A stretch of 63,552 nt of DNA, filler included, from Rhabdomonas costata (Eukaryota), in the NCBI GenBank assembly GCA_019059605.1. It is 26 parts of 26 records of this genome, joined end to end, with 100 filler letters (N's around TTAATTAATTAA, not from the genome) between each part and the next. Parts side by side here need not be neighbours in the genome. Positions count along the whole stretch, not along the records: positions 31,864 to 34,208 come from JAHMHO010003902.1; positions 34,309 to 36,654 come from JAHMHO010003903.1; 24 more parts are not named here. One strand, 5' to 3'. Below the pieces are notes generated by a model, which saw nothing but the letters and a program-made list of their open reading frames with translations, made no database searches and had not been told where the DNA came from. The position numbers were made by a program, and so were the translations under genes. Below, piece by piece: positions 1 to 63,552 of the stretch (its first letter is position 1; the number at the start of each line of letters is the position of its first letter).

Positions 1-2345
1 TTGCCAACAGTACTTGTGTGGTGTCCTTTTCGGAATTCGGGTGAAGGAAGGTGCTTGCTTGGGGAGTGCTATGGATTCCAATGGATGGATTGCAGGACTT
101 CGAGATCGATGCACGTATCCCTGGATTCTGGGATGTGCATGGAGTCTTCGACCAGCTCAGTATCAGAGGTGCTCTCTTGTGTCCACGCCTCCTTGCACCT
201 GCAGGCTTCTCGAGTACGGCGCAACACATCAGATTTCAGGTAACCCCCGGCTACGATCGCTAGTCAGGTCTACAAGAGCCGAGAACATGCACGACCCAGG
301 CAATCCCAGGCAATCTTCCGCATTCACAATGATCCAGGGCGACAAGAGAATCAATCAATAAAGTCTTTTTTTTTTTTAAAAAAATATGGCGGCTCAGTAA
401 TCCTGAAAAAGACAATTGGTCTAAACATCTGCGTGCAATCTACAGGTTGCTTCGCCTTCGAGCACGGGTACATGCTGGACACAGAATCAAACCAAATCGG
501 GACCAGTGACTTCACACGCAACTCTTAAAGTCAGGGTAAACAGTAATGGGAGGAAGACTCCGCAAGAAACAGTCCAGAGGAAGAGACGTCCACAGAGTCC
601 CTCGCCATCCCCCTTCCCCAACTGCTTCCTGTTTTCCCCTTGTTCTCGATGCACGCTTTATGAGCGGGTAACTACTCCCGTCCGCTCCCCTAACACAGGA
701 TAGAGGCGGTGCAAGTGCAGATCCAGAACGGTGGCAAGGTTCACCATCTCGGCAAGCCCCTCAACGGAGGCACTTTCGGAAGAAGAATCGGCGCTGAGTT
801 GGCCCTGGGGGGGAACGAAGCAGAGAGCAACACGGCAGCACGTATGTGCGTTTGGGCGCGTAACGTGCAGGCTGTTGCCTGATTGATTGTTGGTGACCAC
901 TGCGGACTGACGTAATGAGGAAAAACGAGGATACACTTTTGCACTGCTCAAAGGTTCAGCAGTCCTGCGAGTTTAATGTCCCCATCACAAAATACAGCAC
1001 CGAACCACACAAGCTATCGGTCCATCGTCACACTCGTTCTTGAGAGGTGCATATGCAAACAGGCCACAACATTTCGGTACAGTTCTTTTGTGTGGACAGG
1101 GAACAGAAGCCAATCGTTCATGGAACACTTTGCTGCTGTTGTCATGTGCAGGTTTCTTGTGAATGAGGACGTCCCCTTTTGCACTTTTGTTTTCGCTTGC
1201 GCGCGCGTTCGAGAGTAACCACCAGTCAAAAAAGGAGCACAGCAACCGGCTTGACGGGGACCATAGAGGAGCTCAGGTATTGCAGGCAGCCTCCGTTGAC
1301 GGAGGCAGGCAGCAGGAGCCTCGGCGCCATCAGGGCATGGCGGGTACCCACCGAGACGAGCCTCCAAAAAAAGAGCACCATAGTAGGTAATAACAGCGGT
1401 GAGGCAGAAGAAACTGTGTGTGGGCTTCAAAAGAGTCCCCATTTTTCCTCACTCAGTATTCTTTGTACCTGGGCTGTTCACTCGACCGGGACTCCCAAAA
1501 GAGAGAAATAATGAAGCCTGGCCTATACCCCTCCCAAGAAACACGACAACGAACTCCGTTCAGCGCACAAAAAACATTCAAAACATTTGCTCACGAGATC
1601 AACGATTTCCAACGTCAAATGTTAAGTCAAAACACAAGCACCAGACTTTTGCAATCGTCCATGAGGGCAGGCATTATAACCATGGCATGCCCTGCTGGCA
1701 GGCAGCAGCTCCGAAAAACCACAGAAAGGCAGATGTCGATAACGGAGCGAAGTCTCCAAAAGACCAAATAATGATTGACAATTATTGTTCGTATTGCACT
1801 AAAAAGCAGAGGTGTGAGCCATAAAATTTTCGTTACTGCAAAAGCCAGTGTTAAGCTCTACATAAAGAAAGGAATATTATCTTTTGTCCCATGTGACATT
1901 TTAGAATTATTTTCGATCCTTATTCACTTGCTTGGTCTCGCGTGATCCCCGTTTTTTGACGGTACGAAAGATACGGACAAGAGCCCTTCCAGACCATCTT
2001 CCCGAATCCAGAAAAACGCCCGCTCAGTGACGTAGCAGAGATTCAGAACAGCTCTTTGTTGCAAAGCTCTGCTGAAGACCCTGCCCGCAGTGTAGCAAAA
2101 ATAAATGATCGCGATCCCTTCCCTTCCCCAGCTCTTTCCCACATCAGTTTTCCTCACCCCAGGCAGCGTTCCATTGATAGGGCTGCGGTCAGCCAAGGAA
2201 CGATTCGTTTGCTAAGGCCGCGCAGCTGCGGAGAGGCTGTAGTAAGACGATGGTGCGAAGCTCGGCAAGAGAAGGGACGGTCTCGGAGGAGAGCAGCTCG
2301 TCGACCAACTGCAGCAGGGAGCCTTCCGTTGAGCCACCCACACAC

Positions 2346-2445
2346 NNNNNNNNNNNNNNNNNNNNNNNNNNNNNNNNNNNNNNNNNNNNTTAATTAATTA
2401 ANNNNNNNNNNNNNNNNNNNNNNNNNNNNNNNNNNNNNNNNNNNN
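2346..2445. other. Artificial contig spacer (N-run, TTAATTAATTAA, N-run); 25 such spacers divide the window into 26 contigs
   Basis: The same 100-nt block recurs about every 2.45 kb (4794, 7241, 9683, 12129 ... 61109). TTAATTAATTAA places stops in all six frames. Confidence 0.99.
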
Positions 2446-2458
2446 ACGCTGCCCACAC

Positions 2459-4174
2459 TTGGTCAGGACTTGGGTCAGCCGGGCCTCGTCGCCGTGCACA
2501 ATTTCTGGGCACTCCGCTGGAATGTGCAGAACGAGGTCCAGCCCTTTCTGGTCCACTGGACCCCTTAGCATCGACACCACGTTCTCCAGACACGCGCGAA
2601 GGTTGAACGGGACGACCTCCAAGGTTACCTTTGAGGCCTCCAGCTTCGAGTAGTCCAGCACCTATGATGAGAAAGAAAATAAGCATGATAATGAATCCCC
2701 GTGGACACGTTTATCGGATAACCAGAAACCAGAAGCTAAAAAAACACTGTAATCCTATCATAAAAGGAGCAAATACAACAGAAATGTAGCGTAGAGAGAG
2801 AGAAGGGAAGTTGCGACCATTTTGAATGGTGGGATCACACAAATCAAAGCAATGGTTAAAGTACTGCATCCTACACACAATGTCATAACGCAGGCCCACG
2901 AAGTGAAAGGTTTCCAAAGTCACCAAACTCTCTGCGGGCTCTGCAATGAAGCAGAAAAAACTCTTGATTGGTGATGCGATGATGCTTTCGCCCATAAAAA
3001 CATACGTCATTAAGGAGAAGCAGGAGCGTTTTGCTGCTGAAACCCATGGACGTCACGTAGTCTCGTTGAGTTTCGTCAAGAGATGTTAAACGAAGGAGCT
3101 CCAGATATCCGATGATACCGTTCAGCTGCAAAAGCAATCCACAAGAACTGGGCACAAGCTTTCCCGATAATCAAAATGGGAAAACATCCGACCGGTTCCG
3201 ACAATGAGCAGACTTCCAGCAACCTTAAACGTGTACACGTCAGCACACACTTGCGCAAACATAAATTTAGAGAAGACGCGCAAAGACGAACGGATACCAT
3301 CCGAGGAAGAGAAGCTATGCACAATGTCACACATACTGCAAAACCACAGCACAATGACAAGCGGCACGCCTGCTCGTAAAAGTATGAGCATCATTCTGCG
3401 GTCGAAACCCACAGAAAGGTGTGGCTTTTCTAAACCAATCAGGATTATCCTTGGTGGGGCACACACCGGAGTTCGTATCTCGTGGCTCATTACGGCAAGA
3501 AAGGCAGCCTTCGACTCCACCGCCTGCAGAGCTTTCGCCTCGGCAATCCGACACGCCGCGATCTGCAGGTACAGGCAGTGGAGTAAGGTCCAAATACATA
3601 GAAACAGAAGGGCCGCCAAGAGAACCGTCAGTAAGCCAGAGAAAGCAATCGTGGCCTCACGCCCAAAACGAGGATAACTTGGCAGCCGCCCGAAAATCTC
3701 AAGGGTGCCACAGACGACTGTGGTGCCCAGCGAGAGCAGCAGCCAACGTGCCGGAACCACGTAGTTGTCATAGAAAAGTAGCCCGAAGAGCAAATGGAAC
3801 AACAGCGTCAGGGTGGCCAAAGAACCGTTCTCAAAGCCCCCGTAGAAGACGATCGCGACTGGGAGATTGAGCCAGCACACGGAGAGGCAAATCATCCGGG
3901 GCCACTCCAAGCGTCGCCTCCGAACCAGAACTGCCAGGCAGCCGCTAAACACCAAGAAGGACGCAGTATGGTACGTGACAAAGAAGGGGGAAAACGGGTC
4001 CGTCGGTGCTCGAAGCGACAGCACCATCCCAAATCCAAAGCACACAGTCAGGATAGAAAGCATGCAGAAAAGGAAAAACTTCTGAATTCGCACTGGGTAA
4101 CTATCGGAAGGCAGCGCCAGCCGCGTTTCAAGTTTCTCTCGGACTCTTTCCGCAACATCAAACGCAGTGACCAT
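2459..4174 (-). CDS. Membrane-bound sensor histidine kinase (multi-TM + HisKA + start of HATPase), 3'-truncated; exons ~4174-3467, 3125-3006, 2661-2459
   Basis: GT-AG splicing gives KAAFLAVMSHEIRTP|LNGIIGYLELL...LLLLLND|VLDYSKLEASKVTLE...GDEARLTQVLT. This is the H-box and N-box lead-in of hybrid-type kinases, preceded by several hydrophobic helices. Confidence 0.92.
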
Positions 4175-6412
4175 TTGGCTCAACAAGAAGGTTAAAGAAA
4201 AGGATAAAATACTGAAGAATAAAGCAATCGCTCAGGAGAAAACCACAACCCTAGACGGGTGCTTAGTGTGACAGCGTCTTTGCCATAGAGGGCTCACAAT
4301 CTACGTAGCTTTAGTTTTAGTTGCGCCCTTCTTCAAGCATTCCGGCAAAATACCCGTAAGCTTTCGAGAGCGACTGAACGTCCTTGTCATAATGATTCCG
4401 GTAAAACTGAGGTAGTTGTAGTTTCGCAAGGCAGACGACATTAACCCCCCCCCCTGATCCTTTCACTTAATGGTGTCCTGAATTTTAGCCCATCATTAAA
4501 TATCAACGAGGACAACTGAAAGCTTAGTTTTAGCAGACTAGCAATAAAAGGGTAACAACCCGAATGAAGAATCAGGATTAAAGAAATTGCTATCAATAAG
4601 AGAATTCAAAACCCTGCAACAATATCGTGATGCTCGACATTGCCGAACTCTGTAAACCAAACAAACTTGTTCACAAAATGCGGTCACAGTTTAACTCCAA
4701 AACGTGGATAAAATACCACAAGCCAATTCTGTGATATCACTGAACCGGTGCTTCCCACACTGACAACCTGCAACTGCACGCATACCAACCCCCNNNNNNN
4801 NNNNNNNNNNNNNNNNNNNNNNNNNNNNNNNNNNNNNTTAATTAATTAANNNNNNNNNNNNNNNNNNNNNNNNNNNNNNNNNNNNNNNNNNNNCCCCGGA
4901 GCCGGCGACGGGGATCCGAGGCCCAATGGAAGTTCGAGTGGTAACGGTTACCAGTGGTAACAGAAAACTGGCTTTGGCGAGTCCTTAGCCAGCAGTAGTT
5001 TTCAGCTGCTAAGCAAAGACAATCATCTACGGGGCACTGGCAAGCTTACCCCCTTACCCTTACCCTTAAAATAAAGTCATTCAAAGGGTGCTGGCATGTT
5101 TTACTGCACCACACACCAGTTAATCCAGAAAAAAAGAAAGAAAGAAAAGCAAAAGCCAGGCGAAGGCCAGTCCGCCGCGCGGTGTTCGGATCGGGCGGCT
5201 GGGGCGGGGACGTGACCTGGGGGGCCCTTTAACAACTTTGTGCTGCCCATAGTGATAACCTGTTACCATTGGTAACGGTCCCCACCCCACCCCCAACTTC
5301 CATTCCATTGCACCGGATCCAAAGAGCTGAAGACAAGACCTTATCATCATAGTACAAAGCCATGGCAGAGCCTTGGAGACGTAACGCAAAAAAAAGGAGA
5401 GAAGCAACTGACTGAACTGTGGCGCCAGGAGGGGGAAATGGGACCAGCTGCAGAGGTGAATTCGCCATCAATTCAGTGTGAAAGTCGTGCTGTTGGCGAT
5501 GACGGGCGTCGCTTTTCATCCGCTCACCAGTGCTTGTTCGGAGCGCTCGAGGCGTGAACGGTATGAATGTCAATAACGCGATCAATGATGCTCATCCGTA
5601 GAACGGTGGGAAGGGGGGATGGCACTACTGGGGGATGGCGTCGAAAGAAACCACCACCACGCTCACAGCTAAACACACCTCCATTTCCGGCGCGGGTGCT
5701 GACAATGGGGCTGTCTTGCTGCAGGGGAACCTGAATCACCTCAGTGGCTGAGAGGGAAACAATGTATTGGTGTGCATGTCTGTGTGTCGTGGGTGGGGAA
5801 GGGGGGTGCAGATGAAATCTGTTCCACAAACCACTAGAATCCAAACCGAAGAAGGGGCATAGCAAATGGAGAGTTCCTCTAACCCGCAAAAAGAGAAGGA
5901 GAAATAAAATGAGCCGCCAGACTGTGTGTATGTATGTGTATGTAGTAACATAGTAACAACCAATGCAAATAAAGCTGCCGCAGACCTTTGGGAGGCACTG
6001 CACTGCTGTCCTTCTTCTGTTTCGGTGGCGCCACAGCGGCTGAGGCACCGCGGCGGCGGAAAACTCGGCGGACAGTGGAGAGCATCGAGTCCACAACCAT
6101 TTTGAAGAGAAAGAGAACAAAAACAAAAAGGAAAAAACCTGTCCCGAGAAAAACCAACAAAGACAAGACGCCCCTCTCGCAGTGCAAGGGAAGAAGTCGA
6201 AATCCGCATGCATCGTGGAGCTTGATGTGAGGTTGGGTGAGCAATGAACTTCGTGAAACGGTTATTGGACAATTCGGAGATCGGGGTGGGGGGTTCGCGC
6301 GGTTTGACAAAGTGCATTGTGGCTGATGGCTAGAATCTGTATTCCCTTTAATCCAGGGCGGAGTGCCCCAGACACAACCCAAACACAGAAGAAGGCGGTA
6401 GCAAAAAAAGGT

Positions 6413-6626
6413 TACACCGTAAACTCAGAACCCCTGTTTTTCAGCTCTGGCCACTCCATGCTTCCCCCAGCGGACCTTCCCTGAGCCCACGTCCAACTGC
6501 CTTTCAGGTTCCCCGTCAAGAAAACAGTCCGGGTTCATCACATAACATGTCCCCAGACAGCGGCATTCCTATAGGCTGAAACGACTTCGAAAACCGCACA
6601 TACCATTTTCTGAGTTTCCGGGTGTA
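6413..6626. mobile_element. MITE, TA-flanked, ~18-bp imperfect TIRs (copy 1)
   Basis: TACACCGTAAACTCAGAA (6413-6430) pairs with TTCTGAGTTTCCGGGTGTA (6608-6626). A related copy lies at 16103-16248. Confidence 0.65.
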
Positions 6627-9600
6627 AATTACCTTAGGTAGTGGTGGTGCTGATAGCTTTAAATGACCCGTTTTGGAAGGTGGACACAAGCATTGTGCCG
6701 AACTGCTTCAAATTGACACAAAAAGCGTTTTCGTGAGTTTGGGTGCGTTGCAGAGGCTTCACCAAGTCTGGCTCTTGTCTGGCGACTGGACATGTGCAGA
6801 GGCCCCGCTTTCCTTTTTTGCGCATCTTTTTTTTCCTGGTCTTTTTTCTTTTTCTTTATCTTTTTTCTTGTTTTTTTTACGTTTACGCTGTATTACATCT
6901 TGAAACCCAGCTTTTGGCGCGTAACGAGCTTCCATGGGAAGTCCTGAAAAACACCCCAAAGCGCCAATGGGCTTCCGCTTGCGCATGAGGTTTTTTCATT
7001 GTCCAAAGTCGGCGGAATCCATTGGGGATGTAACGAATAACACCAAAAGGAAGGTCAGAGGAATCCTCCCAAGCGGCCAGTCGTCAGTTGACTGGGCTGT
7101 AATGTGTTGAGAGAAGCGTTGCGTGCACCTCCGACAGGTGCTGGTGTGCGGGACAAGGAGTTGACAGTCGAGGCAAACCCATCGGCCACAGGAGCGCAAG
7201 AAGTCCGCTGGAAGGGAGTCACCAGCCGTCACACAAAAACNNNNNNNNNNNNNNNNNNNNNNNNNNNNNNNNNNNNNNNNNNNNTTAATTAATTAANNNN
7301 NNNNNNNNNNNNNNNNNNNNNNNNNNNNNNNNNNNNNNNNATGGAAGGGCAACAAGATGACGCGTGGCTGGGGCAAAAAAGGGGTAAGTCGCAATTTCTG
7401 GAGGTCCTTCACAACAATTCATCCGGGAAATGCCGGAAATGTGGAAAGGCGAGTATATATGGCATTAAGTTCCGCGTTATGAAAGATTTTCAGAAAAACG
7501 TGCCATTTCGTCAGAAGTTCCTGCCGGGATTACAGGTCGCAGGATGGAGCTATTACGCGTCATTGTGGACGACGCCTTCATGCCATTTCATTCAAAAAAG
7601 CTGAGCAAGCAGAACTAGCTGACCTATACGCCCCGCCACGGCAGGATGCTGGTAAGAAGACATAGACGAAGAGCTAGAGTCTGGAGCAATTATCATCCCT
7701 CGCCTGAACCTCGGCCGCCGATTGAGGTGGTTTCTTTTGGCCCCAAGACACCACGCCGAGACACCAACCACAGCTCCCATACCAATCCGCATAAGGGCGT
7801 CTTCCACGACGCTCCCCGTCGCCGCGGCGCCGGTGCCTGGCGCCTGTGCGCATCACCCAGCAGAGCGACCACGCCAGCCTTGAGATCACCAGCGCCGCCA
7901 CACTGAGAACAACCAGAAGATCGCCATCAGCGGGGCTTTCCCATACTGGCGGTCTCCCTGTACGACCCCAAGTTCCCGCGCCAGTGGTCGAGACCAGCCC
8001 GACCACCAAAGCGAGCCAATATAATTGCACACCTGCGCACAGCCGCCCACACACGAATCTGAGGAGGCAACCTCACGCATTACTTCAAAAGGGAAAAAAG
8101 CTGCACATCCCAACATCCCCCACCACCGCACATGCCTGCATTCAACATTCATCCCTGCCGGCCGGAAGTCTTTTCCGCAACACGCCCGCCTCCAACCCAC
8201 GGAATATACTGCATTGTTTCTGTTTTTCCCTCCTCTGTTTTCGGCGGAGCGCCCACATTGTAAAATATGGTGCTCTCTCTTCATCGTCTCTCTTGCTTCT
8301 GATGGACGTTTGTTCCAAAACTCAATGTTCCATAAGCTACGCCATCGGCATAAAAATTCGGCAGCTGTTTGTCTGCAATAGGTGGGACTTTTCTGCGGTT
8401 TTAATGGTGCATTGCTTCAGCAAAATGCGTGGCACACAATGAGGAGCATATATGAGCCTCATATTGCAGCTGGGATGTGCTGAATCCAAGGTTCCTAACT
8501 ATTATAAAATAGATGGACTTGCTTGCACATTTTCATATTCATTTGGAGCCGCTTGGTTATGGTTTGTGTGTAAATGTCTATAGTGGTGCTAATGTACCGA
8601 TTCAAAATGTTGTGTTGCCACTTGATGTCCCAATTTGCTATGATACTCTTTATGCTAGTGGCGTGGTGGATTATTGATGGTGCTGTTATATGGGTTGTAC
8701 CACGCATTTTGTTTGGTTGTATAAGTCGCAATGCCTGATATTTTTGCTGAAGTGTGGCGGCGTTTCAAAAAATAGCCAGGAACTACCAGCAAGCAAGATG
8801 GTTTTGCTGGCATTTGCTGTGCTTTTGGAAGATGCTCTTATATATGTTAACATGTTATGCATCTGCTTAAATATTACACTATGCAGTTGATTACCACTGT
8901 TGAATTTATACCGACCAGCGCTGCTTACTCATCACCCGTCGTTTGAGATCTAATGGCGTTTATAATGGCAACCACAGCTGCGAAAATACATGAGTAAAGC
9001 TGAATTCGGATGGGCACGCAACATCAAAATGAAGAACCTGGATCATCCGTAATCATGAATAGCAATACAATCAGGGTTGCCAATGATTATGGCGTCCTTC
9101 TGGTTGTAATAATACTTTGAAGTGCGGACAGCTCCTTAGTTGACTTAGAATGTGTTCTGTGGCCACGGAGCAGATTTGTCCTCTTCGTCGCACTCGGCGT
9201 GCTTGCCGCACCATAGCTGCATGCAGAGTGGTGGTAAGGAAGAAAAACCGTGCGCTTAATAATTGCATAATAATGCCCTACAATATCTTGTTGAGACATA
9301 CGCGGAGATTTGTTTTAATACCTGGGCGACTGATTCTGGACCATGGTGTGCGACCAGACGTACATCGTTCCATGCCGCCCATGGTAAATTCCAGCTAGCC
9401 TTCAATCAAAGATTGTTTGTATTCTAGTCATTGGCGTTGGTTGAAGGGTGGTGGTTTCAGTGCCCCGCCCGAAGCGGCGTCCGGTAACTCCGTGTCCTCC
9501 ATCGGTCTGGTTGCCGTACTTGTGGTCAGACAGCGTTCACCACCACATTGGGCGTGGACAACTGCACCCCCGAGGCCTCCGCTTTCAATTCCAGCGCTTC

Positions 9601-9782
9601 CACCAGCGATTCGTTTTGCCTGTCTCCCGGAAGACCTACGTCAACGCCTTCAGCGCGTCGTGTTTCCACCACGGCCTTGTGGNNNNNNNNNNNNNNNNNN
9701 NNNNNNNNNNNNNNNNNNNNNNNNNNTTAATTAATTAANNNNNNNNNNNNNNNNNNNNNNNNNNNNNNNNNNNNNNNNNNNN

Positions 9783-11494
9783 GGGGTTGTGTGGACAAGA
9801 GCATCCTCGTGGGTACGATGGCCAATGTGATGCACTCCTACCACGTGAAGGGGAAGAAGCAGGTGCGATGGGGGTGGAGGGGCATTCATAGATGCGGGAG
9901 CCCTTTTCATGGCTTTCTCACCTTTTTCAAACAATTGGAAAACGTCGTGGTATGTTTTGAGTCTGAAGAAAAAATGTATCCTTTCCAGTTCATCGGCCCT
10001 GTCGGATATGGTTGCTTCGGGGGTTCCATGCCTCGTGCTTCGAAGTGCCTCCCTTAACTGGCACATGGTCAACCCGCTGGTTAACCTCAGGGGAAATGGC
10101 AAAATGGCCCCCTCCAGTTCCATCAACCTGTTTTTCACTCTTTCCCTTTCCGCTTTGCAGGTGTGTCTTTCCTCTTCGATAGCGTTACGTTTGAGCCTTT
10201 GTTTTTGCTTTGGCAGTACTCCGTCTACCTCCCGGCAAACATCACCAATATGTGCGCCCTGACGATGGAGACCATGCGGGCCACCAAGGCCACTATTGTG
10301 GCCCTGGCCAACGGCGAGGTTCGCTTCCATTGGTCATGGGTAAAAACCACGAAAACAAATGGCGCCTCTCCTGCGGCCCAGACAGTGCCTTTCAGTGATG
10401 CTTGGCTTAATTTCTTAGCTTGGGTGGGTCAGCGTCTGTCAGGGTCTGCTTCTGAACCTTCTTCTGAAGCTGTCAGGTTGGAGCCTTCCGATCTGTTTTC
10501 GCATGCACGGAAAAGGCGGTGTTCTTGTCATTCACCGTGTTTGAGAAGGATGATTGACCCTTGGTCCTTTTTATGCAGTGCCGGGTGTACAACGGCAAGA
10601 CACTGGTAAATTCCATCGCCACCTCGGACGTCATCACCGGCGTGATTTTCGGAAGGTGACACCCCCGCATTTTCTACTCCGTTACTGACCCCGTTTTCAA
10701 CCGGCTGGGCATTGGGCGCGTCCGTGGGGATCCTTACGAGCTCCTCGCTCAGAACTGTGAGCGTCTTCTAAATCTCTAGTACGTACTAGAGTACTAGTGA
10801 GAGCAAAGTTTTCGAAATTCCGCACAGCACTCGTTCGCATTCCTGCCCCCCTTTTCTGCCCCCCAGTTCTTGTGCACCCCCAGGATGCCTGTGCGGGTGT
10901 CAGATTTTGTCGGTGTTGTATTGGGGAGGGGGGGGGGTAAACTGTTGAAATTTTTTTTCGACTTAAAACTTAGGCAGTAGAGCAGTAAAACTAACCCCAT
11001 TTCGGAAAAATACCATAGTTTTAGTAAAAGGTACAGGCACACTGTACCTAACCTCCGAGCTCAGAAAATACCATTTTGATAAGAATTTTGGTGTTTAAGG
11101 GTGGTTAGCACCAAACGTCAAGTTTTTGCGTGAACCGCCCATCCGTCCGATCCGGCGTATGGCTTCCGCCCCTCAACTATTGTAGTCCCAATCGAAACTC
11201 CAAAACTTTTAACGCGGTTAAGCGTTGAACCCCCATACAACTGTCCCCCATCTGGTTTCCCCTCGTTGGTGGAAACAAATTGTGCCATTGTGCTGCTCAC
11301 ACAGGTATGGCCGCGAGGACAACTCCCTGGGTCTGGTGTTCATGTCAGGCTGCCTGCAGATCAAGATGCTGCCGCGTCTGGCCAACCTGGAGCCCACCAA
11401 GGGAATCAACTCCGGGCCCCCACCAGAGCAGGACATTCCTCTGAAAGTCCCCAAGAAGACCAAGCTGTACATCGAGCAGACCCAGCGCGAAAAG
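9783..11494 (+). CDS. BBS1: Bardet-Biedl syndrome 1 protein (BBSome), internal fragment; exons 9783-9862, 10217-10318, 10579-10655, 11305-11494
   Basis: Spliced GT-AG product DKSILVGTMANVMHSYHVKGKKQ|YSVYLPANIT...IVALANGE|CRVYNGK...VIFGR|YGREDNSL...GPPPEQDIPLKVPKKTKLYIEQTQREK. It matches the BBS1 motif GRYGREDN...GPPPxQ...VPRKTxLYVxQTxRE. Confidence 0.92.
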
Positions 11495-12312
11495 GTCCGT
11501 TTCCCTCACTACCTGCCTCTGCCTTGCTCCCCTACAACGCTTGCGCCTGGGACTCGTACACGAGCACCACACACGTCAGCACCATTGGTAGCACACGCGC
11601 CTGGGGTGTCATTGCTTTGCCTTTTTGGAATGTGAGGGTGCCCGTAGAACAGCTCGTATGGTCGCAAGCGGAGAAGCACCTCTCCCATATCCCCCGCGCA
11701 TATATCCGTGGGCACCCGTAATGCCAGAAGTCCTCGGTCCTCTTGGGAGGGTACAAGATGGAGCCTTTGGTGGAGAATCCCATGGAGAACAAGGTGCTGA
11801 CCGGGTACTGGAGTCGCAGTATGTGTCGACAAGCCTGTGATCTGGGGTGTGCTGAACACCAAAGTCATGGTGAAGCAAAGAGCTCAGATGCATCGTTGAC
11901 GTAAGATATATAGGCATACCTTCGGAATCCCGGCCCAAGGTACCACCACAGGAATATTGTCCTTGTGACGCAATACTCCATACTTTTTCAAAAAAAAAAG
12001 CTCTCTGCTTCACCTCGTCAGCACAAAGACTCTCAGATCAAATAAAGAAAACATGGCTAACCAGCACAGAAAAGAAGTCTCCCTGACCCCAGGAAAGTTG
12101 CTGAGCGGAGCCCCCAGACCCCCCCACCNNNNNNNNNNNNNNNNNNNNNNNNNNNNNNNNNNNNNNNNNNNNTTAATTAATTAANNNNNNNNNNNNNNNN
12201 NNNNNNNNNNNNNNNNNNNNNNNNNNNNGTTTGTTATGCACATCTCATTTTTCTTTAGTACGGGCAGTTTTTTCAGATGGATATACGCTTTTAAACTGTC
12301 AGTGCCGAATAA

Positions 12313-12660
12313 TTATGTACATAATTTATCTGTACTATTTGCACTTAAGATGTCTTCAATGTATACTGAGTTTTCCTGAAACTCTTTGAGTACCTTATTT
12401 TTATGCTTACGTTTATAAGCTGCAGCGTTTGCTTTGGTTGCTCTTCCTTGTTTGCGTTTACGGCCCTCTCCACTAATTTTTATCTCACCTGAGACATGAC
12501 CATGTCCGCCGATAGAATCGGCGATTTTGTTAACCATAGCATGTCCTGCATTTCTAACAATTGGGGATGCTATTTTTTGACCTATACCACACAATTTAAG
12601 AAGTACCCGCTTTATTTTGATTCCAGAACCATTAATTAAACGAAAACCTACAACAGTTGT
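12313..12660 (-). pseudogene. Small basic/amphipathic protein downstream of the capsid-like gene (possible virion core/membrane-lytic protein), start damaged
   Basis: INGSGIKIKRVLLKLCGIGQKIASPIVRNAGHAMVNKIADSIGGHG...GEGRKRKQGR. Gly-rich motifs, an amphipathic helix and a basic patch, in intronless AT-rich DNA. Confidence 0.4.
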
Positions 12661-12699
12661 CTTTTTATAAATATATTGAGAAATTTTTTTTAACTTCCA

Positions 12700-13372
12700 A
12701 GTCAAATGACATCTTTAGAGTTTCATCATATGGAGCAACTACTAATAATTGAGATACTTCCGAGGAATAAGAAGTAACCAGATTATTTTGAACTTGTAGT
12801 TTTTTATATGTAGTTGCATCACTATTCACGCGATAACAAAAAATCGGCTCTCTGATGTACTGCTGAATGCTAACATTTTCCGATCTATCGAATTTAGCTA
12901 GTGAATTACCCAAAAAGTCGTCCAAAGTATAATCAACATTGGGGTAATTTTTGTCTACTTACTTTCGTTTCATAATCAGCAGAAGCACCAGTGGCACCAC
13001 CAGAAACACCAATATAACCACTGCTGAAGTCATTTGAAGAGCGAGAAGATGCGTTACATTACACCCACCATTGGGTAGGATGAGCGTAAAGCTCTCATTT
13101 GTATATGTGATTGTGTGGATTTGAGAGAAATATTGTTTTGGTGGAATATTATGTACTATGTTAATAGGTGATGATGTACAGAAATAGCACCAAAGCGTGA
13201 TATCATCGATTCCGATTCCGAATGAGTATGCTACAGTATTAGCACCATTTATGATCGGAACACCACCACCAGAAGGAAATTTCCCAACACATCTTATGAT
13301 CTCATAGATCCAATTTGGATTAACATTAAAATCAATTTCAACCTTACAATGTGGGATCATTGTATCTGATTG
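12700..13372 (-). pseudogene. Decayed major-capsid-like gene of a Polinton-like virus/virophage (C-terminal half, frameshifted)
   Basis: Three consecutive frame pieces: IPHCKVEIDFNVNPNW...IDDITLWCYF...QYFSQIHTI...THLLA; SSNDFSSGYIGVSGG...; KNYPNVDYTL...DRSENVSIQQYIREPIFCYRV...SQLLVVAPYDETLKMSFD. Beta-strand-rich, AT-rich and intronless. The family call is from recalled resemblance only. Confidence 0.55.
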
Positions 13373-15514
13373 AAAAAGAGGGAAAAGAAGAGCCCAACAT
13401 AGCGATTGTTTCCACAAAAAAAGAAAAAAGTAAGCTCGTGATAAAAAGAGATATAGATCGTTTGCGGGTCACAGCTGCGAGGGCTAGCGCACCCCATTTT
13501 CTATTTTCGGTAAGAAACAATGAAACAAAAAACGCAAAGGCAAAGAAACAAGAGAAAAGTCCAGCAAAGCAAAAAGAGTTAGAACTGCGAGAAAAGAATT
13601 GGCTGGGCAGCAAGTAGGGTTTCGGGATGTACAGTAGCGTAATGCCAAATGCTTCACAGAGAAACAAATGTTAAACACCTGATTTGCTCAGCCTTCTTGT
13701 AGTTCACCTTCTTAGCCATGCTGTGCTGATTCCAAATTTCTTCCATATGCCCCTCGAATTTTTCTTTCCTTGGCTGTCATAGCAAACAACAACACTTGGT
13801 ATTTGGTAATCTCGACACAACAGCGTCGAAAGGTGCGCGCAACGGCGTATTCAAAAGATTCAAAAGTCACATCAAATATGATATGGTGTATGACCCACAT
13901 GCGCTGTGAAAGGAAAATCAGAGGGCAATGCCACGGCGGCAAAACAAACCAGCATTTCGCTTCGGTCAGAGAGGAGCCCGACATTCGACCACAGATCATT
14001 TAACATATTACAGGCATGACGTTGACGAAGGAGCATTGAGCACACACAACCTGCGAGGATGAGAACTGAGCGAAATCTGGGTAGCGAGCAGCGTTCAATG
14101 CGTTTTTTGCTTTCGGTGTTTGCAAGGATATTCGGAAGCAGGAGTCCCAACACTGAATCTAAGGTCATGAGGTCATTGAAAAACGGAAACCGTTTGCCGT
14201 AATCTGGATAAAAGAAGGACATTACTTCGGGTGGAACGGGGACCCCACCCGGAAGTAGCCACGCCATCTGTAGTTGTAACTGTGCGCGTCCAATTCCCCG
14301 AACATGAGAAAAGCAAAGCCTCAACTGGCGGTGATGGACGTCCCGCCAACAAGCGGTCGGGGTGCGAGTTGGAAAGCGGCGAAGCCTTCCCAGCGTACAC
14401 CGGGCAACACCAAAAGAAGGATAGAAGCTGAGGTCGGGCAAGTTTACCCCATTTGAGGTATACCAGTACAGTTCCTTCGGCAAGGAATGAGGGAATGTCC
14501 CGAACAAAGGGAACAAAGGTGAAGGGTGGGTGGAGTGGAATGACAGCACAGCCTCACGACTATCCCCACCCACCCNNNNNNNNNNNNNNNNNNNNNNNNN
14601 NNNNNNNNNNNNNNNNNNNTTAATTAATTAANNNNNNNNNNNNNNNNNNNNNNNNNNNNNNNNNNNNNNNNNNNNTTTTTTGTGGATCAACAGTGTGTTG
14701 CAGTGGGCAATACCGGCGATGCTATTGCTGGCGTTTACCCCTGCGCTTACTTCCTTTGGGTCTTTCTGTCTGATACCCTGGTGTGGTTTTTCCTGGGCTT
14801 CTGGAAAGTATGGGAAGGCGCACGAGGCAGTTTTGTATTTTGTCAGAGCTGCTGTCAATTGAGCAATGAGAAATTAGTATTGCATGCTTGGTGTATTGCG
14901 AGTACTGCGGGGTTGGGCGAACTTCGCTTCGAAGTTCGAGCTTCAGTTAATAAACCCCACTCTCACTCTCTCGCACATCTCAGTTTTGCGCCGTCTCGCT
15001 GAATTAGGTGATCCGCTAATAGCAGGTTTACATGATGTGCCGAAGTCGGGGTTTATCAGGCGTGCCGATTCCTTGGGAATCATGCGCGGCAGAGTAGCGA
15101 CGGTGATCTCGGCACTTGGTGACTTGGTAAGGTGTGGTGCAGTGTATGGGATCCAGGGTTGGACTTAATTCAGTCTTGAAATTTCTGGACGGTAGTTTGC
15201 GCGGTGCGATCAGAACACCTTTTCACCCCAACATTACGTAAGCAATTTTTAGGCTGCGTCCGTTAGGGTTCCCAGGAGTCCTGGGCATTGGGCCTCGCAA
15301 GGCAGAATGCGCGACTACCAGAATGGATTAGATGGATCTCTCACTGGTTACTGCCCGACTCCCTTTCTCTTTTTCTCTTGCTCACTTGCCGTCACTTACG
15401 TGCTGTAAACAGGGACCCAGGAATCCCTGCCATACGGCGTGCCGGTTGGCGTGTGGGGGGTGGGGCAATGCAACCGGTGTCTTGATGTCTTCTTTTTCTT
15501 CTTCTTGGCAGGGC

Positions 15515-16838
15515 ATGCTCCGCTTATCCTTGTCAACTCCCTCCCCAGTCCCCAGATATGCTGTGGTAACATTGTGAGGAAAACGTTGGCCTCTGCGTGC
15601 ACGCTACATGTCCTCTTCGTTGCGGTGTATCTCTCTCAGGCTCCCAGCGCGTACCAGCTCTTTGTAACGCAAACGTACCCCCGAGATGAGATCAAGGCCC
15701 TTCCCATGGAGAAGCGACTGAAGCGAATTGGTGCGTTTGTCTGTGAGTGTGTTCTGTCTATTTTGTACTGGTGACGCCCTCCATATCCCAATCCAGACGA
15801 CAGGTTTCATTTTCATTATAACGATCACAAAGCGTTTTTTTCACAACAAGTGACCGATGAGTGGTTTCCGTCTTCGTTTGCATACCCCCTGCACTACCTC
15901 TGTGCCCTCGAATGACCTTTATTTCTGCTGGAGGAGGGCCCACATTGGCTGATGTCAGACTGACCTGTTGATACCCACGGTGGTCCCTCGTGGCCCGCTT
16001 CAGCACCATTAAAGGCCGTGAATCATTGAACCGCAGTCCTGTGGACCCCGCATCCTTTCTATCAGAACATTTCAACGTGTTTCGGGTTCCATCAAAGGCA
16101 GTTACATCCTGAACCTCAGAATGTCACGAGTTTCCAACTGAAGTCCTGGGAACGCTAAAATGCCGCTAGGCTGCATGTACGTGCGATACGTTTCAAACGT
16201 TTTCCTGTTTTGGAGGCTAAAAAGCATGTGTTCTGAGTTTACGATGTAACGTGCTATAGTCTATCGCTCACCGCTTTCTTTTTTTTCCAGCGGAGCTGTG
16301 GAAGGCGCTTCCCGAGAAGGAGAAGGCTCCCTTCGTTGAGGAGGCCGCTCGGCTGAAACCCGCTTCGATCAAGATCAAGAAGGTGAGCGTTTCTTTCATA
16401 TTATTTTCGACACGATTATTTATATCACTTGGTTTCACTCATACTTCAGCACATCCATAGGACCCCCCACCCACCAGGACACTGAATTTACGGACGCAAC
16501 CGCCTGCCCGATGTGGTGTGCCATTGGCTCAAGAGCCGTGTGGTGTATGTGTTTGTGTCCCGAAGTCCCATGCCCTGGCGCCACGATTGGGGCTCTCCGC
16601 CTCCGCGGTAAAAAGAAGATGACCTTAGCATCCCAGGCAGAAGAATGTTGAAGAGAGGCTTGCAAGCTTTCAGCTGACTGGGCCAGGGTTAGGGCTCCGT
16701 TGGAGTTCTAAAACCGCGGCGAAATGCGCCATTGAGGTTTCCCAAGAACCTACGCCCAGTGGCAGAGGTGTGATCCGTACCTGGAGAAGCGGCCAGGCGG
16801 CGTAGGCAGAGTATTCGAAAGACCTTGCCTTCTGCACG

Positions 16839-16883
<45 letters not shown>

Positions 16884-17047
16884 CGTGTGGATAATAACCA
16901 GTGTTAGCTACGGGCGCCTTTGGTTAGTGGTCCGTCTTTTTTTGATTCACGGGCAGGCTCCGAGCCCGTACGCCATCTTCGTGAAGGAGGCGTACAAGCG
17001 TGCCGAGGTTCAGGCCTTGCCGTTTCACAACCGTTTGGGGAAGATTG
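15515..17047 (+). CDS. Tandem HMG-box protein with putative mitochondrial presequence (KAP/TFAM-like), 3'-truncated; exons 15515-15565, 15640-15730, 16291-16382, 16957-17047
   Basis: MLRLSLSTPSPVPRYAV|APSAYQLFVTQTYPRDEIKALPMEKRLKRI|AELWKALPEKEKAPFVEEAARLKPASIKIKK|APSPYAIFVKEAYKRAEVQALPFHNRLGKI. All junctions are GT-AG and in phase. Confidence 0.88.
16103..16248. mobile_element. MITE copy 2 (inverted, shorter), inside intron 2 of the HMG gene
   Basis: TACATCCTGAACCTCAGAA ... TTCTGAGTTTACGATGTA. The reverse complement tacatcgtaaactcagaacacatgctttttagc aligns with tacaccgtaaactcagaacccctgtttttcagc at 6413. Confidence 0.65.
16841..16879 (+). repeat. (GT)n microsatellite in an intron
   Basis: About 19 uninterrupted GT units. 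Confidence 0.97.
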
Positions 17048-17379
17048 GTGACTGCACCCCCCAACCCACACACACCCAACACNNNNNNNNNNNNNNNNNN
17101 NNNNNNNNNNNNNNNNNNNNNNNNNNTTAATTAATTAANNNNNNNNNNNNNNNNNNNNNNNNNNNNNNNNNNNNNNNNNNNNTGGCGCAGTTGGAAGAGG
17201 CCTTGAGATTGATGAATCAGAATCAATGGGGACAATACAAGTGATGACAAGAACTTTTAACAAGTTGACAGAGAGTACGAACCCAGAATATTGGATTAAG
17301 CTTAGAGTCGATGGTTTTAGGTGTCTCAGTTTATACTTGGAGCCAAACTACTGAGAGGTTGCCATTTTGTTCACGATTT

Positions 17380-19415
17380 TCACTTGAGGTACCTTTTCAT
17401 TAAATGGTTGGAGACAGACATGCACCACGTGTCAGAAGGCGCTGAAGAATCGGACCAATTCCGTGGCTCTTGCGACTTCCACGCGTAGGCCAATTGATCA
17501 GAAGACTTTCGTTCCACAAAGCTGGACTCGATTTCGCCGGGGGCCAAGTAGAGCCTGACAGCAACCACTTTGCGCAGCTGCCCAAGCCTGTGTACTCTTG
17601 GTCGACGACTCTCTCCGTCACCCGCTCGGTCGCTTCTCAAACTCCTCCGAGAGGGACTTAACCAGCTTCGCTTCACAATTCGCCTTAATGCGCCAAAATG
17701 CCCAACCGACTTGCCTGCTTCGCTTCTCGCGAATCGCCTCACCTTTGCTTTGACCCGAAACACTCGAAAGGTGACTAAACCGCCTTTCCATTAACAACTG
17801 CGCTTGCTCGCTGTGCGCTTCACAATTCTCCTTCGGACTCGGCCGCTTGCTGGGACTAATTCGTCGGTGTGGGGTCTTTTGCCTCACCGCCTCGCTTCTC
17901 CAAACTCGGAGGGTTGACTTAGGATGAAATGGGCCGCCTGCGGGCCGGTAGCAATTTCTATGCCACTCCACCCCCAATCGTCCACTAAAACCTTTTTCCT
18001 CTTTGGCTTTCAAATGGAGCGGCGGCACAACCAACGAATCCCATCACAAACGTCCACAACTTGTCCGAAAACGCGCAAAAAACACCAATCCACACCAAAT
18101 TCTTCTTCGATATAAGAAAGACGGAAATGGCACGTCCTCCTTCTCCGTTCCTCCACCAGTTTTGCGGAACCGTAAACCTGAATGAGAGATCCATCAACTC
18201 GTCAAAAACATTGACTAGTGTAGGATGCACCTCCTGAATGTTCGTCTTGAACGACACTGTCAGAGTCCTCGATCTCGGTGCCACCTCTGCGTCCGTCTTC
18301 CGACTCTGCATGTCAACCACCACGTTCACCACAGTCTTCTCGTAACGAGTGAGTTAAACCTGCGGCACCCGCGGCTCAATCAACCTCACAAGCTCTGCGT
18401 CTGGTGCGAAACTGGTTTACTTCAGTACCGAGAACACACGAGTTTGCCTGAACTTGCTTTTGAGTCGACAAGCGGTAAACGGCATGCTACACAGTGCCTG
18501 CGCTGATTCCGTCTCTTCCAAGTCTTGCATCTGCTCTGGGTTAACGTCATGACTTCGCATTTGCACCTGATTGAAGTGCGAGCGTGTCATCGACCCAACC
18601 AGTGTTGGATGACTCGCTACACGCGTGGTCTGCACTGGACTGGTCTTTCGACTGCACAGCTCTTCTTCCAGGTGGCCTTCTTCGATCGCACAATTGCTCA
18701 CATCACTACATTCCACCCTGTATCTCTGTACCACAACTTCATCTAAAAACCACGGCAAGGCCATATTTCCCCAACACTCTCCTTCTTGCTCGACTGAAAA
18801 CAACGTTCCAACACTCTCGGGCACAAACTCTTGGTCAATAATCTTGGGCTCAATGTCGCTGGTTGGAGTCGCAACACGTACAATCCTCTTCACTTTGTGT
18901 TTTCCTTCTTGACAGGGACAGTTCACCCGTCAGGAAACTTTGTGCTTCATGAACGTTTCATTGGTGCTGACGGCCCATTCTCGACCTGATTTCCTGGCAA
19001 TCACTCTTGAAATGCCCTGTTGACCCGCAGTAAAAACACATCAGCGCCTCCCGCTGCACCGCGTCGTCCACCTGTGATTGTGCAAACGGGTTTTCAAGCA
19101 ATGTTCCTGACGTCATTACTTCCCACCCCACGTCAACCGACATCCCACTCAGCCACCTCGAGCTTGCACTGATCACCCACGCACTCTATGAACCGTGTGA
19201 TTGAATTCAAGCTGTGTTTGGTCAAAGTACTGCTCCCATTCAAACGGATAGTTGCCGAATCTCATGGAATACAGCTCCATTCCTGTCGGTTTTGCTGCCG
19301 CTTTCTCTGCTGGTGTCTCGACCACATTGAGCTTTGGTGGAGCTCTGGTTTTCCTGTGGAACTCCCAATCTGCTTCAACGTTATTCTGCAAACTCAACAG
19401 CTTTTTCGTCATCAA
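17380..19415 (-). mobile_element. Decayed retroelement Gag-like region with CCHC zinc knuckle
   Basis: MCFYCGSTGHFKSDC (CX2CX4HX4C) near 19005-19045, within a chain of broken, intronless minus-strand ORFs. No RT motif seen. Confidence 0.55.
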
Positions 19416-20454
19416 CTTAGCCTAGCAGAGCTTTTATTTTGGAAGTGTGGAAAAGTTGTTTTGTTGTGACAAGAGGTCGAAGGGAAGTTTGATTTTTTTG
19501 GTTGAGAAAAGAATGACTGAGCTGGTACCGNNNNNNNNNNNNNNNNNNNNNNNNNNNNNNNNNNNNNNNNNNNNTTAATTAATTAANNNNNNNNNNNNNN
19601 NNNNNNNNNNNNNNNNNNNNNNNNNNNNNNGTGTTGGGTGTGGTTGGTTTGTTGTGGTAGCGTAACAGCTCTGATTTCTTAAATCCCTCGTCCAGCGGCC
19701 CTCTCATTCTCTCTCTCAAGTTCGCTGCCTCTCCCCTCGCTCCCACTGGTGTTGCAATCTCTCTGTTTGTGCTTCCTTCAAATGCCAACTCTGATTTTCT
19801 TGGCGGCGGCTGTGTATTTCTTTGTGTGCGTGTAGCTTGCGGTCAGGTCATTTTGGCTGTCAGAAGGCATTTTGAATTCAACAATGCCGAAGACATTGCC
19901 CAAAACGAATCCTTTTTGACAACCCCCCCTCCCCCCGGGGCGAGAATGACCACATCCACGGCACCAATAGCGACAGGCATCTGTCAGAGCAATTCTTCCC
20001 CGCAAGATACGTGCTTCTTCAAACATCTCAGGCGAGCAGCAACAGGAAACATGGCGAGAAACGCAAGTATGGCCTTCCTTGCGTGGCAAAACCCACACCA
20101 GCAGAGGCGCAACAAAAAGGGATGTTGCACTCACAGTCCACCGAAGGGGCAAAAACCATTGTAACCAGTGATGCGCTCAGTTGGAAGTCCACTCAAATGG
20201 GCGGAATGACCCTCACAGTGTTGCTGGCAGCAGCTCTTCTGGAAGGTGCTAATGATACATCGCGGCCTGCAGAGAAAACAAGAGAAGATAAGTGGAGGAG
20301 AAAGTAAGAGGAACATACCAGAACAGCAAGAAAAAAAGGAGCCTCGTGATATTCGTAAAGCCACTCGGGGCACAAAAGATACTCTCTCATATAACACAAA
20401 ATCTTGCACAGCGTACCCAAGTGATGAAGAGCGCGGTTTGCCTGCTCACGGGCT

Positions 20455-21202
20455 CTACTCAGTTGGGATTGGTGCGGAGCTTGCGGTGGGCCTGGCGAAG
20501 CTCTGGAGCGTGCTAACGTACGTCTCGGGGTGCCCAAAATCAAACCGCTCGCCGTGCAGGACCAGCCCAGCGAAGCCCTGTTCTTGGCGCAGACGGTCCA
20601 GGGCGGGAGTCAGCGGGACCTCGGGCTTTCCTGAGCGCTGCAGGTCTTCCTCGAGCTGAAGCAGCCAATTAGCTATTAATGGCAAGAGCGAATGAAAATT
20701 TGGTAAAATTCGCTTGACGGGACCGGGCTTCATCTTTAAATCTGGATGTGTACGGTTTCCCTGACTTTGGTGAGTTTAGGGCTCACTAGTAAGCTGGCAA
20801 TTCGCATGATGTGCTGCGGTGCAGTACGGTGGGTGCCGGTGTACGTGGCGGTGCACAGGGTATGGATAGGCGCCACTGCCAATAAATTCGCATGACGGGC
20901 GGCACGGGCTTCATCTCCAGATTTCCGGGTGTGGGTTTTCCTTTCTTGAGTTCACGGCCCATAAGCTGGCAATTTAGACGGTGTGCCTGCGGTGCAGGTG
21001 AGGATATGCCTTGCGGAGAATCTTGAAGACGTGGGCAGGGAGCACGTACAGCCCAAACACGGTGAGGTAACGGCCGGCGACGTAGCCCGGGGACTTTGCC
21101 GTGGAGGGAGGAGCGGGTGGGTGCAAGTTGTGCGTAGCAAATTCCACGCTGGGCTTCTCTGCGATTAAAGTGATGTCCAGGAGCCCGCTCTTGTCATCCC
21201 AC
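20455..21202 (-). CDS. GalU-type UTP-glucose-1-phosphate uridylyltransferase/nucleotidyltransferase, last two exons (21202-21010, 20655-20455)
   Basis: LLDITLIAEKPSVEFA...YLTVFGLYVLPAHVFKILRK|LEEDLQRSGKPEVPLTPALDRLRQEQGFAGLVLHGERFDFGHPETY. Contains the EKP, G-x-Y-V-L and R-F-D-x-G motifs. Confidence 0.8.
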
Positions 21203-22077
21203 CTGAGCGGAGGCGAGCGTCGCTAAACCACTGCCAGGGTCTTTTAGCAGCCCGTTGCCTTCTGCACGTGCGATGCCATGTACAGCGTAGGATGGAGCCT
21301 GCCACATGTACATCCATTTTGCTGCACCGCGCGACGCATCCGACACGACAGTTAAAAACACTGTAACTGTATGATTTCTTCAGTCCTAGACCACGGCTGA
21401 ATTAGCAGCCGCATCTGGAACATAAACTGAACGTTCCCGACCGATTGCCGACCGGTTGCAGCTGCGAATTTCTTTTCAACACAACAGATTGAGTAAGAAC
21501 CGATACATGTCCATCAGTGGCGCCACGACCAGCACGACCACCAGCGAGCAACTACCCGGGCAGAACCCCATTTTCTTCCCCAATGCACTTCACAGATGCT
21601 GATCTCTCGTGCCGGTTTCGTCAGTTTTCACGTCCTTGAAATCATGGGCAAAAACTCGGTGACCGATCACTCTGCTGCCAGCTTCACGCAAAGGGTGGGG
21701 GAACTGGGCCGACCTCACTGGTGTTTTCATCGCAAGGGGAACATCCGCATAGGTTGTTGTGTGAAAGTCGGGAAGAAGGCTCGGCTGCCTTGCTCTTGAT
21801 TTTGCAACCCACACCTCTGCTTTTGTGCACAGCGCCGCTACTCTTCTGTTACTACTGCAAATCCGTTGTTCCACCCAAACTATGAACATTATTGTGGAGC
21901 AGGGAACCATGGTATGCTCGGTTACCCTCTTGACCACACGGCAGCGGCACACCACTGCCCTCTGAGGCAAATGTGCCNNNNNNNNNNNNNNNNNNNNNNN
22001 NNNNNNNNNNNNNNNNNNNNNTTAATTAATTAANNNNNNNNNNNNNNNNNNNNNNNNNNNNNNNNNNNNNNNNNNNN

Positions 22078-23475
22078 GTTGTTGTTGGTTTCAGGACGAT
22101 GGTACGCTCCGTCGCCATTAGGGCGAGGGTTTCCGCGAGGTGGCGGCCGATGCATGGGTAACGGTGTCGCATGCGCTGGCCCGCGCGGTGGCACGGCAGT
22201 CGGCGCGGGCGCGACAGGTGGTTTGAGGTACTGCAGCTGGGACGTGTAATGGTGGCTTTGACCGGGCCCTCCATGAAGCACGATCGAGCTCCAGTTGTCG
22301 GGGACCTGGTCCCCGCCAGCATCGACTGTGTGACTTTGGTGGAGAGCTATTTGCCGGGGATAGAGGCAGGTGGGTTTTTGTACATAGGTTGTGGGTGCTG
22401 TCCACAGCTGCGCTGGGGAAAGAAGCGCCACATGATTTAAGAAAAAATTAAGAATAGAGCCGCCAAGGGCCAAGGGGCACGGGTGGGTACCGGCCTGGGT
22501 GCAAGGACTGGCCTACGCAGCGTTTTGGGAGGTTCACTGTATATACAAAAGACCCCGGGCCTGCTTCGGCTTCGCCCTCATATTTACGTTTTATCCCGCC
22601 TTTCCATCACAATTACACCGAGTGTAGGAGCAGAATCAAGTTTAGGAAGTCCATTCAGCTGGAACCCGCGCAAACAATCGTGCAGCGGCATCAACGCAAC
22701 AAAGCGAATGTGTGGACTCGTACCAAACACAGTAAACCTCTGAAAACCAGGAAATATGCCCCCCCCCCCATGGCATGACGCTCCGAACCTCCCTCATACC
22801 CCATTTTCAAAAAGGCAAAAAGAATCCTCTGGACACTTCGCGTGTCCCTGCACCGATTCCCTCCTACCCTGTCTGACATGGGGCAAAGGCACAGAAAAAC
22901 AGCAGCACCTCGTCGAGGAAAGCGTAGGGTATTGGCGTGGGGAAGCCGGATTCGCAAAGCACTGCTTCGGGCGCTTGCCAAGCACTACACCCATCGCCGA
23001 CATCCTCCACCGCCAGGGAAAACTTTGAGCTCAACCTGTGGCCACCACCACGGCGCTTGCCCAAGGGCGCACCCGTCCTCCGGGCAGACGGGGCACCACC
23101 CTTCCTGGACGCCATGGTCGCTTCCTGTGTTGGGGGTCTGTCCGTTTGAAAACGACAAATAGAGAAAAGCACATCCGAAAAGCAAATTTCCTGGGTTTAA
23201 ATGCCCAAGGTTCAACTGAACAACTGCACAATGTGGAAACACGAGAGGAGGAGATGCGTTTGTGTCCCTACGTTTGCTATGACGAGCGACGCGCACCGAG
23301 CAGCGGCTGTTCGCCATCGAGGATGCGTTCCGCCCATGGGCTTGTGGCGGGACTGCATCAGTGGGGAGGCAGCACTGCAGCAGGTGCTTCTGTCCCCGCA
23401 CCTTCTCCTCCTCGGGCAGCCACGGGTGGGCCGTGAGGAGCTGCTGCCAGGTCTCTCGGCACAGGTGAACGCACC
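22078..23475 (-). CDS. Spliced gene fragment of unknown function (probable exons ~23475-23295, ~23120-22910, ~22325-22078)
   Basis: GC-rich open segments bounded by pyrimidine-CAG acceptors and GT donors. No recognisable domain; boundaries approximate. Confidence 0.35.
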
Positions 23476-24220
23476 TGCGAGAACAACGGTGGAAGTTCAT
23501 CAGGAAAACGAGACACCAGTGGATCGTGCCTCCTTCTCTCGGAAGTGCTTATGCGAGTCTCCGAATGATACGCGGCGTATACGCGGGATCAACAAGCAGC
23601 TAAAAATCATTCGAAAAAAAGGAAGGTTACGGGACACGGTTTCATTTGGGTTGTTTTTGAAACGCAAGTTGGAAGACAGGCGATGCGAGGGTGCGCACAG
23701 CACCTGCAGTCTTGGCCGAAGAGGCAGAGATTGCGCTGGTGCAGGCCACAGACCTGAGTCAAAGGAAGGAATGACCGGCGTGAACATTGGAAAGCATTCA
23801 TAGAGATGTTTCCTTCTGCTCAAACGGCTTCCACAACATCCAACAAAAAAACTTGAGAACAACAGCAAACCGTTGCTTGCACACCGGCGTGCACACGGGC
23901 GGACGGTGTGCCAGCCTACAGTTCTTTCTCTTATCAATGCCCAAGCCCGATGTAAAGCCAGTGCAAAAACAAAGGTCCTTTTAAGCCTGTGCACAGGCAA
24001 AAAAAAATAAAACGGCTCAAAAAAAAACACCCCAAAAGGGCCCTGAAATGGCCTCTAGCGTGGCCCTAAACCGAAGCATTCCGGCCCACTCCCGTGCCAG
24101 CATGAAGTACTCCTGGGCTCTACCATGCTAAGCAGGCCCGGCCAAAAGCTTAGGCTCGGTTTGCAGGCCGGAAAAGGTCCAAAAAGTGCACCCCGGGCCC
24201 TGGAAAAAAGTTTCTAGTCA

Positions 24221-24360
24221 ACCCTGAAGGGGCCATATCTCGGCATTGAGGAGGCCCGCGAAGGCACCCTAAAGGGCCCTTCCAAGCCCTTAAAAGTCGA
24301 AAATGCCCTTAAAAGGGCCAAAAGGGGACCCTGAAGGGGCCATATCTCGGCATAGAGGAG
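24221..24360 (+). repeat. Direct repeat pair ACCCTGAAGGGGCCATATCTCGGCAT in a GGGCCC/AAAA-rich satellite-like tract
   Basis: Exact 26-mer at 24221-24246 and 24328-24353 (period 107). Confidence 0.8.
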
Positions 24361-27152
24361 TCCGTGGCCGGGAAGCGGCCAACCAACTCTCTGGAGTGCT
24401 ACCATCCTACCAAATATGAGCCCCNNNNNNNNNNNNNNNNNNNNNNNNNNNNNNNNNNNNNNNNNNNNTTAATTAATTAANNNNNNNNNNNNNNNNNNNN
24501 NNNNNNNNNNNNNNNNNNNNNNNNGGTTGTGGGTGGGGGGTACCACTGGTGCTGGGTACCCCCCCTACACACAGTAGTTTACAAGAGCCCAAGTAGTCCA
24601 AGGTGGAGCTTCCGAAAGCAAACCAACATTCTGACACCTTGTGAATGGGGGTGCATTTTGTGATCCAAATCCATATCCATATCCAAATATGCGGATCCTC
24701 TTTCCCCCGCTTACTGCTCATTTTTGTTTGTTTCCCTTGCTCTTTCTCTTTCCATTTTTTCGTATTTCCTCTGTTAATCCGATCCCAGCAATTCAGGTCT
24801 TGGTGATGGCACTATATTACAGCGACCAAACAGATCAGCAGATGTGTCGGAACCAAAAAAAAACAAGTGCCATTACGGACAATAGGTTTTAATACAGCCT
24901 CCCGTTTCCTGTTTTAGAAACGTACAAGCTTAACTTTCGTTTTGTTCCGGCACATCCGCTAAGTTTTTAGCAAGTGTAGTATTGGGCGTCAAATGGCGAC
25001 AAGGTTGCCAATGTTTACGTGGTGACAATTGCATGATGGAATGGTCAGTAGAAGCTACCGATCATATTTGGTGACGTGCTCGAAATATTTCGGTCGTCCA
25101 CTTGCTCTGGTATGACAGGAACAAAAAGGAAGCAATTGGGTGATGTTTTGTTTGCTGTTACTGTTTCTTGTATCTATAAAGCTATTGAAACTTGTGATTT
25201 GGTTGGAAATAATTCTTTTGCAAAAGGAGAATACACAACACATAACAAGCGCACAGTAGAAATGCCCGAGACAACCTCATTCGCCCATGACATTCGTCAC
25301 AGTCGTTCACCTTCGTCCCAGCAAAGAGAGCGACGACATGTCGGGGCGCAAGATCACAGTGCAACACGGGATGACTTGTGGACGCAAAAGTGCACGGCCG
25401 CAGAATAGAATTAATTCTGATTTTGCAGAAACCGTGTTTCAAGTCAACAAAAGAGTCGCAGCATTATAATTTCATAGCAACGCTCATGTTCGCTGTGTAC
25501 CAAAAAAACTGAGAGCCAACTTGATCATTATATTCATCATCTGGGTTCGCGCTCACATATAGCAAGCTCTGGTGACAACCCTTACGAAGTCTGATCGAAA
25601 AGCTTTATCAGGACGGAGGATTCCCAATATAGCCAATATCCCAATGCCGGGACAGGGGTGTGCTTTTACGGAGTGCATCCCACAAGAGTGGATATTCTGT
25701 GTAGAATATACGCATCGAGCAAGATGTGAACGATTCAGGGGCCCGGTCCAAATTACTGGGGTGGCGGGGTGGCAATCATGATCACTGCTAATTCCTAAAA
25801 GGAAATCGAGCGGTGGCACCCACTCCATTAGAATTCGAAAAAAAAAAATGGATTTGCACCCTTTACAGGACGATGCATGTTCCCCATAATTCCCAGGATG
25901 CCTTGGGCCGCTCGCTGTCTGCGTGGTCACCGATGCCAGATGCTTTCGTTGTGGACTTGGAGACAGAGGGTTGAAAGGAAAGAGCAGAAAGAATGACGCG
26001 AAAGATGCCGAGAACAGATGCACCTTCCATACAAACGCGCGCTGCCTGGACGCGGTATTCTCATCCAGTTATTATATCCGTCGTATTATGTTCAGTGATT
26101 ACCAGTCAATATTTTAAACACACAAAACACTGTGTGGACCTCCTTGCGCCTAAATGTTCTGTGTGAGCTGTGTTCAGAGTCATCGTGATGATTCTCTTGC
26201 AGCTGGATGTCACAGCAAAAAAACAATTTTAAGGTTAGATCCGATGCATCATTTTCTTCCACAAGACACTCTAAAAATCAAGATCAGCAGTTTTCAGTCC
26301 GGTGCATTGTGAGAACGAACGGTTTAAAAGCGGTAAGCGGATTAGCTGTCAAACCAAAATTTCCAAACTGGTGAGGAGCGAAACGTAAATCCATTTGTCT
26401 CAATCGAACAGGAACTTCATTCAGCATACATCATCGCTTGATAACATTCTTTATCAAAATGAAATCTCCAGCCAGCCACCCCCAGAGTACCAGACCTTAA
26501 ACCCACAAGCTCGGATGTGTCATCGGCGAATTCATCGCTGAAAAGACCCGAAACGTCCGTGAGAGGCAAATGCAGATCAAACAGCAGATAAATAATTTCT
26601 TGTGTGAAAATTATGAATTTTTGTTTTGTCGCAGCTGTGAGCAAACCCTTGCAACCAACTCTCCAAACAAAGAAGCATCCGTTCTAGCGATCCTCCTCGT
26701 TGTATTGGCGGCATTGGCACGAAAGCACAAGAGTACAATGGAATCAGGAAAAAAGGTGTGCTTTCCCAGCCTGCAAGTTTTGTACCCGAACCAAGCGGGG
26801 TCGTCTCAATCAGAAACACCGAAACAACCGGATTCCGGCATTCTGGCATTTCCGGTCCGTCCAACCCAACNNNNNNNNNNNNNNNNNNNNNNNNNNNNNN
26901 NNNNNNNNNNNNNNTTAATTAATTAANNNNNNNNNNNNNNNNNNNNNNNNNNNNNNNNNNNNNNNNNNNNTTTTGTGGGGTATGTATATACTATGTTCGA
27001 CAGCAAAAATGGTTACCACTAGAAACCGTTAGAACCCACCCACCTCCCCAACATCAATCGCACCCAGAGTCATGATTGATTTCAGAACCGCTGTGTTGTT
27101 CCTGGGTGCAGGGAAGGGCGGAAAGGAAACGCAGCTAGTTGGAAGAATGGAC

Positions 27153-28414
27153 CATGGGCCGATGGTGAGGTACGGGGTCTGGCGCCCCGCCTGGAGCAGG
27201 GCGTCATAGTCCGCCAGGGTGCACTTCAGGAAAAGGTCGAACCAGCCTCCCACCAGGTGGCACGGAGGGGCGAACGGCAGCTTGGGCCGGAAGTCCACCG
27301 TGCGCCAGTGCTCGGAATCTGAAGGTGTGAGAGAGTTGGACGCATAGCGCTCCGGTTGTTGCCTTACTGGCTGTTGAGGCTGTTGATCACCCCTTAGCAC
27401 GGACGAGCGCATTTTTTGGCCATGGGTGCTCGTGGGCAGAAGTACCGTCGGAGTGAACGGAGTCGTTGGCGGGGCACCGCCTGCCGTAAACACCCTTCTG
27501 CCACCAATGGAGTACCTGGACGGGCCTTTTGGAGGCAGTAACTTTTTCCACTGGCTACTTGCGCCGCTGCATTGCCACCCAGATCTCACCCCGTCCTTTT
27601 TTTCGGGGGGGGGGGGGCAGCCACTCCAGAGGCCTGGACACGACCGGAACGAGAACCCTGCGGTTGGTTGGCTGCAGGACTGTCGGACTCTCTGAAACAG
27701 CACCACAGAAGGCACGACGAATGCCACGCAGAGCCAACAAACAACCTTGCGCATGACGGGTAAAAGAATGTTCAACCAGCAGAAGAAGCAGGATAGCTGG
27801 ATGGGAGTGCTGGGGCCTTGTGCGCACATGTGTGTCTCAGGCGCCTGGGGGACTGGTTGGTAGTCCAGGTCTGCAGCAGACGGTGCCAAACGCACGCCGC
27901 ACCTCTCACAGATTTTCACCGACCTCGGGTTAACCGACGCACTCACCAAGTCACACGTGATCGCAACGATTTGAGTCTCGTAGGGCGAATAGCGTGCTGG
28001 CTGATGCAGAGCTGATGCCTCGGTTCAGCGGTGAAACCTTGCCTTACGCAGGCTGCCCATTATGCCCGCAGTCAGCTGAGTGGTGAAGCGCATTCCGGGC
28101 CCATCTCCAGAGCCGGTTGTCAGAATGGTAATTCAGGGCGAACGCGAAAAAAAAAAGGCGAGAACGCGAGAAAAACATTCTCGAATAGCTTTTGAACAAA
28201 AGTTGACCACGAAAGCGGAGAAAATGAGCTAACATTGCCAGAGGACTTTAAACATACCAGCGTCCTCCAGGATGTGAGGCAGGAAGAGTTTCGCCAGGCC
28301 CTGCGGCTCAGGATCCCCCGTGACCCGCTCGTGGATCTTGTTTACGGGAAGCCGGCACACGTGCCGAATCGGGTCCGCGATGAAGCTGAACATCCACAGC
28401 GGGTGCTTGGCCTC
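27153..28414 (-). CDS. CocE/NonD family alpha/beta hydrolase, internal fragment; exons 28414-28258, 27318-27153
   Basis: ...HVCRLPVNKIHERVTGDPEP...HILEDA|DSEHWRTVDFRPKLPFAPPCHLVGGWFDLFLKCTLADYDALLQAGRQTPYLTIGPW. GGW(Y/F)D and IGPW are CocE signatures; the GT-AG intron is in phase. Confidence 0.82.
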
Positions 28415-29499
28415 CTAAATACCGCGTCAAGCAACCGGGGCTCAGAATCCAAATTCCTCGATTTCCTTTCACAAACTTTTTGGGACCATAAACACTGACA
28501 ACAACCGGGAAAGAATGCGGAAAACGGGGGCAAGTGCGGGTAGGGGGAGCAAAGGAAGAAAAGTTTAACCAGGACAAAAATTTCGCGGGGTGTGGGGCAA
28601 GGCAACAAGTGAGGCAAAAGCGTGGGAGGCATCGGGCCGCCGACAGAGGGAGAAGGGGAGGGAAAAGGATGAGATTTCAAAAACTTTTGTTTGGCATTAA
28701 AATTTAATGTCAACAACGCAGAAATACCAACTGCTAAAAAAACCACCTAATGTGTCGGACATTTTATTGGGGAACTCAAAAAGTAGGGTTGTGACCAATC
28801 AAGGGCACACCAGACAACAGTCTCTCCCCTGGAAAACTCCTGAAAACCCAAACTGAGACCAAAAAAACGGTAAAACTTGGCTTGAAAAGAGACTCAAATC
28901 AAAATGCGGCGAAGTTCACGTGCTTTGGGATACTATCGAGCTCGGTTGACAGTGTTTTTGGTTGGATGCTTTGCAGAACAAAGATAGGTCACCGCCTTTT
29001 TGTAGCAAAGTGTAAGTTTTCCTTCCCCCGAAAAACCTCAGGTAAGCACTGAGGTGTCTAATTTAATTTGGACAAAAAGGCACACCAAACGAGAGCGTCA
29101 TAAGTTCACGAAATAAAAGTGTCCACCGCGGAATATTTGTCGAAAACAGTAATTTCAACCCTCGTGAGAACAGGCGCCATGTATGCGCATGAAAACCAGC
29201 ATTGGTTGGTTGGTGAAACACCAGAAACACTAGAAACCACAACCAAATCAAAAATGCAACCAACTAACTCAAAGATTTCCAGGACCCCTCAATATTTCTG
29301 TGCCCTCCCAACCCACCNNNNNNNNNNNNNNNNNNNNNNNNNNNNNNNNNNNNNNNNNNNNTTAATTAATTAANNNNNNNNNNNNNNNNNNNNNNNNNNN
29401 NNNNNNNNNNNNNNNNNGTTGGGTTTGCAGGTTACTGTTCTTTGCTTTTCCTCGTTTATCTTCCAAGTTGGCAGGCAAGCTCCCAGAAGTGTCGGGGCA

Positions 29500-30565
29500 A
29501 TGTTCCGGAGGGTTGCCGTAGAGGTTCTTCTTCTAAAGGGGCGGCAAGTCCGAGGATATGCCAAAAACTTTCGCGACCTCGCCACCTACCCCAACCGTCC
29601 ACCTCCCACTGTATACTTCAACTACTCCAATGACGTGCGCCTTTTCTTTTGTTTTTCCGCACTTTTTATCATTTTCATTCATGCTTTCGTCTTCCTGTAC
29701 CCCCTCAACTCCAAGGTGGTCCTCCGATGCGATGCTAATTTCTTCTTTACTTCATTCACTAAGGTGATAAGGCGCTGGACGAAAAACTGGACGAACCGTG
29801 CTACGGTTCTGTATTATATTATACCTCTAAAGAATGCTAATGACGAGTACTACAGTAATTCAAACGGATCGCCTTTCACTTGACATCTGCAGCTCAGTAG
29901 AGAAGGCCAACAAATCTGCTCAGATCCCAAGGTGCCCTCGCGCCGCGTATTAGGTCGAACTCGAGCTCAAGATTTCCGAATTTATTTATTTCCGTGGGTA
30001 CGAATTGCGCGAACTTCCTGCTCGTGGTGTTCTAATTCTTGTTTGTATGTTTTTGTGCTGTCAACAGATTCCCGTTGAGACTCCTGTGCTCGACTTTGCC
30101 ACAGGTATTTTTACGGCCTTGAGTTAATAAATCGCTTTTGTGTTGCACCAACTTTATCGTTGAGTTTGCGGCAATTTCCATTTGACACTAGTTTTGCTTT
30201 ATTGCTGAAAAATGTCGATCAAATTTCGCTCCTTCCCACTTCCATAGCGTTCTCTTCGTTCTCTCTCAATGCTGTTCCTCGAGCCTAGGCTTCCCTTCAA
30301 CGGGCCTTACTTTGCTTACCGTATCTTCCATGTCCTAACTCACCCCCTGCACTTGCTCTTCGTTGATATCCTCTCTTCTTTTATTGCCGTTTTTTCTTTC
30401 CCTGTTGACTGCCTCGAATCCTGCCACGTTTCTGTCTGTGTAACATGTTTTTTTTGCAAAGGCACGCCTTCTGGAAAAACGGTGCCCTTGGACGCCTATA
30501 TCTTCAACACAGAGCCTCGCTCCGGTCTTCTGCATCACGTCGTGAGGTATCAGGAGAAAGGAAAG
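29500..30565 (+). CDS. Mitochondrial ribosomal protein uL4m, 5' part; exons 29500-29634, 29893-29931, 30068-30104, 30462-~30565
   Basis: MFRR-type presequence, then IPVETPVLDFAT|GTPSGKTVPLDAYIFNTEPRSGLLHHVVRYQ, matching the L4 pattern LxxxIFxxxPRxDILHxVVxWQ. Two micro-exons of 39 and 37 nt splice in phase. Confidence 0.75.
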
Positions 30566-31863
30566 TCGTCGGGGGTGCATCCTCCTGGTTCCGGTTTCTC
30601 TCTTGGGTTTATGCTCCAATTCGCACGTGCTTCGAATCAGCACTCAGATGTTCGGACTGACGCGAAGCCTCTCGTGCCCACATCAAGCGGTCAACCACCC
30701 GTGAGAAGGGAAACCTGATACAGCGAAAGTGAGCGATCAACTAGGCCCTCGAGAGAAGACGACCAGAGGTCAATGAGAAGGGACAGCAGTCCGAGTCACG
30801 AGACAGAGACCAAAACCGAAACCGAAAACGATCCCATCAGCAAATACCTGAGACATGGCCTCAACCTTGTCGTTGCATATGCCGAAAGCAATGGCTAAAT
30901 ACCTCAAGCTCAGTAGTGTTCAATGTCATATGGGCGAAGGCCCTCGATGAGCCTTGAGGAACCCCCCAACACTCTCCCTAGCCATAGTCATGCAACAAAA
31001 GCACCGGCCCCAAATATGAGAACGACTCCCTCCCGAACCCGAACCGGATCAGTCCAACACACACATATTGAGAACTTACGTATATCTGAGCATCCTTCCT
31101 TTCACAACAGCCACACCACATACCTTATGACAGATACCGCCAAGAGGCGACGCCACGAAATCTATCACCCCACAAGAAAATTATGCTCCGTGTGGGAAAT
31201 GACGCCAGTTAGTAGACGAAGACATTAAAAGAATGGCCTGATCCCCAGAAAACCAACAACACCAGAACCCACATATGAGACCGAGAGACGAAGAAAGACC
31301 GTAACGCATACGGAGATACCCTCCTAGTGAGAAGATGGCGAGGTGACCGATGCCAAGAGAACCCAGGATGTGCTCAATTTTTGCTACGCCTGTTGCTTGA
31401 GACGTGCCGTTACCGTGGAGTGCAGCTTCCCATTACGGCGGATTTGGCTTTAGCAGGACGGCCCACACTACGACGGTTTCTGGATGGTCCACAACAGGTC
31501 TTCTCTGGAAGGGGTGACGTCCCCGGACCAACATGCCCACTGAAGCGTTTGAGTTCCGGCGCAACCACAACATAGGGTCATGGTTTTTTCGGTGAAGTTA
31601 CTACAAAAGTGAACCGGGTGCTTATTTGACTCTATTGGAATGGACCCTCACAGATGGCAAGATGACTGCGCCAAGGAGTACTTCAGATATCAGTGGAGAA
31701 AACAGGCGGTACTGTGCGCGCACTCGCCTCCTCTCCCCCCACCCCCCCAACCACACCCAACACNNNNNNNNNNNNNNNNNNNNNNNNNNNNNNNNNNNNN
31801 NNNNNNNTTAATTAATTAANNNNNNNNNNNNNNNNNNNNNNNNNNNNNNNNNNNNNNNNNNNN

Positions 31864-32524
31864 TGTTGGTTGTTAACAGTTCAATCTCAATGCACCGAGG
31901 ATTAATTCGTTTGTGTATTACTTCTGCCGAATGCATGTAAGTAACCGCACTTACAAGTTGATATATTAGTGACATAGTATGAACATCGGAAAATTGAATA
32001 GAACCGCTATTAAAAATAGAATCCAGAGATAAACTCAGATGTTCAGTCACATTAATAAATATTATATTTGACTTGTTTAGTAAACTATATGTATGCAAAA
32101 AGAGATCAACATTTTGGAAATGTTTCCTTAGCTCAAGCAGACGTAATATTTCTTTTGCTTTTTCTATATCTGAAAATATATCCTTTGTGTATTGAATCGC
32201 AGTAATCCTGTAGTTTTGTTGTTGGTCATTATCTGTATAAAATCCATAATACACATGGGATAACATATTAGTTTGTGTCGGTTGTAGATGGTGTATGCTC
32301 ATCTCATTTTCTAAAAATAAAGCTTCTATTTGTTCAATAGTCCACCAATCATCATGAAATTTTGGAGTACCTAAATCGCTCATTGGAGACTCCAATGATG
32401 GGTATGATTCTCCAGCAGGAACGGTAACTGTCAACTTCGTAGCATGTCCTTCAGTTCCTCGTTTTTGTTTACTTGCTTGTAAATACTTATATTTATATTT
32501 AAGGTACTTCCGTTTATAATCCAT
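31864..32524 (-). CDS. MAPK-like pseudokinase with N-terminal KYLKYK motif (viral), 3'-truncated
   Basis: MDYKRKYLKYKYKYL leader. ITAIQYTKDIFSDIEKAKEILRLLELRKHF, VTEHLSLSLDSIF and LIYQLVSAVTYMHSAEVIHKRINP parallel MAPK subdomains II-VIb. Confidence 0.8.
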
Positions 32525-32730
32525 ATACTTATACTCCACATTTTTATATTTTTTTAATTATTTATTTCTTTTTCTCATTACATATATCTTAATAAAAGTT
32601 ATAGTATCTGTAATTATCTTTTTTATAATTATACAAAAAATATGTTTTCATTTATTGTATCTTGTATAACTGAAATAAAAATCATTAAATCCACAGCCCA
32701 AAATAAACTTATAATCAAATAAGTTCATTA

Positions 32731-33132
32731 TTAAATGTAATTTTCTTTGATCTTTTGGAAAGCATCATTTATTTGATTTATTTTATCATTTAGAATGTCA
32801 TAATCTTGTATTTCAGTTAAATATTTTTTAATGTCGTCACATAGTTTTACTATCTTTTTTTCATATTTATCAGGTAATCCACAATATTTTTCGTAACATG
32901 TTGGATGCCAATATTCATCAGATGTACAATATGCTAATCCATTATCGGCTATTACAAGATCATCATAGTAATGACAATATTGACACATTTTTGTTTTTTT
33001 ATAAATATCTTTACATTCTTCACTGCAAAAATATCGAATGTAACTTTTATTACGATAATATGACGTCGTATGTAAAAAATATTCTGTATTTGAATCTTTT
33101 TCACAATCTATTAATCCACACTTATTGTTCAT
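32731..33132 (-). CDS. Viral Cys-rich zinc-finger protein (FCS/TRASH-like) with C-terminal coiled coil
   Basis: Complete 133-aa ORF with CGLIDC...YFCSEEC and CQYC...YC...C. Confidence 0.7.
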   Translation of the reverse strand: MNNKCGLIDCEKDSNTEYFLHTTSYYRNKSYIRYFCSEECKDIYKKTKMCQYCHYYDDLVIADNGLAYCTSDEYWHPTCYEKYCGLPDKYEKKIVKLCDDIKKYLTEIQDYDILNDKINQINDAFQKIKENYI

Positions 33133-33171
33133 GTAAATGACTATAAAATATATATCTTTATATAATACGAA

Positions 33172-33179
33172 AAAATTGA
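33172..33179 (+). promoter_or_regulatory. Mimivirus-type early promoter AAAATTGA
   Basis: Exact octamer 50 nt upstream of the ATG at 33222, in a divergent intergenic region. Confidence 0.8.
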
Positions 33180-33221
33180 ATTTTTTATTCTGTGTATATA
33201 CACAGATTTAAAAAACTATAA

Positions 33222-33700
33222 ATGAAAATAGTCGGAATAAATTGTCGTGAATATGATAATAAATATTTGTATTTATTGTCAAAGAAAAAAGAAAAATTAA
33301 TTAAAATGAAAAATTACTCAATTTCAATCTGTAATTATATGAATTGTTCATCAGAAAATTTAAAACAAAACCTATTTTAGAATCAGTTATTATCTATTAC
33401 AGTAATAAAAGTAAATATTTTATAAATTTATATGATATCATGTCATTTATTTATACCGTACATTACAATAAACGTAAATTAAATACAAAATACAATAAAT
33501 TAAGATCATTATTTAATATGCCGTGTAATATAAAATGTTCATTTTGTGAATGTAAAATTACTACATTATTAGAACTTTATAAACATTTTATACATGTATT
33601 TAAAAATTTCTCCAAAAGTATTTTAGATTTACAAAAAATAATTAAAATGAATCTTTGTGATTTTTATGATGATAAAACATGTAAGTGTAATTATGTTTAA
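33222..33700 (+). pseudogene. Viral ORF with C-terminal C2H2-like finger, split by a single frameshift near 33340
   Basis: The frame starting MKIVGINCREY... at 33222 stops at ~33380. An overlapping frame LFIRKFKTK...CSFCECKITTLLELYKHFIHV continues to 33700. Confidence 0.6.
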
Positions 33701-33763
33701 AAAATAATAAATTATTTTTATAAAAATAATAAATTATTTTTATTATAAAAATAATAAATTATT
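33700..33763. terminator. Array of AT-only hairpins between convergent viral genes (Mimivirus-type polyadenylation hairpins)
   Basis: AAAAATAAT-AA-ATTATTTTT at 33700-33719 and 33722-33741, plus a partial third copy at 33747-33763. Confidence 0.72.
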
Positions 33764-33977
33764 CAAGATGATATTCATTTTTATGTTTATTATTGTAGTA
33801 TTTCGAACATTCCGATGATTGTTGTCCACCTAATAAAACTAAACCACATTGTACTGGACATTGATTCTTTTTTGTACATTCATTGTATATTGGCATACAA
33901 TTAGTTCTAATACATGATTTAACACCATTACATGATTGTTTACATATAAGTAATGTTTGTGAACAGTTATCACACAT
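33759..33977 (-). CDS. Small Cys-rich viral protein (72 aa)
   Basis: Complete ORF with 10 Cys, an LLGG motif and a Lys/Tyr/Asn-rich tail. Confidence 0.65.
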   Translation of the reverse strand: MCDNCSQTLLICKQSCNGVKSCIRTNCMPIYNECTKKNQCPVQCGLVLLGGQQSSECSKYYNNKHKNEYHLE

Positions 33978-34029
33978 TATTATATATTAATGTATTATTT
34001 TTCATTACGAGTGAATTTATATTTAATTA

Positions 34030-34037
34030 AAAATTGA
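34030..34037 (+). promoter_or_regulatory. Mimivirus-type early promoter AAAATTGA
   Basis: Exact octamer 62 nt upstream of the ATG at 34092. Confidence 0.8.
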
Positions 34038-34091
34038 AAATAAAACATATTAAGTGTAGTAAATAAGTAATATTATTCATTATAAATAAAA

Positions 34092-34199
34092 ATGACGTTT
34101 ACGAATCTGAATCTTGATGTTATCGATATGATAAGTTTGTATTTGTCAACAACTGAAATATTACAATGTCAATGTGTATGTACATATTTCAGTTGTTGA
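34092..34199 (+). CDS. F-box protein N-terminus (viral), truncated at contig end
   Basis: MTFTNLNLDVIDMISLYLSTTEILQCQCVCTYF fits the F-box pattern. It is below the ORF-track length cut-off and was translated by hand. Confidence 0.65.
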   Translation: MTFTNLNLDVIDMISLYLSTTEILQCQCVCTYFSC

Positions 34200-34845
34200 C
34201 AACACAAANNNNNNNNNNNNNNNNNNNNNNNNNNNNNNNNNNNNNNNNNNNNTTAATTAATTAANNNNNNNNNNNNNNNNNNNNNNNNNNNNNNNNNNNN
34301 NNNNNNNNGTTTTGGTGGGAGCCTTTTCCTGGAAGCCTAGCCCCGAGCCACTTCTTTCGAGCAGAGGTAGCTCGGGGCTAGGCTTCCAGGAAAAGGCTCC
34401 CAGCAAAATTTGAATATATAGTGGTGAAAAATTTTAAAGAAAGCGCGAAAATAAGGTCAGGATTCATTATTTTCTTAATTTCTCTTTGTGATTTGTGATT
34501 TTGAGGTGTTTCTCGTACACCATTCTGACATTTTCTGCATTTTGCTGTATTTGAGCTAATTTGTCTTCTTTGAATCGTCACATAGGGTAGGATTCTCGGG
34601 TTAGCATTTCTTGTCTTTTCTTCAACGGTCTCGCACCGTTGAAATAACCCACACCTCACCCTATTGCCCTATTACAATGGCAACACCCGCTTTCTTTCAA
34701 AAAAATTTTATTCAAAAAGAACATCAACCAATTTTTTATGGGACTCTAACTTTTTACTTTGGGCTGGGGGAAGGGGCAGGGCTCAACCTTGCTGATTGGG
34801 CTAGTCTCGCTTGTCCACGCACTTTGCTGCACACGTTTAGAAAAG

Positions 34846-36608
34846 TTAGCGTGGAGCCTTCCGGAAGCAAGCTCCGAAAGAGAGCAGAAGGGCCTTCTGG
34901 TGCCGCAGCACCCCCTGCAGGGCCTGGGCAAAGGTATGGCCCTGCAGCAACGCGGAGCACGCGAAGGCGTGCCGCAGAACAAACGCAGAGGGAGCCTGTG
35001 GAGGGGTGTGGCGCAAAGGCCGCAGTAGCTGCTCCTGAAAGCCCGAGCGGCAGCTGGCCAGAAGCTCCGTGCAAAGCACGCCCAGCCGGCGCCGCAGTGC
35101 CTCCAGCTTGGTCCGCAAGCTCCTGGATAAGAAAGAAGCTTGTTTAAACCCAGTTTAGGAAATCGTCAGCCCTGTCACTGAAGGACTGTGTCCAAGAGAT
35201 TTGCTTCCTGATCTTTTTCATCACAATGTTATTGTGAAAGCAAGACGGTTATAAAAACAAAAGACGCCTGGCCGAAATGCGAATTGGGAAAATTGAAGTG
35301 GACGTTTGCTAATAACTTTAGGAGGGCCAGTCTGCCAGTCTGGAAAACCGTTCAGATGGAACTAGAAAAACGCAGGACCCACCAAGACGGCTCGGGTTCA
35401 GTCCCCCCAAGGTTGGAGCTGGTTGCAGCTTACTCAAAAAAGGGAAATCATTTTGTTATCTGTTCAACTTTCGAAATGCGACAGCTGGGGAGTGGAAGAA
35501 ACAAGGAAAAAGTCAAAAACGATGCAATTGACCTGGAGTCCAAGGAGTCCACGACAATGCGAGAGAGAGCTTTTGATGCCTTCTCGACCGCTGCAACAGC
35601 ACCCAAGAGAGCTACGGCGGCATGGGCAAACATGGAGAGGTCGATCCACTCAGACACATGCTGGGGAACATCCGAGGCTGCCCGAAGAAGCTTGCTCACC
35701 TCTGTAGAAAATGGCATGAAGGCACAATGGGAGATGAAATGGAGTGTCTAAAACTATGGCGAAGGCGACAGCGATGCCTATCGACGGTGCGCGAGGGCAC
35801 GAGGGCACGCGATTTGAGGGGGTTTTGATTGGGTTGACATTGCCCGATGTACTATTGATGGATCAACGTCCTGGTTGAGGAAAAACTCTGTTCCCGAATT
35901 GTTTGCAAAACCGAGATTTTCTTTGAAGGAGGACAAAAAAACAAAACAAAAAGCAAGATTTTCCTTCGAAATTGAATCCATTGTGCAGGTATTAATTAAC
36001 ATAGCTTTGTTGGTTGCTTTTGTTGTTTGCTATTGATAATGCTAATACACCATTCACTGAACTGTTGTGGCGCAGTGACGAGCATTTCTTCTCAAAAAAA
36101 AATTATGGGCCGATGCAAGGAATCACCCACGCCGAAAAGGCTCGGCAGCTGGCTCTTGGCCGCCTGCAGCCCTCCAAAATCACTGCATCACTGTCACCCC
36201 ATGTTCAAGGGCGGATCCCCTCAACACGACAGAGTTGAGCAAGACACCTGCCTGGCCCACCCCAGCTGCCGCGCCACAGCACGCGTCAGCGCTCATGAAT
36301 AATGGAACAACCGCGAATTTCTCGTGAAGAGAAATTGGTTCATCAAAATGGATCAAGGCCACCTCCGTTGCAAAAAAAAACCTTCAACATTGTGAGAGTG
36401 GAAATAATGGACCAACAGAGCGGGCACGGGCAGTACCAGAAGTGACGCGGGCCTCAATCTTCTCCAAATCCAGTGGTGTAGCAGAAGCCTTCAAGGGTTT
36501 CGAAAAACCCGCAGTCATCTGGCTACAGATTGAGCCCATCTCAATCACTTTATCGGAGGACATTAAGAGGTCGTGATATCTGTCGCCGACCAGCTGCCGA
36601 AGCTCATC
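34846..36608 (-). CDS. COG1 / Vps51-Vps67 family tethering subunit, N-terminal fragment; exons 36608-36437, 35701-35533, 35122-~34890
   Basis: DELRQLVGDRYHDLLMSSDKVIEM followed in phase by EVSKLLRAASDVPQHVSEWID. GT-AG junctions checked for the first two introns. Confidence 0.78.
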
Positions 36609-37743
36609 CTGGAAACACAGGAAGTGAAACAACCACCTAAACACACCTAACACANNNNNNNNNNNNNNNNNNNNNNNNNNNNNNNNNNNNNNNNNNNNTT
36701 AATTAATTAANNNNNNNNNNNNNNNNNNNNNNNNNNNNNNNNNNNNNNNNNNNNGGTGGTTTTTAACTACTCGGCATGTTTTCGATTTAGATAAATTTAT
36801 ATTTTATTTTATTTCACCAGTGCCTGTGGGTATGTTCCTTCGGACCGCGGTATGTTTCTCTCGTGTCACCAGCTTGCGTACTTTTTTGCTCAGCACGTCA
36901 GATAGATGAGATGGATGCGGACGAGCTTCCCCCGCAGGGCATGAGTGCTAGCATGGCCGCCGGATGAGGACCGTGAGACTTGTTCTGTGTCGCCCCCTCC
37001 CATGCCCCCCCCCCTCGCGGATGAATCCCAGACACTGCGTGTGGCCTGAAGAAGGCGTGACATCAGTATTATCAGACTTGTTTCCTTGTGTATAACTGTT
37101 TTGTGTTTCCATTGGCTGTTCGGCGAGTTTGCTTCTTTACAGATAACTCTGGATTAGATGGGAGTTCATGACATGTTTTTCTGGAGCAGCGTATTAAAAT
37201 GAAGCAAATACCAGCTACCGATGGTAATTACCACGTGAGGCAACCTTCGTACCAATCGCACCACCCAAAGGTGATTCTCAACCGCTCCACTTCCGCCGCC
37301 AAAAGTGCCAAACGGAAAAGACATCTGATGTGGTTTCACGCCGGAAATTGCTATAAAAAACATGTGGTCATGTGGTTGAAAGTTTTTGGCGATGGGGTGG
37401 TTTCATAGGTCTTCTGCTTCACTTTCCCCCGTTGCAACATCCCGCTGCCTGCGCTTGTTTGTTCATCCTCCCTCCCCGGAAATGGATTTCGGTTCTTGGT
37501 GTGTGGACTTCATCAAGAATTTGGTTTAAAGTCCGTCAGTTTGAAGAATGTTAAGTGTAAGAGAGAGGATTTCTTTTCTGTTTTCCACGTAGATTTCGGT
37601 GCACGGGGCACATTTGCGACGCATTTGCTTTGCAATGCTTCTGTGTTTGAAATGGCAGCTGCAGATTGCCGGCAATGCCCTGCCGGGGGAGCGCAACCCA
37701 ATCTGTGGGCTTCTGCTGCTCCTTTCCCTTTTTCATGCTACAG

Positions 37744-39100
37744 TCACGGTGCAGAGTCGAGTCACCCGCAATCCGCCTGCCAGTCCTTCCCTTGGCCCGC
37801 ACCATGCCCCGTACTTCCTCCCCCTTTCCAGTGGTACCCTCGTGAGCGCTCTTGAAGGGCATCTCGATGAGCGCCAGCTTTCTCCCAAAGAATTTGTTTG
37901 GCACCGGCGAGCCCAAAACCGCAGCCTCACGTCAAGCAGCCAGCAGGCCACCGAGGATGGCGGTCCTCAACCACTGCTGGTTTTGGTGAAGCGAGGTCAT
38001 CAAACGACAGGGCTGCTGAGGGAGATCAGGGATTCGGTGGAGGAGAGCGCTCGCCACACGGTCACCTCGCTGGCTCCCGGGGTCATTGCCCTTCAGGGCA
38101 GGCGCAGCGGAACGGAGAAGGCTCTTCGAGAGCTGCGGTCTTCCGGGAGAGTGCTTGGGGTGGTGGCGCTGCCTCCGGAGGACAAGTACGCCCCCGAAGG
38201 GAAGAGGAGGGCTGCCGGTGGTCGCGAGCCTTCCGCTCTGCTGGTGCATCTGGTGCCCCACGAGAAACCCCGCAGCTCCGAGGCTCTTCAAAGGACAGCC
38301 ACGGTTTTCACGCACGTGTGCATAATGGGGGCAGGAATGCGGTCGTGGAGGTGGGCAGAGTGGATAGTAGTTCAGGAAGATGAGCGGGCATCGGGAAGAG
38401 AGTGAGCAGAAGCACAGCGTATCATATGCAGACGATTGGTTAGCATGGACAATGGAGCGCGAGATGGAGAGAACCACAGACCCCGGCGTGAAAATTCCGG
38501 TGTGAGGGTAGGGTGGATCCTTCCTGTGTAATCTCTTGTTGTGTGTGACGCTGGATTTTCATTAAACGCCTTTGACGGTCCCCGTTTCGTTTCATAATAT
38601 GATGGACATTTGGCAATTGACACGCTCGATCGCGTTGGCATTTGATTTGCCTGCGCTGCATTGTGTGCCGTGCTACATGTATATCTGTTGTGTACTGCAT
38701 TTGCGCAACGGGACCATTGGACCTTTCGTCCTGTTGGTGCTTTCTTCTCGTCAGCCCTTCACCTCTTGACTCGCACACCCCTCTAGGAGCTCCAGGCCCT
38801 GCTATCGGTGCGAAGCATGGATTCCCAAGTATCCGTGCGCTCTTCTGGCCGCGCGCCTGTCCTCCGAGTGCAGTGTGCCTCTTCCACTTCCGAGGCTAAG
38901 GCTGTCCTGAGCCACAGCCCTGAGGTCTCTTCCAATATTCGACCTCGCTTTATGCAGGCACCTCTCTTCTTGGGTCCGATCTTTCCTCCGTTTTACTGAG
39001 GGGCACCCTTTGTTCCTCTCTCACTCTCATGTCTCGTGCTCGTGCTTTTGCAGTTAACCTCAATTCGCTTTCAGCGGAAGTACCTGAAAACAAGGCCCAC
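37744..39100 (+). CDS. Spliced gene fragment of unknown function (exons ~37744-38315, 38788-38957, 39054-39100)
   Basis: A long GC-rich ORF joins in phase ...TATVFTH|ELQALLSVRSM... No recognisable domain. Confidence 0.45.
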
Positions 39101-39211
39101 NNNNNNNNNNNNNNNNNNNNNNNNNNNNNNNNNNNNNNNNNNNNTTAATTAATTAANNNNNNNNNNNNNNNNNNNNNNNNNNNNNNNNNNNNNNNNNNNN
39201 ATGATACGATT

Positions 39212-40404
39212 GTGGCAGTTCGGGTGCCAGACCTTTCTCGGCAAGGTGCGCCTGAGCCGCCCCATTTTGAGGAGACCTCTGTTGGCGTCGATTTGCTGCT
39301 TTCTGTTATCAGTCTTGCCGCTCACGCGGAGGACTCTGAGTCGGGAGGGGAGGGCCTGGTTCCCCGGATTCGTTGGCGAGCTCTTGTCTCTTTGGGAGGC
39401 CTGCGGTACGATGATGATGAATTCGAGGCGGCATATAAAAAGTTCATTGTGAAGTCTGTACCCGAACTCTTCTTCGTGCTTGCTGTGTTTCAGCTCTTCT
39501 GCGGCACGTGGAGCATCGTCGGCCTTTTGGGAGCCGTCCTTCCATGCCACCTCTCTTCCAGTGGGGGGGTTAGCCCCTGGGTTGCGGCGCATGCTGTGCT
39601 GTTTCTTTTCTCCTGTGGGCTTATCTTTCGACTTGTCCGTTTGGCCCGCAGCAGCTGCCAAAGGGAAGACCGCAGCCTGAAATGTCATGTCTTGGCGGTT
39701 CTAGGGCTGATGTTTTGCCATTACGTCGTCTGCATAGCTTCCGTGTATGTGCAGCCTAACTTGTACTCGGCTAGCAACTGGACCAGCTACCACGCTGTCT
39801 TCTTCCATGGCCATGCGGGGTTTGTGAATCCTGGGGATCAGTGGTGCATTAACACCCTGTATGACATGGCTTATTTCATCCTTTTCGCGCTGACCTTCTG
39901 CGTGGGCGTCATTCCGATCTTTTTGTCTACCACCCTGCGTCTCGGCCTCATCCTGACGCTCTTCCTAAGTCACAGCGCTGTTGCTGTTGTCCTTTTGCAC
40001 CACCTTGATCTGATCGAGCTTGGGGTTGTGCTTTGCAACGCCTCGTACCTCTTTGCCGTGGAGACGATCGTTAGAATCTTCTATCGTACGCTGATCGAGG
40101 CCCACCAGTGCAGGATTGAAACGGAGCGGCAGCCTGAATTGCAGCACCGAAACGCTGTGATGCTGGCTTCAATGCCTGAGAGGCTTCTACAGGCCCCCAA
40201 CAACACGCTCACTCACACACTGGCTGGTCTTTTGTGTGTGCGGTTCACAACCTTCTCACATCCCAAGATTTACGAGGGAGCAGTAGACCTTGGTGAGGTC
40301 TTCGCTGATTTCAATGGTGTCGTGGGAACCGTCCAAACCGCGCTGGATCTGTTAACGATCGATGCTTCCATCGTTCAGTGCACCTTGAGCGACGGCAGTC
40401 CAGG
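39212..40404 (+). CDS. Multi-pass membrane protein followed by a degenerate class III nucleotide-cyclase-like region (one long exon)
   Basis: About 6 hydrophobic helices, then a helical linker (MLASMPERLL) and LAGLLCVRFTTFS where cyclases have V(L)FADIxGFT. Probable donor G|GTGGGT at ~40404. Confidence 0.5.
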
Positions 40405-42111
40405 TGGGTGTGCATTTCTTCTCGTAAAGCTAGGGAACGGTCTCTGAACTGCGTGAAAAAATACAAAATTCATGTAAATGCTTACCTCGATCCTTTAGTT
40501 AGCTCACCTTTGATCCTTCTTGCTGTCCTGTGGTTGCCATTTCGTCGTCAGGGGTTGTCGGATGGGATTTGTGTCCCAAATAAATTCGTTCTTGGAGTTC
40601 TTCTTGACATTTTCAGGTTTATTTCCTCTTTGGACAAAAGAACACTGCAGAAATTTGGACCGAAAAAGAAAACAAACAAAACAAAAAAGTTTCGTGAGGC
40701 CTGCTGTATATACAAAAGACCCCAGGCCTGTTTCGGCTTGGCCCACCAAACTTCTTTTTTTAGAAGAGAAAAGAAAGGGCGTAATTTTAACCCTGCCTTT
40801 GCGCAATTTGCCAGTGAGCCCTTGCTCTCTAGAATTTTATTGGAAACCCGGTCCTTTCAGAAAGACACGGATACAAAACGGGGGGGGACTGTTTTTTGAG
40901 TCATTTAGCGCGTTTTAATGTGGTCGGGCATGTGTCTTTGCACCCCAAGAACATACGACACTTTCGATGTCCGTGACAACGAAAACTCATGAACTACCTC
41001 CAGCATGAGACCGCAAAAGACTATAAATAGTGGGGGAAAACTTGTATTTCTTTTTGCCGTTTTCAACTTAAAAAATGTGAGATGGAGATTGGTGGAGACA
41101 GGTTGCGAAAAGCGTCCACAGTGTCCCCCTTCGTCCGCCAAAACTCATGACGAAACTAGCTCTAATCGTCCGCCAAATACATCCGAAAGGTCCAGCAATC
41201 TATTTCCTTGGTTTGTTTTTCACTCAAACCTGCGAACCAGGGCTGCTGGTGCTGTTGCCCTACGGCAGCTGTCTTTCGCACGACGGCACGACCCCGCTCT
41301 CCGCTGCATTCCTTGCCCTGGGCAGGCTTCTCCTGGCACACGCCCTCTCCCTCAGCCTCCCCGCGTCGTTCCAAATGTCCGCCGTCCTGCGCCTTGTGCG
41401 CGAGAGCTGCCACCACGGCTCCCATGCTGTGGACGAAGACTCGGTAGCTGAGGCGGAAAGGCTGCTGCTGTGCTGCCCCATTAACTGCTTGGCCTGCGGA
41501 GGGTCAGCTTTGCCTGCCATGAGGTTTCCTGCCCCGACCCTTCCGANNNNNNNNNNNNNNNNNNNNNNNNNNNNNNNNNNNNNNNNNNNNTTAATTAATT
41601 AANNNNNNNNNNNNNNNNNNNNNNNNNNNNNNNNNNNNNNNNNNNNTGTTTGTTGTTTGTTATGGCTTTCATCGCCCTCTCTGCAGAGCTATTTCTCCCA
41701 GCTATTTGTCTTCGTACGTCTTCCCGTTGCTGGCAATCGCTATCACCGCTGGAGCGGTAGCTTGTCCTGTCCCTTCTTCCGCCGTCTGGCGCACTTGTTG
41801 ACGCTGTTGGGTCGCTGCGAACATTGTCACCCCGTCTGCGCGGGCGGCCTTATATCCTGTTCGCGCTGTTCCCTCTCTGACCCCCCGCCACTCTTTTCTC
41901 AAAAGTCTCCCGGCTAATTTGGTTTCCCACGTCGCCCGTGGCAACATTTGCACGGTTAGAATAGTTGTTTGATTGAGCGAATGAGAGCTTTCTTCAGCCT
42001 TGCCCTCTTTTACAACTTGTCATTTTCATGTTCCACAGTATGTCATCTGTTGGTTGATTCCTGGATAGTCCCGGCCCTGTTTACGACCTTGTTTGGGCTT
42101 CGTTGCCGTAG

Positions 42112-43160
42112 GCATTGAAGCTGTGTTCGTGCACCACGTGGCCCACGAGCTGTTCAAGTTGCAGATCCCCATCATCCCCCGTATGATGAGTGCCTTTGCG
42201 CACCAGAAGACGGCCATTGACACCCACCCCGGTGCGGAGATCGGGTCCCACTTCTTTATTGACCACGGCACGGGCGTCGTAATCGGTATGGGATCCTCTG
42301 CTATAGCTCGGGTTAGGGGATTTCTCTGTGTCCTCCTGCCCCGGGTCTGTTACTTAGCCACGCAGCAAAATAGATCTGGATGTCAGGACAGAGGACAGAG
42401 AGAGCTGAAATCAAAAAGCACACCGCTAGGGGCTCACAGCTTTTGGATGTACAGCTAGAGTGGTGAAATTAGAAGCTTTTGCGTGTGTATGTGTGTGGGG
42501 GTGCTTCCAGGCGAGACCACGAAGATCGGGAACAACGTGAAGCTCTTCCATGGGGTAACCCTGGGGGCCCTTTCGACGAAGGACGGTCAGGCCCTCGCCG
42601 GGAAGAAGCGCCACCCCACCATCGAGGACGACGTCACGATCTACGCGGGGGCTGTGATTTTGGGAGGCAAGACTGTGATCGGGAAAGGTGGGCTGCCTCT
42701 TTTTTGCTCGGCAGGAAAGGGATGGACCGATGCCTTTTGAGAATTCGGAACCGTGTTGCTGAAGAACCTCGTCATCGGAGGCTTCGTTTTTAACTTTTCG
42801 GAACTACTTGAATGACAATGTCTTTTTCCCTCATCTGAAGTTTTCCCCGGGTCTGTGTTGCTCGCTTGTTATTCGAAGAATGGCAATGCCTGAGAACCAT
42901 CGGATGAGATTCGGTATAGCCTCCTCCGTGCACAGCAACACACATCATTGTCTGCTTTCAAGTGCGGAAAAATGGAAAAAAAAATGTGCTTTTAGATTCG
43001 TTCTTTTATGGTTTGCTTGGCAGGATCGACAATTGGGGGGTCCGTCTTCGTCACCCAATCGGTGCCTCCTGGGAACGTGGTTACCTCCATCCAACCGGAG
43101 CTGCGGCTGCGGGGACCCTCCTCGCGGCTGGGATTTGAGAGCTTTGACCCAGGCATCTAA
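42112..43160 (+). CDS. cysE: Serine O-acetyltransferase (CysE/EpsC type), last three exons 42112-42285, 42511-42687, 43024-43160
   Basis: [47 protein letters not shown]...[21 protein letters not shown]...|[19 protein letters not shown] introns in phase. Confidence 0.95.
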
Positions 43161-45239
43161 AATAGTCGGCACACCTAAGGGGGTCACAATTCCTTGCATC
43201 TACTGCTTTACATCCTGTAGCGTACACTTTTGACCCTGGTGGGTGGGTGAGGGGGAGTAGGTTCTGCTCTGCAATGCAAACGCACACACGCCTGGAGAAC
43301 TTGCTTCCCTCAGAAGGCGACAGGTTCCACAGGTGCGGGGGTAGATATGCTGTTGGTGGGCGTGGAGGTCTACGGGGTGAGCTCCTCAGCGGCACTCCCG
43401 CAAGACCCATCGCCGGTATTTAGAAGCAAACTTCCAGTGTGGCCTGGCCCCAGCTGGACCACTTGTATGCTAGTGCCTGCGCATATGCCACGCTTTTCTT
43501 CACGACAACGGTGTTTCCGGTTATCAAGTTTTTTGTTGTTTGGGATAATGCAATTGGGGAACAGACTGACCGGAGTTTTATTTGGCTCCTGCACCGAAAC
43601 AAGTGCAACGAAAACAGATTTTGGTGGAACCTCCATTGCCGACCTTGTGTAAGCACGGCTTCGCGAAAAATGTTTCTAACTTTTGTTTGTACCTTTTTAA
43701 TGAACCTTTATGTGCAGTTTTCGAACAATCCCACAACCACGAAAAACACCCCAGCACGGCGGAAATTTCGCCGCTTGATGGCCGGATGATTTCCTACGTT
43801 CAGCCGGTGTGCTCGCCATGTGGTTTTGTTCTTTCCCTCAATCCCGCCCTAACATCCTTCTCGCGTGTTTTTGCGGAGGTGCTGGTGGAACCGTGAAAAA
43901 TTAATTTATATTTTCTTGTTTTTACATAATAGAATGACCCTTTGACGCACCCCTATCTGGTATTTTGGGGTATTCCGGACCGAAAGCGGCGCNNNNNNNN
44001 NNNNNNNNNNNNNNNNNNNNNNNNNNNNNNNNNNNNTTAATTAATTAANNNNNNNNNNNNNNNNNNNNNNNNNNNNNNNNNNNNNNNNNNNNGGGGGGGG
44101 TGAAGGCTGAGCCTGAGCCCAGGTGCATCCACCTGGCGGGAAATGGATTGGTTTTATAGAAAGGCTGCGCCTTTCCCGATTTCAACGGACTTACGTCCCT
44201 TGTGTTTGTTCTTGAGCTCTTTCATTCAAGATCACAGAGCAAGCGTTAGCAATGCTCCCTAGCATGGCAATCCTCCCCCCACCGAATCACATACGTCACT
44301 TATCGCTCCAACGTGACAGCCCGATTGCAGGTTTTTTTTGCAGATGAAGTATTAGTCGATGTTTTGCTGAGGTAGATGGCACCGTATCTTCCACTTCTTC
44401 ATTTGTTTGAGATGCGTTCTGGGACCCCCTGCCTTTCATTCTTATTTGTTCACGCGTTTTTTTTTTGCAGCTTCAAGGAAGGCCTGGTTAAGCTATGGAG
44501 AGAAGGAATTCTTGGGTATGTGTTTGTCTGCATCCCTTTTTCTAGGGTCACATCTAGCCATCGAAATCCAAATAGCTATTCTGCCCAATGTCACCGTGCT
44601 TTTTTTTCTGTCCGCGTCTCGTCTCAAAGCCCACACTGCATTCTGAGCGCAAGTCTTAGTAATTTCTTGGCGGACTGGATAGGGAACGTTCTGATTCCTC
44701 CTCCATCTCTGTGTAGGTACGAAGCTGACGAAGCCGCAGGTCTGAAGAAGGACTGATCCTTGCGTGCGTTTGGAGGCTGTGGGATGCTGCTCCCTGGGTT
44801 GAACTGAGGTGCCTGGGTGTCTGTGCTAATTTCTTCCACATGTGTGTGTGCCATCGTGACTTCTTCACTTTTGCGGTGGCTGTGTGCTTCTTTGGGGCGT
44901 TGCAATCTGGACGAGAATGGGGAGTACTAAAATCCACAGCCCAACGTCGCCACCCTTTGGAGCCTTTGTGAGGTCGATTGCGAAAAGTGATCTACACCAC
45001 ATCCGTTCCATTGCCGTGCTCACCCACGGCAGTGGCGATCGCTTGCTGCTGCATGAGTCATCATTGAAACCCTTTGCGTTTGCTGATTCAGCACTTATGT
45101 TGCAGCCCTCGGAGAGTGAGCAGGAGTATTTGTATCCTTCCTACCGCGCATGTCTCATTGTGCTGTGAAAGAGGGCTGAAAACGCGCACATGTCATTCTG
45201 CTGTGCCAGAGAGCTGAAACATGTTCATTTTTCAATTGG

Positions 45240-45273
45240 TTTTCCCGTTTCCCGTTTCCCGTTTCCCGTTTCC
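45240..45273 (+). repeat. Short tandem repeat of TTTCCCG-like units
   Basis: tttcccgtttcccgtttcccgtttcccgtttccc. Confidence 0.85.
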
Positions 45274-45465
45274 CTTTCTCTATTTTCATCTGTTATGCGG
45301 TCTTCTGTTTCGAGTTTGATCCTTCCTTGCTCATCCTCTTCGCTGTGGCCGCGCAAATCTCTGCGGAGTTTTTCAACGGCATCCTTGACACATAGTGTTT
45401 TTCGTTGCTGTTTTGCCCAGGTGTTTCATGACGTTTCATAACTTTCTCCTATACTGTGGATCGCA

Positions 45466-46435
45466 ATGCATTATGCCAAAGGGTCGTACCCATTTCAGTC
45501 GCCAGTGCAGAACTCTGAGCATCCAATGCAAGCATCACCCTCGCCCCAAAGCAGCGCTCACTCATATTACTCCGGACCATCAGCCCAGCCCAACTACCGC
45601 TCCAATGGCACCCAGAGCGCAGTTCCATCCCGACCTCAGGATCCTTCTCGGCCCTGGTCCCCACAATCAGCCACTGCTTCCTTCACAGCCCCCTCTGCCC
45701 CAGAGCAATTTCCTGTGAGGAATGTGTACAGAAACTCCCCAGCATCAGACCTGGCCTCCGCTGATCCCAGGGCGAACCCTCCGTCCCGTGTCCAGCCCGT
45801 GATGGGCCACCCAGGTTTCCCGGATTACACTCCCGCACAAACTCCACCAGCTGCCCGGGCCTTTCATGGCCAGCAACCGGCTCCTCCCGCCCAATCCCAG
45901 GACCCGATTTTCGGGTCTCCCATGTCTCATACTAACACCTTTTCTCCAGCTACTTCCGCGCCGCGGCACCACGCTGACAACCCCGGCTTAGATGCTATAG
46001 GCCGGGACCTTTCTCATCATCACACCCAACTCCAAAGCAATGCTGAGAATTACCCTCACCACCCAAACGGGTACCGTCCAGCGTGGTCTGCAGGCCAGTC
46101 TGCTCCCTCTGCAGCCCCGTTTGCCCCCCAAGGTCCTGCAAACCCTGTGCAGGCTCCGACCACCATGAGCTTCCCAGATCGGCAGGCTCCCCTTCAACCG
46201 CGGCCGCAGTGCGCGGGGTACGGGTGCTCTCACACTGAGCTTCCAAAGCAGGAGTCCTTCTTGGGGCCCGCAAATCCCGCTGCGCTACAATCAGCCACGG
46301 CTGCGTCGGCGAGAGCTCCAACACCGCAAACCTTTGGTGAGCCGCAACCGTCTCATTCTCGCACTCAGAACGGCGGGATTCTCCTGATCACCTCCCCTGC
46401 TATTTCCCCAACAACTCCCGCACGCCTTCTCAAGG
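45466..46435 (+). CDS. Pro/Ser/Ala/Gln-rich low-complexity N-terminal exon of an unknown protein
   Basis: ORF of >320 codons starting at ATG after a pyrimidine-rich region and ending at AAG|GTGA at the contig end. Confidence 0.6.
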
Positions 46436-46805
46436 TGANNNNNNNNNNNNNNNNNNNNNNNNNNNNNNNNNNNNNNNNNNNNTTAATTAATTAANNNNNN
46501 NNNNNNNNNNNNNNNNNNNNNNNNNNNNNNNNNNNNNNTGTCGTTTTTGTGGGTATTAGCCATGGATAGAGAGAAAGAGGTGAAACATAATGTCTGATGG
46601 ATGCAGGGGGGCCTAACCGAATTACCGAATTTCCTGTTTTCGTACAGATTAGTCAAAATGTGCTGTGAGGCTGTCTTTGTGGTAAAAAGTTGAAAGGTTC
46701 AAAGATTCATAAGTGGTCAGAGATGGCTGAAAAACTGTGTATGGAAATTTTTACACATTCACATATGTGGGACACTGTGCGCAAACACTGTGGGGGTCTT
46801 CGCAG

Positions 46806-46983
46806 GGCGCCAGCGCTGGTCGCCATTGCTCTGATGCAGCGGGGCGGGCTGGGGCCCCTGGATGCCATTCTGTATGTGCGAGAGCGCCGCAAGGGGGCGT
46901 TCAACGCGAAGCAGATGGCTTACCTGGAGGCCTACAAGACCAGCGACCGCAAGAAGCGCCAAATTTGCTGCCTCATCTGCTGA
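46806..46983 (+). CDS. PRL/PTP4A-type prenylated protein tyrosine phosphatase, last exon
   Basis: RAPALVAIALMQRGGLGPLDAILYVRERRKGAFNAKQMAYLEAYK...KKRQICCLIC*. PRL C-terminus with a basic patch and CaaX-like end. Confidence 0.88.
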
Positions 46984-48221
46984 GTGAGGCCGACAGTACA
47001 TGCACACGAAGAGGGGCGGGGGGAGAAAGATTGGCGGGCGCTGGGTGCCTCTGACTGGTTCGTCCTGTGCCAGCAGTCCCCGAGTGCTTTCGGCCCTTTG
47101 TCCCCCTCGCTCACTTCGACGCTATGTTGTTCACCTTCCCAAACAATGAGACTGGTGCTTCTGTATTGCAGCGGCACCATTGCTTCGGCACTGTGCCCTC
47201 CTTCCGCTCGCTCCCAATCCCAAACTCTGGCATTGCATCGTGTACGTGTACCCCCAACCCCAGCCCGCAACCGCTTGCGCTCTTGTGCCCGTGTCTCGTG
47301 CACCCTCTCTCACTCCTTCCCTCTCTGTTTATACTTTCTCCGGCACTCCTTTCCTTTCATGTAAATTCTGTCAAGCTGCGGATGGACCTGGGCGAAGGGA
47401 ACGTGTCCTTCCCGCGTTCGTGTTGTGCCCCTTGCAGCGTTTTGGCACGGGGAGGAATCTTTGTAAGGGCTGTGCAGTTCTCCATCTTAGCGGTCTCCGA
47501 TGAGGGGAGCGATTCTGACGGCATCTTTAACTTCAGAGGAAAGGGCACATCATAGGGTAAGCTCAACCGACGGGAATTCCATGCGTACGTACGTACAATG
47601 ACAACTCTGGCGCAACGACACAACTCTCCCACACCCACGGTGACACAATCGGGAACCACCCCCCTCGCCTTTCTGCGGTGATCAGTGACAAAAAAACTGG
47701 GTATTTGTATTTGCATTATTTGCCAGTGCGTGCCTTTGCAGATTACTTTTTGTTGAACCTCGCTCCTTGTGTCTTTTTCTTCGTAGATGTCCTTCGTGGC
47801 CTGTCTGCGGGATAGTTCCTAACCACTTTCGCGTCTCTCTTGGGGGGTGTCTCCCCTCTCCCCCAAACAATGGCTCGGGTTCCTTCGTTTCTCTGGATTG
47901 CGATTGTAGTTCTGTGTCGACCAGTGGCCGCCCAGTTTTGGATCGGTGGGACGATTTCCTGGAGGAGACAAGGTTCTTACCGCTTTTACTTCGGTGGGTG
48001 TTTAAGTGTGCGCTGATTCTGGGGAATCCTCATGAAAGTGTAATATTCTCAGCACCTCTCAATGCACCCGGTGAAACTTCAGGTTTTGATTTACCCCAAT
48101 AAGCCTTCCTTGTTAGCAGCTATGTCATGTCAAGGCGTAATTCCCATCACAAGTTCGAAGAATCAGAAGACGCATTTGCTCTGCGTTTTGCCTTCTCTTT
48201 ATTTGCGTGCGACCTTTTCAG

Positions 48222-48834
48222 CATCGTCGTCCCGGCTGGTGCTATTCACGGTCTCTGCGGTGGTGGACCCCAACCACTACCCCACGTACTGCACTGCCAC
48301 TAAGTGCCCTGGGGCAGTGTGTGCGGCGGGCAGCTGCACCAGCCTCGGCGCCGTGCCTCTGAGCGCGCTTAACGCGACAGGGAATTTCTTCAACTTCGGC
48401 GATGGCACGGGAACCTACCTGAGCAACTCCGTGTGCGCCGTGGCCAGCTCAGATTCCCGGGGTGTGGGGGGAGGGGGATCACCTGACTTCATCGGATTGG
48501 GACGAAAATCACAGGCGAAGAGTTCCGTCCTTTTGTATCCTTCTCAATTTGGCAAACTGCCATGGTGCGTCTGAGGGTTCAGGAACCCCAGCGGCTGAGC
48601 GCAGAACCGCTTTGGATGAGTACTAGTAACCTCCAGTTCCCCCTTGCGCAGTGTGTGCGTGGCAAAGCGGTGTGTTCTTCGCCTCGCACTGCAGGGACGC
48701 AGGTTCAGTGTGCTGTGAACCGGACCTACACCTCCGCTGGGACCTTCACCGCATCGCTGAACACCAGCGGCAACTCCACCTGGGTCCCCAATCTCGCAGG
48801 GAGCTCTGGGAAGCCCTTCGGCCTCACCGCAAAG
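48222..48834 (+). CDS. Cys/Thr/Gly-rich extracellular protein fragment with PKD-like motifs (two exons, approximate)
   Basis: FNFGDGTG and RTYTSAGTFTASL resemble the PKD motifs WDFGDG and HTYxxxGxYTVxL; several N-x-S/T sequons. Confidence 0.45.
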
Positions 48835-48983
48835 GTCGTCGTGCTTCTCTTACTGCTCAGAACGCGGGGTTGAAAACACACATNNNNNNNNNNNNNNNNN
48901 NNNNNNNNNNNNNNNNNNNNNNNNNNNTTAATTAATTAANNNNNNNNNNNNNNNNNNNNNNNNNNNNNNNNNNNNNNNNNNNN

Positions 48984-51328
48984 GTCGCAACATGGGCAGC
49001 CGTCGCAGCTACCTCCATGCCCAGCTCGATACCCACCATCCGGAAGGTGGCCCGAGACTCAAGGTCCAAGGGCCCCGAGTCCAAAGTCAAGGTAATCTTC
49101 TGACCCCCGGCAACTCCGAGCACCAAAGTTCAGTTTTGCCCAGGTGAAGCTGTACACGAAGGAGCTGAAACCAAGCCTGGTACGCGCCCACCAGGAATCC
49201 ACTTCTCGGAGAGAGGCAGCAAGCAGACACACGTCATCCGCGTAGCTGGTTGATGCAAGATATGAGTCATCCAACTTCACCCCAACCTGCTGAGCTCCAG
49301 CCCAGCGGTGAAACGGCTCAAAGAGGATATTCAGGAGGTCGGGACTGGCAGGACACCCCTGGGCAAGCCCATTGGCCATAGTCCATTCCGACCCATCAAC
49401 TTGGCCGTAGCGGAAACGGTGCCGGAGGTGGGCATAGAAGTGCTTGAAGCACCGGATAACCTCCGAAGAGATGCCCGTCTCCTCCATAACGCCAAAGAAT
49501 GCCCACCAAGAAAGGGAGGGAAAACATTTCGCCACGTCAAACTTGACGAGCCATAGAGGTTCTCCGCGCCGCCGCTGGAGCTCAATAACGTCGGTCAGCA
49601 GCTGGGCCAGGTGCAGCGTGCTAGACTGTGCCCGAAATCCCATAATTGAGGGGCCCAAATAGGAGCCCTGGAGTATCGGAGCCCAGCATAGGATAATGCC
49701 CTTGGCCCACAAGCGGTACAGCACATCCAGGACGGTAATAGGTCGTTGGTCCTGGGGCCGAGTCCCGCCCGAGGCCTTGGGAATCATGGCGACGTAGGCA
49801 CGCAGCATTTCCTCCGGCCAGAGACCCTCCTTTTCCACTAGGTTGAGCAGGTCCGCGACGTGGGAAAGAAAGTTCTCCGGGAGAGACTTCCAAATCCCCA
49901 GAGGGATGCCTCGGGAGCCAGGAGAGGAACGCTCCCGCATGCCACCTAAAACAGCTTGGACCCTGGCCAGGGTCCAGCTCTCATGCGGCCACGTACACCG
50001 AGGAAGGTGGCCAAAGAAACGGGAAGTTCGAAAGGCAGCCCAACTGGAGGCGGAGTCCACCGCCTCGTGCATCCTCCAAACTCCTTGGACCCAATACGAA
50101 CGTACCGCCGCGTCTACGGCCTCGAGAGAGCAGCACTGCTGGCCTTTCTCGTCCAAAATGGGCGAAGTACCCCAGGAGGAAGACTCACCTCCCAGCCACC
50201 GGTAAACCAGACCAGGGCGGGTCTTCCACAAATGCGGGAGGTGATCTTGCCAGCGCCGGCGTCGCTCCGCCCGCATCTCCTGCACAGAAGTCGTCAGGTC
50301 CTGGCGCACCGCGATGATGCTGGCCTCAAACCAGTCTTGAAGAGCAACCCGCGAGGAAATAGGGGGGCGAAAGCCACGGTGGCGCAACTGAGCCAGCAAC
50401 TTCAGCAGGGGGGTAGAAAAGCAACCCAGAGCGAAGGGCGTAGCCCGGAGTTCACGTCGGAGAAGAGCGAGACATTGGCCCAAGAGATCGAGGGAGACCC
50501 GCAACCGCCGAACATCCTGTGACTCGTAGGCGAGACGGCGAACAGGGGGGCGAGCAGTCCAGCCTCCAGCGAGGTCCACCAAAGCGTCCAGCGCCGCCTG
50601 TATCCGGCCAGAGACGCACTGAGCGGTCAACCCGCCGCCAGAAGACAGAGAGGAGAGGGCGCGGAACGCAGTAGACCGTTCCCACCTCAGAAGTAACTCC
50701 TGCCAGTCCTCAGAAGCCCGGAGCTCCACCCCCCGTTGAGTAAGAGAAGGTGGCAGAAGGGGACGAGGAGCGTGCCAGGACATAGCCCACCTAGAACAAG
50801 GCTGTAAATCCACCACAACGGGGGAATGCCCCCCATCCATGACTCCGGAGGCAAAGCAAACGGCGTGAACCAGCGCGAGAGCGGAACCGTTTCCAAGGGC
50901 GAGATCACACCGGGAGTGCATGACCGTGGATTGGTTGGGCATGGCGAAGGTGTAAGCCCAGTCTGCCGGAGACACCGCAAGCTGCAGATCAATGAGGGAA
51001 CCCCCAGGGCCAAGCAGGCGACTGAGCAAAGGGCAGAGAGGCCCAGTTCCCGAGCTGTAATCTCGGTCCGGCGCCACCGTGCCATTGAAATCGCCAAGGA
51101 GAAGCGTAGGTATCTGCATGTCCAGCGAGGAAACGAATTCCAAGAAGGTGGACGTGAAGACCTCGCGACCCGGATCCCGAGGAAAAGGGGCATATACGGT
51201 GAACACCCGTAGGCCCAGAGGAAGTGCGGGTCGGCGAGGCACCAGTACACCATGGAGGCGAGCCATTGCATGAAGCCGGCGCCAAGCTGAACCTTGGGGA
51301 GGCAAAGGAGACACGGCCACCCCACCAC
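48984..51328 (-). mobile_element. Non-LTR retrotransposon ORF2 (APE endonuclease + reverse transcriptase), truncated by contig ends
   Basis: 753-aa ORF with VYAP, LLLGDFN, SRCDL and GHSPV (APE), and IPKA...QRPITVL, KFDVAKCF, GLAQGCPASP and YADD (RT). One frameshift near 49195. Confidence 0.95.
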
Positions 51329-51428
51329 NNNNNNNNNNNNNNNNNNNNNNNNNNNNNNNNNNNNNNNNNNNNTTAATTAATTAANNNNNNNNNNNNNNNN
51401 NNNNNNNNNNNNNNNNNNNNNNNNNNNN

Positions 51429-52189
51429 GGGGGTTTGGTATCTGTGGGCACCTTCTCCAAGCTCCTTGGCCCTGGCCTGCGCTTTGGGTGGATGCAGTCC
51501 GCACCCGCTTCCCTTAACAAGCGCTTCGACAGTTGGGGCTACATCGTTTCTGGTCTGCTTGTCTCTTTCCAGTGGGTTCCACTATAGGGGCTGTGTGTTC
51601 CCCCTTTTTTTTCATGGCTCATACGCATTGGTCGCCTGCTTTTGGTCTGTGGTTTAATTAGTTGTCGCAAAATTCTTTCCGAGACCTTTTTCTTTTCGGT
51701 TTGCTGCTATGTTGAAGTGGCCGTTCCTTTTGGGGATCCCACCAATTGCAGTAAGAAAGCTGGTGCCGACTCTCAGGAAACTCGCCGTGCCAGTTCCTCG
51801 GGAACGCCCTGCAGCCCCTGATCGCCAGCGACCTCCTTCCAGCGCACGTCGCGCATGTCCGAGCCACTCTGAGGCGCCGTGCGGAGGTTCTGTGCTGCGC
51901 CCTGCGCCGGCACGACCCCAGCAAGCTGTGCTCGTTTGCCCAGCCCACCGGGGGCTACTTTGTTTGGGTGGTGCTTCCGCGAGGCGTGGACGCGCTCAAG
52001 CTCAGCGACGCTGCCGCCCGGGAGGGCGGGGTGCAGTTCCTGGCGGGTGGTCGGTGCTCCCCTTCCAAGGGGTGTGAGAACATGGCTCGGCTATGCTTCG
52101 CGTACCTGGAGACAGAGGCGGATTTGGAGGAGGCGGCACGGCGCTTCATGTGTGCGGTTGCCGGTGCAGTACCTCCCACTGAAGCGTGA
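51429..52189 (+). CDS. Class I PLP aminotransferase (2-aminoadipate transaminase/MocR-like), last two exons 51429-51552, 51777-52189
   Basis: VSVGTFSKLLGPGLRFGW (PLP lysine motif), then in phase QPTGGYFVWV...GVQFLAG...MARLCFAY. Confidence 0.88.
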
Positions 52190-53019
52190 CATCGGTCAGG
52201 AAAGAAAGGAGGACAGAAGACGCATCGCTGCTTTTTGTGTAAGTGCACCATTGGGTCGAATATATGTGTCGGTTTTTTCAGAGGTCGGTACAAGGGTCTT
52301 TTCGAGCCATGGCCAAATCGGTGTCTCCACGCGGTATGTGTATCCTCTGCGCACATCGGGCGAGCGAGCGCCGGGAGCAGGCAAGCAATTCGTATTCCAC
52401 CCGAGGGATGCACAAACACGGACAATTTGGCGCCCTGACAGAGCCCTCTCACACGCCTGTGTCCCTGGCCACTTGCCACCACATGGGGGTGAGTGCCGAT
52501 ACACGCCCAGACACGGAACCTGCACCTGGATGGATGCGTGGGCGAGAAGGAAGGGATCTGGAGATTTCTGCTCGGAGCGTACACACACTTTGCTCATGTG
52601 TCTGTATCCATCCTAACAGATTGCGAGTAAACTCAAGCTTGATTTTCACACAACGTTCTTTAAATACGAGCGAACTCCATCGTCAGAGGAAGTGAGCATT
52701 GACCTTCTCCCTGTCAAATGGAGCGGTCCTCCACGAGGAACCAGGGTTGTATGCACCTTGATCAGCGCTTTCCCCATATCGCATTTGTTGAGGCTTCGCC
52801 ACCCAGTGCTAAAATTATCGCATATCTGTCCTTTATATAACGTGATCTATCTGGAGATTGGGGGGGTTGGGAGGGCTTGCGGTGACCTTACTTTCACTAT
52901 TTTTGATTCGGTTGCCTTTCTTTCCTTCTGATCCCAGCGTCTGTGGGTGCGCTCGCTGTTGCTTTCTTGTGCGTTGCGGGGTGGGATACCGCTGGTTTAA
53001 GTCACTCCTGACTGTTGCA

Positions 53020-53418
53020 ATGGCTTTGATGGTGGACACGTGGAGCGTGGAGCAGGTCAGCCTGTGGCTGCAAAAGGAGGGCTTTGCGGCCTACGTCTCT
53101 GAATTCCTTGACAACGGTGTGCGGGTCTGTCGACGAGGTTCTGTTTCTGCGGGAGGGTAACTCAACCGCCGCTCCAACTTTTGGAGTCGCAAGAACTTCC
53201 TTATAAGATTACTTAAACGTCCTTGGGCATCAAAGATCTCCCCTCGACTTTTTCGTCAGTTGGATATCTCCAAAGTTCAAAGAAACGGGCGGCGGCGGTG
53301 TCGCTTAAGTAGGCGGGCTCATCATCACGTCACAGGTGTGGACGGGCGAACTTTGCTCGACCTGACGCCTGAGGATTTGAAGGACGAGCTGGAGATTCCC
53401 TTGGCGTTGGACCGCAAG
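53020..53418 (+). CDS. SAM-domain protein, first two exons 53020-53116, 53336-53418
   Basis: WSVEQVSLWLQKEGFAAYVSEFLDN|GVDGRTLLDLTPEDLKDELEIPLALDRK is a classic SAM fold sequence. Confidence 0.88.
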
Positions 53419-55447
53419 GCATGGGCACCCTTCGCCTCCCTTCCTCCAGTGTGTGCTTAAACTGCGGTCCCAAACCAGAAGTGAAACTGCCAACCCGGGT
53501 TTACTTTCTTTCTCTGAAGGTGGCGTGGCGAACAGAGAAGACATCTGTGTCAGGTCAGAAGAGGTAGAAATCGAAAAGAGAAATTGTTTTTTCAATCTTT
53601 GGATGCGAGAAGTGGACATCACAGGCAGCGATTGTATCGGAGATTTTTTGGGGAGCTTTTTTGGTTTGTCTTTGTGCTTGGTCGTGGCAGAACATGTACT
53701 CCGCGATTCAGCGGCTGCGGCAGGCCCCGGCTTCCCAGCCCCACCCCCCACCAACCCCAAACACACCCACCACNNNNNNNNNNNNNNNNNNNNNNNNNNN
53801 NNNNNNNNNNNNNNNNNTTAATTAATTAANNNNNNNNNNNNNNNNNNNNNNNNNNNNNNNNNNNNNNNNNNNNGGGGGGTTTGCTTCGCTAAAGGGTTCA
53901 CAGGTTTTTGCCCTATACCCACAAACTGCCCGCCGTCGGGAAAGTGCCGCGGAAGAATGACAACCCCTCCATCTCGGTGACTGTTTACCTGGCCTGTGCC
54001 TTAAAAGTGTCACCCTGCTGTCCAATTCTCCACCTCAAGCAACTTCCCATCTTTTGTGTGGAACCTTAAGGGACTGCGTCGGGCACTGGTCTCCCGCCTG
54101 ATGTATTGTTGTCGCGCAAAGGCAGCTCAAGAACTGTGAACTGTTCAGCTTTTGCCAAGTTTTCAACGACCGCTCCCCATCCCCCAAAAAGAAAGGGTCG
54201 TCGCTCGGCGGATTTGTGTTTCGGTATGTTTTTCGCAGTTCTGTGACCTTGCCACCGACGATAATCAGCGACTCCAACGGCAGTGCGCCGTGCGAGCCAT
54301 GTAAAGACTGCTGCGCAAGTGCTCTTTCCGTGGAAACATCCGCCACCGTGTCGGCAAACGATGCAGTGGCCACCTCAGAGGTTCATTCAGACGGACACAC
54401 TCCGGATTGCCCACAAACGCAAACTCTTTCCTCGACCCAAGGGGACCTTTTTGGAGTGCAGCAGGAACAACAACCGGGGTAATGGCCGTTGCACTCGGCG
54501 GGATGGCTGTCTGTGCTGAGTCGTGAAGTTGCGGGTGTTTGTGCATGACTTTTCGGTCGATTTGGAGTGCTTCGTTCGGGTCATCCCACTTCCTGCAGGA
54601 CTATCTGCTGTCTGTTGTCAGCAGAATGTCGTTCCCTGAAGAATCGAAATGACATGAATTGCCTGGTAATAAGTGAGATGCAGACCTCTCCCTGCTCTTC
54701 TCAGTTGATGCTGCGGGGTTTCCCGGTGCATGTGTTGAGAGGCAGCTTTCCATCCATCTGCACAGGCACTGTCCTCCTCCTTCTAGTTCCCCTGCTCCGC
54801 CATTCACAATCATTGTCGAGCCAACCAAGCGCTGAAAACGTAACGCTGCTGAATACTATCTCCGTGGACCCGGCAATTGCGAATGTGTGCTATAGAAAGC
54901 ACTTATCAGCCCAGTTTGGCGCTTCATAGCCTCTACCAGCTCTCCAACGCACATTATGATTTTGGCGACATTATGCAGCAGACAGCTTGGATAATGTGTT
55001 TGAGGAGCACTGGTATTGTTCCTATTCTTGTTCACCATTGTCGCACAGCGAAGATTTTCCCCCAACCTCATAAAAACGCCAGTAAAGCTAAAATGTCTCA
55101 TATAGGCACAATTTCACATAAAAGGTCTCGCTTGATGGAATCCTTTCGATTCACCAAATTAAAAATGTCCACCGCAATACTTTTTTCGGTGCTTCAGGTT
55201 TATGCTTGCTGCGTAGCATTGCTCAGCAAGAGCCCTGACGACGGGCAAGCCCTCTCTCTGTTTGTGGGTACACCCTTCTCTCCGCAGAGCTGTTGTTGTC
55301 CACACACTGCAGTTTTGGAAGGGACCTTTTTTGCTCGGGCGCCGCCGTCACTGGACGGCTTTACCCGAGCAGGCGCCGCGGTTATCCCTTCCTCCTCCCA
55401 GAAGTGTGCCGTGCGGAAGAACCGGAGCGGTCTGACGCCATATCGAA

Positions 55448-55573
55448 ATGGCCTCCTCGAGCGGCGAGCAGCCCACAGATGCTAAGCCGATGAAGGACCT
55501 CTGGGGTTCTTCTTCGAAGCCTATGAGCTCAAGGCTGAGCCATCGCATTAACAAGAAGGAGATTTTGACCAAG
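55448..55573 (+). CDS. Probable exon of an unknown gene
   Basis: MASSSGEQPTDAKPMKDLWG...KKEILTK ending at AAG|GTATTT. Confidence 0.35.
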
Positions 55574-56318
55574 GTATTTGTTTTTTTACATTTGTACTCA
55601 CCCTTTTTCTGGGATGCTGTGGTGGTCAGGAGACGGACCATTATTCCAACGATATTAGCAGAGGATTCCAGAATGTCTTTGACCCAAGATCCAAACGGTA
55701 ATCATTACCCTGGTTCCTGGTACAGGGCACCCTCCCCCCCAGCACACACACGCATACACACAAACAGACAATATTTCACAAGACCCATTCTCTATTTGTG
55801 ATCCGCTGCCTATTCCGCCTGAACTCGGGAACTTTCTCGGTATTTTACTTAAACGTGAGGAGCCTTGGACTTTGCTCAGATGAGGGGCGCAAGGTTTCAT
55901 GGACTTTCTGATTATTCTTTCTCAGTGGTAACTCGCCACGTGAGCTTTCTTTCAAGGAGGCCGCTGGGGGAGGGGCTCTCTAGTTCTCTCCGACGAGAGC
56001 ACCTGGGATTTTCTTTGTCACCAGTCCCGGTGCAACGAAACTCCTCACAGCCATACGCACCGCACCGTCTGTGTTGCTCGCAGCTCTTTCCCCCGGCACC
56101 GTTCCGCGCCTCGCGGCCCAGTGCGCTGCCCGCGGTGAAGCGTCCCGATGCCGCGCTGTCGTACAACCCGTCCCGCAAGGCTCACTCCACCGCGGAGCGT
56201 GACACACCCCCCCAAACCNNNNNNNNNNNNNNNNNNNNNNNNNNNNNNNNNNNNNNNNNNNNTTAATTAATTAANNNNNNNNNNNNNNNNNNNNNNNNNN
56301 NNNNNNNNNNNNNNNNNN

Positions 56319-56507
56319 GGGTTTGTGGTCACCCAGAGGATCCGAAATCTGGAGGGGTACCGAGAGGTTCCTATCATTGCAATGACCGCGGCAGTCTCCG
56401 AAGAGGACCAGGCCGCCTGTAAGGAGAGTGGGATGACCCACTTCCTGGGCAAGCCCGCGACCCTAGCATCGGTGCGAGCCGTGCTGGTCCAGGCCTCAGT
56501 AATTTGA
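56319..56507 (+). CDS. C-terminal response-regulator receiver domain of a hybrid histidine kinase (3' end)
   Basis: TQRIRNLEGYREVPIIAMTAAVSEEDQAACKESGMTHFLGKP; PIIAMTA and GMxxFLxKP motifs. Confidence 0.9.
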   Translation, partial: GFVVTQRIRNLEGYREVPIIAMTAAVSEEDQAACKESGMTHFLGKPATLASVRAVLVQASVI

Positions 56508-59318
56508 CGTGGAGGGTGTTTCTTTTTCTTTTCATTCATATGGAATGAGGTTATGGTACACACTGGCAATCGATTGGCTTTGTTCTCTCTGCCACTCGGT
56601 CGATAAGCTTGGACTCCTGTCGCTTTTCTAAGCTTTCCTCCGTTCTGTAGAACCACACCTCCTGGTCTGTGAAGATGGCACTCAAAAAGCCACATGGTCG
56701 CCAGTGCCTCCCTGTGATGGCTGGGCTGTGTTGTGGATTCGCACTGTTGCTGTTTTTTTTTGGGGGGGGGCAGTTGCCGGTACTGCCCGTGTATCTGCGC
56801 CCGCCGAGCTCTTTAGCCTTCCGGCATGTGTATATACTTTATTTTTTTTCGTCTTGCATACTTGTGTTCCCTTTTTCCATGCACACACATCCGCCTTCTC
56901 TTCACGGCTCGTTTGAAGTGAGGGGATGTGCATTTGCTTTGCGTTGGTCTCGTGAACTCAGCGGCCCCCGCTGAGTTTTTTCTTACCTACCTCATTGTTG
57001 TAATTGAGCTGTCTCCGTGTCAATGAACTACCGCACTGACCGAAGAATAGAAAAGAGTGAGGGGAAAGAAGTGAACAGTTGGAAGGGTGGTGTGCACTTT
57101 TGCTTTTTTTTGTCTGACTGTTGCCACCACCTTGTACGTAGACCCCTCCGTCCTTTTTTTCTCGCTTGCTCCTTTGAGGTCTTTGCTTTTTTTTTGGTAC
57201 CGCGCCGTGTGTTCAACAATGCGCCTGGACTCCTTTCCATGCCATGGGTTTTACTGTGCCATATGCGCCACTCAACAGTTCCTGTATTTTTTCTTTTCTG
57301 TCAGTTTGTGGTTTTCTTGTCTGCCCTTGGAATTGCGAAAATGCTAGCTTCTCCTACTTAGCAATACCAGGGGCACTTCCATTCCATTAACAGATGATTA
57401 GAGGCGCATTCCACCCAGTCTCGGGTATAGCGGTTGAATTCCCCTGTGTTTAAAGTTTGCGACGCAGCCTTTCGGTAACCATGGACTGCTTACTGTACCT
57501 GCAACAATATCGCAAAAACCTTCACAACTGAAAGTGCGGCGTCTGGAGCGAGCAAGTCCTCTTCCCAGGACGGTTCTGCCCTGCCCTCAGTGTGCTAGTT
57601 TTCCTGTTAAACGTCTACTGGTTTGTTGCTGTTTCGGTCTCAAACACGTCCTGATTATTCAGCAAGATACATGATTGGAGTCTCTTCTGCTTGCATCCGT
57701 CGGTTCCGGCCTCGCCGCGGGCTGACTTCTGCCCATAAAAGGATGCTGTCCCAATTCGATCCGAAAAGCCTCAAACCGTTTACCGCCGTTAAACGTTCAG
57801 CGCTCCCCCCTCCTCAAATAAAATTAGCAATGATGCCTTGCTTTTATATCCATGTTGGTTTTGGTGAGGGCGCTTTTGTCAGAGAGACACCGAGAGACAC
57901 CGCACAACGAGGAGGTACCGAACGTTGTGAGAAAGGGAGGTGCTAACTCTGTCTCATCTCAGCTTATCTTCCACTGACAGGGACAGGGGCTCACGGAGAA
58001 GCTGTAATACCCCTCAAACCCTCCTGTAATTGTCGCACCAATCAAACAGCACCTGTGGCTGTCCCCCTGCACTCAACCAATATCCCACCTTGCGATGTAT
58101 GCGGTTTGTGATTGCTTGCAGTGAAGGTGGTCGCTGTGACCCGGTGCACCGACGGCAGCGCCACCTTTGAGGCGCTGACCGAGCCATCGAGCGGCAGCGC
58201 CACCTCAGCGCGCGCGGCGCCGCAAAACCCGGACCAGGCCTCCTCCAGCCGCACCGAAGAGCTTGCCCAGGTGGAGCGCAGGACGGCTTCCCTGCTTCTA
58301 GTTGCAAAAAAAAAGCTACACCGTGGGCTTTCTCGGAATTTGTGGGTGTTCTTGCCGGTGAATCCAAGTTGACCTTTTAATCGCAAGCAGGCTTCGGAGG
58401 TCTGGCGTTTGAAGGGCTTTTTTTGAAGGAGGCATGCTCCACTTCTCGCCCCCCCCCCCTTCTTATGCGTTGAATGCGTTGAATTGCGCGCTGGATCATC
58501 CATCTTCCGGCCGAGTAGAGAATAATGTTTATGAGTGGTGAGCACTGCTTCCAGGCAAATAGGACTTGTGACGTGTGTGGCCGGATACGGGCATTGCCCT
58601 TGAGCTTTAGAAAGCGTGATGCCCCCTACTCCTCCACAAACACCCCTAAACACACCCAACGCANNNNNNNNNNNNNNNNNNNNNNNNNNNNNNNNNNNNN
58701 NNNNNNNTTAATTAATTAANNNNNNNNNNNNNNNNNNNNNNNNNNNNNNNNNNNNNNNNNNNNGGTTGTGTGTCGGACTTTGAACACTGGACAACTCGGG
58801 ACACCTTTAAAGTGGGTGCAGAAATTGGAATTACTGGCGAATTACTTGTTGTCCATTATTACCTCTCAAAGTTGAAGAGGAATTTTCTTTAATTGGTCTC
58901 CTTGACCCATTTTGACGATGTCGAAAAATTCCGATACGACAGATGGCGCTTGATGGCGGGGCAGGAAACACATTGACCTTTTTGTTCAGCAGTTAAAATT
59001 TTTGGTGGAAAAAAGCAGTTGTGCTTTTCCTGAGTCGGGGCGGAGCTCCCCATCTGGGGATTCCCGCCAGTTGTCAAACCAATAGTGATACAGAAAATTA
59101 GTAAATTCAAATCCCGCACAAGGAAAATTCTGCGAAAAAAAATACGCGAGAATTTTCGAGCAAAAAGTGAAAAAAAAAAGTGAAGATAGACTATTTTATA
59201 TTTCTATACACGTCTCACATCATGTCGGATAACGTCTTGTATTTTATCTCGGTATTGTGAACGTCGCTGTGACTGTCTTGAGTCTTGAAAGGTGAGGCTT
59301 GTCCGATTTTTCTTTAAG

Positions 59319-60578
59319 GATCTGCGGAAGATTGCCGCCATTTGCCAAAAGTACAACACTCTGCTGTCTGTGGACTCAACGATGATGTCCCCTGGTATTT
59401 CACCAAAGATTTGCCTTGGCACGGCCACTCATTCACACTGTTCTGTCCTCCCCCCTCCCACACACGCACATCCATGCCATGCACGCATGCACATACGCAA
59501 CCATTGTGCTGGCATTGAGTTTTTGTCTTAATTGAGCGAAACGGTGAGTTGACCCCAGTTTCCCAGTTTTCGTGTAAGTGCGCGCATGCCTCATGCAGTG
59601 CTGATGCATCCGCTCAAGTACGGGGTGGATATTGTGATGCACTCGGCAACAAAGTTTTTGAGCGGTCACAGCGATGTGATGGCAGGCATCCTCTGCGCGA
59701 AGTCTGCAGAGCTGGCGAAGCGCATCGCCTTTCTTCAGGTTATCCTTTATACCTGTCTCATCTGTTTTGCAAACCTCTCTGGCCTTTTCTTCATTGTATC
59801 TGATTTGGCACTGCCCCCAACCCAGGACAACCTGTTGAGCTGACCTTTGCGCAAATTTTAACTACCAAGTAGTTTTTCAAGTCTCCCGCTGTTTCTGCTG
59901 CATGGAACTGGAATGTAAACGCACAGGGCTTATTTGGAATTTTCATCCCCCTTTATTTTTTGTCTTCGCGCGCGCTTACATGTGTGAACACTCGAAAGCA
60001 ATCACACACTTCAAAAAGATTCATTTCGGATTGAAAAAGCCCTCGTGTGAAAAGCATTCGGTTGAAGTGAGTGTACTGGAGAGTGTCGTGGCCACAACAA
60101 CAGCCCTTACTGCTTTTGTTGTTGTACATGTGCATTAACATCAATTCAACTTTTTTTCCTTGCTAGTAACACGCAAAACTCTCCCCCAGAAAGTCGTCTA
60201 GGGGATCTAAAAACCAAGGTCAAAAGCCACCCCAAAAAGGCAACCCCTAAAAGGCAATAGTGGCATTGTAGCATAGCAGCTGATTCATTCTTGCCCACTT
60301 TGGTGTTAGCATTCCTGGGCTCTACTCTTAAGGTGTGTGTGATAGGAGACCCGGCTGTAAGCTTCGGCTCAGTTTGCAGGGCTGCAAAGGAACCGAAAGG
60401 GTCTCCCGTCCTTCTGAAGAAGAAGGAAGGGGAGGTTCATTCTCAATCAGCGCCCGAGTGCCACTTGGATGGCTTGTGGATTGCTGTGCTCTTGCTCCAC
60501 CCACTCGCAGAACGCCGAGGGAACCGCGCTGGCTCCTTTCGATTGCTGGCTGCTACTTCGTGGAATCAAAACGATGGC
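59319..60578 (+). CDS. Cystathionine beta-lyase (Cys/Met metabolism PLP enzyme), internal exons 59319-59394, 59599-59738, 60511-60578
   Basis: DLRKIAAIC...VDSTMMSP|VLMHPLKYGVDIVMHSATKFLSGHSDVMAG...IAFLQ|NAEGTALAPFDCWLLLRGIKTMA. Confidence 0.92.
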
Positions 60579-61531
60579 GTACGTGCGCTGCTTTTTCTTG
60601 CTTTTTAGTCACCTCGTATGTACGTGTTTTTTTTGTGGGCTTCTCGTAATGATAGGCTTGCCCTCCTTTTTGTGTTACTGCGTGGAGTCTACGAGAAGGG
60701 TCCCTGGGGTGAGTTTCCTTCAAAAAAGAATTTACAGCCGCGCTATAGAATTTTTAATTGTGATGGCACTAAAGAAATAGCGATAGCAACAGCAACGTTG
60801 ACAGTTTGGACGAGGGGAAAAGGCCGGCTTCAACTTCCATCCAGGCGGGAGGGACAGCTGCCTGCTCATCGTAAACAGAATTGGAAGACGTCACACCATG
60901 CTCCCAAGTCTTCCTGCCCGACTGGTGCTCCCAGCGTTGGTGGTCAGACCAGACCCTTGAGCACCACATCACGCAGTTTGAGAGGATTAGCACGGGTGCT
61001 CGACGACACCACTTTTCCGCCTCCCACACGAGTGAATGGATGGCAGAGAAACGGGATGCCACCCTGAACCATTTTTTTGCTCCGGAAGCGCACTCCCACC
61101 CAACACCCNNNNNNNNNNNNNNNNNNNNNNNNNNNNNNNNNNNNNNNNNNNNTTAATTAATTAANNNNNNNNNNNNNNNNNNNNNNNNNNNNNNNNNNNN
61201 NNNNNNNNACAATAAAGGACTCACACTCAAATTTGCAGGTGCACAGCAGGTGTACAGGTGTCGGCACTTATGGCGGCTGCTCAGTGTCCCAGTGTATTTC
61301 TTCGCGGGTTGGTGCCTAGTGCCTAGTTAGAAGGGGTTTTGAGCAGCGAAGTTCCCCGGTCCCCGGGCAATTTACCTATGATTAGGAGGGGTAGACGCCG
61401 TTCCCCGCAACTGTGACCTGAAAATCCCTATGTTCGTGGTTTTCCCCACTGCTTATCTTCCATCTCACCTGCCTTTTGTCTCGACTGTATCCAGAACTCT
61501 GACGTTGGATGGGCTGCTCTCGTGCTCTCAG

Positions 61532-62880
61532 GAGACGGCGTACCGGCTTGCGGAGGTGGAGAAGCACCTCCTGAACGACAACTTCCTGCAGGGCTGGGTG
61601 GTGATCTTCGTCGACCCGGACCGCGACTGCATGCCCACTCTCCACCGCGAGCTGATTCAGTTTCTGTGGCATCCCCACGCCCACCTTAGACCCCACGGCG
61701 CTGGCACTGAGCAGGTAATCAGCACTGTGCACTTCGCGGCACTTACGCTGCACCTGTCGTTCTGTTCTCTATGGGGGTCTGTATGTTACGTCCGTGCTGC
61801 TTTCTGTGTTGCGGTTTGCGGCGCAGGCATTTTCTCCCATCCTGCTGGTGTGGGGTCACCTGAAGCACACTTTGCCGCGCTCTGGGGCGACGAAGACCCT
61901 GAAGGAGGAGTACGAGCAGAACCCCAACATCCGCTTCTGTACTACGAAGGAGCAGATCCTGAATGAGTTCCGAGGTCTTGGCCGTGCGTGAGCTTGGAGG
62001 CGATTGCCCGGCTGTCGAAACGGCATATTCATAGAATTCGTCGTGCCGATAGGTGCCGTGAGTGATCCTCAGACTTTCCCACGCCTCGGGGAACTCTGAA
62101 CTCACTGAATGTCTTTGTACATCTCTTTGATTCTTTTGATTTGATATGTTCCTCTTCCCAGCTGACGGTCTCTGTAGTTCGGTGTCATTGACGGATTCTC
62201 GCTGTTTTTATTCTCACAACTCACTTTTGTGAACGTATTGTGCTGCATGGACGTCGTGCTACCGCATATGACGGGTGTGGGTGATAGGTGTGGTGGCTCA
62301 GTTCTAGAAACACAATCTTTGCAGCGAGTGAGTACCGTTTCAAAACATCGCATGTAGAAAAAGAGTGGCACCAAGACATGTCCAAGAAGCACTCCTTGGG
62401 ATGGTTGATTTGTATCTGGTTAGTGGCGCTTCTGCAACTGCCGTCGACATCCCGTCTCATCCGGTTCTTCAGCTTTGCAAGCCGCGACGCCACCCTCTAC
62501 TGCTTCTGTTTCTGTAAAGGACGGTCGTGTGTTGTTGCCCCGATCCCGCTGTTATCCGTGAGAATGCGCTTTGTCAGCTGCCTTGAAACGAACCTTGTGG
62601 ACCTTTATATCCGTTCGATGCTAGGTTTGGTTCCTTCATTCCGTTCGAGGATCAAGGGCCGCAAGGGCCCCGCTTTGACGGCCCAGACTTCTGCCTGGCC
62701 ACTTCCCTTTCACGGTGCTTAACCGGGACTGCGGACCCGGCTTGGGGACCGCGATCCGCACGCGCCTTGGGCGCTACCGGGGCTAACACCGAATAAGAGG
62801 GTAGTGTGTGGGCGTTAGTTCCTTGTCACAATAAAATTTCTGCTTTTTGAAATTGCACAGGTGCTTTCCCCGGACTTTAA
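61532..62880 (+). CDS. 3' end of an unknown gene; exons 61532-61714, 61827-61974, 62861-62880
   Basis: GT-AG junctions in phase: ETAYRLAEVEKHLLND...GTEQ|AFSPILLVWG...ILNEFR|GAFPGL*. Confidence 0.65.
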
Positions 62881-63552
62881 CAAGCCTTCTATCCACTGAG
62901 CCTCTTACGTGCTTCCAACATCTTGAGCCGCTTTCGCATCCCACATTTCCCCTTCATGGGTACTTCTTCCTTGCGTTTTTGCTGTTTTTCTTCCGTTTTT
63001 TCTGCCGTTCATGGTGTTGGAAGTGATCATGAACCCACCCCTCACCGCCACAACCCTGTCGTGCAGCACGGGGACGGCGAAGCAGATCCACACCTATGTC
63101 CGAACAGGCGCGAACACATTGGGCTTGACGCAACGGAGAAGCACGACGACCAGCACCGGCACGAGCACCATGATGGCGTCATGGATGGGTGCTGGCTGAC
63201 GGTTTCTTTGTTCTTCGCTACGTCGCGCTCCGGAGCTTCGAGCTTTGAAAGGTTCTAATCCGGGCAGTGGCCGAAAATAATGCTCTTCTCTATCACGACC
63301 TGGCTTGCCACCCCACCACTTACGTGTAACCCGGCGTCGGCCGTTGATTCCACTGGGCTCAGTGTATCCCGACTATGCTTTCGCAAAGTGGGCGCTTCTA
63401 TCCCTTACTCTTCCCCGTATATAATTCATCTGCCTTGACGGCTTTTTCTCTTGCACCGAGGGTCGGTGGCTTCCCTTGGTGCCAAAACTCCCCCCTCTCG
63501 GTCTCCAAACTTGCTCTTCTAACTTCTCCTCTTTCGACTCTGCAACCAAACC

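Follow-up and report, generated by a model that had tools for sequence, protein, structure and literature searches.

An AT-rich contig in the Rhabdomonas costata assembly is probably a genome fragment of an undescribed mimivirus-like giant virus

The genome assembly of the flagellate Rhabdomonas costata (GCA_019059605.1) contains a contig whose base composition raises the question of the organism it comes from. The window, i.e. the whole stretch of DNA analyzed here (63,552 nucleotides, filler included), consists of 26 separate contigs of 2342-2407 bp each, which are joined by N...TTAATTAATTAA...N spacers. One of them, an independent contig of the assembly located at 31864..34208 (2345 bp), has a GC content of 23.6%, compared to 41.7-60.4% in the other 25 contigs. 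Among ten long ORFs taken from these other contigs the sole Pfam match was a reverse transcriptase, and scans of the window for Rfam families and tRNAs found nothing; no feature of the window indicates the euglenozoan-like host that the first-pass annotation had proposed. The first-pass annotation had described the contig as very AT-rich with five compact, intronless genes, and both the composition and the ORFs were confirmed.

Six ORFs are packed into these 2.3 kb. They are compact, intronless and arranged on alternating strands, with a coding fraction of 0.77 (0.70 without the 52-aa ORF) and an intergenic GC content of 0-17%. A Shine-Dalgarno sequence is absent upstream of five of the six ATGs. 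The first ORF (31864..32524, minus strand) is cut by the 5' edge of the contig, which leaves 220 aa from the N-terminus of a MAPK-like protein kinase homologue. It is followed by a Cys-rich ORF of 133 aa (32731..33132, minus strand) with an FCSEEC zinc-finger motif of the MYM/FCS-like type. Relatives of this ORF and of its family profile were found in one small metagenome family (cluster) only, and no relative of the profile turned up in the genomes of 185,579 prokaryote species. Its AlphaFold model is poor (mean pLDDT 45.7). The next ORF (52 aa, 33222..33380, plus strand) is of doubtful reality, with flat GC1/2/3 values and no match. An ORF of 86 aa (33440..33700, plus strand) shows a C-x2-C...H-x3-H spacing when read by eye, and the one of 72 aa (33759..33977, minus strand) is again Cys-rich; no homologue was found for either, and Protein Atlas searches returned no usable match for the ORFs of 133 aa and 72 aa. 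GC1 exceeds GC3 in the kinase, 133-aa and 72-aa ORFs.

The last ORF (34092..34199, plus strand) is the start of an F-box protein gene, 35 aa long and truncated by the contig end. Its match to PF00646 (E 1.8e-4) scores 21.8 bits against a Pfam gathering score of 20.5, as the first reading of this gene had proposed. The alignment runs from residue 3 to residue 33 and covers positions 1-31 of the 43 in the profile, and the last codons lie within a fold-back. This perfect 19-nt inverted repeat at 34143..34202 (arms 34143-34161 and 34184-34202; z -5.0, reached by 0 of 200 shuffles) takes up the final 60 nt of the sequence and is probably an assembly artefact, which created the stop of the F-box ORF.

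NCLDV (nucleocytoplasmic large DNA virus) hallmark genes, among them the major capsid protein, PolB, the A32 ATPase and VLTF3, were not found by Pfam on the 2345 bp. A fragment of this length would rarely hold one. The gene bodies of the contig have no relatives in IMG/VR according to protein scans. On the origin of the contig, the N-terminus of the kinase homologue gave the deciding result.

Mimiviruses, CroV and Bodo saltans virus use the octamer AAAATTGA or the nonamer AAAAATTGA as their early promoter, and hairpins follow their ORFs, as described in the corresponding publications (PMC5294985, PMC3542560, PMC5871332). Three copies of AAAATTGA are present on the contig, all of them on the plus strand. 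The copy at 31990 lies antisense within the kinase ORF. The other two, at 33172 and 34030, are located 50 nt before the ATG at 33222 and 62 nt before the ATG at 34092, which agrees with the exact motif that had been noted 50-62 nt before two ATGs. Both are extended to the nonamer AAAAATTGA, which starts 51 and 63 nt before these ATGs. The second nonamer (34029..34037, plus strand) precedes the F-box ORF. The first is part of the quasi-palindrome AAAAAATTGAATTTTTT (33170..33186) in a divergent spacer, which also presents AAAATTCA 52 nt before the ATG at 33132 on the minus strand. Exact AAAAATTGA is thus found in two of the six upstream regions read in gene orientation, and a third carries AAAATTCA.

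The number of AAAATTGA copies on the whole contig is not significant (shuffle mean 0.95, P(>=3) = 0.074). When the count is restricted to the regions upstream of the six ORFs, read in gene orientation, the presence of the 8-mer in at least two has a P of 0.005 and that of the 9-mer AAAAATTGA a P of 0.0006. In giant-virus loci fetched from IMG/VR, the upstream regions of 262 unique ORFs contain 45 occurrences of AAAATTGA, compared to 2-8 for eight composition-matched octamers, and 26 of these 45 occurrences are located 40-59 nt before the ATG. Judged by their placement in the sequence, the motif positions of the contig (50-62 nt) match those in the IMG/VR loci. One of the two promoter-placed copies of AAAAATTGA precedes the 52-aa ORF, which shows no coding signal. 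The late motif of the Megamimivirinae was also considered. A single match with one mismatch abuts the kinase ATG and none is exact; this match was left out of the evidence.

Of the four 3' ends visible on the contig, three have a hairpin after the stop codon. An AT-only hairpin at 33703..33763 (arms 33703-33732 and 33734-33763, 30 nt each, 87% complementary) is common to both 3' ends of the convergent ORFs of 86 aa and 72 aa and takes up the gap between their stops, as had been claimed for this intergenic region. Its fold z is -3.2 on the minus strand and -1.4 on the plus strand. A second hairpin with an 11-bp stem (32702..32729, minus strand) directly follows the stop of the 133-aa ORF in a 206-nt spacer with 17% GC. 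The 146-nt fold that contains it has a z of -2.6, and 3 of 200 shuffles were as stable. No hairpin was found after the doubtful 52-aa ORF (fold z +0.5). The hairpins carry modest weight, since AT-rich DNA folds easily.

The kinase homologue was recognized by PDB and remote matches; its Pfam kinase matches fall under the cut-offs. The best 60 of its 126 PDB matches are all MAP kinases (CMGC group; best E 2.2e-7), with an alignment that spans subdomains II-VIb at about 30% identity. An exhaustive search revealed 81 remote matches (best E 2.8e-8, none below 1e-10), and neither this search nor a word-indexed search among longer proteins found a close relative. Unlike the MAP kinases, the homologue has TAIQ in place of VAIK and HKRINPRC in place of HRDLKPxN, which align with VAMK and HRDITPAN of chain 4qny_A. 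HRD[LI]KP is present in 55 of 90 compared proteins, 83 of which are kinase hits or their cluster members. The VAIK lysine, the HRD aspartate and the catalytic-loop Lys/Asn of an active MAP kinase are all replaced, and the 220-aa protein is probably a pseudokinase, as far as these residues indicate. Its activation loop lies beyond the contig edge.

Sources were looked up for 20 of the 81 remote matches, and the named ones are transcriptomes of dinoflagellates, foraminiferans, radiolarians and euglenids. Two matches come from a euglenid transcriptome, and a loop of the HRDITPAN type is found in the best PDB match as well as in some database matches. A capture of the kinase gene from a euglenozoan host was considered and dropped, because a quick tree separates the homologue from the euglenid pseudokinases: it is placed on a very long branch (3.95) inside a set of 11 rows (SH-aLRT 97) that contains no euglenid rows.

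The pseudokinase opens with the leader MDYKRKYLKYKYKY, which the first-pass annotation had already pointed out. From the first Met after an in-frame stop, the Lys/Tyr-rich N-terminal tag reads MDYKRKYLKYKYKYLQ (32477..32524, minus strand). It carries the marker M-x-Y-x-x-KYLKYKxKY[LIF], an empirical one that was defined in the present analysis and does not represent an established criterion. A DNA pattern for KY[L/F]KYKYK was run on IMG/VR and on prokaryote genomes, and a match was counted as terminal if it lies <=30 aa from the first Met (ORFs of at least 100 aa) or <=30 aa from the stop (ORFs of at least 300 aa). IMG/VR gave 38 matches in 36 loci, mostly on contigs named as giant-virus MAGs ("GVMAG" in the naming of IMG/VR); 18 are N-terminal, 8 C-terminal and 12 located elsewhere, i.e. 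26 of 38 are terminal. Among the 122 matches in 120 loci of the prokaryote genomes, 5 are N-terminal, none is C-terminal and 117 are located elsewhere (Fisher's test, odds ratio 50.7, p = 5e-16). The one true look-alike among the prokaryotes lies on a 6.9-kb MAG contig of 22% GC, which is probably viral itself. The earlier statement that KYLKYK-type motifs are common in klosneuvirus/tupanvirus-like proteins was right in substance: a terminal tag recurs on giant-virus MAG contigs and is nearly absent from terminal positions in prokaryotes.

The pattern was derived from the kinase homologue's own sequence, with the prokaryote genomes as the control, and it favours AT-rich DNA because the codons for K and Y are AT-rich. 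This bias is answered only in part by the control and by the agreement in position and flanks. At positions free of the pattern, the giant-virus tags agree with the kinase tag in M at -5 (11/20), D at -4 (6/20), Y at -3 (17/20), K at -2 (8/20) and L at +9 (11/20). After position +10 the kinase tag diverges, and it lacks the GG that follows 19 of the 20 N-terminal tags of giant viruses. A published description of the terminal tag was not found in the literature, and the tag itself may be undescribed.

The records behind 3 of the 36 loci, namely two bins (955 kb and 1.46 Mb) and one contig of 68 kb, were searched for capsid genes, and Capsid_NCLDV was above the cut-off in all three. They contain 25, 37 and 4 tag patterns, respectively, compared to 0 in the reversed control, and AAAAATTGA occurs 252, 328 and 25 times, compared to 77, 119 and 4 in the reversed control. 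Genes for a class I aminoacyl-tRNA synthetase and for protein kinases are present in both bins, and two MutS genes in one of them. The uncultivated tag-bearing MAGs of IMG/VR, such as the bins to which loci L010 and L015 belong, with the tags MDYKKKYLKYKYKYI... and MLYKKKYLKYKYKYLQ..., resemble the contig in a GC content of 15-33%, in AAAATTGA 40-59 nt before ATGs and in the presence of protein kinases. They differ in that the tag alone is held in common with the contig, and in the GG mentioned above. The kinase homologue matches the three records through residues 1 to 24-42 only, at seven ORF starts, which shows that the tag is modular. The 133-aa ORF and the kinase domain have no match in these records. 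F-box genes are scarce there, with one marginal match in the three records, and were rejected as a common trait. An early motif is absent from all 29 tagged genes examined, and likewise from the tagged pseudokinase.

A described virus with a similar combination of signals is Bodo saltans virus, a member of the Mimiviridae and so far the sole giant virus isolated from a euglenozoan. According to its published description (PMC5871332), the genome has a GC content of 25.3% in a host of about 50% GC, the early promoter is AAAAATTGA, palindromic hairpins follow the ORFs, and many ORFans and host-interaction gene families are present. By this description, the contig is like Bodo saltans virus in the low GC content, in AAAAATTGA and in the hairpins. 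A difference is that its gene bodies have no detectable viral relatives in the collections searched.

Taken together, the contig very likely represents a genome fragment of an undescribed mimivirus-like giant virus (order Imitervirales, Mimiviridae in the broad sense), which was sequenced alongside a eukaryote of about 50% GC. The Mimiviridae-like origin that had been proposed at first is well supported because of the distribution of the terminal tag, the capsid genes and the enrichment of AAAAATTGA in the tag-bearing records, and the peak of AAAATTGA 40-59 nt before ATGs, with the promoter octamer of the contig placed as in giant-virus contigs. The Klosneuvirinae-type assignment that had been suggested as probable would need a phylogeny of core genes and an expanded translation gene set, and the contig has neither a core gene nor a translation gene. 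The virus may infect this organism, be integrated in its genome or stem from a different cell of the sample. As a sub-case of this explanation, the fragment might be integrated in the host chromosomes as a giant endogenous viral element, with no active virus. We regard this as less likely than not. Endogenous giant-virus elements are widespread, and eight are reported from Euglena gracilis (PMC12455990), which shows that giant-virus DNA can be part of a euglenozoan flagellate assembly. As described there, the Euglena elements are eroded, integrated and belong to the Asfuvirales, whereas the contig has mimivirus-type signals and intact ORFs. The loss of catalytic residues from the kinase homologue fits an integrated copy. 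The length of the contig is about that of its neighbours in the window; this similarity is uninformative on coverage, since all contigs of the window are nearly equal in length. Against integration, no host-like flank or junction is present on the contig, which is AT-rich throughout, with ORFs, promoter motifs and hairpins intact.

Two further origins would place the contig outside the genome of a giant virus, and we consider both very improbable. The contig could be a small mobile element (transpoviron, virophage or polinton-like virus) carried by a mimivirus-like virus whose promoters it has in common; the small zinc-finger-like ORFs would fit the gene content of transpovirons. Such elements and their giant virus have regulatory motifs in common; for a transpoviron gene of Megavirus vitis, the source gives an early motif 54 nt before the start codon (PMC11464507). 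However, Pfam revealed no helicase, virophage capsid or packaging ATPase on this short fragment and a repeat search no terminal inverted repeats, and kinase and F-box genes together with the terminal tag are found on giant-virus bins of about 1-1.5 Mb. The remaining possibility, to which we attach equally little probability, is an AT-rich cellular genome in the sample, belonging to another protist, to a nucleomorph or to an intracellular bacterium whose genes are eukaryote-like. Many protists have MAPK-like pseudokinases, the F-box and kinase domains are of cellular origin, and the contig has no viral hallmark gene. On the other hand, six intronless ORFs on alternating strands in 2.3 kb are denser than the genes of free-living eukaryotes, and the lack of Shine-Dalgarno sequences at five of six ATGs together with a eukaryotic MAPK-type kinase argues against a bacterium. 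The 133-aa family profile has no relatives in the prokaryote genomes searched, and terminal tags are rare among the prokaryote matches (5 of 122). The placement of the AAAAATTGA nonamer would be unexpected in cells.

For a mimivirus-like giant virus, early transcription by the viral polymerase inside a cytoplasmic factory would be expected of the genes behind AAAAATTGA, namely the F-box gene and, via AAAATTCA, possibly also the zinc-finger gene of 133 aa. Their mRNAs would terminate at the hairpins, as has been described for Mimivirus and for Bodo saltans virus. The pseudokinase would be a non-early, probably late, product, since the early motif is missing from it as from each of the 29 tagged genes examined, and its tag may route it, like other tagged proteins, to packaging, processing or the like. 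Host-mimicking accessory genes of this kind, for an F-box protein and for a MAPK look-alike that is catalytically dead, would be expected to interfere with host ubiquitination and signalling.

Gly-Gly is a cut site of proteases of the adenovirus, ASFV and poxvirus type. A more far-reaching reading, which we consider rather unlikely, is that the tag (M-x-Y-x-x-KYLKYKxKYL-x-LK...GG) would be an undescribed portable sorting and processing signal of a large mimivirus-like clade. It would be attached to either end of unrelated proteins, set off by a cleavable Gly-Gly and confined to non-early genes, and it would route its cargo, in the present case a MAPK decoy without catalytic activity, to the virion or the factory. 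The fragment would then stem from a mimivirus-like virus with the flagellate as its true host.

According to published accounts (PMC12455990, PMC8061765), no giant virus other than Bodo saltans virus is known to have a host within the Discoba. If other low-GC contigs of the assembly belong together with the one analyzed here, they could provide a second virus of the mimivirus-like type that is associated with such a flagellate, or reveal a recent integration. If the far-reaching reading is true and the host proves to be euglenozoan, the virus would be new to a host group of which only one virus has been isolated to date. In the megabase-sized viral bins, dozens of proteins per genome carry the terminal tag. 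As a flag for giant-virus fragments without hallmark genes the tag is cheap and needs no alignment, and it is a testable candidate for a protein-sorting signal.

The 63.5-kb window consists of 26 contigs of 2342-2407 bp with N...TTAATTAATTAA...N spacers between them and is not a single locus. Because separate contigs were joined, adjoining window sequence is uninformative on linkage. Positions 31864-34208 are exactly one contig of 2345 bp with a GC content of 23.6%, while the remaining 25 contigs range from 41.7 to 60.4%. Its coding density is 0.77 (0.70 without a 52-aa ORF) and the GC content of its spacers is 0-17%. The features listed for it in the first-pass annotation (ORFs, AAAATTGA sites, hairpin, leader and F-box start) were all confirmed on recheck. 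The contig with the second-lowest GC content (12229-14575; 41.7%, with stretches of 27-35%) showed no sign of a relation to the AT-rich contig, and its 233-aa open frame gave no Pfam match. On another contig, a 755-aa open frame (49062-51326, minus strand) covers almost the entire sequence. It contains an RVT_1 reverse-transcriptase domain (E 5.8e-15) and is a retroelement of the host-type sequence with about 60% GC.

Six ORFs were identified on the AT-rich contig. A 220-aa ORF (31864-32524, minus strand) is open at the contig edge and starts, at the first Met downstream of an in-frame stop, with the Lys/Tyr-rich tag MDYKRKYLKYKYKYLQ. It is followed by a Cys-rich 133-aa ORF (32731-33132, minus strand) with an FCSEEC zinc-finger-like motif, whose sole relatives form one cluster of five metagenome proteins with 40-43% identity. 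The codon-position GC gradient is missing in the 52-aa ORF (33222-33380, plus strand) alone. For the 86-aa ORF (33440-33700, plus strand) and the Cys-rich 72-aa ORF (33759-33977, minus strand), no relatives were detected in Pfam, IMG/VR and further protein searches. At 34092-34199 (plus strand) an F-box protein begins, matching PF00646 with 21.8 bits (cut-off 20.5). Within this ORF, the terminal 60 nt of the contig (34143-34202) form a perfect inverted repeat of 19 nt around a 22-nt loop (fold z -5.0), which is probably an assembly artefact. Because of this fold-back the stop of the F-box ORF is suspect; it is probably artefactual too, the gene being merely cut off by the contig end.

Pfam kinase matches of the 220-aa ORF score under the cut-offs. 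The best 60 of 126 PDB matches are all MAP kinases with about 30% identity over subdomains II-VIb. TAIQ stands in place of VAIK, which carries the invariant lysine, and the catalytic loop reads HKRINPRC in place of HRDLKPxN. Judged by these residues, the product is best regarded as a MAPK-like pseudokinase. Exhaustive searching of 1.84 billion representatives returned 81 remote matches, none of them below 1e-10, and a quick tree placed the ORF on a branch of length 3.95, apart from the euglenid pseudokinases among the matches. Degenerate catalytic loops (HGN, HKR, HLN, HHH, HNN) are recurrent in MAPK-like proteins from euglenid, dinoflagellate and foraminifera transcriptomes (proteins P0007, P0016, P0089, P0067, P0013, P0028 and P0031). 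The HKR variant is common to P0067 and the kinase homologue of the contig; the two are not close in the tree.

The early promoter octamer AAAATTGA occurs three times on the contig, always on the plus strand. This whole-contig count is unremarkable (shuffle mean 0.95, P(>=3) = 0.074). Two copies are located in spacers in the orientation of the genes; they precede ATGs by 50 and 62 nt and are each part of the 9-mer AAAAATTGA. By spacer shuffling, presence of the motif in two or more of the six upstream regions has P = 0.005 (8-mer) and P = 0.0006 (9-mer). A quasi-palindrome including the first copy places AAAATTCA on the opposite strand, 52 nt before the 133-aa ORF. The 86-aa and 72-aa ORFs are convergent, and the 58-nt gap of 0% GC that separates them is occupied by a hairpin whose 30-nt arms are 87% complementary (fold z -3.2 on the minus and -1.4 on the plus strand), and an 11-bp stem lies directly 3' of the 133-aa ORF stop. 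According to reports including PMC5294985, PMC3542560 and PMC5871332, AAAATTGA serves as early promoter in mimiviruses, megaviruses, moumouvirus, tupanviruses, CroV and Bodo saltans virus. Hairpins occur 3' of ORFs in these viruses, as the same reports state.

The first-pass annotation described KYLKYK-type motifs as common in proteins of some giant viruses, which was in substance borne out by a pattern search of IMG/VR with a prokaryote control. A degenerate DNA pattern for KY[L/F]KYKYK gave 38 matches in 36 IMG/VR loci with 15-40% GC, about half of which bear giant-virus MAG names. Matches were counted as N-terminal up to 30 residues from the first Met (ORF >=100 aa) and as C-terminal up to 30 residues from the stop (ORF >=300 aa); 18 were N-terminal, 8 C-terminal and 12 elsewhere. 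The same pattern had at least 122 matches in at least 120 loci of the prokaryote collection, and among the 122 listed, 5 were N-terminal, none C-terminal and 117 elsewhere. Terminal placement thus differs between IMG/VR and the prokaryote matches listed (Fisher odds ratio 50.7, p = 5e-16). Just one of the five N-terminal prokaryote matches listed, locus L094, resembles the viral tag. Its 684-aa ORF opens with MEQKYLKYKYKYLSLKKGGG on a 6.9-kb contig of 22% GC filed as a bacterial MAG (genome_contigs), which looks like a misbinned giant-virus contig.

Residues left free by the pattern also match the window, as seen in MDYKKKYLKYKYKYI (L010), MDYKTKYLKYKYKYIQ (L034) and MLYKKKYLKYKYKYLQ (L015) compared with MDYKRKYLKYKYKYLQ. 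Among 20 unique N-tagged ORFs, 17 have Y at -3 and 11 have M at -5. Of the 20 N-terminal tags, 19 have GG within the next 25 residues, and by eye GG precedes 3 of the 8 C-terminal tags; the tag of the contig itself has no GG. The consensus in giant-virus MAG proteins reads M-x-Y-x-x-KYLKYKxKY[LIF]-x-L-K...GG at the N-terminus, or mirrored near the C-terminus. Tag-bearing IMG/VR loci are L001-L036 and L045-L048 (e.g., L010:3272-4582:-, L015:3585-4997:+ and L033:11359-12750:+). The carriers are mutually unrelated, mostly ORFan proteins; a domain scan of 20 found one WW, one NUDIX, one histidine phosphatase and one TPR (below cut-off) domain, and none in 16. No description of the tag was found in full-text literature searches.

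Three tag-bearing records, two bins of 955 kb and 1.46 Mb and one 68-kb contig, were searched further. All contain NCLDV major capsid proteins above cut-off (9, 7 and one matches, respectively). In the same order, tag patterns number 25, 37 and 4 (reversed control 0), AAAAATTGA 252, 328 and 25 (reversed control 77, 119 and 4) and AAAAATTCA 117, 210 and 6. Both bins encode a class I aminoacyl-tRNA synthetase and several protein kinases, and one has two MutS genes. Across L001-L036, the 150-nt upstream regions of 262 unique ORFs contain 45 copies of AAAATTGA (42 genes), compared with 2-8 occurrences for each of eight composition-matched octamers. For 26 of these copies the distance to the ATG is 40-59 nt, and the copies of the AT-rich contig are likewise placed. 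In the viral loci, the early motif precedes none of 29 tagged genes with a full upstream region versus 43 of 248 untagged genes (p = 0.012). Tagged genes have abundant TATATA-type runs in the proximal part of their upstream regions.

The viral polymerase would transcribe the F-box gene, and perhaps that of the 133-aa ORF, early from AAAAATTGA, and the 3' ends of their mRNAs would be formed at hairpins. The early motif is absent upstream of the tagged pseudokinase gene. Occurrence of the tag on unrelated proteins, mostly with GG nearby at the N-terminus, suggests a portable signal for a common fate, e.g., packaging or proteolytic maturation at Gly-Gly. Cleavage at Gly-Gly is known for adenovirus, ASFV and poxvirus proteases.

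A viral origin of the AT-rich contig is considered likely. Because promoter placement and terminal tag both match giant-virus records, the contig appears to have two independent lineage-restricted signatures in common with mimivirus-like viruses, prokaryote genomes being the control for the tag. Composition and gene packing are also as in these viruses. The 2345-bp fragment carries no NCLDV hallmark gene, and viral homologues of its gene bodies were not found in IMG/VR protein scans and the three giant-virus records. Such a viral fragment may stem from an infection, an integration or a satellite element, or from a virus that belongs to another cell in the sample. Among described systems, Bodo saltans virus comes closest, with 25.3% GC compared with about 50% in its host, the identical nonamer and hairpins (PMC5871332). 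In contrast, the endogenous elements of Euglena gracilis are Asfuvirales (PMC12455990) and of a different kind. The terminal tag may represent an undescribed signal and offers a practical marker for giant-virus fragments that are free of hallmark genes.
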